Shown here piece after piece: positions 1 through 64,000 of a DNA stretch of 64,000 bases. Under the pieces are notes generated by a model, which did not search any database, had not been told where the DNA came from, and worked only from the letters and a program-made list of their open reading frames with translations. A program made the position numbers and the translations under genes. Origin of the DNA: Microcoleus sp. (lineage in GTDB: Bacteria > Cyanobacteriota > Cyanobacteriia > Cyanobacteriales > Microcoleaceae); the NCBI GenBank assembly GCA_042408215.1, contig JAYFMW010000012.1:1-64000 (forward strand), written 5' to 3'. Numbering within the stretch: the first letter of the stretch is position 1; each line of letters starts with the position of its first letter.

Positions 1-189
1 GGTGAGTTGAGCTCTGCGCCCCCCCCGATCGAACAACGGTACGTCCAACTGTCTCTCTAAGTTTTGCACCTGCAAGCTAACTGCTGGCTGGGATACATAG
101 AGGCTGTCAGCGGCGCGTTTGAAGCTGCCTTCAGAAGCGATCGCCTTGAGAATGCGTAACTGGTCTAAAGTGAAAGGAAGGTCAGACAT
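1..189 (-). CDS. rbcR: LysR-family regulator RbcR/Ycf30, N-terminal part (runs off the window)
   Basis: Manual minus-strand translation from ATG 189: [63 protein letters not shown], a LysR HTH; divergent from the NnrU gene as usual in cyanobacteria. Confidence 0.85.
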
Positions 190-342
190 ATATCTAATTG
201 TCAGTTGTCATTTGGTAGTTGTCCGTTGTCCGTTGTCAGGAAAGCAGTGGGCAGCGGGCAATTGTCAAGAAAGCAGTGGGCAGCGGGCAGTTGTCAAGAA
301 AGCAGTGGTCATTTGTCTGTAGCTGCGAATTGGCCGAGCGCT

Positions 343-394
343 AATGACTAATGACTAATGACTGATGACTAATGACTAATGACTGATGACTGAT
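343..394. repeat. STRR-type heptamer array (TAATGAC/TGATGAC)n
   Basis: About 7 tandem copies read directly. Confidence 0.9.
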
Positions 395-468
395 AACCGC
401 TGAATGCTCCCATAGATACTTTGTGACACAATTTGGCCACGAATCAATAACTTTTCTTAATATTTACA

Positions 469-1183
469 ATGACGATCGACTTGGCGCTCAACTCCCACTT
501 AATTATTCTGGGACTTTTACTCGGTTTTGCGATCCGCCCACAGCGGTTTGGCTGCCCTCCGGCCAAAAGGTGAAAAGCTAATCGGGGCGAGACTTTACCG
601 CGTTTTATTTGCCCTTGTCAGTTTGCCGCTAGCAGTCATTCTGATTGTCTACTTTTTCAACCACCGCTACGACGGCGTACAGCTTTGGCAGCTACAAGGC
701 GTACCCGCAGTCAAACCCGTAGTTTGGATACTGTCGGCAATTTCCTTCCTGTTTCTGTACCCAGCAACTTTCAACCTCCTAGAAATTGCCGCAGTCCAAA
801 AGCCCCAAGTTCACCTCTACGAAACTGGCATCATTCGCATCACCCGCCACCCGCAAATGGTGGGACAGGTGATTTGGTGCATAGCCCACACCCTGTGGAT
901 TGGTACTAGCTTTACCCTTGTCACTTCCATTGGTTTGGTAGTCCACCACCTGTTCGGAGTGTGGCACGGCGACAGGCGACTTCAGGCTCGTTTTGGAGAA
1001 TCCTTTGAAACCATCAAATCTCGCACATCAATTTTGCCATTTCTGGCCATCCTCCAAAAGCGTCAAACCCTTGATTTGCTAGAGTTTCTGCGGCCTTCTT
1101 ATCTGGGAGTAGCAATTTTTACCGGATTGCTGTGGAAAATTCATCCATTTTTGATGCGTGCTACGGGGAGCATAGACTGGTAG
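469..1183 (+). pseudogene. NnrU-family 15-cis-zeta-carotene isomerase (Z-ISO) homolog with an apparent +1 frameshift at ~535
   Basis: ATG 469 gives MTIDLALNSHLIILGLLLGFAI, then the frame shifts to AHSGLAALR...ITRHPQMVG (NnrU motifs); extra C in GCGATCCGCC. Confidence 0.75.
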
Positions 1184-1227
1184 CATGATCCCTAGGATAG
1201 AAAAAAATTATTAATTTTTGAGGGATC

Positions 1228-1605
1228 ATGGTGTTGTCCGTTAGCGAACGCACTTTTGCACAAGAGGTGTTTCAAGCATCTACCCCCGTTTTAGTTCATT
1301 TTTGGGCGCCTTGGTGCGGTTTGTGCCGCGCGATCGACCCGACACTAATCACATTTCAATCAGATTGGGCTGGTAAAGTCAAGCTGGTAGGTGTTAATGC
1401 TGACCAAAATTTTAAGTTGGCCCACACTTACCGCCTGACAAGTCTGCCAACACTGATTTTGTTTGAGGGGGACAAAGCTCGATTGAGATTTGAACAATAT
1501 CAAGGGCGTGAGGAACTGCGGCGGACTCTAGACTCCTGGATGCTCGCCTCTGCGGTGTCGGCTCAAACTCAACGGCTGCAACCCCAGGAAATTTGCAACA
1601 GATAA
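1228..1605 (+). CDS. trxC: Thioredoxin, cyanobacterial TrxC type
   Basis: FWAPWCGLC active site. Confidence 0.8.
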   Translation: MVLSVSERTFAQEVFQASTPVLVHFWAPWCGLCRAIDPTLITFQSDWAGKVKLVGVNADQNFKLAHTYRLTSLPTLILFEGDKARLRFEQYQGREELRRTLDSWMLASAVSAQTQRLQPQEICNR

Positions 1606-1865
1606 CGGATGGTAGTGGGTGAGTTTTGAGTTTTGAATTTTGAAAACTGGGGAATTCCCCAGTTTTCTGCCTTGTATCGGGAAACAAAATAGATTTCGAT
1701 CGCCCTATGTATAGCAACATTCTCGGCGGTTAAGACGTTTTCAATTGCTGAAACCATTGATTTTATTGCTTCTTCCTTCTTCCTTCTGGCTTGTTCCTTC
1801 TTGCTGCTGCGATCGGTCGAACTCCCTCCCATCAAACCCGAAAATATTCAGCAGTTCTCAAGTAT

Positions 1866-3260
1866 TATAAAACTTTATTAAGTTTGTAAGCAGTAGTAAG
1901 CAAGGGTAGTATCATATAGTCAGAAGGCTCAACTGAGATAATTATTGCGATTGTTAAAAAATGGAGAGTCTGAATGCAACTAGCAGAAAGACATATCATT
2001 AAATCCACCGAAAATCGTTTTGTTGAAATTGACGGATTAGCCTTTAAATCCAAAAATCTATACAACGTCGCTAACTACGTTATTCGTCAGAGTTTTGTCT
2101 ATGGATGGGGTTATATTAATTACAACGAAATGAACCGTTTGATGAAGTCTCATCAAGCATACAAGGACTTACCAGCCAAGGTAAGTCAACAAATCTTGAT
2201 GATATTGGACAAGAATTGGCAAGCTTTTTTTGAAGCCGTTAAAGCTTACAATATTGAGCCAACAAAATTTACTGGTAGCCCAAAGTTGCCCAAGTACAAA
2301 GATCAAGTTAAGGGTCGGAATATTCTCGTCTATACGATTCAGGCGATTAGTAGCAAGCAACTCAAAAAAGGAATGCTCAAGCTTTCCGGGACTAATATCT
2401 TGATTAAGACCCTGGTAAAACCAGAGCAAATTTGTCAAGTTAGACTGGTTCCAAAATGTGATTCTTATGTAATCGAGGTAATTTATAATGAGCCGGAGTC
2501 CACCATTGATGAAAATCAGAAAGAATTAGTAGCTAGTATTGATTTAGGATTGAATAATTTAGTGGCGCTAACTTCAAATCAGCCGGGCTTTGTCCCTTTA
2601 CTGATTAACGGGCGACCATTAAAATCAATTAATCAGTTTTACAACAAGCGTAAAGCACATCTACAATCTCAATTGAAAGAGAGTCGCAAAACATCGCGTA
2701 GGATTCAGCGTTTGACTCGTTGTAGAAACCAAAAAATCGAGAATTACTTACACCAGGCCAGTCGTTCCATCATCAATATTTTAAGAGAACGAAAGCTCGG
2801 GACGCTAGTGATTGGAAAAAACCGACAATGGAAAAACGAGATTAACTTAGGGAAGCAGACAAATCAGAACTTCGTAACTATTCCTCATGCTCGATTTATT
2901 GAGATGTTGAAATACAAAGCTGAATTGGTGGGAATAAGAGTGATGGTGCAGGAAGAATCATATACTTCTCAATCCAGTTTCCTAAATTTAGATCCAATTC
3001 CTGTATACGGGAGTATTGGTGCCCTGGATGTCACATTCAGTGGCCAACGAATTAAGAGAGGATTGTACAAAACATCCTGCGGTCAATTAATTAATGCCGA
3101 CGTTAATGGGTCTTACAATATTATGCGAAAAGCAATCCCAAATGCCTTGTGCAATGGGATAGAGAGCTGCGTAGTTCAGCCGAGGCGGGTCAATCCGCTC
3201 GAAGTGAAAGCGAAAGGGGAGGGATTCAACGCCTCCCATGGCACTGTAATAGATGACTAT
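1866..3260 (+). mobile_element. TnpB-only IS200/IS605/IS607-superfamily element (copy 1)
   Basis: tnpB ORF; left end AGTAT|TATAAAACTTTATT and right end ACTAT shared with copy 2; boundaries inferred. Confidence 0.7.
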
Positions 3261-3443
3261 ACTTTTACCAGCTATTTATGCCCAGTCGTGCAAGGGTGTG
3301 TCACAATTGTTCACAGTTTTGTCAATCTAGTAGAAACTTTAAACTTCATCAGTCATGGAACTGCTTTATCAATACGCTTGGCTGATTCCAGTCCTGCCAC
3401 TGGCAGGCGCAATGCTAGTCGGTCTTGGCTTAATTACATTTAA
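1974..3443 (+). CDS. tnpB: RNA-guided endonuclease TnpB with a C-terminal read-through extension
   Basis: RuvC motifs SIDLGLNN, QEESYTS, INADVNG; MQLAERHII N-terminus. Confidence 0.9.
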   Translation: MQLAERHIIKSTENRFVEIDGLAFKSKNLYNVANYVIRQSFVYGWGYINYNEMNRLMKSHQAYKDLPAKVSQQILMILDKNWQAFFEAVKAYNIEPTKFTGSPKLPKYKDQVKGRNILVYTIQAISSKQLKKGMLKLSGTNILIKTLVKPEQICQVRLVPKCDSYVIEVIYNEPESTIDENQKELVASIDLGLNNLVALTSNQPGFVPLLINGRPLKSINQFYNKRKAHLQSQLKESRKTSRRIQRLTRCRNQKIENYLHQASRSIINILRERKLGTLVIGKNRQWKNEINLGKQTNQNFVTIPHARFIEMLKYKAELVGIRVMVQEESYTSQSSFLNLDPIPVYGSIGALDVTFSGQRIKRGLYKTSCGQLINADVNGSYNIMRKAIPNALCNGIESCVVQPRRVNPLEVKAKGEGFNASHGTVIDDYTFTSYLCPVVQGCVTIVHSFVNLVETLNFISHGTALSIRLADSSPATGRRNASRSWLNYI

Positions 3444-5400
3444 TCAAGCCACCAACAAGATCCGGGAAGGATGTTCGATCGTCATCGTCTCCCTGCTGGG
3501 AGGGTCAATGGTACTCTCCTTCGCATTGCTTTGGAGTCAACTTCAAGGTCACGCACCCTACACCAAAATTATTGAGTGGGCTTCTGCTGGCGACTTCTCC
3601 CTGAGCATGGGCTACATCATCGACCCCCTGACATCGGTCATGTTGGCGATCGTCACTACGGTCGCCTTTTTGGTGATGATTTACACCGACGGCTACATGG
3701 CCCACGATGACGGGTACGTGCGCTTTTACGCCTATCTGAGCATCTTCAGCTCGTCGATGTTAGGTCTAGTAGTCAGCCCAAACATAATTCAGATTTATAT
3801 TTTTTGGGAACTCGTGGGGATGTGTTCCTACCTGCTAATCGGCTTTTGGTACGATCGCAAACCCGCTGCTGACGCCTGCCAAAAAGCCTTCGTCACCAAC
3901 CGCGTCGGCGACTTCGGCCTCCTGCTGGGCATCCTCGGCATTTACTGGGCCACCGGCAGCTTTGAATTTGACGTGATGGGCGATCGCCTGCACCATGCAG
4001 TCGAATCCGGCGCCATCAGCGCCACTCTAGCGACAATCTTCGGCGTTCTCATATTTTTGGGCCCCGCAGCCAAATCGTCTCAATTCCCCCTCCACGTCTG
4101 GCTACCAGACGCAATGGAAGGCCCGACACCGATTTCGGCTCTAATCCACGCCGCGACAATGGTAGCCGCCGGCGTATTTCTGATTGCTCGGATGTACCCG
4201 GTGTTTGAAGGGTTGCCGGCAGTCATGAATTTGATCGCCTGTACAGGCTGTTTTACGGCATTTATGGGGGCTTCGATCGCCATTACCCAAAATGACATCA
4301 AAAAAGGCCTAGCCTACTCCACCATCTCCCAACTGGGCTATATGGTAATGGCAATGGGTGTCGGTGCCTACAGTGCCGGACTTTTCCACTTGATGACACA
4401 CGCTTACTTCAAAGCGATGCTGTTCCTCTGTTCTGGTTCAGTCATTCACGGTATGGAAGCAGTTGTCGGCCACAACCCTGCGATCGCTCAAGACATGAGA
4501 GTCATGGGCGGCTTGCGGAAATATATGCCGATTACCGCAACTTGCTTTTTGATCGGAAATTTAGCAATCTGCGGTATTCCGCCCTTTGCTGGTTTTTGGT
4601 CAAAAGACGAAATTCTCGCCCAAGCTTTCGCAGCAAATCCCGCTCTGTGGGCTGTGAGCTGGGTGACGGCTGGGATGACCGCGTTTTATATGTTTCGGAT
4701 GTATTTCAGCACCTTTGAGGGCGAATTCCGGGGGAATGACAACGCCATCAAACAGCAACTTCTGCAACCAGGTTTGGTATTCGGCCCTGGGGCGATGAAT
4801 GTTAAGGAATTAGCCGCCACTGGCGAAAGTCACGACGAACATGACCATTTCCCTCACGAATCTCCTCTGACAATGGCTTTACCGTTAGTGGTTTTGGCAA
4901 TACCTTCTGTGTTAATTGGTTTTGTCGGTACGCCCTTTGCCAATTATTTCGAGCAGTTTGTTCATGCGCCTGGGGAGTCTCTGGAAGAAGTATTGGAACA
5001 CGCCGCCGAGTTCGATTTGACGGAATTTCTAATCATGGGTGGCAGCTCTGTAGGTATTGCTTTGCTGGGCATTACTTTGGCTTCTCTGATGTATTTGAGC
5101 CGGAAAATTGATGCTGGGGCGATCGCTCAAAAAATCAAACCACTGTACGAATTCTCCCTCAACAAGTGGTATCTCGACGACATCAACGAATTTCTCTTCG
5201 TCAAAGGCAGTCGCCGTTTAGCGCGACAAGTCATGGAAGTCGATTTACGAGTCGTCGATGGTGTGGTTAATTTAACCGGTTTTCTCGCCCTGGTAACAGG
5301 CGAAGGACTGAAATACATTGAGAGCGGTCGCGCTCAATTTTATGCCCTGATTGTGTTTGTCGCAGTTCTGGGTTTTGCGATCGTTTCTGGAGTCAGTTAA
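3355..5400 (+). CDS. ndhF: NAD(P)H-quinone oxidoreductase subunit 5 (NdhF1)
   Basis: MELLYQYAWLIPVLPL start; KSSQFPLHVWLPDAMEGPTPISALIHAATMVAAG. Confidence 0.95.
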   Translation: MELLYQYAWLIPVLPLAGAMLVGLGLITFNQATNKIREGCSIVIVSLLGGSMVLSFALLWSQLQGHAPYTKIIEWASAGDFSLSMGYIIDPLTSVMLAIVTTVAFLVMIYTDGYMAHDDGYVRFYAYLSIFSSSMLGLVVSPNIIQIYIFWELVGMCSYLLIGFWYDRKPAADACQKAFVTNRVGDFGLLLGILGIYWATGSFEFDVMGDRLHHAVESGAISATLATIFGVLIFLGPAAKSSQFPLHVWLPDAMEGPTPISALIHAATMVAAGVFLIARMYPVFEGLPAVMNLIACTGCFTAFMGASIAITQNDIKKGLAYSTISQLGYMVMAMGVGAYSAGLFHLMTHAYFKAMLFLCSGSVIHGMEAVVGHNPAIAQDMRVMGGLRKYMPITATCFLIGNLAICGIPPFAGFWSKDEILAQAFAANPALWAVSWVTAGMTAFYMFRMYFSTFEGEFRGNDNAIKQQLLQPGLVFGPGAMNVKELAATGESHDEHDHFPHESPLTMALPLVVLAIPSVLIGFVGTPFANYFEQFVHAPGESLEEVLEHAAEFDLTEFLIMGGSSVGIALLGITLASLMYLSRKIDAGAIAQKIKPLYEFSLNKWYLDDINEFLFVKGSRRLARQVMEVDLRVVDGVVNLTGFLALVTGEGLKYIESGRAQFYALIVFVAVLGFAIVSGVS

Positions 5401-5403
5401 ATC

Positions 5404-5686
5404 TGTAGGGAAACGGCAATGCTGTCTCCTCCCTTGTAAGTTTCTGTAGGGTGCGTCGCGATCGACTAATTCAACGCACAGCGACAATCTCATGGCGACG
5501 CACCTCACAATCACTAGATCCCCCCTAACCCCCCTTAATAAGGGGGGAAAAAGAGTATTCTCTCAAAGTCCCCCTGATGGAATAAGAGTTTTCTCTCAAA
5601 GTCCCCCTTCTTAAGGGGGATTTAGGGGGATCTGAACTCAGCGATCGACAAGAGATACAAAGGTTTTTAGAGTTAAGTTGACACGA
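5404..5686. repeat. REP-like palindromes plus a MITE-like CCCCCTTAATAAGGGGGG element
   Basis: GTAGGGTGCGTCGC...GGCGACGCACC; CCCCCCTTAATAAGGGGGG; ends GTTAAGTTGACAC (same family as 54387-55901). Confidence 0.7.
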
Positions 5687-5923
5687 TTAAAAGTATTGTC
5701 ATGTCCCACCATAAAATATTTTAAGAACAGACATTAGCTTAATAACTCAGAATTGACAATTAGCCAAGAGAAATAAATTTTTGATTCAACTCGAATTATG
5801 CGATCGCATCATTCGTAGCAATTATTGCAAAAATTACGTTTAGTATAAAGAAAGTATAAAATTTAGAGCATAATTGCCATAATATGTTTAAACCTAATAA
5901 CTGATGGCTAATTTTAAAACGCA

Positions 5924-7507
5924 ATGGATACAGCTAACTTTCCCTGGTTAACCACAACAATCCTGTTTCCCATTGCTGCGTCTTTGCTGATCCCTTTGAT
6001 TCCCGATAAGGATGGCAAGACGGTGCGGTGGTATGCTTTGATTGTCGGTTTGATTGATTTTGCTCTGCTTGTTTATGCTTTTTACACTCAGTACGACTTC
6101 AGCAATCCGGGACTGCAACTGGTAGAAAGTTATACTTGGGTGCAGCAACTGGATTTGAATTGGTCTGTGGGTGCTGACGGTTTGTCGATGCCACTGATTT
6201 TGCTGACGGGTTTTATCACTACCCTAGCTACTTTAGCGGCTTGGCCGGTTACTTTTAAACCGAAGCTATTTTACTTTTTGATGTTGATAATGTACGGCGG
6301 CCAAATAGCTGTTTTTGCCGTGCAGGATATGTTGCTGTTTTTCCTGGTTTGGGAATTGGAATTAGTGCCGATTTACCTAATTTTGTCCATCTGGGGTGGC
6401 AAAAAACGGCTCTACGCAGCAACTAAGTTTATCCTTTACACGGCGGGCGGTTCGCTGTTTATTTTGGTTGGTGCGCTGACGATGGCGTTTTATGGCGATA
6501 CGGTGACTTTTGATATGCGGGCGATCGCACTTAAAGACTTCGCCCCCAATATAGAATTGCTACTGTACGCAGGTTTCTTGATAGCTTACGGCGTCAAACT
6601 GCCGATTTTTCCCCTGCACACTTGGCTCCCTGACGCTCACGGCGAAGCCACCGCACCCGCCCATATGTTGCTAGCAGGAATTCTGCTAAAAATGGGCGGC
6701 TACGCTTTGCTCAGAATGAATGCGGGAATGCTCCCTGATGCTCACGCTACCTTCGCACCGCTGTTAGTAATTTTGGGTGTAGTAAATATTGTTTACGCCG
6801 CCTTAACTTCTTTTGCTCAGCGCAATTTGAAGCGGAAAATTGCCTATTCTTCGATTTCGCACATGGGCTTTGTGCTGATTGGGATAGCTTCGTTTACCGA
6901 TTTGGGTGTTAGCGGTGCAATGCTGCAAATGGTTTCCCACGGTTTAATTGGGGCGAGTTTGTTCTTTATGGTGGGTTGTACTTACGATCGCACTCACACG
7001 CTCATGCTGGACGAAATGGGCGGTGTTGGGCAGAAAATGCGTAAGGTTTTCGCCATGTGGACTGCTTGTTCTATGGCTTCTTTGGCTTTGCCGGGAATGA
7101 GCGGTTTTGTAGCAGAATTGATGGTGTTTGTGGGTTTTGCAACCAGCGATGCTTACAATCCGGTGTTTAAGGTTTGCGTGATATGTCTCGCTGCTTTCGG
7201 GGTGATTTTGACTCCGATTTATCTGCTTTCTATGCTGCGTGAAATCTTCTACGGGCCTGAGAATAAGGAATTGGTGGAACACGAGGAATTGGTGGATGCG
7301 GAACCGCGAGAAGTGTTTATTATTGCTGCGCTGTTGATACCGATTATTGGCATTGGTTTGTATCCGAAAATGCTGACTCAGGTTTATGATGCGACTACTG
7401 TTCAGTTGACTGCAAGATTGCGGGATTCTGTCCCTTCTCTGGCGAAAGTTGGAGATGCGAAAACTGTGTCTTTGAGGGCACCTGCGATCGAGCTGAGTAG
7501 GTTGTAA
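5924..7507 (+). CDS. ndhD: NAD(P)H-quinone oxidoreductase subunit 4 (NdhD1)
   Basis: [29 protein letters not shown]; follows ndhF. Confidence 0.95.
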
Positions 7508-7526
7508 TTTGAACTGGATTTAGGAA

Positions 7527-7571
7527 GAAAACCCCCAAACCAATTTTAAAAATAGGGTTTGGGGGTTTTCT
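7527..7571 (+). terminator. Stem-loop after ndhD
   Basis: GAAAACCCCCAAACC...GGTTTGGGGGTTTTC inverted repeat. Confidence 0.65.
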
Positions 7572-7822
7572 ATATACTGATGAAAGCAAATTAGTTAGAT
7601 TGGGAGTTTTTCACCGCAGATGTCAACAGATAAACACAGATGAACGCTGATGTCATTTCTAGCAGTGTTGCTCTGCTTACTGTTAAAATATTAAGTAAGT
7701 CAACGGCTCAACTCTGCCTTAATCCTTCCCTCGCAATACCCAATATTTCAAAATTGCGGGTCCCTCGCAAGTTTTGAAGCGATGCGCTAAAATCCTAAGC
7801 AGATAGCTATTAGAGATGGCTC

Positions 7823-8023
7823 ATGAAGATTAAGGCGATTATCTGGCAAGAAGATGGCCTATGGTGTGGCTCAGTTCCAGCACTTCCAGGTTGTCACACA
7901 TGGGGAGAGAGTTACGAACAATTATTAGAGATGCTTGAAGATGCTGTTCAGGGTTGGCTGGAAGTCGCCAGCCAACAAAATGAACTTGCGCCCGATCAAC
8001 AGTTAATTGAGTTATCTCTATGA
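7823..8023 (+). CDS. hicB: HicB-like antitoxin (short)
   Basis: SVPALPGCHTWGESYEQLLEMLEDAV. Confidence 0.85.
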   Translation: MKIKAIIWQEDGLWCGSVPALPGCHTWGESYEQLLEMLEDAVQGWLEVASQQNELAPDQQLIELSL

Positions 8024-8229
8024 AATCTGTTTCTGGCAAAGCACTTTGCAAAATCATTGAGCGACATGGTTGAGAGCTAAAAAGAATCACTGGTAGCCAT
8101 CATATCTACACAAAAGAGGAGGTGGCAGTTATTCTCTCTATTCCTGTGCATGGAAATCGAGACTTACCTACTGGAACCTTAAGAAGTCTTCTCAAAGATG
8201 CTGGGATTACGGAGGAAGATCTGCAATAG
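8020..8229 (+). pseudogene. hicA: HicA mRNA-interferase toxin with an in-frame TGA at codon 18
   Basis: MKSVSGKALCKIIERHG*ELKRITGSHHIY...IPVHGNRDLPTGTLRSLLKDAG; ATGA overlap with hicB. Confidence 0.85.
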
Positions 8230-8357
8230 CAGCCTTTCAATTCGGTGAAATCGCTCTCTTAGTTTTGAGTCTTAATTGTTCTTTTTTATGAGACAGATAT
8301 GCTATACTTAAAACAGTTGCGTTTTGCTTAAAAATCAAGCTGTTTGAATTTAACTTT

Positions 8358-8567
8358 ATGAGAACGTTCACTGCGGTTGTTGAAAAAGACTATGAAACTG
8401 CTTTGTATGTAGGTTATGTTCCCGGTTTCCCTGGAGCGCATTCTCAAGGAGAAACTTTAGACGAGCTACAAGCGAACCTGCGTGAAGTGATCGAGATGCT
8501 GTTGGAAGATGAAAATCTAGCCTTCAATGCAGACTTTGTTGGTACTCAGCAAATTGTAGTTGCGTAG
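8358..8567 (+). CDS. hicB: HicB-like antitoxin
   Basis: YVGYVPGFPGAHSQGETLDELQANLREVI. Confidence 0.85.
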   Translation: MRTFTAVVEKDYETALYVGYVPGFPGAHSQGETLDELQANLREVIEMLLEDENLAFNADFVGTQQIVVA

Positions 8568-8795
8568 GTGATGAGCAATATTCCTGTTTTGAAGCCCCAA
8601 GAGATTGTTCGCATCTTAGAAAATCTTGGGTTTGTGGAGGTTCGTCAGAAGGGATCGCACAAGCAGTTTCGTCATGAAGATGGTCGAGGAACGACTGTTC
8701 CATTTCATAAAGGTCGCGATATTTCTCCCAGATTGCTACGGCAGATTGCAGGTGACATTGAATTGACCGTTGAAGAGTTTTTACAGTCGTGGTGA
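8568..8795 (+). CDS. hicA: HicA toxin
   Basis: GFVEVRQKGSHKQFRH...TTVPFHKGRDI. Confidence 0.88.
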   Translation: MMSNIPVLKPQEIVRILENLGFVEVRQKGSHKQFRHEDGRGTTVPFHKGRDISPRLLRQIAGDIELTVEEFLQSW

Positions 8796-9279
8796 TGTCT
8801 AACAAGCCCTTTGTACGCCGACTGTATCGAGGTCATAGAAGGTGGAGTTTAGAATTTTCAGGAACTTATCATGCTTCGATCGCCATACCCAATACTTCAA
8901 AATTACCATGAGGTCGATCGATCTTCAATGAGCGTGCACTCGCAGTTCGCAAGTTTTGATTCCATCGGGATCTTATCGGCAAAAAACCTAGGAATAAAAC
9001 CCCCAAATCCAGTTGTAAAATGGGTTTGGGGGAATTCGTTGAGGCTGGGAAGCATTCTCATCCGGCTGCTCTCGTTTCGCGATATTTGCAAATGATGAAG
9101 CCGTGGATTCTGATCTGCGGGAATCAGCGACAATCTCTTGATCTCGGTGGGATTTAATGATGAAATATAAGCCAGGAGAATAGTTCGATTTGAGCATTTG
9201 TTTTGGGCGTTTTTTCAGGGAACGACATCCCGAAAAATTCTTGCTATTATCGACCAATAAGAACGTTGAGGCTGTATAG

Positions 9280-10332
9280 ATGACTGGCAAAGCTCAGACT
9301 GGGACTAGACAATTATTGCATAGATTGTGGTTAACCTTAACCCAATGGCGATCGCTCAGTATCCTTTTCATTTTGACACTAGGAGTTAGCCTAATTGTAA
9401 ATGCCTGTAACCAGGCACCACAGCAACTAGCTCCCCTGCGCGTCGGAATCGCCACTTGGGCAGGATTTGATATTGTGCTCTATGCTCAGGAAGCCGGATT
9501 ATTCAAACAGCGCGGATTGGACGTGCAACTCATTCGGTTTGAAAATCAACAAGATGCAACTCGCGCCATGCTGCGCGGTACTCTAGACGCTAATTTCGCC
9601 TCTTTGTGGGATGTGATGCAGTCTGATTCGGAGAGTGACAAGCCTGCGGTGGTGATGGTAACAAATATTTCTCGCGGGGCTGACGGCATTGTTGCTCAAC
9701 CGGCAATTAAGTCAGTGGAAGAATTGCGCGGTAAAAGAGTCGGAGCTAAACTGGGAACAGTGAATCATCTGATTTTATTGGAAGCCCTCAAGTTGCACCA
9801 GATTAAACCCGCAGAGGTCAAGGTTGAGGATATTTCCAACGAAATGGCGGTTGATTTGATGCAGAATAAACGTTTAGATGCAGCCGTGATCTGGCAACCA
9901 CTTCTAGGAGAAACTGCTCAATCTATCAAGGGGAATATCATTTACACCACTCAGGAAGTTGATACTTTGGTCATTGATACATTGGCTTCTAGAACAACTA
10001 TTATTCGCACCAAGAAAGCTGAATTAAAGCAATTTATTATGGCTTGGTTTGATCTTATGAGTGCTGTGGAAACAAAGCCGAAGGTCGTGTTTCAAAAGGT
10101 TGCTCAAAAGCTGGGACAGAATGGTGAGGCTTTTGCTCAAGATTATGCCGGTCTCAAAAAGGGTGACATCGCTATGCAGCAACAGATGTTTAAATCTGGT
10201 CGCTTACCAGAGGCGATCGCTCAAATGGCTGAACTATTAAAATCTGACCCCCGTGCTGGACGGATGCCACGTCAGGATGTGGAGATTAATACTGAGCTCG
10301 TAACTACAGCGATCGAGGAGTGGAAATTATGA
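9280..10332 (+). CDS. ABC-type solute-binding lipoprotein (NMT1/THI5/SsuA-like)
   Basis: Lipobox-like VNAC; TNISRGADGIVA; ELRGKRVG; LDAAVIWQP. Confidence 0.8.
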   Translation: MTGKAQTGTRQLLHRLWLTLTQWRSLSILFILTLGVSLIVNACNQAPQQLAPLRVGIATWAGFDIVLYAQEAGLFKQRGLDVQLIRFENQQDATRAMLRGTLDANFASLWDVMQSDSESDKPAVVMVTNISRGADGIVAQPAIKSVEELRGKRVGAKLGTVNHLILLEALKLHQIKPAEVKVEDISNEMAVDLMQNKRLDAAVIWQPLLGETAQSIKGNIIYTTQEVDTLVIDTLASRTTIIRTKKAELKQFIMAWFDLMSAVETKPKVVFQKVAQKLGQNGEAFAQDYAGLKKGDIAMQQQMFKSGRLPEAIAQMAELLKSDPRAGRMPRQDVEINTELVTTAIEEWKL

Positions 10333-12059
10333 GCAAATGGCTGCCTCCCCAGATGTTATCGAAGAGATTGTCGCAACGTTTGCTGGTTAGTGTTGGGTTG
10401 TCTATTACTACAGTTGGACTGGCAACCCTCGGACTCAACTATCGGCTGATGCAGTCTGACTTAGAAACGCAAGTTTATAACCGGGCTCAATCAATTACAC
10501 AATCGCTAGAGTTTTCCACAGAAGGCTTACTAGAGTTGGAGAATAAAAGCATTTTGCGACGAGTTGTACAAAATTTTGCCACGATGCCTGGTGTGGTGGA
10601 AATTGCGATTCTCGATCCATCGGTCATAGCGATCGCCCGCAGCCCTCAGAATGCGACTCATCAGCCATACACTTCCATCTATCCACAACTCGCAGAACCA
10701 ATTGATGAAGCGGCGACGGCCGGCGTTGAAGTCAGCCACAATATCGTACTAAATGGCAAGCCTGCGATCGCCCAAATTCTGCCTTTTAGGAGTACCTTGT
10801 TTGGCACATCTCAACGACGGGGAGTGGCGATCGCGTTGATCGATCTCAGCCAAATGCAGCAAGCCGCTGACAAAACCTTCATTACCTCAACTTGGTTATT
10901 GCTAGTTGGCATCATCACCATTTTGTTAATGATGGGGATACTCCTTCAGCAGAATGTATTGCAACCCTTACAGGACTTGAATGAAGCAGTTTCTCAAAGC
11001 AAAAAGACCGGCATCTTTCCTATGCCCAAGACGATTCCAGCTAACGAGATTCAGTATTTAGCTACCACATTTGATGAAGTATTCCGACAATTAGAAGTCC
11101 ACGAGCAACTCACCGCCGAAATAGCTCAACGGAAACAGATAGAAGCCACATTACGCGATAGCGAAGCCAGAGAACGAGACAAATCTCAGCAGCTTGAGCT
11201 GACCATTGAGAATTTAAAACAGACGCAAGCCCAACTGATTCAGAGTGAAAAAATCTCATCCTTGGGGCAATTAGTGGCGGGAGTTGCCCATGAAATTAAT
11301 AATCCGGTCGGCTTCATTCATGGCAATCTAATTCATGTACAATACTATGCTGACAGCCTATTGAATTTAGTAGACCTATATCAAAAGTATTATCCAAACC
11401 CGATCGCCGAAATTGAGACAGAAGCCGAAAAAATTGACCTGGATTTTTTGCAAGATGACTTACCTAAAATCCTGAGTTCAATGAGAATCGGCACGGATCG
11501 CATTCGCCAGATTGTGTTGTCACTCCGCAATTTTTCCCGCATGGATGAATCCGAATTTAAAGAAGTTAATATCCATGAAGGAATTGATAGCACGCTGTTG
11601 ATTTTGCAACATCGCCTCAAAGCAGGGCCCGAACATCCAGAGATCGAAGTCATTCGAGACTATGGCGATTTACCCTTAGTTGAGTGTTATCCCGGACAAC
11701 TTAACCAAGTATTTATGAACATTTTGGCAAACGCAATTGATGCACTGGAAGAACTAAATACCAAACGGGTAGCTTGTTCGATCGAGAAGCACCCATGTTG
11801 TATTACAATTCGTACCTCGGTGGTAGATTCGCTCTTGGTGAAAATTGCGATCGAAGATAATGGCAATGGAATTCCAGAATCAATTCAAACACAGATATTC
11901 AATCCATTTTTTACAACAAAGCCTGTAGGGAAAGGAACCGGAATGGGAATGGCGATTAGTTATCAGATTATTACTGAAAAACATGGTGGGACGCTCAGTT
12001 TTTTTTCAACACCAGAAAAAGGGACTAAGTTTGAGATTTGTATTCCGGTTCAGCATTAG
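10329..12059 (+). CDS. Membrane sensor histidine kinase (two TM, extracytoplasmic domain, HAMP-like, HisKA, HATPase)
   Basis: LGQLVAGVAHEINNP; NQVFMNILANAIDA; FFTTKPVGKGTGMG; ATGA overlap with the upstream gene. Confidence 0.9.
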   Translation: MSKWLPPQMLSKRLSQRLLVSVGLSITTVGLATLGLNYRLMQSDLETQVYNRAQSITQSLEFSTEGLLELENKSILRRVVQNFATMPGVVEIAILDPSVIAIARSPQNATHQPYTSIYPQLAEPIDEAATAGVEVSHNIVLNGKPAIAQILPFRSTLFGTSQRRGVAIALIDLSQMQQAADKTFITSTWLLLVGIITILLMMGILLQQNVLQPLQDLNEAVSQSKKTGIFPMPKTIPANEIQYLATTFDEVFRQLEVHEQLTAEIAQRKQIEATLRDSEARERDKSQQLELTIENLKQTQAQLIQSEKISSLGQLVAGVAHEINNPVGFIHGNLIHVQYYADSLLNLVDLYQKYYPNPIAEIETEAEKIDLDFLQDDLPKILSSMRIGTDRIRQIVLSLRNFSRMDESEFKEVNIHEGIDSTLLILQHRLKAGPEHPEIEVIRDYGDLPLVECYPGQLNQVFMNILANAIDALEELNTKRVACSIEKHPCCITIRTSVVDSLLVKIAIEDNGNGIPESIQTQIFNPFFTTKPVGKGTGMGMAISYQIITEKHGGTLSFFSTPEKGTKFEICIPVQH

Positions 12060-12146
12060 GAGTTGACAATGCGGAAATTTGCAGTATGATTAGTGTTTAT
12101 AATACTGTAAAATTCAATTGTAAGTTGTCATTTTAGCAAAATATTT

Positions 12147-13532
12147 ATGAAAGTCAAAGTCAGAAATCTTGGTGTTTTAAAGCAAGCCGAATTCACCCTT
12201 GGCGACCTAACAATTATTTGTGGTGGCAATAATACCGGTAAAACCTATGCTACTTATGCACTATTTGGCTTTTTGTTTACTTGGCAACGGATATTTCTGA
12301 TCGAAATCAAAGACGATAAAATTCAGCAACTTCTTACTGACGGAGTAATTCGCCTTGATCTACAAGAATATGTCAAGCAGGTTAAACAGATTGTTGCTAA
12401 AGGTTGTCATGCTTATACACAGCGATTACCTCAGATTTTTGCAGCACCGGCTGAACTATTTAAAGACACAAAATTTCAGGTAAGTATAGATATAAAAAAT
12501 ATTATTTTTGCAGACAGATTTGAGCGAACAATAGGATCTGCAAATGCCGAAATATTCTCGCTGATCAAAAGTGAAGATAGTACAGAATTAGTTGTCACCC
12601 TGCTAGTGGAGAAAGAAAAGATTAAAATCCCCAACGAGATACTTAGATCCACCATTACTGATACACTAAAAGACATTATTTTTGCTAATCTTATCCCTCG
12701 ACCTTTCATCGCTAGTGCAGAACGAACTGGTGCAGCTATTTTTCGCAAAGAGTTGAATTTTGCCCGCAATCGCTTGCTTGAGGAAATGGGTCAAGCCAAC
12801 AATAAGATCAATCCAATGGAGCTTTTATTCAAGGTTTATCAAGATTATGCCCTGCCGATCAAGACGAATGTAGATTTTACCAGACAACTTGAAAGCATTG
12901 TTAAAACAACCAGTTTCATTGCTGAAAACCATCCCGATATATTGGCAGATTTTGCTGACATCATCGGTGGTGAGTACACTGTTACTCGAAACGATCAGCT
13001 TTATTATGTGCCGAAGGGTAAACGGATTAAGCTTTCTATGGATCAAAGTTCTAGTGCTGTGCGTTCTCTATTAGATATCGGTTTTTACCTGAAACATGAG
13101 GCTCAGATTGGCGATTTATTGATGGTAGATGAACCAGAATTGAATCTACATCCTGAAAACCAGCGCCGCGTTGCACGGCTATTTGCCAGATTGGTAAATA
13201 TAGGTATTAAAGTGTTTATAACTACCCATAGCGATTACATTATTAAAGAACTGAATACTTTGATTATGCTTAACCACGATCAACCTCATCTGAAGCGAAT
13301 TGCTGAAGAAGAAGGTTATCGGAAAGAAGAACTGATATCGTCTGAAAAAATTAAAGTTTATATTGCGGAAGAGGCATCAATCCTTTTAGAAGGGAAGACA
13401 AGAAAAACTAAATGTCAAACCCTGACACCAGCCGATATTGATCCAGAGATGGGTATTGAAGCCCGCAGTTTTGATGCAACTATTGAGACTATGAACCGGA
13501 TTCAGGAAGCAATTGTCTGGGGTGAGGAGTAA
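12147..13532 (+). CDS. ABC-like AAA ATPase (AAA_15/AAA_21 type)
   Basis: Walker A GGNNTGKT; Walker B LLMVDEPELNLHP; H-loop ITTHSDY. Confidence 0.85.
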   Translation: MKVKVRNLGVLKQAEFTLGDLTIICGGNNTGKTYATYALFGFLFTWQRIFLIEIKDDKIQQLLTDGVIRLDLQEYVKQVKQIVAKGCHAYTQRLPQIFAAPAELFKDTKFQVSIDIKNIIFADRFERTIGSANAEIFSLIKSEDSTELVVTLLVEKEKIKIPNEILRSTITDTLKDIIFANLIPRPFIASAERTGAAIFRKELNFARNRLLEEMGQANNKINPMELLFKVYQDYALPIKTNVDFTRQLESIVKTTSFIAENHPDILADFADIIGGEYTVTRNDQLYYVPKGKRIKLSMDQSSSAVRSLLDIGFYLKHEAQIGDLLMVDEPELNLHPENQRRVARLFARLVNIGIKVFITTHSDYIIKELNTLIMLNHDQPHLKRIAEEEGYRKEELISSEKIKVYIAEEASILLEGKTRKTKCQTLTPADIDPEMGIEARSFDATIETMNRIQEAIVWGEE

Positions 13533-14098
13533 TGTCTGATATTGCTATCCTCAAAGAGATGATTCAGGAAAGTGCTACAGTTCCATTGGTGGAAGATAGC
13601 TACGGTAAAAAGAAGGTGACACTCAGAGAACCCGATCTCCCCAACTGCTTTGTGACAATTCATGGAATGCCCAATGACGATCAAGTTATTATCATAAAGG
13701 CAGATGCTTTTACATCACCTGAAGCGATATTTTCTGGTTCAAAAGGTGAATGCAAACGTGCAGATTTTGTCATCATTGCTGATACTGGTAAGAAAAAAGT
13801 TATCCTCTGTATTGAGATGAAGGCAAAAGCTACAACAAGCCCAGAATGGAAAATTATTCAGCAACTTAAAGGTGCACAGTGTTTTGTCGCGTATTGTCAG
13901 AAAATTGGCAAAGAATTTTGGTCTGCAAAGCAATTCCTTGATGCTTATGTCTATCGATTCGTCACTATCAGAAATATCAATATTCATAAGAAACCAACAC
14001 GGGAGTCAATAACTGATAACCATGACTGTCCAGAAAATATGCTGAAAATCAGTTCCCCACATTACCTTCAATTCAATCTTTTGATCGGAGGGAGATAG
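13532..14098 (+). CDS. Hypothetical protein, possible PD-(D/E)XK nuclease fold
   Basis: KRADFVII...ILCIEMK...IQQLKG spacing; TAATG coupling to the ATPase. Confidence 0.55.
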   Translation: MSDIAILKEMIQESATVPLVEDSYGKKKVTLREPDLPNCFVTIHGMPNDDQVIIIKADAFTSPEAIFSGSKGECKRADFVIIADTGKKKVILCIEMKAKATTSPEWKIIQQLKGAQCFVAYCQKIGKEFWSAKQFLDAYVYRFVTIRNINIHKKPTRESITDNHDCPENMLKISSPHYLQFNLLIGGR

Positions 14099-14292
14099 AT
14101 AATAGTCTGGTAAACTTCAAAATCAGCGCTTCGGGACTTATATCCAACTTTCCAAACAACCTTGAAGCCTTGCTCCATTTCTCCTTTCAACCTTAAAAAC
14201 ATCCTCGATCGCTTAATCCATGACTATTTTGAGAAAAAAGAGTTAAGATAGATATCTAGAGAACATTCAGGTTTCATTTAGGAGTGATTTTC

Positions 14293-14568
14293 ATGTCTAA
14301 TCCTACAATTGAAGCAAAAATCCGTCTCCCTGCTAATTTACTAGAAGCGACTGATAAAGCAGTAAACCAAGGAAAAGCGAAAAGTCGTGATGAATTTATT
14401 ATGCGGGCTATTCGTCGAGAATTAGCCGCGCTGAAGCGAGCAGAAATTGATGCAGCACTAGCAGAAATGGCAAGGGATCCAGAATATCAAGCTGAAGTTT
14501 TACAAATGGAGGCTGAATTTGCTACAGCTTCTTGGGAGGCCTTTAAATTGGCGGAGTCTCAAGAATGA
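14293..14568 (+). CDS. RHH/CopG-type antitoxin
   Basis: IRLPANLLEATDKAV...SRDEFIMRAIRREL; ATGA overlap with mazF. Confidence 0.75.
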   Translation: MSNPTIEAKIRLPANLLEATDKAVNQGKAKSRDEFIMRAIRRELAALKRAEIDAALAEMARDPEYQAEVLQMEAEFATASWEAFKLAESQE

Positions 14569-14927
14569 AAAGAGGAGAGGTTTATATAGCTCGTCTCGAT
14601 CCTGTTGAAGGTTCTGAACAAGGGGGAAATCGTCCGGTGATTATAGTCAGTCGCGATGCAATTAATTCTAGTAGTCCAGTCGTTTTGGCAGTTCCCTGTA
14701 CCACTTATCAACAAAACAAGCGCATTTTTCCATCTCAGGTTTTGATTAAAGCTCCTGATGGAGGATTAGAAAGGGATTCAATTGTTAAAGCGGATCAAGT
14801 GCGGGTATTGGCAAAAACTAGACTTTTGCAAATGCTGGGAAAGCTTTCAGAGGCAAAAATTGCCGAACTTAATCGCGCTTTAATGATTGCTTTAGATTTA
14901 CCAGGACAAGATGATGAGGAAAGTTGA
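14565..14927 (+). CDS. mazF: MazF/PemK endoribonuclease toxin
   Basis: KRGEVYIARLDPVEGSEQGGNRPVIIVS. Confidence 0.9.
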   Translation: MKRGEVYIARLDPVEGSEQGGNRPVIIVSRDAINSSSPVVLAVPCTTYQQNKRIFPSQVLIKAPDGGLERDSIVKADQVRVLAKTRLLQMLGKLSEAKIAELNRALMIALDLPGQDDEES

Positions 14928-15016
14928 AAAATGGCAGACTAAGTATCGAGTGACTTTTGGTTTTTGTTTCAACAGTATCAATCAAAAAGATATGGTGGCA
15001 GGGTTAACTCAGCCTT

Positions 15017-15493
15017 TTACCCCTTTCTCCTTTCAACCTTAAAAACATCCTCAATACTTTTCCCCGCCGTTTTCTCCTCCCAGCCCATCGCCATCAAAAA
15101 ATTATCTGCTGACTGAGTTTCCACCACATCAACCCCCCATTGTCCAGGTTGCAGCGCCTCAGCATCGCTACTCAATGGCGGAGTCTTCTTCAACCCCGCT
15201 AAAATCAGAATATCAGGAAAAGAATCATCGGCTTTCCCTTGACTCATGCGCCGATCCACCAAAGCTTGAGCGCAAAATTCCCCAACTTGAGGCGGAGCAA
15301 AATCATCAGTAGAAAATAAAACTTCTACCATCCAATGAGCATGATTTAATTGACGACATTTAATCTGAGGATATTGACTTAAACCCTCAGCAAATACCAA
15401 AGTCAAATCTTCCCGACTCAAGGGCGGAAAAACACCTTCTGGCATATCAAAATTATGAGAAAGCAACATCCGCCCGGTTCCAGATTCAGTCAT
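15017..15493 (-). CDS. Conserved phycoerythrin-cluster protein (DUF2656-like)
   Basis: GRMLLSHNF; LQPGQWGVDVVET. Confidence 0.65.
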   Translation of the reverse strand: MTESGTGRMLLSHNFDMPEGVFPPLSREDLTLVFAEGLSQYPQIKCRQLNHAHWMVEVLFSTDDFAPPQVGEFCAQALVDRRMSQGKADDSFPDILILAGLKKTPPLSSDAEALQPGQWGVDVVETQSADNFLMAMGWEEKTAGKSIEDVFKVERRKG

Positions 15494-15501
15494 GTTTTTA
15501 G

Positions 15502-16392
15502 TTACTTAATTTGAGAAATTGCCAACTTAATCACACCTTGAATAGCCGCTTCCGATTCCTTGGCTAATGCAGTTTGTAGCGGTTCGATCGCAGCCCGATC
15601 GCCCACTTTCATCAAAGACAAAGCCGCCGCCCTGCGAGTTTCCCCATCACTACTATCCAGCAACTCAATCAGATTAGGAATTGCCGGTTGATAAGCCAGA
15701 TTTCCTAAAGCCGCCGCCGCTTCACAACGCACATCAACATCAACATCAGTCAGAGACTTAACCAAAATCTCGAATAATTCCGCCTTCGGTTCTTCCTGTG
15801 CAACTTTGGCGATCGCACCAACCACCGCACCACGCACCACAGACGAATCAGAGGCGATCGCCTGATACAAATACTCCTTCGCCCCCGCCCCAATAAACGC
15901 CAACGCCCAAGCTGCATGACCGATCGTACTCTCCGGCAAATCCGTTGATGCTAAAATATCCAATAACGACCTTACAGACGGCTCCCCAATCCTCGCCAAC
16001 GCCCCAATTGATGAACCCTTAACCACCGTATCCCGATCGTTCAACAAAGCATGAATTAAATGAGGAACCGCCGTCGGATCGGCAATCAAAGTCAGAGTTT
16101 TAGCAGCAGCACGCCGCACAACCGGATTAACATGATTAGCCAAACCATCCAACAAAAAAGGAGTCGCCGCTTCACCAATTTCAGCCAGAGTTTCCGCGCA
16201 ACGGAGTCGAGTCATCCCCCGCGAATCTCCCAAAGATTCAACTAACCGCTTCAACAGATTGGAATCATCAGCATCGAAAGTATCTAAATCTATTTGTTCA
16301 GTAACTTCCCGAAGCAAAGCATCTGTTTTCCCATGAGCCAATAAAACTGGATCGTCCTGAGATTGAGCACTAGCATTGACCATAATTGTCAC
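15502..16392 (-). CDS. HEAT-repeat bilin lyase (CpeF/MpeV-like, E/F clan)
   Basis: LGDSRGMTRLRCAETLAEIG; NPVVRRAAAKTLTLI; PE-cluster context. Confidence 0.75.
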   Translation of the reverse strand: MTIMVNASAQSQDDPVLLAHGKTDALLREVTEQIDLDTFDADDSNLLKRLVESLGDSRGMTRLRCAETLAEIGEAATPFLLDGLANHVNPVVRRAAAKTLTLIADPTAVPHLIHALLNDRDTVVKGSSIGALARIGEPSVRSLLDILASTDLPESTIGHAAWALAFIGAGAKEYLYQAIASDSSVVRGAVVGAIAKVAQEEPKAELFEILVKSLTDVDVDVRCEAAAALGNLAYQPAIPNLIELLDSSDGETRRAAALSLMKVGDRAAIEPLQTALAKESEAAIQGVIKLAISQIK

Positions 16393-16671
16393 CTAATTAT
16401 TAGTATTTATAGCAGCCAATTGAGTGCGGAGACTCTCAAGTCCAGCATCAATTTGAGCCAGTTCCGGCTCAATTTTAGCCAGGGCCGCTTTCTGGGGTAG
16501 CTTAGCCTTTTGTGCTGCGGCGATCGTCTCACTCACCAAACGTTCCCGATACCGCTCAAATTCGGCAATCACTTCCACCAATTCTTCAGCATCTGTCTGA
16601 GTTGAATTTTCTGTTAAATCTTCGGCAGATACATCAATATCAGATGGTGTAAATTCTTCGTTTTCAGACAT
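16393..16671 (-). CDS. Conserved small helical hypothetical protein of PE clusters
   Basis: EVIAEFERYRERLV...KAKLPQK; abuts the lyase gene. Confidence 0.65.
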   Translation of the reverse strand: MSENEEFTPSDIDVSAEDLTENSTQTDAEELVEVIAEFERYRERLVSETIAAAQKAKLPQKAALAKIEPELAQIDAGLESLRTQLAAINTNN

Positions 16672-16817
16672 AGTTTTGATAGTTTGATAACAGGTAAAAA
16701 AAGTAGGCGATCGCATCTAGTTAAAGAAATCAAATTCCCCTAGGGGCGGGTTTTACAAACAATAATTGCCCCAGACCAATCATCTCATAAACCCGCCCCG
16801 CCCAACCCTAAATCGCT

Positions 16818-17426
16818 TTAACATGACAGCGCAGCCGCCCCAGAAACTCTCAAGCGATTGTGTTCAATCATCTCTTCTAAAACAGAGTGAGAAACACAAC
16901 GACGCTCAGAACAGTATGCCATTTGTTTAACCCCATTGCTCATCTGCACAGTCATCACCCGTACCCGAAAATGATCGTTAATAAACCAACAGCGTTCCTG
17001 TCCTTGATTAGTCTCATATTCCGTCTCAATAGTCAACACCCCATCATCCGCAAAATGGTAAACACCGATGACCGGAATACCTTCAACATAGCCTCGATTT
17101 CGCAGAAACTTGCCCGTTCTCGGATTACTAGGATTAGGCACATCTACAAGAATAGCAGCATAGTTTTGGTTCGGGACTGTATCATCTAAATTATCCTGCC
17201 ACATAAAACTGCATCCCCCACTAACTAAAGCGGGATCGACATTCTGCTGTTGACAAACGTCTAAAATTCTGGGATCATCTGTTGACAAAACGTCAACGAT
17301 GACATTGGATTCTCCCGACTCATCAGCCCCAGCAGTATCAAAATTATGGACTGTTCGCTGAGTAAACCAAACGCCCTCACTCTTGCGAAAGAAATCCATC
17401 ATAGTCATAGGTGGTGTTAGCAGCAT
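16818..17426 (-). CDS. cpeU: S/U-type phycobiliprotein lyase CpeU
   Basis: MDFFRKSEGVWFTQRTVHNFD; QERCWF. Confidence 0.75.
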   Translation of the reverse strand: MLLTPPMTMMDFFRKSEGVWFTQRTVHNFDTAGADESGESNVIVDVLSTDDPRILDVCQQQNVDPALVSGGCSFMWQDNLDDTVPNQNYAAILVDVPNPSNPRTGKFLRNRGYVEGIPVIGVYHFADDGVLTIETEYETNQGQERCWFINDHFRVRVMTVQMSNGVKQMAYCSERRCVSHSVLEEMIEHNRLRVSGAAALSC

Positions 17427-17644
17427 TTCTGTGTCAACTTAACGAGAGGAATCAGAGGGATTGAGACAAATCTCATTGAAAAACGGAGATTTAGGCTTTG
17501 ACCTGAGCTTAGCCGAACTGGGAATCAGATCTGATTTTGGTTAAGAAAAATAAACAAACGTCAGTCTGGAATCCTTCAAATTCTAGGATAAATGACACAG
17601 GACAATTTTGAGCAACTAGATCAATAAATTTTCAGAAAAATATA

Positions 17645-18475
17645 ATGTCACCTCGTCAACACTCATCTTTCCTCTCCGAACCCCTTTCTGCAACAGAAAT
17701 CTTGCCAACCATTCAGCAAGGCAAAAGTCTAGCTCAAACCAACCTCCAGGGAATCAACCTCAGCCAGATGGATTTATCTGGTATTGATTTCAGTGGAGCA
17801 AACTTGATTGGGGCCAACCTTAGTCAAAGCAATTTGCAAGGGGCCAATCTCAAAGGGGTTGATTTACGAAGGGCCAATCTCAGAGATGCCAATTTGAGTG
17901 GAGCGAATTTACAAGAAAGCTATCTTTTTCGTGCAGATTTACAGGGTTGTAATCTAGTCGATGCCAAGCTACAAGAGGCTAAATTTAAATTAGCTCAATA
18001 TGATGCTCATACCCTTTGGCCAGAAGGATTGAATTACAAAAAATCTGGAGCTATTGGCCCCCAAGCCAATCTCAGTGGAGCTTTTCTGAATACAGCTTAC
18101 CTCAGAGGTGCAGATTTACACGGCTGTAATCTGCGAGGTGCTTATCTCAGTGGAGCCGATTTAACTGGGGCTAATTTAGAGGGAGCCGCTTTAAGTGGGG
18201 CGAGTCTTCAGAATGCCTTTCTGACTGGTGCTTATTTACGGAATGCTATCTTAATTGGAGTCGAATTACAAGGAGCGGATTTACGAGGGGCTGACTTAAC
18301 CGGGGCAAATTTAGAGCAATTAAAAAGTATTGCTGGCGCTGATTTTACCCTAGCACAAGGACTGACCCAAGACATGAAAGCCATGCTTTGTAGTCGCAAT
18401 CCCAAAGAATTAGGAACTTGGAATGCTTTTACTCGTAACAACACGGCTCAGAGTCTTGGCTATCAGCTAGGATAA
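17645..18475 (+). CDS. Pentapeptide-repeat protein
   Basis: A(N/D)LxG repeats throughout. Confidence 0.9.
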   Translation: MSPRQHSSFLSEPLSATEILPTIQQGKSLAQTNLQGINLSQMDLSGIDFSGANLIGANLSQSNLQGANLKGVDLRRANLRDANLSGANLQESYLFRADLQGCNLVDAKLQEAKFKLAQYDAHTLWPEGLNYKKSGAIGPQANLSGAFLNTAYLRGADLHGCNLRGAYLSGADLTGANLEGAALSGASLQNAFLTGAYLRNAILIGVELQGADLRGADLTGANLEQLKSIAGADFTLAQGLTQDMKAMLCSRNPKELGTWNAFTRNNTAQSLGYQLG

Positions 18476-18477
18476 AT

Positions 18478-19230
18478 TTACACTGATTGTTGAACTTCGG
18501 GAATTTGGCGTTCCAAATCGAACAGAAAACCGTGAATATATTCCTCAGTCCACTCCTCACCATAGAACCGCGTAAACATTCCTCTAGCGGGATCTTTTGC
18601 AGCACGATAACTCATATAACGTCGCTGGGCCTCAAGAATCTCTCCCAGTCGCTGACTATCTGTGACAGGTTGCGCTTGCTCAACAAAATCGAGATAAGCT
18701 TGAAGATAATCCTTAAAAGCTTCAAAGACCGTAGTTTGCACAGCCTCTGTTTCCTTGGGACGAGTCCAAAGAAAGGCAGGTGAAAAGAAAGGTTTTGCTT
18801 CGTCGGGAAAATCCCCCCCCCAAGGCAACTCCTTTTGATAGTTGTTAAAAATCGGCAAAATTGGCTCTGAGTATTGCTTCTGATAAGCCGCCTCGTGAAA
18901 AAGAGGCTGCATATCCAAAGCAATTAAATGTCCCCCCGGCAAGGTTACTAAGTCCGCCCCAAAAAAGGGCAAGTCATAATTTAACTGGGGGAAAATCACA
19001 AAATTAAGTACCTGAAGAGCATCACCGCCCTGAACATGAGCCGCCCGAATTTGCCGTAATTTTGAGGACTTAAAAGCATGACTTGTCGTCACAACCAACT
19101 GCTCTTTTTTCCCCTTCCCAGTTAGAGATTCTTTCCGTTCAAAACCTGCGGGAATGGGATAGGGAGCCAAGTCAAGTCGTTCAGTTAGCAGTGGGATAGC
19201 GTAATCTAAGAAAGGCTGATAAAGAGTCAT
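18478..19230 (-). CDS. pebB: Phycoerythrobilin:ferredoxin oxidoreductase
   Basis: [31 protein letters not shown]. Confidence 0.92.
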
Positions 19231-19237
19231 TTTTAAC

Positions 19238-19972
19238 TTATCTTACTCCCGCTGGAACTGCTAAGGGAACAGCATCTTCAAACAAAAACTCGTACAGAAA
19301 TCGCTCTGACCATTCATGGCCAAAATAGCTGCCGAATAGCCCTGATGCTGGATCGCGTTCCGCACTATACTGATCGTAATCTTTCTGTGCCTTCGCAATC
19401 CGCTGAATCTCTTCTGGAGTGTTAAGCGGGGAGGCTTGCTCTAGCATTTGCCAATACAACTGGACATATTCTTGATAGGCTGGCAACAAACGAGTTACAA
19501 CCGTTTCTGCATCAGTTTTAGCAAATAGCAAGTTCTTGGAAAAATACTGATTCGCATCGTAAAACTTCATTTCTAAGTCTTGAGTCAAATCCTTGTATTT
19601 ATCCCTAATTGCGCTCATGGGCTCGATATATTTGTCTATATAGGCTCGATCGCGGAATAAAGGTTGAAAATCCAAGACCACCAAGATTTTCTTCTGTCCA
19701 AAGGCTAAAAAATCAATTCCTAGTAAGGGCAGATCGTAATTATAATTCGGATAAATGACACTATTGAAAATTTGTGCCGTTTCTCCAGCATCAATGTAGG
19801 TGTAGCGAATCTTTCGCAATTCGGGACATTGATAGCACCAACTTTGAATCGTGGCGGGATTTTTGCCTCTTTCACTCACCACCGATTCCAACCCAGAGGG
19901 AATGGGACGACTCTCTAGAGCAAAACGTCCAAACAGTTCTTTTTCTAAGAATTCCTGAAACGGCTTAAACAT
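19238..19972 (-). CDS. pebA: 15,16-dihydrobiliverdin:ferredoxin oxidoreductase
   Basis: [28 protein letters not shown]. Confidence 0.92.
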
Positions 19973-20212
19973 AGATGAAAATCTAGCTCCTTCAATCTTT
20001 CCCTCAAAACGCGATCATAAGGGATTGCCTTAAGTCTTGTCTCTGTTTTTGACAAACAAAGTAATATTTCGTTACAAAACTCTGTGGTGCGCTCAGCATT
20101 CCCCAAGCAAAACCCTGTACCAACCATCATTAAACTGCTGTAATTGTAATAAATCTTAACAAACTTTCTCATAATTTTAGTCTATCCTAGTAAATTATGT
20201 GAGTGTAATTTA

Positions 20213-20797
20213 ATGATTATGCAATTAAGTGAAAGAGCAAAGCAATTAATTCCCAAAGCCAGAATTGTCAGTTTTGCCACTTGGAAAAAATTATATTCAG
20301 ATGAAGTAATTGCCATTTTTCAAGAGGCTGACAATCAAAGTCGATATCTCACAGATGAGGATTTAGAACGCATTAAAAATCTTGAGCCTAATCTCTCTTT
20401 CATGCTAGAAAAAGCCAGATTATTGCGAGAGCAAGCTCCTAATCTTGTTGCTGATGCGAGGAAAAAGGTATTAGCCGACTTTCCCAATATCACTGAGCCT
20501 GGTAATGACCTTTATCCTCCCGAACGTGCTGAAGCCTGTTGGCGAGATTTTTGGCAGTTCCTACGCTGTATCACCTATGGAATTGCAGGTAACAGTCATC
20601 AATTTACTAGCCAAGAAGGACTCAAAAACATGGAGCTACTCTATCAAGAATTGCGGGTTCCTGTTGCGGCGATGCTCTGTGGACTAGAACAGTTGAAAAA
20701 CGTTAGCTTGCAGCAATTTAATTCTGAAGACCGGGATTTATTGAGTCTCTGTTTTGACCATTTAATCACTGGGTTAAAACAATTTAGTCAAGCTTAA
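20213..20797 (+). CDS. Divergent phycobiliprotein-like globin (AplA-like)
   Basis: EADNQSRYLT; ACWRDFWQFLRCITYG. Confidence 0.75.
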   Translation: MIMQLSERAKQLIPKARIVSFATWKKLYSDEVIAIFQEADNQSRYLTDEDLERIKNLEPNLSFMLEKARLLREQAPNLVADARKKVLADFPNITEPGNDLYPPERAEACWRDFWQFLRCITYGIAGNSHQFTSQEGLKNMELLYQELRVPVAAMLCGLEQLKNVSLQQFNSEDRDLLSLCFDHLITGLKQFSQA

Positions 20798-20834
20798 TCA
20801 ACTAAACAGTATCAGATTCCCTACTGTTTATTGT

Positions 20835-21503
20835 CTAAAGCAGATTTTCTAAAGCAGCAGCAACGACTCGATGATTTGAGTCTTGCCGAAGTTGACTTAA
20901 GATTTCCTTAGCCTGGGGATCGTCAAAATGTTGCAAAGCAGATGCGACGTGCTGACGCATACCTTCATACTCAGAATTAGCCAGCATTAATAACTGAGAA
21001 AGTGCAGCCTGTTCCTGATTAGTTCCGGCTAATGTACCAAGTGCATCCACAGCCGCTTCCTGGGTGGTCATATCTTCGGCTGCTAAGGCTTCCATACAGA
21101 CCTCAAAGAGTTCGCTTTCGCACTCCATATCAACCAAAGCAGCCAGAATACTACGACGCACTAACCAGTGGTCATCCTGTACAAAAGTCAAGACTAAATG
21201 AGATGCAGCACATCGACCAAAAAGCGAAAGAGAATTAGCAGCCTCGGCTCGCACATTCGGCGTATTATCAAACTTCATAATTTGCAGTAAAGCGGCGAAG
21301 GATTCGGCGGTTTGTTGTGTCCCAAATGCCCGGCTGACAAAGGAACGTACTAAAAACTCCGGGTCATTGAGTTTCGCCTTGAGCAAGGGAACGGCAATCT
21401 CTGGTGTATAATCCTTGAGAGCCGCGATCGCCTTAAGTCGATACTGAAAATCAGGATTTTCCAGAGATGTTTCGATTTCGTGAATGTCCATAACCACAAC
21501 CAA
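20835..21503 (-). CDS. HEAT-repeat PBS lyase-like protein (NblB-like)
   Basis: DNTPNVRAEAANSLSLFG; DDHWLVRRSILAAL. Confidence 0.7.
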   Translation of the reverse strand: MVVVMDIHEIETSLENPDFQYRLKAIAALKDYTPEIAVPLLKAKLNDPEFLVRSFVSRAFGTQQTAESFAALLQIMKFDNTPNVRAEAANSLSLFGRCAASHLVLTFVQDDHWLVRRSILAALVDMECESELFEVCMEALAAEDMTTQEAAVDALGTLAGTNQEQAALSQLLMLANSEYEGMRQHVASALQHFDDPQAKEILSQLRQDSNHRVVAAALENLL

Positions 21504-21595
21504 GTAGAATTTTTCTTTATTTTAACCAAAAAGTTCCTAATTGTGCAAATAACCAAAGATATTTTAACACTTAATAACCTGGGCGGTTGTTATAG

Positions 21596-21901
21596 CTAAG
21601 CTCTTTGATCGAATCGAGTCTGAAAACAGCCGTACTTGAACCAATATTGTCGCAGTTCATGGTGAGGTGTATGCAAACTGGCTTTAGCCTGATAGAGAAT
21701 CACTTGTCGATGATTTCCCATCCAAAGTCGTTTGGCTGGTTCAACAGAAATTAAGCACCCTCCTAGACTGTTAACACATTCCTCAAATCGCTCAACTGCT
21801 GGATAGTCTAAAGTTTCAAAAATTAGCAATTGACCGGAAAAAATTAGGTGACGACTTCTGATCCAAGCCTGCATTTTTTTACAAGCTATTGGGGGTAGCA
21901 T
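21596..21901 (-). CDS. cpeR: Phycoerythrin operon activator CpeR
   Basis: MQAWIRSRHLI...YWFKYGCFQTRFD. Confidence 0.85.
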   Translation of the reverse strand: MLPPIACKKMQAWIRSRHLIFSGQLLIFETLDYPAVERFEECVNSLGGCLISVEPAKRLWMGNHRQVILYQAKASLHTPHHELRQYWFKYGCFQTRFDQRA

Positions 21902-22043
21902 CTTTCAGATACTCAGCTTGAAAACCGAGTGATTTATTTTTATTTTCAAGTTTTACATAGAAAAAGAGCGAATAATAAACTCGCTCTAGAGAAAGCAGGA
22001 GATACCAAACTTAAATGAAGACAAAGGTCAAGTCTAAGTCGAT

Positions 22044-22977
22044 TTAGCCAACTTCAGTAATACTGAGAATTTTGCCTCCCATTTTCTGGATATTTTTAAT
22101 TTGCTGAGACATTTGAGCATAGCTGACTTCATAGCTGATCTTGCTCACTCTGACCTTAGCGCCACCAGACTTAGTAGCAGTAATCCGAAAACGTTTACCA
22201 GTTGTGCTAGATGCTCCACTGGTACCAATGCTAAAAAGTTTGATTTTCTGAGGCCGATTGCTCGCAACCGTAGCAACTAATTGAGCTTGATTACTGCTAT
22301 CGCTAGTAGCTGCTCCTCCCAGCAAAGAAAGCATCCGATTAAACCCGACATTCTGGATACCAGTTTGGCTGCGAATGCTCCGAGGATAAGGCACAATATT
22401 CTCGCCAAAGTTCTGGCTATAATCGTCACTATCGATATAATAATCGATTTCGGCTTCATAGCCTTGACCGTTACAAATTTGGACGCGATCGGAAATCTCC
22501 GTCTGTTCTAAAGGAGCGCGACCAAGCAAATGCTTGCAGTTTAACTCGATGAACCGATAGGCAGAATTGGTGTGAAAAAAGAGAGACTGATATAGGTCTG
22601 ATTTTGCCTCTTGTCTGACAAACTCACGCACCGTAATATCACCATTGCGAAGCAAAGATTCGGCACTGGTGAGACGCTGACTTTCCATCATGTGAGCATT
22701 TCCTAACACCAATTTAATGGGTCGTTGCATATATCTCGATCCCCCTAAATCCCCCTTAATAAGGGAGTAGGGTGTGAGTAGGGGTTGACTTTGAGCAGAA
22801 TCTTGTTCCCCCCTTATTAAGGGGGGTTAGGGGGGATCAGATTCTACGGGGCCTCATAAAAAACTGGTATAACACCTGTCGGTAAGCGGCACGAATGACG
22901 ACTTGTAAATCGTCTTCCGTTGCATTGGAGCGCAGTTCTACGGGGTCACTGACGAAAGCTGCTGTTCAACTGGACAT
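22044..22977 (-). pseudogene. cpeE: PE-associated rod linker CpeE, disrupted by a nonsense codon and a 166-bp insertion
   Basis: MSS*TAAFVSDPVELRSNATEDDLQVVIRAAYRQVL | insertion | GNAHMMESQRL...FIELNCKHLLGRAP; third linker after cpeC and cpeD. Confidence 0.8.
22704..22876. mobile_element. MITE-like insertion in cpeE
   Basis: Flanking direct repeat TAACACC (22704-22710 and 22870-22876); ACCAATT/AACTGGT ends; CCCCCTTAATAAGGG palindromes. Confidence 0.8.
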
Positions 22978-23211
22978 GGTTTTTTCCTAACGTTAATTAA
23001 AGTTTGATTGAGACTGTCAAAAGATGTTACTGTTGGTTGAAATAGCTTGACATTCGCGAACGTATCTGTTATAGAGACAGATAAACACTATCGGTTTATA
23101 TCGCGATCGCTTTCATAATTTTGCAATGGGGATCAGATAAAAATCGCGATTGTTTCCGAGAGGGATAGAGAAGCAAATCTTTACTTCTCTATCCGCTAAT
23201 AACTCTAGGCC

Positions 23212-23979
23212 TCAAGCAACTTCTGTGATGCTGACAATTTTGCCGCCAGCACGATGAATGCGCTGAATTTGCGGAGTCATCTTCGCACCGGAAACCAGAT
23301 ATTCAGTGTTACTTAGTCGGCGAGGGCTATCAAATTTAGCGCCTTTAACTACAATCTTGAAGGTCTTTTCGGTGGCATCTTTGTAAGCGCTGATCCGACC
23401 GCCGGTTGTTGGTAAAGTAATTTTGTTGCCGCTATTACCAGCTACAAAATCAACTAAGCGAGAAGCGGTAAAAGCACTGTCAACTCCCGCATAACCTTGA
23501 TACAGGGAAAGGGTGCGATTGTAGCCGACTTGCTTTTGTCCGACTTGACTTTTTGCCCCTTGATAATTAGGGACTGTATTTTCGCCAAATTTGTCCTGAT
23601 ATTCTTGACTGTCGAGGTAGGAATCAATTTCTGCATCGTAGCCTTTTTCGATACAGGTGCAAATATGCTCAGATAGTTCCGCTTGGTCTAAGGGAGCGCG
23701 ACCTAACAAATGTTTGAAGTTGAGCTCGACAAAGCGGTAAGGAGCGCAGGATTCAAAATACCGACTACGATAGAAGTCGGATTTAGCTACAGCACGGACA
23801 AATTCCCGTACAGTCATCCCGCCATCGCACAATTGTGATTCTGCGACAGTCAGGCGTTCGCTTTCCATCACATGAGGATTACCCAACACTTGCTTGTAAA
23901 CGGCGCGAATTACGGCCTGTTTATCATCGGAGCTGCTAGTAGACCATAGTTCTACTGGCGCATCTAAAACCACACTCAT
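23212..23979 (-). CDS. cpeD: PE-associated rod linker CpeD
   Basis: IRAVYKQVLGNPHVMESERL; FVELNFKHLLGRAP; CpcD-like C-terminus. Confidence 0.85.
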   Translation of the reverse strand: MSVVLDAPVELWSTSSSDDKQAVIRAVYKQVLGNPHVMESERLTVAESQLCDGGMTVREFVRAVAKSDFYRSRYFESCAPYRFVELNFKHLLGRAPLDQAELSEHICTCIEKGYDAEIDSYLDSQEYQDKFGENTVPNYQGAKSQVGQKQVGYNRTLSLYQGYAGVDSAFTASRLVDFVAGNSGNKITLPTTGGRISAYKDATEKTFKIVVKGAKFDSPRRLSNTEYLVSGAKMTPQIQRIHRAGGKIVSITEVA

Positions 23980-24090
23980 TGACTTTCTCCTAAGACTAAA
24001 TAACGCTTCAAAACAGGGAATTAGGGATTGTGAAAAACACGCTCAGGGAGATAATTCCCCAAGTTGTTAAGGCAGAAGTTTGAGCGGTTG

Positions 24091-24975
24091 TTAGTTGACA
24101 GCAGTAATGCTGGAAATTATGCCGCCTTGTTTGTGGATGCGTTGATATTCTTGTGAGAGCCGATCGAACGGTACAAGATATACTTGATTGCTACGACGGA
24201 ATTTGGAGACTTTGTTGATCACAGTTGTTCCTGAAGAACGATATCCGGTAACAGTAATGCGATAAACTTTGCCTTCTGCTTGTGCACCTAATCCAGCACG
24301 GCTGCGTGCATTCATAGCGTACTCTTGGAATGCCCAACCGTCTCCAACTGTGCCACCTGAAGGAGGAACGATTGGTAGAGGGGTTTCTTGAATAACGAAT
24401 TTATTCAGAACGGGGGCTTTTCCAGAAATGCTGCCCTTCAAATCGCTGCTGGATGGGCCGCGCAAGAGAGCAAACATATGTGTAAACCCAACCATGTTTT
24501 TTCCTGGTTGGGTTTTGTAACCTCGGTAAAAGGGAACGATATTTTCCCCGTAGGCGTTTTGGTATTCATCGCTGTCGAGGTAGGAATCTATTTCTGCCTC
24601 GAAGCCTTCGGTATCTAAGATAGTGCTATGTGTTCTCATTTCTTCTAGGCCATCGGGAGCGCGACCGAGAAGATGTTTGAAATTCAGTTCAATGAACCGA
24701 TAGCGAGGACAAGTATCGAAGAAGCGAGAACGATAGGCGTCTGATTTTGCCAGAGCGCGGACAAATCCGCGTACACTGAGTTCACCACGTTTGAATTGGG
24801 ATTCAGGAATTATGGCTCGTTCACTTTCCATGACGTAGGCATTACCCAAAACGTGCCGGTAAACGGCACGAATTATGGTTTCTACTTCTTCTTGTGAACG
24901 TCCTGGAATCAGTTCTAAACAGGGTGTTTCTTCAAATAAACTGACTCCAAGTCGAGATGCAGGTCCAAAAACCAT
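24091..24975 (-). CDS. cpeC: PE-associated rod linker CpeC
   Basis: MVFGPASRLGVSLFEET start; linker domain motifs. Confidence 0.88.
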   Translation of the reverse strand: MVFGPASRLGVSLFEETPCLELIPGRSQEEVETIIRAVYRHVLGNAYVMESERAIIPESQFKRGELSVRGFVRALAKSDAYRSRFFDTCPRYRFIELNFKHLLGRAPDGLEEMRTHSTILDTEGFEAEIDSYLDSDEYQNAYGENIVPFYRGYKTQPGKNMVGFTHMFALLRGPSSSDLKGSISGKAPVLNKFVIQETPLPIVPPSGGTVGDGWAFQEYAMNARSRAGLGAQAEGKVYRITVTGYRSSGTTVINKVSKFRRSNQVYLVPFDRLSQEYQRIHKQGGIISSITAVN

Positions 24976-25226
24976 TGAAAAAATCTCCACAATTGTGTTA
25001 TGTGAAAATATACCATAATTCGATGTTAGATTAAAAAAATTTACATAATTTAACATTTCGTATTATTTTGGGACTTACTCGCTGACGATCGGAGAAACTG
25101 GGTTTCTGGCTGAAAACCGATCGCTGAAAGGATGAATTTTTGTTCAACTTACTAGAAGAATCTAGGGTGGGCGATCGCCGCAAACAGCCGATCGCCCCCT
25201 AGTTACGATCAATGTTTTGAAACCAC

Positions 25227-25826
25227 TTACATTTGCGGTAACTCGGCGGCAAAACTTTGACGCTTTTCAAACTGTAGAGAGCCAAAAGCCGAACCCCAAA
25301 CCTGTTGATGAGTATTCACATCCAGACCTTGATCGAGACTACTCCAAGTTGTTTCGGTAATCTCCACATCACTGACTAGGTAGGTTGAACAACCTCTTTT
25401 TTCGATGAGACAAAGGTTTCCAGGTTCTACACTACCTCGAAACATTTCTCCGTCTCGTTTGAAAACCATTGAGCAATTGGATCGTCTTTGAATACAATCT
25501 GGTTTAATTGTTTTGAGAATGCTTAATTCCCGTGCTGCGCCGGCGTATTGCACTGGATCGTTGAGACTATAATTTTCAATATAAATCCGATCTCCCTGGT
25601 CAATTAATCTGTGGACTCCTTGACGATAGGGAGTCCAGAGGTCATGGTCATAAACTTGTTCGGAATAAAAGCCAATGGCATTGAAAAATTCCAAGGGTAA
25701 GGGACGAAAAAAAATCCGAATATGGGCGAATTGTTGTGGATTTTTAGAGGATTGTTTGTAGTTACTAAAATCCCCTGCCATCCAATGAGCTAAAGTGATT
25801 AAATCATTGCTTTTAACTAAATTCAT
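25227..25826 (-). CDS. cpeT: T-type bilin lyase CpeT
   Basis: WMAGDFSN; FAHIRIFFRPLP; PYRQGVHR. Confidence 0.88.
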   Translation of the reverse strand: MNLVKSNDLITLAHWMAGDFSNYKQSSKNPQQFAHIRIFFRPLPLEFFNAIGFYSEQVYDHDLWTPYRQGVHRLIDQGDRIYIENYSLNDPVQYAGAARELSILKTIKPDCIQRRSNCSMVFKRDGEMFRGSVEPGNLCLIEKRGCSTYLVSDVEITETTWSSLDQGLDVNTHQQVWGSAFGSLQFEKRQSFAAELPQM

Positions 25827-25880
25827 AAGCTAAGAAGAAGGTAGAATAAAGTTGGATAGAAATTAGCAATTAGCAATTCA

Positions 25881-26417
25881 CTAATTCCCTGAAAGCGAAC
25901 GAATCTCTGAGGAAAATGATGCCGTTACTACCCCACTTCCTCCACTGGTTTTAATTAGGGAAACACGAAACCGTAAATTAGGATTAGCAAACCAGATTTT
26001 TTCTTCCGCTGCGGCGCGTTCGTAGCTAGTCAACAGCACAAAAGTTCCATCTTCTGTGATGTGATAGTCACCTGCTGCGGCAATAGTTTCAGCATAACCT
26101 TGATCTCGTAATAACTTACCACGATTAGGCGCATTTGGATCGGGGATTGGTACAAAAATACAACTCCCCTTAACCTCAGAATTCTCATCCCAATCTGACT
26201 CACCCTCCCAACTCATTTGAAAAGGCATTAGTGCTTGGGATGGGTCAACCTTATACAATTGGCAGAGTTCGATTACTGCCCGATCGTCCGGTGAGATAGC
26301 AACGATATCAATGACTGACTGCACAGCTTCAAAGTGTCTGAAAGTCAAATGATGGACGCTGCGCTGCGATCGCCACCGTCCTAGAGAATTTTCAACAAAC
26401 TGCTTAATATTGTTCAT
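25881..26417 (-). CDS. cpeS: S-type bilin lyase CpeS
   Basis: SLGRWRSQRSVHHL; LLRDQGYAET; AAAEEKIWF. Confidence 0.88.
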   Translation of the reverse strand: MNNIKQFVENSLGRWRSQRSVHHLTFRHFEAVQSVIDIVAISPDDRAVIELCQLYKVDPSQALMPFQMSWEGESDWDENSEVKGSCIFVPIPDPNAPNRGKLLRDQGYAETIAAAGDYHITEDGTFVLLTSYERAAAEEKIWFANPNLRFRVSLIKTSGGSGVVTASFSSEIRSLSGN

Positions 26418-26638
26418 GGAAAACATTGTACAGGGGCAAGAGCCAAAATATTCTTGTCTTCAGAACTCCACTTTTTGCGCCCCTGTCCACGAAAAAAAGT
26501 GCTTTTAGCCACAAAAGTAACAAATTGTTACTTTGTTTCTCAGGAATGAGACAGAGGGAACACCCCAGAGATATATTCAAAACCATTAAGTTAGTCACCA
26601 AGTTGACAAACTGAGATCAGAAACAATTTTTCGTCTAA

Positions 26639-27208
<570 letters not shown>

Positions 27209-27281
27209 TCCATTGCTAATCGCAATTCGCTCAGCAAAATTGAAACTACGCTCACTGTCAAAATCACTTTAGGAGATTTAG

Positions 27282-27779
<498 letters not shown>

Positions 27780-27826
27780 TTAATTAGCAGGTTTGTGATG
27801 TCGTGACTGGGTAGTTTCTACCCGAC

Positions 27827-27897
27827 AAGTCTAGGAACTCTTGGCTCGTTGCTTTACCGATTTAGGTAAGGTAAGGGTAAAGAATTCCTGGGCTTGT
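27827..27897 (+). terminator. Long imperfect hairpin after cpeA
   Basis: AAGTCTAGGAACTCTT...AAGAATTCCTGGGCTT followed by a T-rich tract. Confidence 0.55.
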
Positions 27898-27948
27898 TAT
27901 TTTGTTTGAATAGGCATATCCTGTTTCTTAGGTAAATTAAATGTTTCT

Positions 27949-27981
27949 GGGCATCGGGCATCGGGCATCGGGCATCGGGCA
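27949..27981. repeat. Heptamer array (GGGCATC)n
   Basis: About 5 tandem copies. Confidence 0.9.
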
Positions 27982-28139
27982 TAGTTTCTACCCTCAACAT
28001 CTGACTCATATCGAATCCTCTCTTCATCGGAATTATTCCTCTCTCTCTATTCTCGGACTCTGTGTTCTCTGCGTTCTCTGCGGTTAAATCATAATCCGTG
28101 TAGTGCCTTTCTTCTTCTATAGTGATTGCAGCTAATTTT

Positions 28140-29426
28140 ATGGATAAACGCTTTTTTAGTTTTTTTAATTTAACGGAAGACCAGGCGATCGCCCTTTTAG
28201 ATACGCCCCAAGCTGAAATCGGCGAAGAGGACTCCCGCTACATAGCCGCTTCCCACTTGATCAATTTCTCCACAGATCGATCGATCGCAGCACTGATCCG
28301 AGCAGTACAACAAACTGATCCGGTGCTGGAAAACCGGATTGTGCGCCGCAAGTCAGTGGAAACCTTGGGAAGACTGCAAGCTGTGCTAGCATTGCCGGTG
28401 ATTCGCACCTGTCTGGCCGATGATGACTGTTACACTGTGGAAAATGCGGTTTGGGCGATCGGCGAAATTGGCACTCAAGATGCCGAAATTTTAGCAGAAG
28501 TTGCTCAATTGCTGGATAAACCAGCACAAACTTACCGGGTAATTATCCACACCCTGACTAAATTAGATTATCAGCCAGCCGTAGCCAGAATTCGCAGATT
28601 TGTCGATGATCTTGACCCGCCGACTGCTAGTGCTGCGATCGCCGCAATTTGTCGCTTAACCAGAGACTTTTCTCAAATGGGCAAAGTAGTCGCCATGTTG
28701 CAACACAAAAATGTCCTAGGGCGCAGATTATCCATCCAAGATTTGATAGATGCGCGTTACTACGATGCCATTCCCAATATTGCCAGATGTCCCGTATCTT
28801 TAGTCTTTCGGCTGAGAGGAATTAGGATGCTAGCATCAGCAGGAATTGCCGAGAAATCCGTGACCTTTGCCACCATTCAACCCCATTTGGAACAAACCTT
28901 AAGAGACTATCCAGCAGATTTAGATTTAGTACATAGTTATGAAAAATTACCCGACTTACCGTTTTTGATTCGCCAATTATACGAAACAGATTTTGGACGT
29001 TGCTATTTAGCAGCTAAAACAATTCTCGAACATTACTCAGACGATGCACCAGCCGCCCTGTTTGCCACCTTTGCAGAAGAAGCAAATAATGACTATGGAG
29101 CGCATTTTCATGTGGTAAAATTGTTTGGTTGGTTAAAACATGATCCAGCCTACGATTTGTTATTGGAAGCTTTGCATCACTCCCAACCCCAGTTTCAGAA
29201 ATCCCGTGCGGCGGCGGCGATCGCCCTGGGGGAACTCGGAGAACAACGTGCCATTCCAGCATTGAAAGCTTGTCTGGAAACGAAAATCTGGGATTTGAAG
29301 TATGCTGCATTAATGGCCCTGGAAAAACTTGGTGATGTCAGCGGTTATGAAACCGCTGCGGCTGACCAAGATTGGTTGGTTCAAGCTAAAATAGATGCTC
29401 ATACTTCTGTAACATCCCAACTATAG
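28140..29426 (+). CDS. cpeY: Bilin lyase CpeY
   Basis: MDKRFFSFFNLTEDQAIALL; DYGAHFHV; HEAT repeats; follows cpeBA. Confidence 0.88.
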   Translation: MDKRFFSFFNLTEDQAIALLDTPQAEIGEEDSRYIAASHLINFSTDRSIAALIRAVQQTDPVLENRIVRRKSVETLGRLQAVLALPVIRTCLADDDCYTVENAVWAIGEIGTQDAEILAEVAQLLDKPAQTYRVIIHTLTKLDYQPAVARIRRFVDDLDPPTASAAIAAICRLTRDFSQMGKVVAMLQHKNVLGRRLSIQDLIDARYYDAIPNIARCPVSLVFRLRGIRMLASAGIAEKSVTFATIQPHLEQTLRDYPADLDLVHSYEKLPDLPFLIRQLYETDFGRCYLAAKTILEHYSDDAPAALFATFAEEANNDYGAHFHVVKLFGWLKHDPAYDLLLEALHHSQPQFQKSRAAAAIALGELGEQRAIPALKACLETKIWDLKYAALMALEKLGDVSGYETAAADQDWLVQAKIDAHTSVTSQL

Positions 29427-29572
29427 TAGGGACACGGCACTGCCGTGTCCCTACCTGAGAATTATAGCTGTAGGGACACGGCAGTTCCGTGTCCCTACAG
29501 CTCAGAAACCGGGTTTTTTTAGATAAATACTGCATCCCAGCCTTTAACTAGGAGTGAAAAACCCGGTTTCTT
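29426..29572. repeat. REP-like palindrome cluster
   Basis: GTAGGGACACGGCACTGCCGTGTCCCTAC twice; AGAAACCGGGTT...AACCCGGTTTCT. Confidence 0.8.
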
Positions 29573-29633
29573 TGGTATTTTGCGTAAGTCCTGTTAATTC
29601 AGCTTAATTAACATATCTAAAACCACAAAAACC

Positions 29634-30248
29634 ATGACAACAGATGCTTTGTTTGAACAACTAAAACACCCGAATCCTCATCTGCGCGATCGGGCGATGT
29701 TTGAAATTGCTGATTCCCGCGATGAAAATACAATTTCTCGACTGGTGGAAATTTTAGATGATCGAGATGTCACCTATCGTCGGGCGGCGGTGAAAGCCTT
29801 GGGTGCGATCGGTGAGGATGCGGTATCACCGGTGGTGGACGCATTGTTAAACAGTGAAAATGTGACTGTGCGAGGGAGTGCGGCGAAGGTATTGGCACAA
29901 ATTGCGATTAATTATCCAGATTTGCCTTTCCCAGAAGTGGGTTTGCAAGGATTAAAAAAGGCGATCGATGATGCTAATCCTGTGGTGCATATTGCAGCCG
30001 TGATGGCCTTGGGACAGATGGGTTCGTCTGCCTTTGAGATTTTGGTGGAGTCGCTGAATACAACGGATAATGTGGCGGTACAGGTGGCGATCGTGAGTGC
30101 TCTTGCTTCTGTGGGCGATCGACGTTGTGTAGAAGTTCTCACCACATTTGCCAACGATCAATCGGTGGATTCCTATGTGCGGGAATCAGCCACAAGTTCT
30201 TTATCACGGTTGGATTTGGTGATGAATTATAAGCGTGCAGATAGTTAG
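29634..30248 (+). CDS. cpeZ: Bilin lyase accessory subunit CpeZ
   Basis: LFEQLKHPNPHLR; DVTYRRAAVKALG; follows cpeY. Confidence 0.88.
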   Translation: MTTDALFEQLKHPNPHLRDRAMFEIADSRDENTISRLVEILDDRDVTYRRAAVKALGAIGEDAVSPVVDALLNSENVTVRGSAAKVLAQIAINYPDLPFPEVGLQGLKKAIDDANPVVHIAAVMALGQMGSSAFEILVESLNTTDNVAVQVAIVSALASVGDRRCVEVLTTFANDQSVDSYVRESATSSLSRLDLVMNYKRADS

Positions 30249-30311
30249 GTTTAGTGACATTTTTAGCACCCCTCTTGAGCCCACACAGCACTTGCAGCCG
30301 ACTAAGCGCGG

Positions 30312-30656
30312 TTAGATTTGACGCAATCTGTCGAGCTTTTTTAACTGTTGTGACTGTTCTTGCAATCGAGTTTCGAGACTCTCGCACACAAGTTCGCATA
30401 AATCAAAAATCATCGGGTCAGTGATTTGATAGTAAACACTGACTCCCTGCGGCTGCCGTTGAACGATGCCAGCCTGGGTCAAAATCTTGAGGTGCTTGGA
30501 AACATTGGCTTGCCCCAGCCCTGTTTCTTCAATGATTTCAGTGACATTTTTAGCACCACTCTTGAGCGCACACAGCACTTGCAGCCGACTAAGCTCCGAT
30601 AAAACCTTGAAGTAGTCAGCAACCTGAGCGAGAGCCGAAATCGGGATCTGAGACAT
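30312..30656 (-). CDS. ArsR/SmtB-family transcriptional regulator
   Basis: FKVLSELSRLQVL...GLGQANVSKHLKIL...FDLCELVC. Confidence 0.88.
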   Translation of the reverse strand: MSQIPISALAQVADYFKVLSELSRLQVLCALKSGAKNVTEIIEETGLGQANVSKHLKILTQAGIVQRQPQGVSVYYQITDPMIFDLCELVCESLETRLQEQSQQLKKLDRLRQI

Positions 30657-30772
30657 AAGCAGGAGTGAATTGATTTTAATCTAGACTTCTTTGATAAATG
30701 ATATCATTATATAGTAATATCTTGAATGATACCGCAACACTCACACTCGTCCCCAGGGAGGGTGACGAGTAT

Positions 30773-32098
30773 TGTAAAACTTCATTGACTTTATAGCCAT
30801 TAATAGCCATGTATAGTATAGTATAGTAAAAAATGACGGCAAAACAATGCAGCTAGTTGAAAAGCACATTATCGATCGAAACCACTGGCTATACAAGCAG
30901 CTAGATAATTTGTGCTTTCTTTCTAAGAATCTTTTCAACTACGCTAACTACCTGATTCGACAAAAATTTATCAGCTCAGGAGAATACCTCGACTATTACA
31001 AAATACAGAAACTATGTCAGGGAACGACTGACTATCTAGGATTACCAGCCAAAGTATCTCAGCAAGTATTATTGAGATTATATGAAAGCTGGAAATCATT
31101 TTTTGCAGCTACCAAGGAATATAACCTCCATCCAGATAAATTCAAAGCCAGACCCAAAATACCCAGATACAAACACAAAACATTAGGCAGAAATGTCCTG
31201 ACTTACACCGCTCAAGCCATCAGTAAAGAATGGCTCAAGAAAGGAATCATCAATCTCTCTTTGACCGACATATTTCTGACTACTAAAGTTAGCGAATTAA
31301 ATCAAGTCAGAATCGTTCCAAAAACTTACCATTACTCGATGGAGGTAGTTTATGAACCCAAGGATGTAACTCAATCATTATCAGGTGTTGAAGGGATAGC
31401 GGGGATTGATATTGGCCTAAATAACTTAGCGACAATTACATCCAATCAAAAAGGGTTTGTCCCGCTGATAATAAATGGCAAACCGCTCAAATCAATCAAT
31501 GCCTACTCTCACAAAAAGAAAGCAGACGTGCAGTCCTACTTGAAGGGGGAGAAAAAGACATCAATCAAAATTGAACAATTAACTCACAAGCGTAATGTAA
31601 AAGTAGATAATTACCTGCATAATGCAAGTCGATTCATCATCAATCATCTGGCAGCTAACCGAATCGGGACACTGGTGATTGGTAAAAACGATAACTGGAA
31701 ACAGGGAATAAATCTCGGCAAGCGGAATAATCAGAACTTCGTAGCAATACCTCATGCAAGGTTTATTGAAATGCTAACTTATAAAGCGCAATTAGCAGGA
31801 ATAGTTGTGAAGGTTATTGAAGAAAGTTACACTTCAAAGTGTTCTTTTTTAGATAATGAACCTTGTGTCAAGCATTCAGAGTACAAAGGTAAACGAATTA
31901 AGCGAGGTTTGTTTCGTGCTGGTGATGGCAGACCGATCAATGCGGATGTGAATGGCAGTGCTAACATTGTCAAAAAAGCATTTCCCAACGATGAAGCTGA
32001 GGGAATACAGGGCGTATTAGTACCTCCGGTAAGGGTCACACCTTACAAAATGGTTGCCCGAGGCAAGTGTAATATTTGCCTAGAAAACCTGTAACTAT
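30773..32098 (+). mobile_element. TnpB-only element (copy 2, same subfamily as copy 1)
   Basis: AGTAT|TGTAAAACTTCATT left end, CTGTAACTAT right end; boundaries inferred. Confidence 0.7.
30847..32094 (+). CDS. tnpB: RNA-guided endonuclease TnpB
   Basis: GIDIGLNN, IEESYTSK, INADVNGS. Confidence 0.92.
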   Translation: MQLVEKHIIDRNHWLYKQLDNLCFLSKNLFNYANYLIRQKFISSGEYLDYYKIQKLCQGTTDYLGLPAKVSQQVLLRLYESWKSFFAATKEYNLHPDKFKARPKIPRYKHKTLGRNVLTYTAQAISKEWLKKGIINLSLTDIFLTTKVSELNQVRIVPKTYHYSMEVVYEPKDVTQSLSGVEGIAGIDIGLNNLATITSNQKGFVPLIINGKPLKSINAYSHKKKADVQSYLKGEKKTSIKIEQLTHKRNVKVDNYLHNASRFIINHLAANRIGTLVIGKNDNWKQGINLGKRNNQNFVAIPHARFIEMLTYKAQLAGIVVKVIEESYTSKCSFLDNEPCVKHSEYKGKRIKRGLFRAGDGRPINADVNGSANIVKKAFPNDEAEGIQGVLVPPVRVTPYKMVARGKCNICLENL

Positions 32099-32129
32099 GA
32101 GCGCTCCATTAGAGTCAACAAACAGGTCA

Positions 32130-32300
32130 TATCAAATCCGCGCTTCATCGTCCTGGTCAAGTCGAGTCAAGTGGCCACCATATAGCGGTTGAAAACCCCA
32201 TGAGGTACAAGCCGATCGATACCCGATGCCCTATGCCCTATGCCCTATGCCCAAGCGTACCTCATCGAACAGAGAAGGGCTATATGTATCTTCGATATAT
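32130..32300. mobile_element. Nested small MITE-like repeats
   Basis: TATAGC...ATGAGGTAC...GTACCTCAT...GCTATA inverted ends with internal (ATGCCCT)n; TATCAAATCC..CTTCATCG end also at ~28010 and, reverse-complemented, at ~59815. Confidence 0.55.
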
Positions 32301-32327
32301 CAGCGCAATTTTCAGTTGTTCCACTCA

Positions 32328-32421
32328 CTGTCAACTGTCAACTGTCAACTGTCAACAGTCAACTGTCAACAGTCAACTGTCAACAGTCAACAGTCAACAG
32401 TCAACTGTCAACTGTCAACTG
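32328..32421. repeat. STRR array (TCAACTG/TCAACAG)n
   Basis: About 13 tandem heptamers. Confidence 0.9.
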
Positions 32422-32429
32422 TGATTGCC

Positions 32430-34193
32430 TCAACCAGCTTTCTTTTGAGGAGCCAGTATCCGTTCCACACTCATAGCAGCAACGCTCAATGTCACCACAG
32501 CCATGCCGACAATTGCCAAAGGCTGCAACTTCTCATTAATAATTACAAACCCAAAAAGTCCCGTCATCGCCGGCCCCAAAGTGCCAATTACTGACGCTAA
32601 CGCCGCCCCGGCAAACCGGATCGCAAAATTATTCAACAGATAGCTAAACAGCGTCAGTACCCCTAAAATTACCCCCCCAACAATCAAACCAGGCCAAACA
32701 TTTTGGTCGATATTAGGAGCAAAATTTTCCGAGAGTGGCACCCACAAACTCAGGGCAGAAAACACAAAAATCGCGGCGAAATTGACTAAACTAAAAGGAA
32801 TCGGGTGCAGCTTACCAGCGGCCATTTGCGTCAGCAATACATAACCTGCAAAAGTAATCCCAGAACCAAGTGCCGCCGTCACTCCCACTCCCACATTCCC
32901 GCCACCAGTCGCGGGAGCTGCAAAACTGGGCCAGCCAGCCAAAATTAGCCCTGCGGTAATGCCACAAATCGCGAATATGCCGACTGTGCTGGGGCGAGCA
33001 CCAAACAAAATCCAAGAACCGAGTACAGTGACGATCGGATAAATAAAGAAAATGGTAATCGCAATCCCCGCTGGAATATTGCCGATCGCCAAATAGATCA
33101 AAACCTGAGACAAAAACAGAAAAAACGCGCTTCCTAAAACCTTACTCCACAAAGCTCGATCGCGCGACTGAAACAATCGCCTGATATCTTTCCAAACAGA
33201 AGGATACAGAAAAGTCGCCAATATTGGCATCAAAGCCATCACCACGATCAGCCGCATCAACAAAATCAACAAAGAATTGCCAAACCCCGGAGTCACCACC
33301 CCCGGAATTTCAAACAAGCCAAAAACCATCCGAGGATTTCTGCTTTTAATCAGAATTCTCAAACAAACATTAAACAGCGACAATACCACCGCCGAAGACA
33401 AAGCCAGCACCAAACCTGTCTTTACGTGAGAAGATGCTTTAACCGTTGCAGCAGGCGCTGAATAAGGCTGTGGCACAGCTTCCCGTGGCGCATCTACAGG
33501 TGTTGGTGGCAGAATTTGTGGACGTACAGAATTAGTGATTGGCTCTGGATAGGAATCCTCTACATCAAAAGGATTGTCTAGATATTCTTCTTCTTCGAGT
33601 TCTTCCCTGATGCGGTTTACCAGACTCTGTAACAGCTCTTCCCCTTGTCGCTCAAGGGTTTGCATATTATTGAGCCGCACGGAAAGCTCGCTTTCATAGC
33701 TGCTCAAATCTTGTTCCAGCATCTGAAAACTGCGATCGAGCCTCTGATCCAGCGCCGCCAGCAACTCAGAAGCCCGTTCATCGTAGTTGCTCGGCGGCAT
33801 CGGGATCGGGAATTCGCCACTGGGAATAGGGCTGCTGAGAGAATGTCCCGAATTAGCGCTAAGTTCGTTGAACCGCTGCACCAACAAATCTTGCAAATTG
33901 TGAGCCAAAACTTGGGCCAACTGTTTCAGCCACAATTGCTGCTGCTGAATGTATCGCCCAGAAAGAGATTCTGCTTGCTGAGACTGTAATTGGCGATATT
34001 GTTCTCTGAGGCCTTCAATATCTTCAATCAGGTGATTTTTTTCACTTTGCAGCCGTGTAATGTCCTGATTTAACTGGCCTTTGACATTTTGATGCAAAGC
34101 GTCCAATTCCTGAATCACCGCGTGGAGGACTTCTTCTGCTGATTGTGCATCCTCTGGCTCGTCTTTTGACGAGTATACGTTCCGTTGCGCCAT
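32430..34193 (-). CDS. sepJ: SepJ/FraG-like septal protein (coiled coil, Pro-rich linker, DMT/EamA permease)
   Basis: N-terminal heptads (QDITRLQSEKNHLIEDI; QQQLWLKQLAQVLA), C-terminal multi-TM EamA domain. Confidence 0.72.
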   Translation of the reverse strand: MAQRNVYSSKDEPEDAQSAEEVLHAVIQELDALHQNVKGQLNQDITRLQSEKNHLIEDIEGLREQYRQLQSQQAESLSGRYIQQQQLWLKQLAQVLAHNLQDLLVQRFNELSANSGHSLSSPIPSGEFPIPMPPSNYDERASELLAALDQRLDRSFQMLEQDLSSYESELSVRLNNMQTLERQGEELLQSLVNRIREELEEEEYLDNPFDVEDSYPEPITNSVRPQILPPTPVDAPREAVPQPYSAPAATVKASSHVKTGLVLALSSAVVLSLFNVCLRILIKSRNPRMVFGLFEIPGVVTPGFGNSLLILLMRLIVVMALMPILATFLYPSVWKDIRRLFQSRDRALWSKVLGSAFFLFLSQVLIYLAIGNIPAGIAITIFFIYPIVTVLGSWILFGARPSTVGIFAICGITAGLILAGWPSFAAPATGGGNVGVGVTAALGSGITFAGYVLLTQMAAGKLHPIPFSLVNFAAIFVFSALSLWVPLSENFAPNIDQNVWPGLIVGGVILGVLTLFSYLLNNFAIRFAGAALASVIGTLGPAMTGLFGFVIINEKLQPLAIVGMAVVTLSVAAMSVERILAPQKKAG

Positions 34194-34409
34194 TAGCCTA
34201 TAACCTCTAATTTAAACTGCACGTTCAGTGTTCTTAAGTATTGTGGCAAATTCGCTCCCAAGTTCCAGTGATTTTATCTAAAAGATGGCTGGCACTGTTT
34301 CATCAATAGTAGTCGCGATAGTTCGAGATGTGAAAAAATTGCGATCGCCCCAAGAACACTTTGTGCAACTAGAAATCATACTAAAGCGTCACGTCGCACC
34401 ACTCGAAGC

Positions 34410-34484
34410 TGTTGACTGTTGACTGTTAACTGTTGACTGTTAACTGTTAACTGTTAACTGTTAACTGTTAACTGTTGACTGTTG
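34410..34484. repeat. STRR array (TGTTAAC/TGTTGAC)n
   Basis: About 10 tandem heptamers. Confidence 0.9.
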
Positions 34485-34584
34485 AGCGTTTAAGCCCTAT
34501 GCTCAGCGCAAGTAGCGCGCCCTCGAACTTTACAAAATTAAATAATCCGGGGTGAGTTCGGAGCGACGGCAAGCGGAGTCAGTC

Positions 34585-36099
34585 CTATAAAATCGATCGG
34601 GCGATGCTGAAGATGGTAGCAGCCAAACCTGCGGCGATCGGAATTGTCACTAGCCAAGCCGAACCAATGGAGAGCAAAGTTTGAAAACCTACAGATTTCC
34701 AACCTTTGACAATTCCGACTCCGACAACTGCACCGACTAAAGCGTGGGATGTCGAAACTGGCAAACCCAAGCGGGATGCTAGCAAGACAGTAGCAGCGGT
34801 GGCTAATTCAGCGCAAAATCCGCCACTGGGTTGCAGTTCAATTATGCCTTCGCCGACTGTAGCAATTACATTTTTGCCCCAGATGGACAAACCGACGACA
34901 ATTCCCACACCTCCGAGCACTAAAATCCACAGGGGAACGCTGAAATCTGATTGGGGAAAGGAACCTGTGCGGCGGATATAGGCGATCGCAGCGAGGGGAG
35001 CAACGGCATTACCGACGTCGTTGGAACCGTGGGCAAATGCCACAAAACAGGCACTTATGACTTGAAATCGCGCCATTTGTTGCTCGATGAGAGAGTGGGG
35101 GAGTGGGAGAGTGGGAGAGTGGGAGAGGGGGGGAGTGGGAGAGAGTGGGAGAGTGGGAGAGTGGGAGAGGGGGGGAGTGGGAGAGAGTGGGAGAGTGGGA
35201 GAGTGGGAGAGGGGGGGAGTGGGAGAGTTTGTACCTATTCCTTCTTCCTTGTTTGTACCCTGAGCGAAGTCGAAGGGCTTTCTTCCTTCTTCCTTCTTCC
35301 CTCTTCCTTCTTCCTTCTCCCCTGCTGAACTTTGTGAAGCATCTGCTAATTTTTTCCAGCTAATTTGGGTAAGGACGATCGCCCCAATACCCCCAATGCC
35401 AATCACAATATCGTGAACCGGAATATTCCACCCTAATCTATCCTGTACAAGGGCGATCGCTCCTGTCTGCACGAAGGCGACATCAACAACAGAGGGCAGT
35501 ACAATGATCCCAAATATGCTCAGCACTGCTGCACTCAGCCAAGGTATCCACTCGCGCATTTGATCTAAAGGATCAGGTCGATCGAGAATCGAATACTTTA
35601 CTAAACTGTAAAATAGGGAGGCCACAGCACCACTCGCTACCGGTGTCGCCAGCCAAGTTAGGGAAATAGTGCCGATAGTTGGCCAGTCAACAGCACCAAT
35701 TCCGGCGGCCACCCAGCTAAAACCCGCGATCGCGCCTACAACCGCATGGGACGAAGAAACCGGCAAACCCCGACGAGTAGCGATTTGCAGCCACAAGCCG
35801 CAAGCTATCAGCACTGACACCATCCCAATTAAAAATACTTGTGGCTGGGCTGCGAAGGCTTCTGCATTCACCACTCCTGTTGCCAGAGTTTCGGAAACTC
35901 CTTTGCCAAACAGCACCGCACCCGCAAACTCCAGTATGCCTGCAACAATTATTGCCTGCCGCAGCGTTAGCGCTTTTGAGCCTACGGATGTTCCCATCGA
36001 GTTAGCGACATCGTTAGCCCCCAAATTGGCAGCGACGTACAAGGCAAGTGCAGCAATCGCCGCCAGTTGCAGAAATTCGCCCCCAGAGGTATTTAACAT
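34585..36099 (-). CDS. pit: PiT-family inorganic phosphate transporter
   Basis: GANDVANSMG and AHGSNDVGNA signatures; start taken at ATG 36099. Confidence 0.9.
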   Translation of the reverse strand: MLNTSGGEFLQLAAIAALALYVAANLGANDVANSMGTSVGSKALTLRQAIIVAGILEFAGAVLFGKGVSETLATGVVNAEAFAAQPQVFLIGMVSVLIACGLWLQIATRRGLPVSSSHAVVGAIAGFSWVAAGIGAVDWPTIGTISLTWLATPVASGAVASLFYSLVKYSILDRPDPLDQMREWIPWLSAAVLSIFGIIVLPSVVDVAFVQTGAIALVQDRLGWNIPVHDIVIGIGGIGAIVLTQISWKKLADASQSSAGEKEEGRGKKEEGRKPFDFAQGTNKEEGIGTNSPTPPLSHSPTLPLSPTPPLSHSPTLPLSPTPPLSHSPTLPLPHSLIEQQMARFQVISACFVAFAHGSNDVGNAVAPLAAIAYIRRTGSFPQSDFSVPLWILVLGGVGIVVGLSIWGKNVIATVGEGIIELQPSGGFCAELATAATVLLASRLGLPVSTSHALVGAVVGVGIVKGWKSVGFQTLLSIGSAWLVTIPIAAGLAATIFSIARSIL

Positions 36100-36108
36100 A
36101 AATTTTTT

Positions 36109-36139
36109 TTGACATAAAACGGGCAGTTCGATATATGAT
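36109..36139 (+). promoter_or_regulatory. Possible sigma70 promoter for rplS, now upstream of the IscB-type element
   Basis: TTGACA (36109) and TATGAT (36134), 19-nt spacer. Confidence 0.4.
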
Positions 36140-36228
36140 AAGAGATTGTGAGTTTTAGTAAATCCCGTCAGTAACCCAGCCCTCTCATAGACTGGGCTTG
36201 TAAGATTAATCAAGCAAGCCATACTGAC

Positions 36229-36408
36229 CAAGAAACAGGGATACAAGCCCCGTCCTTCTAGGACGACTTTAAGCTAAAATTGAGAAAAGTCGGGATGGGG
36301 AATCGCCACGACTCTAAACGGGCGCAGAGACAGAGTAAGACTACTCCGGTAGCATCAGTCGGTGAAGCGTCAAGAATCACCGCACCGACCGGGCGGTGAG
36401 TATTTCAA
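36229..36408 (+). mobile_element. 180-bp IS605-type mini-element (left end plus TnpB omegaRNA/right end, no ORF)
   Basis: Left end CAAGAAACAGGGATACAAGCCCCGTCCTTCTAGGACG; right end AAGAATCACCGC...GCGGTGAGTATTTCAA; inserted 3' of TGAC with no duplication. Confidence 0.75.
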
Positions 36409-36434
36409 CAGACAACCTAGTAATAGGTAGTCGT

Positions 36435-36764
36435 CCCAAGGGTTGATTAACAGTAAGACTTTTTCTGACATTTGCTAACAATCACTTACATTTGCCCGAG
36501 GTCTTTATGGCACTGTAGAATGAATTTAGCCACTCGGATTTAGGTGAAAAACCTTGGTAGTAAGCAACCTCTATCTAAATAAGTTGCCTCTACAGTATCA
36601 AAGCAAATAAAATCAAGATTGGCTAAATGCGGTCACGGGAAAACCAAGCTGAACGCTCATAGTACAAGTGCTTGTAGAGATTTCTACGGGCATTGGTTGA
36701 TACGCCTTAGTTGAGAACTGAGCTCAACTTATGTATTTGTTAGCAAACGTTAGCAAAAAAGGAT
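36435..36764. mobile_element. ~330-bp MITE-like insert with imperfect terminal inverted repeats
   Basis: TTTTCTGACATTTGCTAACAA (36461-36481) vs TTGTTAGCAAACGTTAGCAAAAA (36737-36759). Confidence 0.55.
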
Positions 36765-37155
36765 CGGTCACGACACCTCGGAATGCGACGCTAGTTCCCC
36801 GTTCTGTCGCTTGTGATTAAACAGTTTTAAGGTCACTGAAACAGTTTTGCAAGCCGGCGCAAGCCCAGATAACCAGGTCGAAGCGAACATTACCCCTCTG
36901 AGGGAGGCTCAATTGAGCAAACCGTTATGCGTACAGGATTGTGAGATTTGAAGTGAGAATTGCGATGCACCCTCGCGTAGCCGAGTCCCACTTTCATTGC
37001 ATTACACTCATCACACCGAATCCAGCAATCCTCGTGTAATGGAGAAAACATTCAAGGCGGTTAAAACCGCACGTGCGATGCCCTTCCTCGTAGTCGAAGG
37101 GTCGTTTCCCTCTCAGGTCTAAAGACTCTGAGTTTCCCACTTACCGAGTTTAGTT

Positions 37156-37539
37156 ATGAAAGGCGCAGAAATAATCCGCTCTCTTGAGACGGAAGAAATA
37201 GAGAGAGTCAAGGTAGAACTCAGCAAAGTGCTCCCCGAAATTTACGTCGGCGACACTGTGCGAGTCGGTGTGAAAATTAAAGAGGGCAACAAAGAACGGG
37301 TTCAGCCCTACGAAGGCACTGTGATTGCCATGCGTAACGGCGGAATTAATGAAACTATCACTGTTCGCCGTGTGTTTCAGGGCGTCGGTGTGGAACGGGT
37401 GTTTTTGATTCACTCGCCCCGCATTGCCACTATCCAAGTGATGCGACGCGGGAAAGTCCGCAGAGCAAAACTGTACTACCTGCGCGATCGGATTGGCAAA
37501 GCCACCCGCGTCAAACAGCGGTTCGATCGAGCTCTGTAG
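37156..37539 (+). CDS. rplS: 50S ribosomal protein L19
   Basis: [38 protein letters not shown]. Confidence 0.97.
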
Positions 37540-37670
37540 GAATGCACCCAGGCTATGCCTCATGGGGAAATTGGAAATTGAGAAATTTCCCAAAAAAATT
37601 TCCTATTTACGAGCGCACTGTGTTAGAATAGAAATCTAGAGGTTAAGCAACTCTTTGCAACCTCACCTGT

Positions 37671-37743
37671 GCGCTCTTAGTTCAGTTGGTAGAACGCAGG
37701 TCTCCAAAACCTGATGTCGGGGGTTCAAGTCCTCCAGGGCGCG
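37671..37743 (+). tRNA. trnW: tRNA-Trp (CCA)
   Basis: GCGCTCTTAGTTCAGTTGGTAGAACGCAGGTCTCCAAAACCTGATGTCGGGGGTTCAAGTCCTCCAGGGCGCG cloverleaf; upstream of secE. Confidence 0.96.
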
Positions 37744-38095
37744 CTGAATCACCAAAACTTAAATTCTGCCCGAAAGCGCCCGGATTATTGGCCCACAGCA
37801 GCCAAAACCGCAAGCTTTCGGGTATAATTAGTTTTTGGGGATGGTTCAATTTTTTGTCAAAGAGAAGCCACCAACAAATTCTCGATGTGGCATCTCGATT
37901 CTCGGTATCTTGATGATCAGTACCGTCGATCGCTTGTTGACACTCGGATGGGTTGGGCTTGTAAAGTGGTTGCTTTGGATTTAAGATTTAGAATTGCGCC
38001 GGAGTGGTTAGTGTCAAAAAATCTGAGCCCCGCTCGCCACTCACACAATCTCAAATCTCAAATCTCAAATCTTAAATCGCAAGGGGGATTCAATT

Positions 38096-38329
38096 GTGGC
38101 GAAAAAAGACGAAGCTCAACAAACTCAAGAAATAGCCGAGCCTGGGTTTGACCCGGCGGGTTTTTTGAAGGAAACGAGGGAAGAACTGGATAAGGTGGTT
38201 TGGCCAAGTCGTCAGCAGCTAATCAGCGAGTCTTTGGCCGTGCTTTTGATGGTAATCCTCTCAGCAAGCCTAATCTACTTGGTGGATAACTTCTTTAACT
38301 GGGGCGCGGCCAAGGTGTTTGGGTCATGA
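38096..38329 (+). CDS. secE: Preprotein translocase SecE
   Basis: ETREELDKVVWPSRQQL plus one TM segment. Confidence 0.95.
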   Translation: MAKKDEAQQTQEIAEPGFDPAGFLKETREELDKVVWPSRQQLISESLAVLLMVILSASLIYLVDNFFNWGAAKVFGS

Positions 38330-38964
38330 CTTTTGGATCAGAAGAATCCGAGTATTCCACAGAACCTACCGCAGGGAAAGGCTCGCCAGAAGTACCGGAG
38401 ATCAATGCTCGCTGGTACGCTGTTCAGGTAGCTTCCGGCTGCGAGAAGCGGGTGAAGGCAAATTTGCAACAGCGGATTCAAACTTTGGATGTTGCCGATC
38501 GCATCGTGCAAGTGGAAATTCCACAAACTCCGGGGCTCAAAGTCGGTAAAGACGGTTCTAGGCGTCAATCAGACGAAAAAATATTTCCTGGCTACGTACT
38601 GATCCGAATGTTCATGGATGAGGATACGTGGCAGGTGATCAAAAATACCCCGAATGTAATTAATTTTGTCGGGGCAGAGCAGAAACGCCGCTACGGGCGC
38701 GGGCGAGGTCACGTCAAACCGCTACCGCTGAGTCACTCAGAAGTAGAACGGATCTTCAGAAACGCTCAGGAATCAGAACCGATTGTCAAAGTATCGATGG
38801 CAGTAGGAGACCACATTGTGGTACTTTCCGGGCCGTTTAAGGATTTTGAAGGTGATGTGATTGAAGTTAGCCCGGAACGGAACAAGCTCAAAGTTTTACT
38901 CTCGATTTTTGGGCGCGATACGCCTGTAGAATTGGAGTTCAATCAGGTTCAGAAACAGAACTAA
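38326..38964 (+). CDS. nusG: Transcription termination/antitermination factor NusG
   Basis: WYAVQVASGCEKRVK; FPGYVL; KOW domain, SIFGRDTPVELEF. Confidence 0.97.
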   Translation: MTFGSEESEYSTEPTAGKGSPEVPEINARWYAVQVASGCEKRVKANLQQRIQTLDVADRIVQVEIPQTPGLKVGKDGSRRQSDEKIFPGYVLIRMFMDEDTWQVIKNTPNVINFVGAEQKRRYGRGRGHVKPLPLSHSEVERIFRNAQESEPIVKVSMAVGDHIVVLSGPFKDFEGDVIEVSPERNKLKVLLSIFGRDTPVELEFNQVQKQN

Positions 38965-38967
38965 CTA

Positions 38968-39393
38968 ATGGCAAAGAAAGTTGTTGCAGTAATTAAGTTG
39001 GCGATTACGGCGGGAAAAGCCAACCCAGCTCCTCCGATCGGCCCGGCCTTGGGTCAGCACGGCGTCAATATTATGATGTTTTGCAAGGAGTACAATGCTA
39101 GAACCGCAGACCAAGCGGGTCTGGTGGTTCCGGTAGAAATTTCGGTTTTTGAAGACCGGAGTTTTACGTTTATTCTCAAAACCCCGCCGGCGTCGGTGTT
39201 GATTCAAAAAGCGGCTGGCATTGCTAAAGGTTCCGGGGAACCGAACCGTAAGCAAGCAGGGTCGATTACCCAGGCTCAGTTGCGAGAAATTGCGGAAACG
39301 AAAATGCCTGACCTCAATGCTAATGATGTTGAGGCTGCCATGAGAATTGTGGCAGGAACGGCTAAAAATATGGGCGTGGCGATCGCGGATTGA
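38968..39393 (+). CDS. rplK: 50S ribosomal protein L11
   Basis: [22 protein letters not shown]. Confidence 0.98.
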
Positions 39394-39751
39394 GGAAGAA
39401 GGAAGTTCGGCAACGGATTCGCTCCACGGATTTAACGGATGGATGGCCCTTCGGCTCCCTTCGGCTCCGCCCAGGGTAAAAAGAAGGAAGAGGGAAGAGG
39501 GAAGAGGGAAAAGGGAAAAGTTTTTTCTGATTCACAATTCTTAATTTCTAGTCCAAGTTCCAAATAGCTAATCCAAAATTGCTGATTTTCAATCCAAAAT
39601 CCAAAATCCAAAATCGATCGATTCAGGGGGAGAAGCAAAGCTTCGCTAGGAATCGCAAGTATTTTAGATGGGAAACAACCGACTAGGTTCAATTCTTCAA
39701 TCTAAAATCCAAAATCTCAAATCGAAAATCGACAGACCCCAAAAGATCAAA

Positions 39752-40465
39752 ATGGCAAAGAAAATATCGCGCAGACTGCAAGAACTTCAAAAGAAGGTTG
39801 AAGATAGAGCTTATCTACCTTTGGAAGCTCTGCAACTTTTGAAAGAAACAGCTACAGCTAAGTTTGCTGAGTCGGCTGAAGCTCACATCCGTTTGGGAAT
39901 TGACCCAAAATATACTGACCAGCAGTTGCGGACAACTGTGTCGTTACCAAAAGGAACTGGTCAAGTAGTCAGAATTGCGGTGATTGCTAAGGGCGAAAAA
40001 GTTAAAGAAGCCTTGAATGCTGGCGCTGATCTTGCTGGTTCTGAAGAGTTAATCGAGCAAATTCAGAAGGGCATGATGGACTTTGATTGCCTGATTGCTA
40101 CCCCAGATGTGATGCCGTTGGTGGCAAAATTGGGTCGGTTGCTGGGACCTCGCGGTTTGATGCCTTCTCCGAAAGGTGGCACGGTGACGGCTGATGTTGC
40201 TCAGGCGATCGGTGAGTTTAAAGGTGGTAAGATGGAATTCCGTGCCGACAAAACTGGCATCGTTCATGTTATGTTTGGCAAGGCAGCTTTCTCAGCGGAA
40301 GATTTGCTGGTCAACCTTCATGCTTTGCAAGAAACTGTCGATCGCAACCGTCCTTCTGGTGCTAAAGGTCGCTACTGGCGCAGTTTGTATGTATCCGCAA
40401 CAATGGGCCCGTCGATCGAAGTCGATGTCAGCGTCCTGCGTGATACCAAACTTGATGCTGGCTAG
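39752..40465 (+). CDS. rplA: 50S ribosomal protein L1
   Basis: MAKKISRR start; [19 protein letters not shown]. Confidence 0.97.
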
Positions 40466-40514
40466 AAAGAATACTAATTTCTGTCTGCTCGTCATAGCCT
40501 AATTCAAAATCAAT

Positions 40515-40663
40515 AAGCTGAAGACCGCAGGTGCCGATCGCGCTTAATTTCCTGCCGAGGCTGAAGAACTAAAAACTCAAGACTAAAGATTAAAAATTTT
40601 CGATTTTTAATTCTGAATTCTTAACTTTTAATTCTCTGCCCCGGCTCGAAGGTCGGGGTTTTT
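40515..40663 (+). promoter_or_regulatory. L10 leader with attenuator-like hairpin
   Basis: GAAGACCGCAGG...TTAATTTCCTGCCGAGG; CCCCGGCTCGAAGGTCGGGGTTTTT upstream of rplJ. Confidence 0.7.
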
Positions 40664-40705
40664 GATGGTCAGTTTTCGATCATCCTTAAAGGAGGTGAAA
40701 TAAGT

Positions 40706-41296
40706 ATGGGCAAAAGTTTAGCAGTAAAAAATGAGATTATTGCAGATCTCAAGCAAACCTTGAGCGAATCTCAATTGGTAATCGCGATCGACTACAAAGG
40801 TTTAACTGTTGCTGAAATCACAGATTTGCGCCGGCGTTTGCGCCCGAAAGGCAGCAGTTGCCAAGTGGCAAAAAACACGCTGATGCGAATTGCTGTTGAA
40901 GGTAACGAAACCTGGCAGCCGATGCAGGAATTACTGACTGGTACGTCGGCGTTTCTGTTCGTGCAAGAAGATATCGGCGGCGCGATTAAAGCTTACCAAG
41001 AATTCCAAAAAGTCTCTAAAAAGACTGAACTTCGCGGCGGCGTGATGGAAGGACGGGTGCTGAAAGAAGCTGATGTTAAGGCCTTAGCGGATCTGCCGTC
41101 GAAAGAACAACTCATGGCTCAAATTGCTGGTGCTATCAACGGTGTGGCTACCAAGCTGGCTGTGGGTATCAGTCAAGTTCCTACTTCGATCGCTCGTGGT
41201 CTCAAAGCTTATGCTGAAAAAGACCAAAACGGCGATTCAGTAGAAGCAGAAGTAGAAGCAGAAGCAGAAGCAGAAGCAGAAAGCGTATCTGCTTAG
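40706..41296 (+). CDS. rplJ: 50S ribosomal protein L10
   Basis: DYKGLTVAEITDLRRRLR; VAKNTL; LPSKEQL. Confidence 0.97.
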   Translation: MGKSLAVKNEIIADLKQTLSESQLVIAIDYKGLTVAEITDLRRRLRPKGSSCQVAKNTLMRIAVEGNETWQPMQELLTGTSAFLFVQEDIGGAIKAYQEFQKVSKKTELRGGVMEGRVLKEADVKALADLPSKEQLMAQIAGAINGVATKLAVGISQVPTSIARGLKAYAEKDQNGDSVEAEVEAEAEAEAESVSA

Positions 41297-41360
41297 TCAT
41301 CAGTCATTAGTCATTAGTCATCAGTCATTAGTCATCAGTCATTAGTCATCAGTCATTAGT
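41293..41360. repeat. STRR array (TTAGTCA/TCAGTCA)n
   Basis: About 9 tandem heptamers between rplJ and rplL. Confidence 0.9.
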
Positions 41361-41460
41361 GCTGAGCAACAGACTGAAGACGGGAGACGAGAAACTAATG
41401 ATGAATGAGCGATCGCAAATTCAAAATCCACAATCTAAAATCGAATTAGGAGTTCAACAA

Positions 41461-41847
41461 ATGTCTACTGCAACTGATGAAATCTTGGAAAAACTTAAGT
41501 CTTTGACTTTGCTCGAAGCATCTGAATTGGTGAAGCAAATCGAAGAAGCTTTCGGTGTCAGCGCTGCGGCTCCTGTGGGTGGCATGATGATGATGGCTGG
41601 TGCTGCTGCCGCTGTTGAAGAAGTAGAAGTGCAAACCGAGTTTACTGTCATGTTGGAAGAAGTTCCTGCTGACAAGAAAATCGCAATTCTGAAGGAAGTC
41701 CGGGCGATTACCGGTTTGGGCTTGAAGGAAGCAAAAGATTTGGTAGAAGCCGCACCGAAAGCAGTGAAGGAAGCTCTTGCTAAGGAAGCTGCTGAAGAAT
41801 TGAAGAAACAGCTTGAAGCTGTGGGCGCAAAGGTATCTGTTAAGTAG
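41461..41847 (+). CDS. rplL: 50S ribosomal protein L7/L12
   Basis: [37 protein letters not shown]. Confidence 0.97.
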
Positions 41848-41887
41848 TAACAGAGTATAGTTGACAGGTTAAAACCTGTCGCTATCA

Positions 41888-41922
41888 GACCTCAGTCTTC
41901 ACGTAAAGACTGAGGTTTTTTT
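41888..41922 (+). terminator. Rho-independent terminator of rplJL
   Basis: ACCTCAGTCTT-cacgta-AAGACTGAGGT followed by a T run. Confidence 0.85.
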
Positions 41923-42010
41923 CTTAATTCATACCATCAGGACACGGCAGTGCCGTTTCCCTACTCATGATTATTTTACGGTAGGGAAACCGCTCCGTGC
42001 CCTCCAGGAG

Positions 42011-43243
42011 CTAAGTCTTAATAAGATCAGCTAGATCAGGAGAAAGTAACAGGTTCGGAAATAGTAAAGTTTCCAAGTAATGAAACTTTATTCCGTAAAG
42101 ACTCTTGATTTCTTTAATTTGTGCAAGAATCTGAGTTTTATCTATATTCCGATTAGTTTTAATTCCTACAATCATGATATTTTTACTTGTATGCTCAGAA
42201 GATATAAACTCAAAAACCTTAGCCTCGTAGCCAGATAATTCAAGTAGGAGCGCTCTTAATCCATCAGTCACTATTTCTGATTGTCTCTCTAGCAAAATTC
42301 CAAACTTCAGGATATCCTTCAAACTCGTAGTGGGAGCCATTTCTTTCCTAACTTGCTTGTGGCAGCATGGCGCTAGGATAATTAAAGAAGAATGAGACTT
42401 TATTCCTTGATAAATTGCATCATCTGTTGCAGTATCGCACGCATGGAGCGCTATGGTCACATCTGTTTTTTCGGCGCTGTAACTCTTGATATTTCCCGGC
42501 TCGAAATGTAAATTTTCAAAATTCACCGATTCGGCAACAGAATTACAAAATGCTACTAAATTTGTTCTGCTTTCTATCCCAATAACTGATGCTTGCTTAT
42601 TCAGAATATTGTTCAAAAAATCATACATTGCAAAGGTCAAGTATCCCTTACCTGAACCCATATCAACGACAGATAACTGATTTATTGCTGCCAATCCTGA
42701 TGATTCAAGTAAGCCATCCACAATTTCAACAAACTTATCGATCTGCCTGAACTTATCTTCCATCGTTTTCACGACGTTACCCTGCTTATTTGTAATGCCT
42801 AATGCTGTAAGATAGGCATTATTTTCAGATGCAATCCATCGTTGCTTTTTGCGATCGTGTTCCTGCGGAATTGTGCTAGCATAGTCAGGAAAAGTGGGCT
42901 TAATAAAAGAGAGTCTTAGTTTCTGATTATTGCCATATTCAAGTTGAATATCTTGTTTTATGGTGAATAATCTGCTACTCATAAAATCGTTGCCAATCAA
43001 GGTATTGACTAGATTAATGCCATCCGGTATAGAGTGATTAGTTGCGATTTCTTTGGTTTTATAGCAGTAGGTCAAAGATAATTTGATGCCAGATTTTATT
43101 TTGATAATTCTAGCAACAAGTTTATTTAAAAAATCTTCTTTGCCTCGATACTTTCCCAAAGTCAATCTAACAAACTCTTGGCTCTCAATACTAGCGGTTA
43201 GAATGGAGATGAACTGTTCTTGTGTGTTGGTATTGGTAGTCAT
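42011..43243 (-). CDS. Class I SAM-dependent methyltransferase (Methyltransf_32-like)
   Basis: VVDMGSGKGYLTF; ALHACDTATDDA; APCCH. Confidence 0.85.
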   Translation of the reverse strand: MTTNTNTQEQFISILTASIESQEFVRLTLGKYRGKEDFLNKLVARIIKIKSGIKLSLTYCYKTKEIATNHSIPDGINLVNTLIGNDFMSSRLFTIKQDIQLEYGNNQKLRLSFIKPTFPDYASTIPQEHDRKKQRWIASENNAYLTALGITNKQGNVVKTMEDKFRQIDKFVEIVDGLLESSGLAAINQLSVVDMGSGKGYLTFAMYDFLNNILNKQASVIGIESRTNLVAFCNSVAESVNFENLHFEPGNIKSYSAEKTDVTIALHACDTATDDAIYQGIKSHSSLIILAPCCHKQVRKEMAPTTSLKDILKFGILLERQSEIVTDGLRALLLELSGYEAKVFEFISSEHTSKNIMIVGIKTNRNIDKTQILAQIKEIKSLYGIKFHYLETLLFPNLLLSPDLADLIKT

Positions 43244-43316
43244 TATTTATGATGAATCATGTTTTTACAGCGGTTTGGAACCGCTGTATTGTTTTTTGGG
43301 CTTTGAAGTAAGGCTA

Positions 43317-44306
43317 TCAGACTTGAGCAGCTTTGGCTGTCACTGTCTCTGTTAATTGTCGCGACGAATTAGTCCGTACAGCGCGGAACATCCCGAACCG
43401 GCAAAGACCGGCACCGAATGCTAATCGCATCAGTAAAAGAGTTGGTACTTCTCGCAAAGATTTAATGAAACCTGATAAACCAAAACGCACTAATCCTGCT
43501 GGTCTAGCGACTCCTTGCCAGATAGAATCTAACCAAGAAGGAATTGTTTGTTCCGTCCAATCTGCTGTGACTACTTTTCCCTCGACGAATTCGGTTGCTT
43601 CCAAAAGTTCGGAAAAGCCCTCGATGCTTGAAAACGCGGGATGTGACCATTGATCCAGCAATTGCTGCATGACTGGTTTCTCCCAAAAATTGAGCGGTTT
43701 TTGCCGATCGTCCCTTTGATTCCAGTCAGCTAAAACCAGGACTCCACCGGGCTTGAGCACTCTCATCAACTCACGGGCAAAAATGGCTTTGTCCGGCATA
43801 TGGGGGCCAGCTTCGATCGACCAAACTACATCAAAACTACCATCAGGAAAAGAAAGCGCCATAGCATCATCCACCAGAAACTGCAAATCAAGTTCCTGAG
43901 AAGTTAACTGCTGGGCGCGTTGGACTTGTTGGGGACTAATAGTAATAGCTGTGACTGCAAAGCCGTAATCCCGTGCCAAAATGCGGCTGCTACCGCCAAT
44001 TCCACACCCAACATCTAAGACGGTAGTACCAGGGGGCAATTTATCTAAACCACCCCAACTGACCATTTCATGTACGAAGTCAGATTTAGCAACGAGAAAA
44101 TCTTTCCGTTGGGGTGGGGAACCATAATGACCTAAGTGGATATGTTCGCCCCAGTAAAATTCCAAAATACCGTCTTCTGTCCATTCGTCGTAGGAGTTGG
44201 CTACGGAGTTAGATGATTGATAACTGCGAGGTGTAATGAGGTATAAGGCGATGCCTACTGTCGTTAGTGCGAGGAGAATTCCTAGGGCCCAAACAAATAA
44301 ATTCAT
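43317..44306 (-). CDS. MPBQ/MSBQ methyltransferase (tocopherol/plastoquinone pathway)
   Basis: SVANSYDEWTEDGILEFYWGEHIHLGHY; LDVGCGIGGS; WSIEAGPHMPDK. Confidence 0.85.
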   Translation of the reverse strand: MNLFVWALGILLALTTVGIALYLITPRSYQSSNSVANSYDEWTEDGILEFYWGEHIHLGHYGSPPQRKDFLVAKSDFVHEMVSWGGLDKLPPGTTVLDVGCGIGGSSRILARDYGFAVTAITISPQQVQRAQQLTSQELDLQFLVDDAMALSFPDGSFDVVWSIEAGPHMPDKAIFARELMRVLKPGGVLVLADWNQRDDRQKPLNFWEKPVMQQLLDQWSHPAFSSIEGFSELLEATEFVEGKVVTADWTEQTIPSWLDSIWQGVARPAGLVRFGLSGFIKSLREVPTLLLMRLAFGAGLCRFGMFRAVRTNSSRQLTETVTAKAAQV

Positions 44307-44369
44307 TGAGAGTAAGTGTGAATATCTTTCCATAATTTTAGCTGATTTATATTAGTAACGAGAGATCTT

Positions 44370-44673
44370 TTAGGGTGCGTCGCTATCAGATTTTTCAGGT
44401 TTCCCAGTAGATGACTGATGGCGACGCACCCTACGATATTTACTACGATAGGTGCGTCGCTATCAGATTTTTCAGGTTTCCCAGTAGATGACTGATGGCG
44501 ACGCACCCTAGGATATTTACTTGTAGGGTGCGTCGCTATCAGATTTTTTAGGTTTCCCAGTAGATGACTGATGGCGACGCACCCTAGGATATTTACTTGT
44601 AGGGTGCGTCGCTATCAGATTTTTTAGGTTTCCCAGTAGATGACTGATGGCGACGCACCCTAGGATATTTACT
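44370..44673. repeat. Four tandem ~75-bp REP-doublet hairpin units
   Basis: TAGGGTGCGTCGC-TATCAGATTTTT(C/T)AGGTTTCCCAGTAGATGACTGAT-GGCGACGCACCCTA x4. Confidence 0.92.
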
Positions 44674-46268
44674 TAGATTTTAGAGGCTGCTTCCATTTGG
44701 CGCACGACTGTTAAAGCAGAATAGGAAACGCCGGCGGTTCCTTCTCCGGGATGGGTGGAGTCGCCCACCAACCAGAGGTTTTGAATGGGTGTGCGATTAG
44801 CAAAGCCGAAGGGCCCGAAGGTTGGTACTCGCTGGCCGATGCCGCCCACAACGCCTCTATCTCTCGCTGTATAACGCGCAAAGGTGCGGGGTGTAGCTGA
44901 TTCTTGATGGACGATCGCCCCTGGTGTTAAATCGAAATATTCGCTCAAACGGGCGATCGCCCCTGCGGTATATTGTTGCTTCAACCCTTCATAATCCGTA
45001 CAATTCCACCACATTCGAGTATCAGTAAAGGAAGAAGCAATGACAGTCGCCATTCCCGCTGGTGCTCTACCATCTCCCGGATGACTGACAGAAACAAACA
45101 ATGAATTATTCTCGCCTATCTCGCCGTCGTAGTCATAGAGAAACTGAAGATGAGGCGGACAATTTGCCGGAATTGCGCTTTCTTTCACTCCTAAATATAT
45201 CACAAAAGCGCCGGATGCAGGCGGCAATTTATCGACTCGATATTTGTAGCCATTCATTTGATAGGGCAATTTAGCATCCGGTGATTTTGTAACGGATTTG
45301 TCCGATAAATCTGCGGATTCTTGTGATGTTATTGAATCAGTTTCTAACAATTTAACTAGATTTTGTGCGGTGACGTTGGCGACAATATCATCGGCGGTTT
45401 CTGTCCAAACTTCGCCGGTTTTTTGATTGCGAATCACTGTACCGATCGCTTTACCGTTGGCTGTGACAATGCTTTCAACGGTGTGACGGAGTAAAAGTTT
45501 GCCGCCATCTCGTTCGATCGCATCTACGAGTCGATCGCTCAATACCTGCATACTCCCTTGCAGATGATACAATCCTTGTGGCTCTTGGGAAACCCCCAAA
45601 GCCGTCGCCGCGTAAAGTAGCGCTGTTTCTTCGGTGTCTACTTGAGAATACAATTTTAACTGCAAATCCAGAAAAGTTCTCAAGCGCAAATTATCGCCCA
45701 ATCCACAAAGCCGCAAAGCATCTCCCACTGTCATAAAAGTGAAAGGTAAAGTAATCAGAGTATCGGGGCGAACAGCTTTAATTAATTGCCAGAAATCCCA
45801 GAAGTTTCTGGGCGGTAAAACTGGATCGCGCCCTTGAAATTTCCAGCTAGCTTGGAATAATGTAGATAATAATTGCCAAAAAGGTTCGCTTCCGGGAAAC
45901 TGTTTTTGTCTTTCTTGTTGCCACTTTTGGGGATTTCGCCAGACGCTAATGGGTGCGGTTTCTCCTGGCAAAAATACTGCACAGGCCCGATCGCAGGGTG
46001 TGGCTGCAGGAAGCTCTATATCTAATTCTGAGAAGATGCGGTGGTGAATGCCTCCGGGCTCCAATCCTGCTACTTGGGTGGCACCGACATCGAAGGTAAA
46101 GCCTTTGCGCTTGAAGGTGGAAGCGCAGCCGCCGGGGACGATCGCCTGATCTAAGACTAGCACCTGGTATCCTCTGCGAGCTAGCAAGGCGGCTGCTGTC
46201 AAACCGCCGATTCCGGCTCCGATGACGGTGACGCGGGATTTGCTCTGAGGTGTGCGATCGCTTGCCAT
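44673..46268 (-). CDS. crtD: Carotenoid C-3',4' desaturase CrtD
   Basis: GAGIGGL FAD motif; FDVGATQVAGLEPGGIH; GDSTHPGEGTAGVSYSA. Confidence 0.85.
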   Translation of the reverse strand: MASDRTPQSKSRVTVIGAGIGGLTAAALLARRGYQVLVLDQAIVPGGCASTFKRKGFTFDVGATQVAGLEPGGIHHRIFSELDIELPAATPCDRACAVFLPGETAPISVWRNPQKWQQERQKQFPGSEPFWQLLSTLFQASWKFQGRDPVLPPRNFWDFWQLIKAVRPDTLITLPFTFMTVGDALRLCGLGDNLRLRTFLDLQLKLYSQVDTEETALLYAATALGVSQEPQGLYHLQGSMQVLSDRLVDAIERDGGKLLLRHTVESIVTANGKAIGTVIRNQKTGEVWTETADDIVANVTAQNLVKLLETDSITSQESADLSDKSVTKSPDAKLPYQMNGYKYRVDKLPPASGAFVIYLGVKESAIPANCPPHLQFLYDYDGEIGENNSLFVSVSHPGDGRAPAGMATVIASSFTDTRMWWNCTDYEGLKQQYTAGAIARLSEYFDLTPGAIVHQESATPRTFARYTARDRGVVGGIGQRVPTFGPFGFANRTPIQNLWLVGDSTHPGEGTAGVSYSALTVVRQMEAASKI

Positions 46269-46413
46269 AATTGATTTATTGTAATATTTCTTAATATTAT
46301 GCTCAGATTTCGCAACAAAACGTAAAACGCGATCGGTGTTAGATCCCCGACTTCTTTAAGAAGTCGGGGATCTGAATAGCGATCGCGCGATCGCTCCTGC
46401 TGCTGATTTAGAA

Positions 46414-48303
46414 TCAGTGACGGCGCCACTTGTTGAGATAAGCTTCTCCAATCCCAGCAACTGCTTGCTGTTGAGCTAGCTTGTCTTGTAAAGCTTTGAT
46501 GGTTCTTAGCTGTTCTTGAGACTGTTGCTGCAAAGCGTCATAATTTCGCTGTTTGGCTGCACTCTGGCTCAATTGATGCTCTATATCTTGCAACTTGGTT
46601 AGTTGAACTTGGAAATGGTCGATCGCACTTTCCCGTTCTGTCAACTGTTGCTGTAAAGTTTCGTAACTTGACTTACTTACACTTTCGTGCAATTGCTGTT
46701 CCAGATTTTGCTTTTCTTGGGCTGATTGAGCCAGCAAAGAATTGAGCGCACTTTCCCGTTCCGACAACTGTTGCTGTAAAGTTTCGTAACTTGACTTACT
46801 TACACTTTCGTGCAATTGCTGTTCCAGAGTTTGCTTTTCTTGGGCTGATTGAGCCAGCAAAGAATTGAGCGCACTTTCCCGTTCCGACAACTGTTGCTGT
46901 AATTGCTGTTCGAGATTTTGCTTTTCAGCTAATTGAGAATGCAATTGGGCGATCGCACTTTCCCGTTCCGTCAACTGTTGCTGTAAAGTTTCGTAACTTC
47001 TTACACTTTCGTGCAATTGGTGTTCGAGATTTTGTTTTTCTTGAGCCAATTGAGAATGCAATTGGTCGATCGCACTTTCCCGTTCCGACAACTGTTGCTG
47101 TAAACTTTCGTAACTTCTTACACTTTCGTGCAATTGGCTTTCCAGATTTTGCTTTTCTTGGGCTGATTGAGCCAGCAAAGAATTGAGGGAATTTTCCCGT
47201 TCCGACAACTGTTGATGCAATTGCTGTTCGAGATTTTGCTTTTCGGCCAATTGAGAATGCAATTGGGCGATCGCACTTTCCCGTTCCGACAACTGTTGCT
47301 GTAAAGTTTCGTAACTTGACTTACTTACACTTTCGTGCAATTGCTGTTCCAGATTTTGCTTTTCTTGGGCTGATTGAGCCAGCCAAGAATTGAGGGAATT
47401 TTCCCGTTCCGACAACTGTTGCTGTAATTGCTGTTCGAGATTTTGTTTTTCGGCTAATTGAGAATGCAATTGGTCGATCGCACTTTCCCGTTCCGACAAC
47501 TGTTGCTGTAAAGTTTCGTAACTTGACTTACTTACACTTTCGTGCAATTGCTGTTCCAGATTTTGCTTTTCTTGGGCTGATTGAGCCAGCCAAGAATTGA
47601 GGGAATTTTCCCGTTCCGACAACTGTTGCTGTAATTGCTGTTCCAGATTTTGTTTTTCGGCTAATTGAGAATGCAATTGGGCGATCGCACTTTCCCGTTC
47701 CGACAACTGTTGCTGTAAAGTTTCGTAACTTGACTTACTTACACTTTCGTGCAATTGCTGTTCCAGATTTTGCTTTTCTTGGGCTGATTGAGCCAGCCAA
47801 GAATTGAGGGAATTTTCCCGTTCTGTCAACTGTTGCTGTAAAGTTTCGTAACTTGACTTACTTACACTTTCGTGCAATTGGCTTTCCAGAGTTTGCTTGT
47901 CGGCCAATTGAGCATTCAATTGGGCGATCGCACTTTCCCGTTCCGTCAACAGTTGCTGTAAAGATTCGTAACTTGCTTGCAGCGGATTTGGCTGTTCCAA
48001 TTGAGTTTCGGCCGTTTCAGCGCCATTAACTGCGCTTTCGGAGGCTGTTTCTTCTGGAACCTCGGCGACCTCGACTGCACTCCCTTGACTTTTTTTCCAA
48101 GTGACAGTAACTTCCGTCTTGTCCCTAGAAATATCCAGAGCGCCTTTTGCTAAGCGTTCTAGGAGTTCCGACCTGGATATGTCGAGCTTTCGAGCGATCG
48201 CATTCAATCGATCGGCACTATAGGGTGTCAGCGAAAGTCCGACTTTGACCTTGCTTACTGAATCTGAACTAACTGGACTGCGATTTTTTTTTACCATTGG
48301 CAT
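46414..48303 (-). CDS. RHH/CopG-domain protein with long tandem-repeat coiled coil
   Basis: KVGLSLTP...LDISRSELLERLA N-terminus; repeated SYETLQQQLSERE modules. Confidence 0.75.
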   Translation of the reverse strand: MPMVKKNRSPVSSDSVSKVKVGLSLTPYSADRLNAIARKLDISRSELLERLAKGALDISRDKTEVTVTWKKSQGSAVEVAEVPEETASESAVNGAETAETQLEQPNPLQASYESLQQLLTERESAIAQLNAQLADKQTLESQLHESVSKSSYETLQQQLTERENSLNSWLAQSAQEKQNLEQQLHESVSKSSYETLQQQLSERESAIAQLHSQLAEKQNLEQQLQQQLSERENSLNSWLAQSAQEKQNLEQQLHESVSKSSYETLQQQLSERESAIDQLHSQLAEKQNLEQQLQQQLSERENSLNSWLAQSAQEKQNLEQQLHESVSKSSYETLQQQLSERESAIAQLHSQLAEKQNLEQQLHQQLSERENSLNSLLAQSAQEKQNLESQLHESVRSYESLQQQLSERESAIDQLHSQLAQEKQNLEHQLHESVRSYETLQQQLTERESAIAQLHSQLAEKQNLEQQLQQQLSERESALNSLLAQSAQEKQTLEQQLHESVSKSSYETLQQQLSERESALNSLLAQSAQEKQNLEQQLHESVSKSSYETLQQQLTERESAIDHFQVQLTKLQDIEHQLSQSAAKQRNYDALQQQSQEQLRTIKALQDKLAQQQAVAGIGEAYLNKWRRH

Positions 48304-48399
48304 TTTCCTGACGCCAATCTACACTTATTAGTATAGTGGCTGAAACTTCTGTTAAAATGAATTCTTGTTACTTACCAATTGTGGCAGATTTCGTTCCAA

Positions 48400-49947
48400 T
48401 TGACACTCCCCGGTCTAAAGACACGGGGATTCTTAAGGACAAACTTTGGGGGATGAATCCGCCCAAAGCTTAATTCTCAAAGGGTTAGTCAGAAACCCCC
48501 TACCCACTCGCTCAAGAATTGAGTCTATGGCTACTTTTGACTTTCTAATGATATTAGCAGCACCGTTAACATCTGCATTGATTAACAACCCAGCGCTAGA
48601 ACAGTACAATCCTCTTTTGATTCTTTTACCCGATGGTTGCCAATTGTCAGGTTTTTCACCGACTTTTACTGGCAAAATATCTCGGTCTAAAAAACTTGCT
48701 TTTGATGTGTAAGATTCATCTTGTTCGACAAATCGCCACCCCTTTAAGTCGCATTCTTGTTGGAGCCTTTCTTTGACTTTAGCAGTGGGTATTTGGACAA
48801 AGTTCTGATTAGTCACGACCCCCATATTAACATCTTGTTTCTGTCCCTTGTTCCAGCCAAAGACTAAGACATTGATTTGGCGATCTTCGCAATAATCTAC
48901 GATGGTTCTCACTGCTTTGTTGACAGCATCTCTCATCCTTCTAGTGCGAGTTTCCGACAACTGTTGTAATCTTTTTGACGAGAAACCTTTGGGTAATTTA
49001 TGTATTGCGTGTTCTGATTGAACTCTCGCTTTTTCTTTGTTAAACCATTGGTTCCAAGACTTGAGTCTATGTCCATCAATAATGAAAGGTTTACCATTGC
49101 TAGAGACACAAGTTAACCAGTTATTGATGCCGTGATCTATTCCCAAAACCCCTGTTACTTCCAGGCTACAACTAGGAGCTTGTTCAGTCAGAGATTCGTA
49201 GACGTATTCGACCCATACCGCACCATTTCTAGGGATTAACCTGAGTTCTTCGATCTGGCAATTCTTGATCCGTTCAGGTAGCGGAACCCAAAGCGCATCT
49301 TTCCCAAAGTATTCTTTTCCTTTTTTCCCCAGGGGTAATCTGACTTTATTTCCAATTACCTTTAATGCTTGACCGGGATATGAAACAGGGTACATTCCTC
49401 CTTTAGTTCTATACTTTGGTAGTCTCGGTTTTTGATGGATTTCTCCTTGATTTGCCAACTTCTCTAAGGCTCGGAAAGAAGTAAAAGATTCTGCGACAGA
49501 TTTAAGAGATTGTTGGGCAACTTGAGAGTATAGCAACCCGTAATTTTCGTTGGTTTTGGCTATTTTATACAAATCTGGATATTTAACTACGCTTGGGTTC
49601 TTAAAGTATCGTTGCCGACTTTCGTAAGTTCCGACATTAAACAGATTATTTGACCATCTCAAGAGTTGTTCGACAATGGTTTTGTCGAGTCCTTTTAAAT
49701 GCCAAACATCTTTTTGTACTGCGTACATTTAACTTACTGGCTATTGTGACACCAGGTTTAGTATAGATCGTGAATTAACAAGTTAATTAATCCTAAACAA
49801 ATCTTTACCTTGGTCTCAATTGCTAGAAGGATTTGTCCGGGGACGGTTAAACATTATGTTATATTGAAACTTACGAACAGGCAGGATAAATCCTGCCACG
49901 CCCTTTCATCCCTGGACTAAAGTCACAGGGTTTTCAGGGTATTTCTT
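48400..49947 (-). mobile_element. IS605/IS1341-type TnpB-only element (copy 3)
   Basis: Minus strand: TTTAT|AAGAAATACCCTGAAAACCCTGTGACTTTAGTCCAGGG left end; AAGAATCCCCGTGTCTTTAGACCGGGGAGTGTCAA right end. Confidence 0.85.
48433..49728 (-). CDS. tnpB: RNA-guided endonuclease TnpB
   Basis: LGIDHGINN, QDESYTSK, INADVNGAANI. Confidence 0.92.
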   Translation of the reverse strand: MYAVQKDVWHLKGLDKTIVEQLLRWSNNLFNVGTYESRQRYFKNPSVVKYPDLYKIAKTNENYGLLYSQVAQQSLKSVAESFTSFRALEKLANQGEIHQKPRLPKYRTKGGMYPVSYPGQALKVIGNKVRLPLGKKGKEYFGKDALWVPLPERIKNCQIEELRLIPRNGAVWVEYVYESLTEQAPSCSLEVTGVLGIDHGINNWLTCVSSNGKPFIIDGHRLKSWNQWFNKEKARVQSEHAIHKLPKGFSSKRLQQLSETRTRRMRDAVNKAVRTIVDYCEDRQINVLVFGWNKGQKQDVNMGVVTNQNFVQIPTAKVKERLQQECDLKGWRFVEQDESYTSKASFLDRDILPVKVGEKPDNWQPSGKRIKRGLYCSSAGLLINADVNGAANIIRKSKVAIDSILERVGRGFLTNPLRIKLWADSSPKVCP

Positions 49948-50076
49948 ATAAATCGCACAACATTTCGACAGAGCGCCTCCTAGCTGGATCGGGAGCTAGA
50001 TAGCTCATCCTTGACTTTCTGGTAAAATGTTGCAAGATAGAGGCAAGCGCCACGTAGGTGTCTGCAAGAAAAAAAC

Positions 50077-53000
50077 ATGAATCCTCAAAAGTCTTCCCAG
50101 AAATCCCAACCCAAAGCCGCTCTGGAAGCCGAGGGAAAGCTACAAAACGATCGAGACGAATTATTTCCCGTCGTCGGGATTGGAGCCTCTGCGGGAGGAT
50201 TGGAAGCCTTTACCCAATTACTGAGCCATTTGCCGATCGATACAGGCATGGCGTTTGCGATAATTCAGCATATGTCGCCAGATCAGGAAAGTATGTTGAG
50301 TGTGATTCTGGCTCGATCGACCCAGATGGCTGTGCATGAGGTGGCAGATGGGATGGCTGTAGCACCGAATCAAGTATACGTCATCCCCCCGAATGTCGGC
50401 ATGACTATCGATCGAGGGGTGCTGAAGCTAACGCCTCGCAGCAGAGGAAGCGGGATATTTATGTCCGTCGATACTTTTCTGGTTTCCCTCGCCACAGAAC
50501 GGGGGAACAAAGCCATCGGCGTCGTTCTGTCCGGGGCCGACGGCGATGGTTCCCGAGGATTAGCAGCGATTAAGGCCGCAGGCGGTATTACTTTTGCCCA
50601 ATCTGAAGCATCGGCACAAGTCAGCAATATGCCGAATACTGCGGTGGCTACTGGTCAGGTAGACTTCATCTTGACCCCGCAAAAAATTGCCCAGAAGATC
50701 GCCGAAATCAGCCGTCATCCCTACATTGTCGATCGGCCCAACGACTCCGCTCAGGGGCCTGGAAGTGGAAGGGCTCAGGGGCCTGGAAGTGGAAGGGATC
50801 GGGAACCGCCTGGGAAAAAATCGATCGCCTCCTCGCTGGCGATCGAAAATAAAGAGGCGATCGCCACGATCTACAGTTTGCTGCGCGTGGCTACAGGAGT
50901 TGACTTTACCCACTACAAGCAAACCACCTTGAAGCGACGGATACAGCGACGGATGTTGCTGTATAAGCTGGAACGGATCGAAGAATATGCCCAATATCTC
51001 CAAAACAATCCGACAGAAGTAACGGCGTTGTATCACGATGTCTTAATTCATGTCACCAGCTTTTTCCGTGACTCCGAAAGCTTTGAAGCATTAAGCAGCA
51101 AGGTTTTTCCCGAAATCGTCAAAGATAAATTGTCGCAAACACCGATCCGAATTTGGATTGCTGGCTGTTCCACGGGCGAAGAAGCTTACTCGATCGCCAT
51201 CTGCTTGCTAGAGTTTTTAGCAGAACGAGCTACTCATCTGCCAATTCAGATTTATGCGACAGACATCTGTGAGACTGCGATCGCCAAGGCCCGCACCGGA
51301 TTTTATACAGCTAGCCAAGTCGCGGATGTTTCACCCGAACGTCTGCATCGGTTCTTTGTTCAAGTCGAGGGCGGATACCAAATCGGTAAGCAGGTGCGCG
51401 AACTCTGTGTCTTTGCTAGACAAAACCTGATTAGCGATCCGCCGTTTTCCCGGATGGATTTGATTAGCTGTCGGAATGTGCTGATCTATCTGGGAACCCA
51501 GTTGCAGAAAAAGCTGCTCCCAATATTCCACTATGGGCTTGTGTCCGGGGGCTTTTTGCTGTTAGGTTCTTCGGAAACGATCGGTGATTGTTCAGAATTG
51601 TTTACGCTCTTCGACAAAAAGCACAAACTTTATACCAAAAAAGAGCTATCCCATCGGCTCAGGATTGATTTAACGGCCAGCAACTATCCTCTGACAGTCA
51701 TCAACTCTGCACCAATGGTGACCGAAACCTTGAACGACATCGAAATGGAGAAAGAGGCCGATCGAATCGTTTTAAATCAATACGCCCCAGTCGGTGTCGT
51801 GATTAACAGCGTCAGCGAGATTCTGCAATTTCGAGGACAGACGAGCGCCTACCTAGAACCGGCTCCCGGTAAGGCGAGCTTTAACCTGCTGAAAATGGCA
51901 AAAGAAGGATTGCGCCTCGCACTACGCACTGCAATTCAACAAGCAAAACAGCAGCATTTGGCTGTTGAACGTACTGGCTTGCAAATTACAGAAGGCGAAA
52001 GCATTCGGCTCGTCAGAATCAATGTGATTCCATTCCAAGCAGGCGCTGTGTCAAAAGACCATTTTTTAGTTTTGTTTCAAGACGAACCGCCACGACCTGC
52101 TTCTTTGGAGGCTGCGGACGATGGTAGTGTCAACTCCGAGTCGCAAACGGGTCAAAGTCAGGAGATGGCGAGGCTCCAACAGGAACTGAAAACGACAAAA
52201 GAGCACCTGGAATCGATCGTCCAGGAGCATCAAGCCGCTAACCAAGATTTGAGAGCAGCCAACGAGGAGATTTTGTCGAGCAACGAAGAGTTGCAAAGCA
52301 TGAATGAGGAATTGGAAACTGCTCAAGAAGAGATTCAAGCAACCAATGAAGAACTGAACACGATTAATGAGGAACTGCAACGGCGCAATGTTGAATCAAC
52401 TAATGTCAGTAACGATTTACAGAATCTGCTCAGCAGCATCAATATTCCCATCCTGATGGTGTCCAGCGACCTGCGTATCCGCCGGTTTACTCCCGCAGTC
52501 GAAGGCATCTTCAACTTGATTTATACCGATGTCGGGCGCTCTTTGAGTGACATCACCCACAAGTTGAATTTGCCGGACTTAGAGCAACAGATTTTAGAGG
52601 TGATTCGCACGCTCCATTGGAAAGTTCAGGAGGTTCAAGATCGAGACGGTCATTGGTATGATTTGCGGATTCGACCCTATCGGACGATCGACAACAAGAT
52701 TGACGGGGCTGTGGTGTTGTTGGTGGATATCGACCAACTCAAACAGAGCACCCAGCAGTTGATGGAAGCCAAAATTTACGCCGAAACCATCGTGGAAACC
52801 GTGCGGGAACCATTGCTAGTGCTAGATCTAAACCTGCGGGCGATCGGCGCCAATCATGCTTTCTACCAAAAGTTTCAGGTTCAGCCCATCCAAACAGAGC
52901 ACCGCTCGATCTTCGAACTGGGTAATGGACAGTGGAATATTCAGTCCTTGCGATCGCTCCTAGAAGCAATTCTGGCAGGCCGGGGGGAGTTTCAAGATTT

Positions 53001-54345
53001 TGAGGTCGAGCATGACTTTGAGCAGATTGGGCATAAAATAATGGTGCTCAATGCCCGCAAAATGCCTCCGATCGGCGAGACTCAGATGATTCTGTTGGCG
53101 ATCGAGGATATCACCGAGCAAAAACGGTTGGAGACAGAGCGCTGCTTCCTGATCCAAGAACAATCGGCTCGTGTGGCGGCAGAGGCCGCCAACCGCGCCA
53201 AAGATGAGTTTTTGTCCATCCTCTCTCACGAACTGCGGACGCCGCTCAATGCGATGATTGGCTGGGCACAGTTGCTGCGGATGCAAAAATTTGACGCGGC
53301 TCAAACCGATCACGCGCTAAAAACGATCGAGCGCAGCGCCAAAGCACAAAACCAGCTCATCGAAGACATCTTAGACATTTCGCGGATTACCACAGGCCAG
53401 TTTCAGCTCAACCCTTCTGAAATTGAGCTGAATCCTCTGATGGAAAATGCGATCGGGGTGGTTCGTTTGGCAGCATCAGCCAAAAATCTTCAAATTGAAT
53501 CCAGGCTAAGTCCTTTAAAACAAACCCTGTTGGGCGATCCAAACCGCTTACAACAGGTGCTGTGGAATTTACTTTCAAACGCGATTAAATTCACCCCAGC
53601 CGGAGGAAGAATTGACATCACATTAGACTACATTGATGGCATGGCTCAAATCCAAATTAGCGATACTGGTAAGGGCATTGGCGCTGATTTTCTCCCCTAT
53701 GTGTTCGATCGCTTCCGTCAGGCGGATAGTAGCTACTCTCGCAGAGACTCTGGATTAGGGCTAGGACTCTCCATAGTCCGTCATTTAGTAGAGCTGCACG
53801 GCGGTACTGTGGAGGCATCAAGTTCTGGTGAAGGACAAGGATCAACGTTTACCGTCAGGTTGCCGCTACCAAAAGACATAGAAGAAAGTTCGACCCAGAG
53901 ACTTTTAGAAGCAGTAGATTCCCCAAAAGAACCCCCTGAGCCGGTTGACATTCCATCCTTGGCTGGTATAAAAGTTCTGGTTGTGGATGACGAATTAGAT
54001 ATGCGTCTGTTATTCACAACAATGCTGGAGCAGTATGGAGTTGAAGCTCACGCAGTTGCATCCACAACTGAGGCCCTCGACCTGTTGAGGGCAAATCCTG
54101 AGCAATATGATGTGCTGTTGTCTGATATCGGAATGCCGGAGCAAGACGGTTATTCGCTAATTCGTCAGATTCGGGCACTGGGTGCCGAGGCTGGGGGACA
54201 AATTCCTGCCGCCGCCCTCACCGCCTATGCTAGAGATGACGATCTGCGAAGGGCGATCGTCGCGGGTTTTCAGATGCATGTCGCTAAACCGGTTCTGTCA
54301 GCTCAATTGGCACGGATCGTGGCTTCTTTGGCTGGGCGAATTTAA
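50077..54345 (+). CDS. CheB-CheR-PAS-histidine kinase-receiver hybrid
   Basis: GIGASAGGLEA (CheB); WIAGCSTGEEAYS, ISCRNVLIY (CheR); LSHELRTPL; LLSDIGMP receiver. Confidence 0.92.
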   Translation: MNPQKSSQKSQPKAALEAEGKLQNDRDELFPVVGIGASAGGLEAFTQLLSHLPIDTGMAFAIIQHMSPDQESMLSVILARSTQMAVHEVADGMAVAPNQVYVIPPNVGMTIDRGVLKLTPRSRGSGIFMSVDTFLVSLATERGNKAIGVVLSGADGDGSRGLAAIKAAGGITFAQSEASAQVSNMPNTAVATGQVDFILTPQKIAQKIAEISRHPYIVDRPNDSAQGPGSGRAQGPGSGRDREPPGKKSIASSLAIENKEAIATIYSLLRVATGVDFTHYKQTTLKRRIQRRMLLYKLERIEEYAQYLQNNPTEVTALYHDVLIHVTSFFRDSESFEALSSKVFPEIVKDKLSQTPIRIWIAGCSTGEEAYSIAICLLEFLAERATHLPIQIYATDICETAIAKARTGFYTASQVADVSPERLHRFFVQVEGGYQIGKQVRELCVFARQNLISDPPFSRMDLISCRNVLIYLGTQLQKKLLPIFHYGLVSGGFLLLGSSETIGDCSELFTLFDKKHKLYTKKELSHRLRIDLTASNYPLTVINSAPMVTETLNDIEMEKEADRIVLNQYAPVGVVINSVSEILQFRGQTSAYLEPAPGKASFNLLKMAKEGLRLALRTAIQQAKQQHLAVERTGLQITEGESIRLVRINVIPFQAGAVSKDHFLVLFQDEPPRPASLEAADDGSVNSESQTGQSQEMARLQQELKTTKEHLESIVQEHQAANQDLRAANEEILSSNEELQSMNEELETAQEEIQATNEELNTINEELQRRNVESTNVSNDLQNLLSSINIPILMVSSDLRIRRFTPAVEGIFNLIYTDVGRSLSDITHKLNLPDLEQQILEVIRTLHWKVQEVQDRDGHWYDLRIRPYRTIDNKIDGAVVLLVDIDQLKQSTQQLMEAKIYAETIVETVREPLLVLDLNLRAIGANHAFYQKFQVQPIQTEHRSIFELGNGQWNIQSLRSLLEAILAGRGEFQDFEVEHDFEQIGHKIMVLNARKMPPIGETQMILLAIEDITEQKRLETERCFLIQEQSARVAAEAANRAKDEFLSILSHELRTPLNAMIGWAQLLRMQKFDAAQTDHALKTIERSAKAQNQLIEDILDISRITTGQFQLNPSEIELNPLMENAIGVVRLAASAKNLQIESRLSPLKQTLLGDPNRLQQVLWNLLSNAIKFTPAGGRIDITLDYIDGMAQIQISDTGKGIGADFLPYVFDRFRQADSSYSRRDSGLGLGLSIVRHLVELHGGTVEASSSGEGQGSTFTVRLPLPKDIEESSTQRLLEAVDSPKEPPEPVDIPSLAGIKVLVVDDELDMRLLFTTMLEQYGVEAHAVASTTEALDLLRANPEQYDVLLSDIGMPEQDGYSLIRQIRALGAEAGGQIPAAALTAYARDDDLRRAIVAGFQMHVAKPVLSAQLARIVASLAGRI

Positions 54346-54386
54346 ACTTAAAAAACCGGAAATCAGATCGGGGCACGGCGCCCTGT

Positions 54387-55901
54387 CCATTGGTGTCAAC
54401 TTAACATCAAACCCAGTTAGAGACTACTGTTTGACTATTAAATCTAGATCCCCCCGCATTCTTGCCCCCTACTCCCCCTTAAGAAGGGGGGGACAAGATT
54501 CTTCTCTTTCGTCCCCCCTACTCAACCCCTACTCCCCTTAAGAAGGGGGGGACAAGATTCTTCTCTTTCGTCCCCCCTACTCAACCCCTACTCAACCCCT
54601 ACTCCCCTTAAGAAGGGGGGGACAGGAGTCCGATCTTTCGTCACCCCCTACTCACCCCCTACTCCCCAACAACCAGGGGGGGACAAGAGTCTTCTCTTTC
54701 GTCCCCCCTACTCAACCCCTACTCCCTTCTTAAGGGGGGGGACAGGAGTCTTCTCAAAGTCCCCCTTCTTAAGGGGGATTTAGGGGGATCTAGACTATGC
54801 TACAAGCGAGATTTCTCAAAGGTTTTAGGCGATTGTTGACAGGAAGAAGGGCACGGTGCCGTATCCAGAGTTGCCGGCGAGTCAGATGGATTATTTTAGG
54901 GTAGGGAAAGGGCTTTGCCCATTGGTGTCAACTTAAGCTCAAACCCTGTCAGAGACTGCTGTTTGACTATTAAATCTAGATCCCCCCTAGCCCCCCTTAA
55001 GAAGGGGGGGACAGGAGTCTTCTCAAAGTCACCCCCTACTCACACCCTACTCCCTTCTTAAGGGGGGGGACAGGAGTCTTCTCAAAGTCACCCCCTACTC
55101 ACACCCTACTCCCTTCTTAAGGGGGATGCGAGGGGGATCTAGACTATGCTACACGCGAGATTTCTCAAAGGTTTTAGGCGATTGTTGACAGGAAGAAGGG
55201 CACGGTGCCGTATCCAGAGTTGCCGGCGAGTCAGATGGATTATTTTAGGGTAGGGAAAGGGCTTTGCCCATTGGTGTCAGCTTAACGTCAAACCCAGTCA
55301 GAGACTGCTGTTTGATTATTAAGGCCAGATCCCCCCTAGCCCCCCTTAAGAAGGGGGGGACAAGAGTCCGATCAAAGTCCCCCTTCTTAAGGGGGGGGAC
55401 AGGAGTCTTCTCAAAGTCCCCCTTCTTAAGGGGGATTTAGGGGGATCTAGACTATGCTACAACCGAGATTTCTCAAAGGTTTTAGGCGATTGTTGACAGG
55501 AAGAAGGGCACGGTGCCGTATCCAGAGTTGCCGGCGAGTCAGATGGATTATTTTGGGGTAGGGAAAGGGCTTTGCCCATTGGTGTCAGCTTAACGTCAAA
55601 CCCAGTCAGAGACTGCTGTTTGACTATTAAGGCCAGATCCCCCCTAGCCCCCCTTAAGAAGGGGGGGACAAGATTCCGATCAAAGTCCCCCTTCTTAAGG
55701 GGGGGGACAGGAGTCTTCTCAAAGTCACCCCCTACTCCCCTTCTTAAGGGGGATTTAGGGGGATCTAGACTATGCTACACGCGAGATTTCTCAAAGGTTT
55801 TAGGCGATTGTTGACAGGAAGAAGGGCACGGTGCCGTATCCAGAGTTGCCGGCGAGTCAGATGGATTATTTTGGGGTAGGGAAACGGCTTTGCCGTATCC
55901 T
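54387..55901. repeat. Four tandem composite MITE/REP units (~310-530 bp)
   Basis: Units start CCATTGGTGTCA(A/G)CTTAA at 54387, 54919, 55268 and 55576; shared ~130-bp tail. Confidence 0.92.
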
Positions 55902-55904
55902 AAC

Positions 55905-58900
55905 TTACTCGATCGGAAGGGCGATCGTAAATTCCGTCCCTTCTCCTAATACCGAATCACAAATCAATGTTCCGCCGTGGGTTTCTCCCACAATTTGTCG
56001 GCTAATCGACAATCCTAACCCCGTACCTTTCCCGACTCCTTTAGTCGTAAATAAGTCGTCAAAAACTCGCGCTTTCACTACTTCTGGTATTCCTTGCCCA
56101 TTGTCTTTAATTTTAATTACGATACTTTGACAATCATCACTAATTTCAGTCCCGACAGTAATCGTATTAGGCTTGGCTTTCAGTTCCGCAAAACTCAGTC
56201 CTTGATTTGATTCTTCTAGGGCATCGATCGCATTGGCCACCAGATTCATAAATACCTGATTAAGTTGTCCGGGGAAACATTGTATTAGCGGCAAGTCGCC
56301 GTATTTTTTGATGATTTTAATTTCCGGGCGCTGTTCATTTGCTTTGAGGCGATATTTCAAAATTAGCAACGTGCTGTCTATGCCTTCATGGATGTTGCAG
56401 GCCACTTTGCGATCGTAATCAGCCCTTGAGAAAGTACGCAGGCTAGTGCTGATATTGCGAATGCGATCGATCGCCACTTTCATCGAGCTAAATATCTTCG
56501 GCAAATCTTCGGTTAAAAACTCCAACTCAATATTTTCTGCACTCTCCTCTATGGCTGGTAACGGTTCGGGATAGCAGCGCTGATAGCATTCCAAATGTTT
56601 GAAAATGTATTCTATGTATTCTTCTATATTGGTGATACTACCATTGAGAAAGCCGATCGGATTGTTAATTTCGTGGGCAACTCCGGCAACTAAATTCCCC
56701 AGGGCAGACATTTTTTCACTTTGGATTAATTGAGTTTGAGCTTTTCGCAGGTCTTGCAAAGCATTTTCTAAATGTTCGTTCTGTGCTTGCGCCATTACTT
56801 TTGCCAGCGTCCGTTCCGTAGCATCAACGCCTAAACCAATAATCCCGATCGCGTTGCCTTGCGGATCTTTAATTTTGGTTTTTGTCACTTCCACATTGTG
56901 AATTTTTCCGTCCACAAATGGCAGCAATTCTACAGAAAAATGCGGCGTTTCTTGAGCTAGGCAGGCACTGTCTGAAGCTTGGCAGTTGGCTGCTATTTCG
57001 TCGCCTAAAAAGTCTCGGTAATGTTCTGATTCGATAAAACGAATTGCCGGAATTCCCACATTTTCGCAGAAGGTTTTGTTCACGAACTGAATCTGATTTT
57101 TGAGATTGCTCATCCAAATCCAAATCGGAGCAGCATTGAGAATTGCTTTCAGGGTTTCTTGTTGCTCTGCAAGTTGGGTTTCCGACTTCCGCAAGGCATT
57201 TTCAACTTGTTTGCGATCGCTGATATCTCGCACAATGGACAATGCGTGGGGTTTGCCATTGTAGATGTATGGAGTTGCTTTTACCTCAACGTCAAGCAGA
57301 GTCCCGTCTTTGCGGATGATAACTGCTTCGCAACAGAAATCCTCACCCGCTTGAATAACTTCGATGAATTCGCCAAATAAATGTAGCGAGTCTGGATGTA
57401 TGTAATCTGTCGGTTCCAGATTTAACCATTCCTGGGCTTGGTAGCCGTACATCCGGCTATTCGCTGAATTCGTGTCGATAAATTTGTTGGTTTCCAAGTC
57501 GCAGATTGTTAGCCCGTCATTGGCTGCTTCAAAAACGCTGCGGTACTGCGATTCTTGTTGCCGCAAGGCTGACTCGGCTTGTTTGCGATCGCTAATATCC
57601 CGCAAAATTGCCAATCCGTGACGCCGGCCATTGTAAGTACAAGTCGTTGCGAAAATTTCCAAATCGAAAATGGTACCATCTTTGCGTATATTGATAACTT
57701 GACATTGGAAAGGTTTGTTCGTCCGCAGAGTTTCGAGAGAGGATGCGAACAGGGACAAACTGTCAGGATGAACGTAATCGGTAGGGGCTAAGCGGACAAA
57801 TTCGTCATAGGAATAGCCGTAGATGCGAAGCACTGCTGGATTGACTTCAACGATTTCTCCCGTATCCAAATCGTTGATATAAAGGCCATCGGTGACGGAT
57901 TCAAAAATGCTGCGATATTGTTCTTTTTGGTGTGCCAGTTGAACTTGAGTTTGTTGCAGTTCAAGTAAAGATTGCTGCAACTGCTTGGAGTTTTGTTGTT
58001 CGCGAGCATAAAGACGGGCATTCTTGATGGCGATGGCCGCCTGGGATGTGAGGAGTTGCAGCAATTCCAAGCGGGCGATCGTGAAAGCACCTATTGTTAG
58101 ATTGTTTTCGAGATAAAAGATGCCGATTAACTTACCTTGATAAAAAATTGGAGCGCACACCGCCGACTTGGGTTGCTGGCGTTGGATGTAAGGATCGGTT
58201 TGGTAATTTTCTTCAGCAGCGAGATTGTTGACAACTACAGGCTTTTGAGTTATGGCGACGTCATTTATTAGCGAAATTGGCACGTCTTCGCTGGTTTCAA
58301 CGGGTGTAGATTCCAGGACAATCTCACCAAAATCTTGACCGCAATCAATGGCTTCAATAAATAGGCGATCGGACTTTTTCAAAATCAGACAGCCCTTTTC
58401 AGCGCCTGCACTTTCTAGAAGGATGTGCAGAAGAGTGCGGGGTAAATTATCTGAAGTAATTTCGCTCTGGATGGCGACTGACGCTTTCACGATCGCGACT
58501 AAATCTAGAATCCTGCTGCTGGTTGTTGTGCAGCTTGTTACCTGTGCGATGCTACTTGCAGCCGCTTGTTCGGAATAATCTGCTTTATTTTGGGTGGCGA
58601 ATATCAGCTCAGGATATTGTTGTTTCAAATGTTTTGCTTTGGCAGTATCGACGGAGCGAGCGTAACTGAAATAAGCATCAGTCATGTACGCTTTGGCAAT
58701 CTTTTTCTTGCCGATTTCTAGATAGAATTTAGCAGCGATTTCATTGACTAATGCTTCTGCTTCGATGCAACCGTTTTCGACGGCTCCTTGAATTGCCCGA
58801 TCGTACAATTCCATCGCTTCATAAGTTTGTCCCAACATCCGACAGCGTTCGGCTGCTGCCAAATCGTCCTTGTACTGAAAATTTACCGGGGTATTCTCGG

Positions 58901-59477
58901 CCCAATAATTCATGTTTTCTAGATCGGCGACCATCTTACCTGTAGTTAGAAATTTGTCAAAACATTGCTGCAAATCTGCCAACAGTCCCTGGACACTATG
59001 ATAACGGTATTCGGGATTTTTTGCCATCATTTTCGCGACAAGTTTTGCGATCGCGTCCGGTATTTCAGGATTGAATTGCTGCACGGATACAGGTTGCTTA
59101 GCCAGATCACCGTAAACGAACTCAAGAGGGTAATTGCTTTGAAAAGGCAACTGTCCCGCCAGCATTTCATAAAAAGTAACGCCGAGAGCATAGAAGTCGC
59201 TCAGGTAGTGGAGGGTGCGGTTCATTCTCCCTGTTTGTTCCGGCGACATATAAGCCTGGGTTCCTTGGCTTTGGTCGGGATTCAGCGGTGCCCCAGTTTC
59301 TTGACTGACGCGGGAAGCAATGGTATAATCAGTCAGTTTAACAATTCCGCTAATCGGGTTAATAATAATATTGGCTGGTTTAATATCTTTATGAATAAGG
59401 TCGTGTTTGTGTACATATATCAAAGCTTGTCCTAGTTGCACCGCAATCTTCAAAAAAAGCGACAGTTTTTGAGTCAT
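55905..59477 (-). CDS. Truncated Ser/Thr kinase-GAF-3xPAS-histidine kinase (HstK-like)
   Basis: IHKDIKPANII, YMSPEQTGRMNR; GAF YLENNL; PAS repeats; AHEINNP; TTKGVGKGTGLGL. Confidence 0.88.
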   Translation of the reverse strand: MTQKLSLFLKIAVQLGQALIYVHKHDLIHKDIKPANIIINPISGIVKLTDYTIASRVSQETGAPLNPDQSQGTQAYMSPEQTGRMNRTLHYLSDFYALGVTFYEMLAGQLPFQSNYPLEFVYGDLAKQPVSVQQFNPEIPDAIAKLVAKMMAKNPEYRYHSVQGLLADLQQCFDKFLTTGKMVADLENMNYWAENTPVNFQYKDDLAAAERCRMLGQTYEAMELYDRAIQGAVENGCIEAEALVNEIAAKFYLEIGKKKIAKAYMTDAYFSYARSVDTAKAKHLKQQYPELIFATQNKADYSEQAAASSIAQVTSCTTTSSRILDLVAIVKASVAIQSEITSDNLPRTLLHILLESAGAEKGCLILKKSDRLFIEAIDCGQDFGEIVLESTPVETSEDVPISLINDVAITQKPVVVNNLAAEENYQTDPYIQRQQPKSAVCAPIFYQGKLIGIFYLENNLTIGAFTIARLELLQLLTSQAAIAIKNARLYAREQQNSKQLQQSLLELQQTQVQLAHQKEQYRSIFESVTDGLYINDLDTGEIVEVNPAVLRIYGYSYDEFVRLAPTDYVHPDSLSLFASSLETLRTNKPFQCQVINIRKDGTIFDLEIFATTCTYNGRRHGLAILRDISDRKQAESALRQQESQYRSVFEAANDGLTICDLETNKFIDTNSANSRMYGYQAQEWLNLEPTDYIHPDSLHLFGEFIEVIQAGEDFCCEAVIIRKDGTLLDVEVKATPYIYNGKPHALSIVRDISDRKQVENALRKSETQLAEQQETLKAILNAAPIWIWMSNLKNQIQFVNKTFCENVGIPAIRFIESEHYRDFLGDEIAANCQASDSACLAQETPHFSVELLPFVDGKIHNVEVTKTKIKDPQGNAIGIIGLGVDATERTLAKVMAQAQNEHLENALQDLRKAQTQLIQSEKMSALGNLVAGVAHEINNPIGFLNGSITNIEEYIEYIFKHLECYQRCYPEPLPAIEESAENIELEFLTEDLPKIFSSMKVAIDRIRNISTSLRTFSRADYDRKVACNIHEGIDSTLLILKYRLKANEQRPEIKIIKKYGDLPLIQCFPGQLNQVFMNLVANAIDALEESNQGLSFAELKAKPNTITVGTEISDDCQSIVIKIKDNGQGIPEVVKARVFDDLFTTKGVGKGTGLGLSISRQIVGETHGGTLICDSVLGEGTEFTIALPIE

Positions 59478-59672
59478 CGTTCCTGACTCGCCTCTGTTAC
59501 TGTCATTCTCGGATTACTTGATTCGGTTCATGTTGTCAATAATACTCCCCCGGAGCGATCGCCCGCCGTCTCCGACGGCTGAAGCAGTCTCGCCTTTGTT
59601 CAGAAAGATGTCAGTAAGCCATAGCTGAATCAGGGGGGTTAGGGCGATCGAAACTTGGCTGTAAACGAGATT

Positions 59673-59840
59673 TATATCAATTCCGGTTGCACCGTCAGGT
59701 GATTGTTGACGGTTGACGGTTGACGGTTGACGGTTGACGGTTGACAGTTAACAGTTAACAGTTAACAGTTAACAGTTAACAGTTAACAGTTAACAGTTAA
59801 CTCAAATTTACTATTCCGATGAAGAGAGGATTTGATATTA
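59673..59840. repeat. MITE-like element carrying (GTTGACG)n/(GTTAACA)n arrays
   Basis: TATATCAA...TTGATAT ends around about 14 heptamers. Confidence 0.7.
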
Positions 59841-60080
59841 CTTGTTTTGCTGAGAGTCTAAAATTCCGCTAGACAGCATCAATCTCGGCCAAACCAACAA
59901 GAAAAAACCCATCCAAGCCAATAACGGTATCGCCACTAAAACAGTAATCCAAACAGTTTTCAAGAAAAACCAACTCCCGCAAATCAGGCTAATTCCTGTT
60001 AAAAGGATCGACCAAGGCTGACACCACCAAGGTTTATAATTCCAAGGACTAACAGGTTTTTCTTCAGAAATAGATTTCAT
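59838..60080 (-). CDS. Small conserved membrane protein
   Basis: SPWNYKPWWCQPWSILLTG plus two TM segments. Confidence 0.75.
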   Translation of the reverse strand: MKSISEEKPVSPWNYKPWWCQPWSILLTGISLICGSWFFLKTVWITVLVAIPLLAWMGFFLLVWPRLMLSSGILDSQQNK

Positions 60081-60132
60081 AATTTCAGTGAGTTTTTATA
60101 GATCATATCAGAGTTAGCTCAATTAACCTAAT

Positions 60133-60747
60133 TTAAACATTCATCACCTGTTCTGCTGTCAGCATTAATTCTGGAAAAGTCCGCGACACAATTCGTTCAC
60201 TGCCTTTAAAGGCAGTTTTTTGATAATTGCCGTCTGCATCCAAAAGGTAAACAAATACAGTCGGAACTTTCGGATTTCCCAGGAAATCTCTGCTGCCAAT
60301 TGCTAAATAATCGACAATCCAATACTCGGGAATTCCGAGGCGCTGATACTCGTCCAATTTGTCAATATAATCGTCATCCCAATTTGTTGATGTTACTTCC
60401 ACTGCCAATTGAATTGGTTCCCGCAAAGCAGCATAAGCAGAACGGTTCGAGCGCCACAAATCGCGATCGATTACGCTGACATCCGGTCTCCGCCCTTGTT
60501 CGATTCCGGCTTTAGTTACAGTTCTGATAGCTGTAGTGAGCCTGACGACATAATTTAAGTTTAGCCGTTTAATTTCATCCTTAAATGAGTCAGACGTAAA
60601 ATCAGCAACATCATCATGATTTCTTGTGGCATTCATCTCGACAATCTCTCCGTCTACCAGTTCATAGAGTCCATCTTCTGGACATTCTACAAGGAATTGG
60701 TCAAAGGTCAATTTTTTGGTGACTGTTGCAATCATAAGATTTCCCAT
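60133..60747 (-). CDS. Uma2-family endonuclease-fold protein
   Basis: YELVDGEIV; RPDVSV; AVEVTS; LGIPEYWIVD. Confidence 0.9.
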   Translation of the reverse strand: MGNLMIATVTKKLTFDQFLVECPEDGLYELVDGEIVEMNATRNHDDVADFTSDSFKDEIKRLNLNYVVRLTTAIRTVTKAGIEQGRRPDVSVIDRDLWRSNRSAYAALREPIQLAVEVTSTNWDDDYIDKLDEYQRLGIPEYWIVDYLAIGSRDFLGNPKVPTVFVYLLDADGNYQKTAFKGSERIVSRTFPELMLTAEQVMNV

Positions 60748-61019
60748 TATTTGGCAGGAATACTATTAGTCTATATTAGCACAGCCCGTAGTGAATTGCT
60801 TTTTTTGACCGCAGATGAACACAGATGAGTGCGGATGAGTGCGGCTCAGGAAAAGCTCGATCGCCCTTCTGATATTTGACACTCATATTTGACACTCATA
60901 TTTTACACTTATGGTAGAATGCGATCGCCATAGCAATTGCAGTTCCATAGGTGGCTAACTTGCTAGGCTAGAAAGTAGCAAACCTAAAAATCAAGCCACT
61001 CCCAGGTCAATCGCGAACC

Positions 61020-61682
61020 ATGAGACTAGACGAAGCCGTAGAATTTGCCGAAAACCCAGAGCCGCGTTGTCCCTGCGTCCTTTTGTTGGACACCTCCGGC
61101 TCGATGCAAGGTGCCCCCATTGATGCCTTGAATCAGGGGCTGCAAACTTTTAGAGATGATCTGATTAGAGACGAACTGGCAAAAAAGCGAGTCGAAGTCG
61201 CGATTATTTCCTTTGACAACCAGATCAAAGTCGTGCAAGATTTTGTAACGGCCGATCAATTCGAGACGCCGCTGCTGATAGCACAAGGACAAACTCATAT
61301 GGGTGGAGGTATTCAGCAAGCACTAGATCTCATCGCCGCCCGCAAATCAGAATATCGCAATAATGGTATTACTTATTATCGGCCGTGGGTATTTATGATT
61401 ACTGACGGCGAACCTCAAGGCGAATCAGACGATGTTGTAGAAATAGCATCACAGCGGATTAAAGAGGAAGAAACTAACAAGCGCGTCGCTTTTTTTGCGG
61501 TGGGAGTCGAAGGTGCTAATATCGCCCGTCTCTCGCAAATTGTTGAGCGCACGCCTGTAAAATTGAGAGGATTAGACTTTAGGGAGATGTTTATTTGGCT
61601 GTCAGCTAGTATGCAGCGAGTTTCTCACTCGAAAATTGACGAACAAGTGGCTTTACCACCTCCGGGATGGGGAACAGTTTAG
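61020..61682 (+). CDS. vWA-domain protein (TerY/YegL-like)
   Basis: LLLDTSGSM MIDAS motif; YYRPWVFMITDGEP. Confidence 0.9.
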   Translation: MRLDEAVEFAENPEPRCPCVLLLDTSGSMQGAPIDALNQGLQTFRDDLIRDELAKKRVEVAIISFDNQIKVVQDFVTADQFETPLLIAQGQTHMGGGIQQALDLIAARKSEYRNNGITYYRPWVFMITDGEPQGESDDVVEIASQRIKEEETNKRVAFFAVGVEGANIARLSQIVERTPVKLRGLDFREMFIWLSASMQRVSHSKIDEQVALPPPGWGTV

Positions 61683-61689
61683 TTATCAG

Positions 61690-62030
61690 TTATTAGTCAT
61701 TAGTCATTAGTCATTAGTCATGAGTCATTAGTCATTAGTCATTAGTCATTAGTCATTAGTCATGAGTCATTAGTCATTAGTCATTAGTCATTAGTCATTA
61801 GCAATAAACTTTGATCGAGTGACTTTAAATCCATGAATGCAGACGAATGACTAACTAATGACCAATAACTAATAACTAATAACCAAGAACCAATAACTAA
61901 TAACTAATAACTAATGACCAATAACCAATGACCAATAACCAATAACCAATAACCAATAACCAATAACCAATAACCAATAACCAATAACCAATAACCAATA
62001 ACCAATAACTAATAACTAATGACTAATGAC
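61690..62030. repeat. Convergent STRR arrays (TTAGTCA)n and (TAACTAA/TAACCAA/TGACTAA)n
   Basis: Read directly. Confidence 0.92.
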
Positions 62031-62795
62031 TCTGGACTATTGACTAATTGGCAAGTTATAGCGGCATCAGTGATGGGTACGAGTCACGAAAAGCGCTCGC
62101 AACCTTGTCAAGATGCCCATCAATGGCGGCTGTTGCCGAATGGTGTTTTGGCCGCAGCAGTTGCCGATGGTGCGGGTTCTGCAACCCTCGCAGAAGTAGG
62201 CGCTAAAATTGCTGTAGAAGCCGCTGTAGAAACGATTTGTCAGCAACAAAAAATGCTGCCTCAAACTGACGATGAATGGTACGTATTCCTGACAGCAACA
62301 CTGCAAGTCGCGCGGGCGGCTGTGGAAGCAGAAGCAGCCGTGCGGGAAGTAGCCAGTAGAGATTTAGCCTGCACTTTGATTGCGGTTGTGGCTACACCAG
62401 AATTAATCGCAGTTGCTCAAATTGGTGATGGTGCAGCGGTAGCAGGTGATAGTGCAGGAAATGCGATCGCCCTGACTATACCTCCCTGCGGCGAATACAT
62501 CAATGAAACTATTTTTTTGATTTCGCCGAATGCCGTGGAAACAGCCCAATTTCAGGTACACCGGGAAAAAATGGCGCACTTGGCTGTGTTTTCCGACGGG
62601 CTGCAAATGCTAGCTCTCAAAATCCCCGAAGGAACACCCCACGGCCCATTTTTTGCGCCTTTGTTTCGATTTTCTCGCGATTTTCAAGACGAAGTGGAAG
62701 CGAAACAACAGTTAGAATCATTTTTGCGATCGCCCCGGGTTTCCGAACGCACCGATGATGACTTAACATTATTGTTGGCAAGTTTTTCTAGTTAG
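62019..62795 (+). CDS. PP2C-like phosphatase (YegK/TerY-P type)
   Basis: GTSH...PCQDA; VADGAGSA; QIGDG; FSDGL; RTDDDLT. Confidence 0.9.
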   Translation: MTNDSGLLTNWQVIAASVMGTSHEKRSQPCQDAHQWRLLPNGVLAAAVADGAGSATLAEVGAKIAVEAAVETICQQQKMLPQTDDEWYVFLTATLQVARAAVEAEAAVREVASRDLACTLIAVVATPELIAVAQIGDGAAVAGDSAGNAIALTIPPCGEYINETIFLISPNAVETAQFQVHREKMAHLAVFSDGLQMLALKIPEGTPHGPFFAPLFRFSRDFQDEVEAKQQLESFLRSPRVSERTDDDLTLLLASFSS

Positions 62796-62952
62796 GAAGT
62801 ACACCAAAATTGAGAAGAGACATCTTGCAAAACTGAAGCTCCATCTGCGTCTATCTGCATTGATATGCGGTGAAAAATTCCACATTCTGATTTTTGTTAA
62901 AGTCTAATATCTTGTTCAAATCAGCCTTGAAAAATCTCGGAGTACCAAAACG

Positions 62953-63627
62953 ATGATCGCAACTCAACGGATTAGTGCGAGAAATTTATTGCGGGAAACC
63001 TTTGCTGCTATTGGTTCTGTATACATACCGCTTTTGATGATAGCAAGTCCGAGTTTGATCCTAGGCTTGCTGAACATTTTTGCCAAGCTAGGTTCGGCTG
63101 GTATTGCCTTGAATATTATCTACTGTTTCTTGGTAGTGCCTCTCTGTTCTGGAGCCGGAATTTTATACAATTATCGCAGCTTAACAGGAAATAAAGTAAC
63201 TGTTGGAACAGCTTTTAAACAAGCAAACAAAAATTTATTTAATCTCATTTTGAGCTACATTATGTATGCATTGCTGGTGATGGCTGGCCTCATTGTACTA
63301 ATCATTCCAGGGTATTATGTAATGTTTCGCTTAACCTTCTCATGGTATGGAACCGCCATTGATAACAGTTCGGCGCTAGACAGTGTTAGCAGCAGTTGGG
63401 AATTAACTAAAGGACGCTGGTGGTTAGTATTTCGATCGGGTTTGCTGAATTTTATCGTTTTTTTGTTGCCAGTAACATTGGTTGTCTTATTAATCGATCC
63501 GACAGCGAAATCATTAGCAGCTCATGTTGCGAGTACGGTGCTGGGATTTTTGGTCGGGCCATTGATGAGTGTTTACTTTGTTCTCCTGTACCTGCGTTTG
63601 CGGGAAACGGCAGCAACTATTAAATAA
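62953..63627 (+). CDS. Integral membrane protein (YciC/GDPD membrane-domain-like)
   Basis: Multiple TM segments; SSWELTKGRWW; LLYLRLR. Confidence 0.7.
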   Translation: MIATQRISARNLLRETFAAIGSVYIPLLMIASPSLILGLLNIFAKLGSAGIALNIIYCFLVVPLCSGAGILYNYRSLTGNKVTVGTAFKQANKNLFNLILSYIMYALLVMAGLIVLIIPGYYVMFRLTFSWYGTAIDNSSALDSVSSSWELTKGRWWLVFRSGLLNFIVFLLPVTLVVLLIDPTAKSLAAHVASTVLGFLVGPLMSVYFVLLYLRLRETAATIK

Positions 63628-63707
63628 GTAGTGAAAATTTCGCGCGGTTCTATAATAAAATCGAGGTGTAAACAGTTTCGCGTCGCTTTGTATCAGTAGG
63701 TCGTCAT

Positions 63708-64000
63708 TTGCAAGCACAAGAGATTAAGGATCAGCTCAACTCCCTAATTAGCGAAGCATATCCAGTAGATCCCAGTTTGGCGATCAGATTGGATGAAATC
63801 TATCGCTGGGTAAAAGATGTTAAACCTGGTGCGCTAACTAATAAGAAATTTGTGATGGCTTTTCTACTACAGCTTGTCAGTGATTCTGAAGTTTGGTTGG
63901 CTGTCAAATCTCTACCTTCCGATGCAGCACAACAAGCTGCGTTTGAGTTAATGACTCCTGCGGAAAGATACTGGTATAGCTATCTATTTCCTAAATGGCT
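63708..64000 (+). CDS. Hypothetical protein, partial (runs off the window)
   Basis: Open frame from TTG 63708: MQAQEIKDQLNSLISEAYPVDPSLAIRLDEIYRW...YWYSYLFPKW. Confidence 0.6.
   Translation, partial: MQAQEIKDQLNSLISEAYPVDPSLAIRLDEIYRWVKDVKPGALTNKKFVMAFLLQLVSDSEVWLAVKSLPSDAAQQAAFELMTPAERYWYSYLFPKW

Follow-up and report, generated by a model that had tools for sequence, protein, structure and literature searches.

The rplS locus

The window analyzed here is the whole stretch of 64,000 nt, taken from a Microcoleus genome of 7.36 Mb in 30 contigs. It carries an intact rplS gene for ribosomal protein L19 (Pfam Ribosomal_L19, TIGR01024), which has one match genome-wide and whose closest matches elsewhere are Microcoleus and Tychonema records. 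The divergent neighbor encodes what we take, by reading of its sequence, to be a Pit-family phosphate transporter. The gap between the two genes is 1,056 nt here and 62 to 68 nt in 21 of 24 relatives, and the extra sequence at the rplS locus amounts to 989 bp (36167 to 37155). The features of the locus are listed below.

34585..36099, minus strand: divergent neighbor gene (ORF; likely start ATG at 36099-36097)
36109..36114, plus strand: −35-like hexamer TTGACA, doubtful (19-nt spacer; varies in relatives)
36134..36139, plus strand: −10 hexamer TATGAT of the likely native rplS promoter (position kept before rplS across cyanobacteria)
36145..36166, plus strand: native rplS leader, ~21 nt (start predicted from the −10), at the guide position (relatives; PMC9640706, 10.1101/2023.03.14.532601)
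36167..36228, plus strand: omegaRNA/HEARO scaffold, piece 1, with the first stem and the element end (BLAST to sister copies, folding, profile)
36229..36408, plus strand: nested insert 1, a 180-bp ORF-less IS200/IS605 TnpB-type element, after TGAC, right end ...TTTCAA
36409..36443, plus strand: omegaRNA scaffold, piece 2 (BLAST, sister profile)
36444..36768, plus strand: nested insert 2, a ~325-bp ORF-less IS607-type element, GG(T) at both junctions
36769..36893, plus strand: omegaRNA scaffold, piece 3 (Rfam RF02033, sister profile)
36894..37103, plus strand: noncoding tail in the place of iscB in full-length copies, with a long hairpin (~36924-37040), a short hairpin and two repeats of 23 to 26 bp
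37104..37155, plus strand: IS200/IS605 left end with a subterminal hairpin, directly before the rplS start codon (BLAST, end profile, folding)
37156..37159, plus strand: target tetramer ATGA (TCAT on the other strand), the rplS start codon plus one base (empty sites; sister ends; N before ATGA in PMC4810608)
37156..37539, plus strand: rplS, ribosomal protein L19, intact (ORF list; Pfam; TIGR01024)

An ORF-less IscB element adjoins the rplS start codon

A preliminary description of this DNA had predicted that removing 36167 to 37155 would leave a native leader, and the relatives confirm it. Leader and rplS start are uninterrupted in 22 of 24 relatives, with the junction that had been predicted, and this empty allele is found in 73 of 79 genomes of the genus; the filled alleles break at exactly the same junction. 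The insertion thus lies between any base (N) and the ATGA of the rplS start, without target duplication; the ORF is intact, and the native promoter and leader remain upstream. The terminal hairpin ends at 37155 against this ATGA, also as described before. The hairpin left end, i.e., the last 52 nt of the element, is common to sister copies and, in related form, to TnpA-encoding elements. ATGA directly follows 49 of 51 genomic left ends of the rplS-element type, as the check on flanks of other copies called for. The profile behind this count was seeded with ATGA-flanked ends, and plain BLAST with a query lacking ATGA found the same flank on sister ends.

The interval combines a scaffold at one end, a subterminal hairpin at the other and a fixed target tetramer without duplication, and it has dispersed copies and no protein of its own. 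An iscB ORF (RRXRR, RuvC, HNH), as expected in a full ISC element, is absent from the interval and present in trans only. These results confirm 36167 to 37155 as an ORF-less IscB/HEARO element of the IS200/IS605 family, a nonautonomous PATE whose scaffold is the guide RNA of a nuclease ancestral to Cas9, and we are almost certain that the element on the rplS start codon is real and precisely bounded. ATGA would also be the cleavage TAM of its IscB.

A HEARO-like scaffold had been proposed to begin at 36167, and it does. Rfam model RF02033 (HEARO) matches 36706 to 36893 at 63.7 bits (E = 2.9e-12). Interruption of the RNA keeps this score under the gathering cutoff of 83; at that threshold no HEARO match is reported in the window, and the match was found by E value only. 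The 5′ part (36167 to 36230) matches the 5′ ends of sister copies, all of which start with GT(C/T)(A/T) in register, and BLAST resolves the element into three homologous blocks with two unrelated repeats between them. Freed of both inserts, the scaffold is 223 nt long, spans positions 1 to 217 of a profile built from other copies and scores 115 bits, compared with a median of 146 bits and a 5th percentile of 108 bits for intact copies; it is 82% identical to its nearest sister. The covariance model was applied to the interrupted copy, and the sequence profile to the insert-free scaffold. The genome holds 70 HEARO matches, 64 of them over the cutoff.

HEARO RNA was reportedly described by Weinberg et al. 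in 2009, with ATGA/GTGA integration sites already noted. Compared with published accounts of this RNA (RF02033; PMC9755519, PMC13565253), the rplS copy matches the model in its scaffold but has a hairpin tail in place of a downstream HNH ORF. Its closest described counterparts are ISC1-1_MA and IS605B-1_MA of Microcystis aeruginosa, which share with it a 5′-GT end, a hairpin 3′ end, nonautonomy and insertion upstream of ATGA without duplication (PMC4810608); the rplS element, unlike the ISC1-1_MA elements, has no ORF. In that genome, as here, ends and target are common to IscB-type elements and to oppositely oriented TnpB-type elements.

Two nested inserts split the scaffold

Insert 1 has a 96.7% identical copy with other flanks at C6:580412, and its right end is common to tnpB elements. 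Insert 2 has four copies (97.5 to 98.8%), also with other flanks, and its 3′ end is common to elements with tnpB behind a serine-recombinase-like ORF (recognized by eye). The GG junction core and these shared ends mark it as an IS607 derivative: like IS607-family elements, for which the GG junction rule has been reported (PMC13565253), it has GG junctions, no duplication beyond the core and a tnpB-shared right end, but unlike full elements it is ORF-less and only ~325 bp long. An Rfam search of both inserts gave no match. Since the inserts have near-identical copies and the rplS element has none above ~82%, the inserts are younger.

An active OMEGA guide has a contiguous scaffold, and this one is split by 180 and ~325 bp. 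Judging from sequence, the rplS copy has most likely been disarmed and no longer works as a guide, because the two younger mini-elements divide its scaffold. Consensus matching gave three promoter-like sites on the plus strand of insert 2 (five in the region, with 1.7 expected) and one weak terminator-like hairpin at 36709-36729.

The tail is a noncoding hairpin, not an iscB remnant

The preliminary description had read an iscB ORF reduced to ATGCGT plus a C-terminal stub (KAVKTAR...SFPSQV) into the tail. We reject this reading. The IscB frame of the full-length sister (C3:407065) ends in ...YSYLF*, and the sequence corresponding to KAVKTAR...SFPSQV lies past the stop. A tblastn search of the element with the IscB of this sister gave a best E value of 0.84, none of the 43 IscB-like peptides of the genome matched the element at E < 0.05, and Pfam had no match on the 41-amino-acid frame. 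ATGCGT itself sits in one arm of the long noncoding hairpin.

This hairpin (36924 to 37040) folds with a z score of −3.08 (0 of 200 shuffles), and the hairpin tail is common to ORF-less copies in two other families. In an alignment of six sequences, 94.5% of cells are paired and compensatory changes occur at 8 of 34 pairs, a result that exceeded each of the 500 shuffles and every slid control. The covariation is only suggestive of a conserved hairpin, since the structure was derived from the same small alignment of related sequences.

The predicted native leader has the length of a guide

Upstream of the element, both hexamers of the proposed TTGACA/TATGAT promoter are present. Only the −10 can be upheld with any assurance, being conserved in place; the spacer is 19 nt, the −35 is not conserved and a consensus promoter scan did not call the pair. 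A conserved GATTGTGAGTTTT motif follows the −10 at 36144-36156, with its core in 44 of 80 rplS loci. Transcription starts 6 to 7 nt past a −10, which predicts a leader of 20 to 22 nt.

The guide of an IscB element precedes the scaffold on its 5′ side and is not part of the element, so that transcription must start outside (10.1101/2023.03.14.532601). A 16-nt guide suffices for one IscB (PMC9640706), and one HEARO enzyme prefers 24 nt (PMC9755519); by comparison, the predicted native leader has guide length. It is also predicted to match the empty allele followed by ATGA, and the claim that the guide matches the empty rplS allele agrees with the ~21-nt native leader and ATGA of the relatives. 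A whole-genome search for a second target of such a guide found no site with at least nine seed matches plus ATGA. The companion claim, that the ribosomal promoter makes guide plus omegaRNA, keeps the leader of guide length in its favor but is weakened as to a working RNA by the inserts of 180 and 325 bp that split the scaffold.

The element does not appear to bring a ribosome-binding site. A Shine-Dalgarno-like stretch occurs in left ends of types C and D (9 of 9 at −5 kcal/mol or stronger) and is mostly absent from types A, to which the rplS element belongs, and B (2 of 32). The start codon is predicted to be as accessible in filled as in empty alleles (0.48 and 0.52, respectively, for rplS; P = 0.40 over 41 targets). 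An element-supplied site for rplS is thus unsupported. The ribosome-binding sites of native leaders did not differ between the 41 targets and 2,054 other genes starting with ATGA (P = 0.18).

The rplS junction has been filled repeatedly

Six of the 79 genus genomes are filled at the exact rplS junction, and at least four independent insertions account for them. The scaffolds fall into four groups (this genome; G017, G166 and G176 with the metagenome locus L242, 94 to 99% alike; G145; G023), with 66 to 79% identity between groups. In the scaffold tree, the supported branches force four changes, and a single change occurs in 0% of 200 bootstrap trees, although the bootstrap had not fully settled. 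Outside these groups, the same rplS start is occupied by a HEARO element in G034, which belongs to another family, and by a bare left end in an Iphinoe record. In G017 and G166, 19 nt of leader are gone, comprising the guide and the conserved motif. Among 146 rplS loci with at least 300 nt upstream, an element or an element end is present in three (L166, apparently G023; L242; L225).

Whether rplS is a special hotspot is not established by these numbers, as three further events in 78 genomes compare with a per-gene occupancy of 1 to 2% (Poisson P = 0.04 to 0.21).

IscB elements are enriched at start codons

For a genome-wide comparison, genes were taken from our own codon-model caller (5,794 genes). 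Of 50,012 ATGA sites, 2,441 (4.9%) lie at or near starts, which corresponds to 15.2% of the 16,079 sites where an insertion would spare an ORF. HEARO elements ending in ATGA sit on called starts in 36 of 58 cases under strict counting and 41 of 58 under lenient counting (binomial P = 6e-16), the latter including petL, petM and three coding frames whose called start lies elsewhere. The ORF-sparing expectation is ~11 of 58, or 11.4 after matching of the next two bases. Of the 70 HEARO matches, 12 were left out (11 with no end by four profiles and 1 with an unrelated end). An upstream in-frame ATG is present in 2 of the 41 start-codon copies, which may be near-start insertions.

Profiles on 42 frames identified rpsP, elongation factor G, chlB, psb27, petL, petM, pntA, DAHP synthase, speA, signal peptidase I, pilT, pcxA, cobH, sucD and an ammonium transporter. 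Exact empty starts were found in relatives for rpsP (3 of 3 loci), chlB (5 of 5), pntA (4 of 4) and aroF (4 of 5, the fifth sharing the element). In other families, a coding frame is opened by 22 of 36 ATGA-ended versus 3 of 16 GTGA-ended copies; this sample was drawn from the best 150 of 470 matches and comprises 60 loci in 14 genomes, 52 of which were counted, the other 8 lacking a callable end.

TnpB elements with the same target provide a comparison. In other genomes of the genus, full-length ORF-bearing elements occupy starts in 15 of 23 cases for IscB versus 11 of 41 for TnpB (P = 0.004 by Fisher's test), although the genomes of one genus are not independent and the P values overstate. 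The comparison began with 29 + 29 + 29 loci, from which 10 without an end, 3 too short, 2 with another target, 2 undecided and 6 duplicates were dropped. In the genome studied here, the counts are 36 to 41 of 58 for HEARO versus 4 to 5 of 18 for TnpB (P = 0.002 to 0.006), a control confounded by age because the TnpB copies are younger. Among copies with a near-identical sister, 8 of 15 HEARO and 4 of 14 TnpB copies are on starts; among older copies, the counts are 33 of 43 and 1 of 4, so part of the excess may stem from retention over time. The difference between young and old HEARO copies is not significant (P = 0.11). The full-length TnpB elements are themselves slightly above baseline (11/41, i.e., 27% versus 15%; P = 0.04).

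IscB elements thus sit on start codons about four times as often as ORF-sparing insertion predicts, and they do so more frequently than TnpB elements that share their target; the contrast favors a role for host-driven guide production. The preliminary description foresaw that ATGA would follow sister copies and that these would be enriched at start codons, and both hold (49 of 51 ends; 36 of 58 copies with ~11 expected). That the elements target start codons holds as far as enrichment goes but not as an insertion preference, as retention after insertion fits equally well. Its further suggestion that the targets are well expressed finds no backing in codon bias, a weak proxy that ranks rplS as average (35 targets compared with 2,021 ATGA-start genes; P = 0.80). 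The orientation of the upstream gene was uninformative (25 of 41 and 11 of 17 co-oriented).

Helper genes in trans and contigs from RNA libraries

An intact iscB was expected in trans, and two such genes, L049 and L052, encode RRXRR and HNH domains and share their left end with the rplS element. The L049 IscB has the catalytic motifs, and its scaffold falls into one supported clade (96/92) with that of the rplS element. PF14239 has 31 matches in the genome, many within long open frames, and PF01797 has 20, with tnpA lying inside elements that have a related left end followed by ATGA.

Parts of the stretch are contained in 19 of 23 listed sequencing runs, of which 8 are RNA; contigs of three RNA runs and one DNA run were compared. 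In RNA run X8, contigs cover 36297-36897 (three nested junctions), 36870-37133 and 37119-37800 (the junction between element and rplS). The nested junctions are bridged also in RNA run X16, from a different study, and a DNA contig bridges the 5′ junction of the element. No contig in the four runs skips the element, although contigs drop rare forms. The element, its nested junctions and the rplS junction are thus present unspliced in contigs from RNA libraries, which partly shows their transcription, as contigs are strandless and may hold DNA. Neither X8 nor X16 has RNA contigs over 35900-36219, an observation to which we gave no evidential weight.

Origin and maintenance of the start-codon copies

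The family-wide association with start codons is well supported as a pattern, and its cause can be approached through the history of the rplS copy. The insertion would have been made by a TnpA from elsewhere in the genome, whose own elements use this target and have a related left end, as expected from what is known of the family. The rplS promoter would start transcription ~21 nt upstream, so the first transcript would have consisted of leader (guide) plus scaffold. With IscB supplied in trans, this guide RNA would direct cleavage of the empty allele, either on sister chromosomes or once the element has been excised, and repair would copy the element back. The 180-bp and 325-bp elements later entered the scaffold, which presumably abolished guiding. 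At present, rplS may be made from a leader of ~1 kb that ends in the U-rich end of the element, or from a promoter inside insert 2. Because an insertion at a start codon leaves the gene intact and gains the outside promoter needed for a guide, IscB copies at such sites would be both restored and kept. This combination of tolerance, a host-driven guide and homing is our best explanation of the start-codon niche, and we judge it somewhat more likely than not.

The same pattern could arise with no role for the guide, if TnpA used any ATGA, genic copies were purged and intergenic copies decayed, and copies between promoter and start accumulated with age because sloppy deletion would harm the gene. 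Consistent with such entrenchment, old HEARO copies are on starts in 33 of 43 cases and young ones in 8 of 15, end-only remnants survive at starts (C6:923549; L225), and three of the six filled rplS alleles (this one, and G017 and G166 without 19 nt of leader) look disarmed yet persist. However, full-length ORF-bearing IscB and TnpB elements still differ (15/23 versus 11/41), young HEARO copies are already above the 15% baseline and the age trend is not significant, which leaves entrenchment alone an unlikely account. We find it less likely again that TnpA prefers ATGA near gene starts, for example in single-stranded DNA at active promoters, while TnpB copies silence the host gene and are purged and IscB copies are read through harmlessly. 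The slight enrichment of TnpB elements would fit, as would the orientation of tnpB opposite to the host gene in these elements and the independent hits on the same genes by different elements (rplS; a DUF1816 gene in two families), but the targets show no excess of codon bias and GTGA-target copies show little enrichment (3/16).

A take-over by the host, with the element serving as a regulatory leader or being spliced from the rplS mRNA like an IStron, appears very improbable. The element is structured and occurs in RNA-library contigs of two studies, and one allele is 94 to 99% alike in three genomes and a metagenome contig; against this, only 6 of 79 genus genomes are filled, and by at least four different elements, no contig in four runs (contigs only) skips the element, and the scaffold has been broken by later insertions. 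Rfam shows no intron or riboswitch in the region, and an IStron would have a group I intron and a spliced product. IStrons are IS605/IS607 elements with a group I intron. They are named in PMC4810608 and PMC13565253, and like the rplS element they are RNA-guided elements that live in important genes; here, in contrast, the ORF is spared by position and not by splicing, and neither intron nor spliced form was found.

Much of the groundwork for the explanation by tolerance, host-driven guide and homing is already published, including ATGA as the target and the dependence on transcription by the host (PMC4810608; 10.1101/2023.03.14.532601). In Geobacillus stearothermophilus (Meers et al., 10.1101/2023.03.14.532601), IscB elements and PATEs have their guide outside the element, as here; the insertion motif is identical to the IscB TAM, TTCAT (ATGAA on the opposite strand); PATEs that encode no protein carry omegaRNAs and the empty allele is cut; and a bias toward a co-oriented upstream gene holds for IscB and not for TnpB, whose elements need no outside promoter. 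That study measured the orientation of the upstream gene, whereas the rplS element lies within a downstream gene's leader, at the start codon, and has a split scaffold, and the start-codon copies described here extend to single-copy housekeeping genes, beyond the orientation finding in Geobacillus. In the main text of PMC4810608, the term "start codon" does not occur, and a full-text literature search (titles and abstract openings, with most subscription papers and supplements outside its reach) found neither the start-codon enrichment nor the contrast between IscB and TnpB.

More broadly, and only tentatively, start codons may be the niche of cyanobacterial IscB elements. The ATGA TAM would make the leader of a gene into a guide, the host promoter would drive that guide, and IscB in trans would spread the element through all chromosome copies, even of essential genes. 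Hosts would then disarm the RNA, by nested insertions here and by loss of guide bases in G017 and G166, and keep the element end as a new leader, so that leaders of core genes such as rplS would be rewritten repeatedly.

For the question of how IscB elements obtain a guide that they are unable to transcribe themselves, copies on start codons offer an answer that is concrete and can be counted, and the TnpB elements with the same target are a natural control for telling selection from transposase preference. In this one genome, dozens of genes, rplS, rpsP, fusA, petL, petM, chlB and pntA among them, have had their leader replaced by transposon ends. Such replacement bears on translation initiation in cyanobacteria and on the choice of insertion sites for RNA-guided tools.

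Gene starts occupied in more than one genome

Several gene starts carry elements in more than one genome. The start of sucD holds an open-frame IscB element in the source Microcoleus genome (G000, contig position C20:209296) and in two relatives (loci L407 and L408), so that the element is either inherited there or has inserted recurrently. At the start of a DUF1816 gene, different HEARO elements are found in two families (G000 C5:370163 and locus L119), and the start of a second gene has been taken by two different TnpB-type elements in different genomes (G000 C17:93153 and locus L346).

Element ends and their targets

The type B left-end family occurs well over 100 times in the source genome, next to differing targets (ATGA, ATAA, GTAA, GTCA, GTGA, and ATCG). 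Insert 1, the nested IS605-type element that splits the scaffold of the rplS element, has TGAC in the first HEARO stem as its target.
36229-36408: insert 1, 180 bp
As this TGAC is kept in the scaffolds of the dispersed sister copies, the omegaRNA elements offer a built-in target to another element family. In an end-profile search, 12 of the 70 HEARO matches of the source genome had no ATGA-flanked IS605-type end (for example, C5:441871, C21:57733, C7:93727, and C14:56949); several of these 12 carry iscB.

The native rplS leader

Across cyanobacteria, rplS is preceded by a −10 box with a GATTGTGAGTTTT-like motif 3′ of it (window positions 36144-36156), the core of this motif being present in 44 of 80 rplS loci (L161-L240). 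The motif matched no family in an Rfam scan, and it is missing by deletion from two rplS alleles that carry an element (genomes G017 and G166). Possibly the motif is a signal for regulation or initiation that has yet to be described. The ORF-less element on the rplS start codon ends in GAGTTTAGTT (37145-37155), where most sisters have a T-run. This end is similar to GAGTTTTAGT of the native leader (36150-36159), a likeness that, judged from sequence, could be due to either chance or convergence.

Other features of the window

In the divergent transporter ORF upstream of rplS, short tandem repeats form a block that stays in frame and encodes PTPPLSHSPTLPLS-like and KEEGRGKK-like runs; alignments of this ORF to relatives have 27 to 85 gap positions. 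The TnpB-like ORF served as a search seed.
34585-36099 (−): transporter ORF; repeat block at 35090-35330
30139-30656: overlapping pair of ArsR-like frames containing a duplicated stretch (by eye), just before the TnpB-like ORF
30847-32094: TnpB-like ORF, 415 aa
37671-37743: tRNA-Trp, anticodon CCA (read off the sequence); ordinary
40500-40673: L10 leader (Rfam RF00557); ordinary

Hairpin tail and remnants

The long hairpin at 36924-37040 is conserved with compensatory changes between the window copy and loci L093, L095, L097, L098, and L006. Some of the ORF-less copies, drawn from three families, have it where iscB would otherwise stand, and part of it is found in about 14 further copies of the source genome.

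Some start codons are directly adjoined by left-end-only or tail-only remnants (G000 C6:923549, C14:104257, and C30:395190; locus L225); the frame behind the first was recognized by eye as resembling hisG. Such remnants suggest an end stage in which the new leader alone survives.

Follow-up and report, generated by a model that had tools for sequence, protein, structure and literature searches.

A TnpB omega-RNA mini-element, probably nested by chance, in a decaying HEARO element before rplS of Microcoleus

The window (the whole stretch of DNA analysed here, 64,000 nucleotides from a Microcoleus sp. genome of 7.36 Mb in 30 contigs) contains a 180-bp, PATE-like mini-element that carries the omega-RNA of a TnpB and interrupts a HEARO, the omega-RNA of an IscB-type element, before rplS. 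Our best explanation, to which we give a probability of roughly 0.8, is that the mini-element arose by deletion from a TGAC-targeting IS200/IS605 family active in this genome, that it is nested by chance in a decaying, ORF-less HEARO copy, and that it is not aimed at IscB elements. A sequence-only reading of the same DNA had proposed that its guide would direct a TnpB supplied in trans to uninterrupted copies of the IscB family, in a conflict or homing-like drive. The genome-wide comparisons reported below argue that the HEARO-derived guide is probably a by-product of the landing site. Coordinates with a C prefix give contig and position in the window's own genome.

In this explanation, a Y1 TnpA acting in trans would have pasted the mini-element 3' of a TGAC, and by chance that target would have been the strand that closes the first stem in an ORF-less HEARO docked before rplS. 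A TnpB always takes its guide from the DNA that adjoins the right end on the outside, and the guide of the mini-element therefore necessarily consists of HEARO sequence. The target that such a guide fits by nature would be the donor joint left empty by the mini-element, TGAC+CAGACAACC..., where a TnpB acting in trans could restore the mini-element after excision. The decaying HEARO copy would also have taken up an IS607-type mini-element. To our knowledge, a guide that equals the empty donor site is a normal property of every IS605 insertion.

Ends, scaffold and relatives of the 180-bp mini-element

The mini-element and its parts are listed here, each with the evidence that defines it.

36225-36228, + strand: TGAC, insertion target and predicted TnpB TAM; found 5' of 22 of the 23 copies with the same left-end motif.
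36229-36408, + strand: non-autonomous, PATE-like mini-element of IS200/IS605 type, 180 bp; 45 family matches in the genome, sharp boundaries.
36251-36265, + strand: left-end subterminal hairpin CGTCCTTCTAGGACG; DNA fold of -6.5 kcal/mol, z -2.25.
36289-36406, + strand: TnpB omega-RNA scaffold of six helices including a pseudoknot, also the last ~40 codons of a lost tnpB; alignment and covariation.
36377-36399, + strand: right-end terminal hairpin CACCGC...GCGGTG with GAAT before it; DNA fold z -2.68.
36405-36408, + strand: TCAA, right cleavage site and final bases of the mini-element; common to all 18 copies listed.

The mini-element is a discrete insertion with exact ends. The junctions read CCATACTGAC (36219-36228) / CAAGAAACAGG...GCGGTGAGTATTTCAA (36229-36408) / CAGACAACCTAGTAATAGG (from 36409), splitting the CTGAC/CAG junction of the HEARO RNA, and no TGAC is repeated after the TCAA in the window, i.e., the target is not duplicated. 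In the one copy with the left-end motif GGGATACAAGCCCCGTC that is not directly preceded by TGAC, the tetranucleotide is offset by a single base, and in sister subfamilies with other bases before the left-end hairpin it is replaced by TTAC, TTAT or CGAT. On the right, each of the 18 copies listed breaks off exactly after GAGTAT[T/G]TCAA, with unrelated flanks downstream. The left-end hairpin is kept in 97 left-end matches genome-wide, and the right-end hairpin occurs elsewhere as the compensatory variants CCCCG/CGGGG and CACTGC/GCAGTG. As in PATEs, both ends carry subterminal imperfect hairpins without terminal inverted repeats, insertion is 3' of a specific tetranucleotide without target-site duplication, no protein-coding gene is present, and the ends are common to autonomous, tnpA-bearing elements of the same genome. 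The 180 bp consist of ~42 nt of left end, a 17-nt linker and 122 nt of right end, and their coding remnant is limited to the last ~40 codons of tnpB. An Rfam scan with E up to 10 matched no family to the mini-element or to the second insert described below. The sequence-only reading had placed a discrete element exactly between TGAC and CAG of a HEARO without target duplication, and the sharp ends, together with paralogs that run continuously across the site, bear this out.

The right end holds a conserved, covarying RNA structure; that reading had taken the right end as the source of a TnpB omega-RNA. In an alignment of the right ends (125 nt) of 22 full-length and mini copies, RNAalifold predicted 28 pairs, 17 of them with compensatory changes; a 5' hairpin added by eye extended the model to 34 pairs in six helices. 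These 34 pairs are 93.8% paired, compared with 29-50% in controls with slid partners, and 21 of them change on both sides (4-10 in the slid controls); none of 500 shuffles reached any of five scaffold measures. A pseudoknot connects the 5' hairpin, through its loop, to the bases that immediately precede TCAA; in six sequences this pairing has covaried from C-G to A-U. The window copy alone folds into the same helices, and each of them is intact. All helices fall inside the 122 nt of retained right end, the first of them starting 2 nt downstream of the deletion that formed the mini-element. In its location at the tnpB 3' end and the right end of the element, and in its conserved secondary structure, the predicted RNA corresponds to an omega-RNA. 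The mini-element has kept only what transposition and guide-RNA function need: the left-end hairpin and the whole scaffold up to TCAA. The retention of the scaffold in several diverged mini-element subfamilies suggests that it may serve some purpose. On the + strand of 36229-36408, a consensus scan detected no promoter-like site; the three + strand sites that it reported all lie inside the second insert. Any RNA of the mini-element would be a read-through product, since no promoter-like site on its + strand lies inside it.

The family is well represented in the genome, and it includes autonomous members. A sibling of full length at C6:580232-580412 is 97% identical and has the same internal deletion at another site; matches to the 122-nt right end only occur at C6:79281-79402 (99%), C20:497625-497746 (91%) and C5:106467-106588 (87%). 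Among the diverged mini-element subfamilies, 71-80% identical, several keep the same layout. An autonomous relative at C20:496072-497746 (within C20:495900-497900), with a right end 91% identical over 122 nt to that of the window copy, encodes an intact 395-aa TnpB and, on the opposite strand, a 135-aa Y1 transposase (Y1_Tnp, E 4e-38). The sequence-only reading had called for a parental tnpB sharing this right end and for other copies of the 180-bp element with their insertion sites, and both were found. The C20 TnpB has OrfB_IS605, TNB and HTH domains, its translation shows the motifs GIDLGI, VLEDLN and DRDENAA, and its best natural PDB match is the ISDra2 TnpB (8bf8, 8h1j; E 1.8e-59, residues 6-360). 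Another copy with tnpA and tnpB lies at C3:452349-453996, and TnpB-only copies occur on C5, C1 and C30; the C20 and C3 elements have the ends of the 180-bp element plus Y1 tnpA and tnpB. Across the genome, we counted 20 matches to Y1 TnpA, at least 150 to TnpB and 31 to IscB (RRXRR). Because the right ends of the nearest intact tnpB elements differ by 9-13% from that of the window copy (87-91% identical), we only infer that a TnpB of the C20 or C5 type is compatible with the window RNA.

A HEARO copy interrupted twice before rplS

The element that received the insertion, its second insert and the gene behind it are as follows.

36167-37155, + strand: composite ORF-less HEARO (IscB omega-RNA) mobile element, 989 bp, of which ~484 bp are native; contig of an empty allele, alignments.
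36167-36228, + strand: HEARO 5' part, first stem GTCAGTA...TACTGAC with internal hairpins; paralog match.
36409-36442, + strand: HEARO middle fragment between the inserts; paralog listing, alignment with the inserts removed.
36443-36767, + strand: second insert, IS607-type mini-element of ~325 bp; near-identical copies, sharp ends.
36768-36893, + strand: HEARO 3' core (TCACGACACC...); RF02033 match, blastn to more than 40 HEARO copies.
36894-37155, + strand: tail of the ORF-less HEARO up to its ATGA target; 37101-37160 matches ~25 copies at 80-95%.
37156-37539, + strand: rplS (ribosomal protein L19); Pfam Ribosomal_L19, E 3e-44.

The host of the mini-element is itself a mobile element. Its first bases are 5'-GTCAG, and its end abuts the ATGA with which rplS starts; the neighbouring gene on the opposite strand encodes a PHO4-family phosphate transporter. 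Cyanobacterial ISC elements have an N/ATGA target and a 5'-GTCA terminus according to passages of Kapitonov et al. 2016 (PMC4810608), and by its sequence the host HEARO matches both. Within 36167-37155 there is no ORF of at least 50 aa with a match to IscB. When 36100-37160 was compared with the genome by blastn, 36167-36230 was 78-88% identical to the first ~64 nt of ~15 other HEAROs, and HEARO sequence resumed from 36766 and continued into the shared tail up to 37160. Intact paralogs read CTGACCAG across the insertion site without a break, the closest of them being C17:257751-257971, with TGAC+CAGACCACCTAGTAATAGGTAAACGTT. Removing both inserts leaves 484 nt, which match C14:59011 along their entire length (1-484, 84.1%) and C17:257751 along 1-476 (83.2%), the latter with no gap at either junction; homology with bona fide copies is thus collinear over the whole RNA. 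The RF02033 match by cmscan covers 36706-36893 with 63.7 bits (E 3.4e-12), below the gathering score of 83 bits that 64 of the 70 matches in the genome exceed. The low score and the restriction to the 3' part are as expected for a copy that two inserts have split. The sequence-only reading was right that a HEARO is split here, and it had overlooked the second insert and the mobility of the HEARO itself.

In the blastn comparison, 36225/9-36408 forms one repeat family, and the region of the second insert, ~36438-36768, forms another that is unrelated to it. GG is common to both junctions, leaving the ends ambiguous by 2 nt. Copies 97-99% identical are found at C6:423247, C6:743684, C5:370533 and C5:363572, and sharp ends also define 13 other copies; no HEARO-like flanks surround any of those copies. 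Its last ~100 nt match the DNA behind TnpB-like frames of ~526 aa (Pfam TNB, HTH and OrfB_IS605; best PDB match 9b0l). Because these frames adjoin an ORF whose start, read by eye, resembles a MerR-type HTH, the sequence suggests that the insert derives from an IS607-type element. In an alignment of its right ends, made without controls, ~115 nt seem to form a conserved scaffold in which a long-range helix lies next to the end. The flank behind it, TCACGACACCTCGGAA (from 36768), is conserved HEARO core; the genome holds five HEAROs with one mismatch to it (positions 11-14) and a sixth with two, and all six sites with at most two mismatches are HEAROs. Two TnpB-type mini-elements in one HEARO exceed the naive expectation, which counts against nesting by chance.

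Contigs from sequencing runs cover both junctions of the mini-element. In run X16, one contig covers 36113-36267 without differences and bridges the left junction; another joins 36166 to 37156, an allele without exactly the 989-bp composite. Both alleles thus occur in that run, as one contig carries the insert and another skips the composite. Run X1, an RNA library, yielded a 601-nt contig over 36297-36897 that bridges the TCAA/guide junction and includes all of the second insert; it says nothing about transcript ends or strand, and it may stem from DNA carried over. The region is built of multicopy repeats, which assemblers can misjoin, but with these independent bridges and with junctions that follow the family rule TGAC/...TCAA/ exactly, we find it hardly credible that the HEARO/mini-element junctions are chimeric repeat joins from assembly or recombination. 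An allele with an intact HEARO and without the 180-bp insert was not seen in the four runs, and its absence from contigs is not evidence. A joint from 36429 to 36766 with AACGTTATTTA between, considered as a further allele, proved to be the paralog C17:257751. Contigs of run X1 extend over 36297-37600, with none over the phosphate-transporter gene; missing cover is no evidence in these data.

Guide, target sites and rival explanations

The DNA just past the TCAA of the mini-element is its predicted guide.

36409-36428, + strand: predicted guide, 16-20 nt of HEARO flank, CAGACAACCTAGTAATAGGT; from the family rule.

By the family rule, the guide is predicted to be CAGACAACCTAGTAAT... and the TAM TGAC, in agreement with the sequence-only reading. 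Bases 7-20 of the guide are the second hairpin of the HEARO and form a self-hairpin, ACCUAGUAAUAGGU, in the RNA fold, which may hinder even self-targeting. That reading had expected intact TGAC+guide targets in the genome. A genome-wide search for TGAC followed by the 16-nt guide found no perfect site; the closest, C17:257913 on the minus strand, matches 15 of 16 bases with its mismatch at guide position 6, two more (C5:439323 and C7:267741) match 13 of 16, and the remaining sites have five mismatches and lie outside HEAROs. TGAC stands at the end of the first stem in 60 of the 69 other HEAROs. The guide itself has one mismatch to one of these 69, three to two, and at least 6 of 16 to 57, and the 11 copies scored that are linked to an IscB ORF have 7-10. 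The guide fits few HEAROs because it falls on their variable second hairpin. In ISDra2 TnpB, positions 1-12 set specificity, with double mismatches there abolishing cleavage in vitro, and positions 13-16 matter less, as stated in passages of a review (PMC13639567). Judged by sequence, some cross-reaction with the single-mismatch paralog at C17:257913 is conceivable.

No second insertion of this family into a HEARO was found. Among the right ends of the 180-bp type, 1 of 45 in the genome lies inside a HEARO, and of 74 HEARO 5' loci, which we paired with 78 3' loci, one is split by inserts; in both counts it is the window copy. Elsewhere in the genome, the 35 nt upstream of C23:21527-21708 resembled the interior of a HEARO first stem, and cmscan with E up to 10 found no HEARO there, so the likeness was set down to chance; C30:201635 turned out to be a truncated copy with an IS605 element 430 nt away, outside it. 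The right junction was not found in 24 congeners, 19 of which gave matches to the right end only (query 1-40/51), and nothing was found in 16 other genera. The left junction was absent from the 150 rows listed from 78 congeners, with 11 candidates scored per genome; those rows were HEARO-only or left-end-only. From these sequence comparisons, the nested insertion looks like a single, recent, lineage-specific event.

A drive across families is very unlikely on this evidence. In that scenario, the omega-RNA of the mini-element and a TnpB in trans would cut uninterrupted HEARO/IscB copies at TGAC+CAGAC, leading to conflict or to homing-like drive via break repair. It draws support from a TAM that is present family-wide, from the three close paralogs named above, from intact TnpB genes and a complete scaffold, and from the RNA-library contig that spans the TCAA/guide junction. 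However, the guide does not match many uninterrupted HEARO/IscB copies beside the TAM, the 11 scored copies with a linked IscB ORF having 7-10 mismatches, and no recurrent family insertion was found at the same HEARO site. The best-matching paralog is ORF-less, and its sole mismatch falls within the stretch 1-12 that sets ISDra2 specificity, where the tests described in the passages of PMC13639567 are of double mismatches only. Copying into a paralog by repair is also unlikely because the homology arms are short or diverged (34 nt on the right before the second insert; 62 nt, ~85% identical, on the left). The putative guide of the second insert suits the idea of IscB targeting better than the guide that had been flagged, judging by its matches in the genome. 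Cross-family conflict or drive keeps a low probability, mainly through that insert. In an extended form, the decaying HEARO would carry two stand-alone guide modules of TnpB type, from an IS605-type and an IS607-type element, which share its orientation, lie in the leader of an essential gene and have guides reading into the HEARO; TnpBs in trans, if loaded with these RNAs, could bind or cut the DNA of several IscB-family guide-RNA genes. We regard this form as a long shot; if true, families of RNA-guided transposons would genuinely interfere with each other or undergo gene conversion.

The opposite possibility, that the mini-element is an inert relic whose RNA is never made or never loaded and whose guide has no activity, even in self-retention, is doubtful but deserves weight. 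The missing internal promoter-like site and the self-folding guide would be consistent with it, as would a left-end hairpin that differs by one change from most copies (GGACGAC instead of GGACGGC) and a host HEARO disrupted twice. Yet the copy is young, at 97% identity with its sibling and, across 122 nt, 99% with another right end; all scaffold helices are intact in the window copy, several diverged mini-element subfamilies retain the same scaffold, and the RNA-library contig spans the mini-element. We prefer chance nesting of an omega-RNA-bearing mini-element, and if its guide has any use, retention at its own donor site appears the likeliest.

Relation to known elements and implications

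In IS608, the target tetranucleotide covaries with bases 5' of the left-end hairpin, the element ends in TCAA with GAAT before the right-end hairpin, and the target is not duplicated. The window family resembles IS608 of Helicobacter pylori in this geometry, its 5' tetranucleotide covarying with the bases before the hairpin and its right end having TCAA and GAAT. It differs in the TGAC target of the window subfamily, the IS608-like TTAC being found in a sister subfamily of the same genome. The TAM of ISDra2 is TTGAT, whereas that of the window element is predicted to be TGAC, and the window RNA module stands alone without a gene. In other respects the ISDra2 TnpB structures (8bf8, 8ex9, 8h1j) provide a close parallel: the RNA comes from the tnpB 3' end and the right end, the guide lies just outside the element, the cognate 395-aa TnpB aligns to ISDra2 TnpB, and the window scaffold is predicted to be ~118 nt long and pseudoknotted. 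The second insert is like IS607-family TnpB elements in its last ~100 nt and in the GG at both junctions, but unlike them it is protein-less and only ~325 bp long.

The host and the mini-element also have described counterparts. Like ISC1-1_MA of Microcystis, as presented in passages of PMC4810608, and like RF02033, the host starts with 5'-GTCA, ends before ATGA and has a HEARO scaffold; unlike ISC/IscB transposons in general, this copy lacks iscB and has two foreign mini-elements inserted in it. PATEs "often encode omega-RNAs" that a TnpB encoded elsewhere uses in trans (Meers et al. 2023, PMC10055086, in the passages on these elements). The PATEs of Geobacillus stearothermophilus in the same source have no ORF, hairpins at both ends and insertion 3' of a short TAM without duplication, and the window element would further resemble them in supplying an omega-RNA to a TnpB elsewhere and in depending on a transposase in trans. 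In contrast to them, it belongs to another sequence family, has a TGAC target and lies inside a HEARO. Omega-RNA-bearing PATEs have thus already been described, and the window element is a further example.

The mini-element offers a cleanly mapped, natural, stand-alone TnpB guide-RNA module, trimmed to within 2 nt of its first helix, and the locus illustrates the dense nesting of IS605-, IS607- and IscB-type elements in this genome. Activity of the guides on paralogous HEAROs, should it exist, would amount to interference between two RNA-guided transposon families. The scaffold, together with its TGAC, TTAC, TTAT and CGAT subfamilies, could help to mine compact TnpB systems with different TAMs.

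Inserts within the host HEARO

The HEARO that already carries the 180-bp mini-element (window 36229-36408) is split by a further protein-less insertion:

Window 36443-36767, second protein-less mini-element, IS607-type

The break point in the HEARO lies at ...CCCAAGG|TCACGACACC, and the flank past the right end of the IS607-type mini-element is the conserved HEARO core. This flank differs from five other HEAROs by one mismatch (positions 11-14) and from a sixth by two mismatches. Two more TnpB-type genes were observed within the window, at 30847-32094 and about 2886-3122; their TNB-domain matches are at C12:31753-31968 and C12:2886-3122, respectively, and their subfamilies differ from that of the 180-bp mini-element.

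The composite element upstream of rplS

The ORF-less HEARO element stops immediately 5' of the ATGA that forms the start of rplS (L19; window 37152-37160), which agrees with the N|ATGA target that Kapitonov et al. (PMC4810608) report for ISC elements of cyanobacteria. Because the element end directly abuts this start, transcription of the essential gene rplS must either pass through the composite or begin inside it. In one contig assembled from sequencing run X16, window position 36166 is joined straight to 37156 and the entire 989-bp composite is missing, and the element is present in a different X16 contig. Thus, the insertion ahead of rplS appears to be polymorphic or undergoing excision in this run.

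Unusual HEAROs elsewhere in the genome

Several HEAROs above the Rfam cut-off exceed the usual length by 20-65 nt, with short repeats (motifs such as CACTTCGAC...GCGAGCGTG) inserted within the first stem or the second hairpin:

C3:441114-441356, overlong HEARO
C5:369767-370010, overlong HEARO
C6:1031175-1031458, overlong HEARO
C6:234434-234691, overlong HEARO

An element of ~190 nt (C20:689444-689634), with a tnpA nearby at C20:691681-692034, seemingly has its HEARO 5' part fused straight to the common tail; this would make the element an internal deletion of the HEARO scaffold.

Left ends and targets of IS605 elements

At C6:580178-580232 (locus L002), the 97% sibling of the 180-bp mini-element is followed 9-10 nt downstream by a TTAT-type IS605 element, left end first, so that the sibling's would-be guide runs into the end of another transposon. 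Among the IS605 left ends listed genome-wide (e.g., C6:794080, C6:3195, and C8:86118), there are distinct subfamilies, and the target next to the element changes together with the bases immediately 5' of the hairpin:

Left-end motifs of IS605 elements and their flanking targets
GGGATACAAG, flanking target TGAC
GGGTCTAAAG, flanking target TTAC
GGGTTTAAAA, flanking target TTAT
GGGTTGAAAA or GGGTCTAAAA, flanking target CGAT or AGAT

In these left-end subfamilies, nature provides a set of IS605 elements retargeted step by step from one tetranucleotide to another, and therefore also a series of predicted TnpB TAMs.
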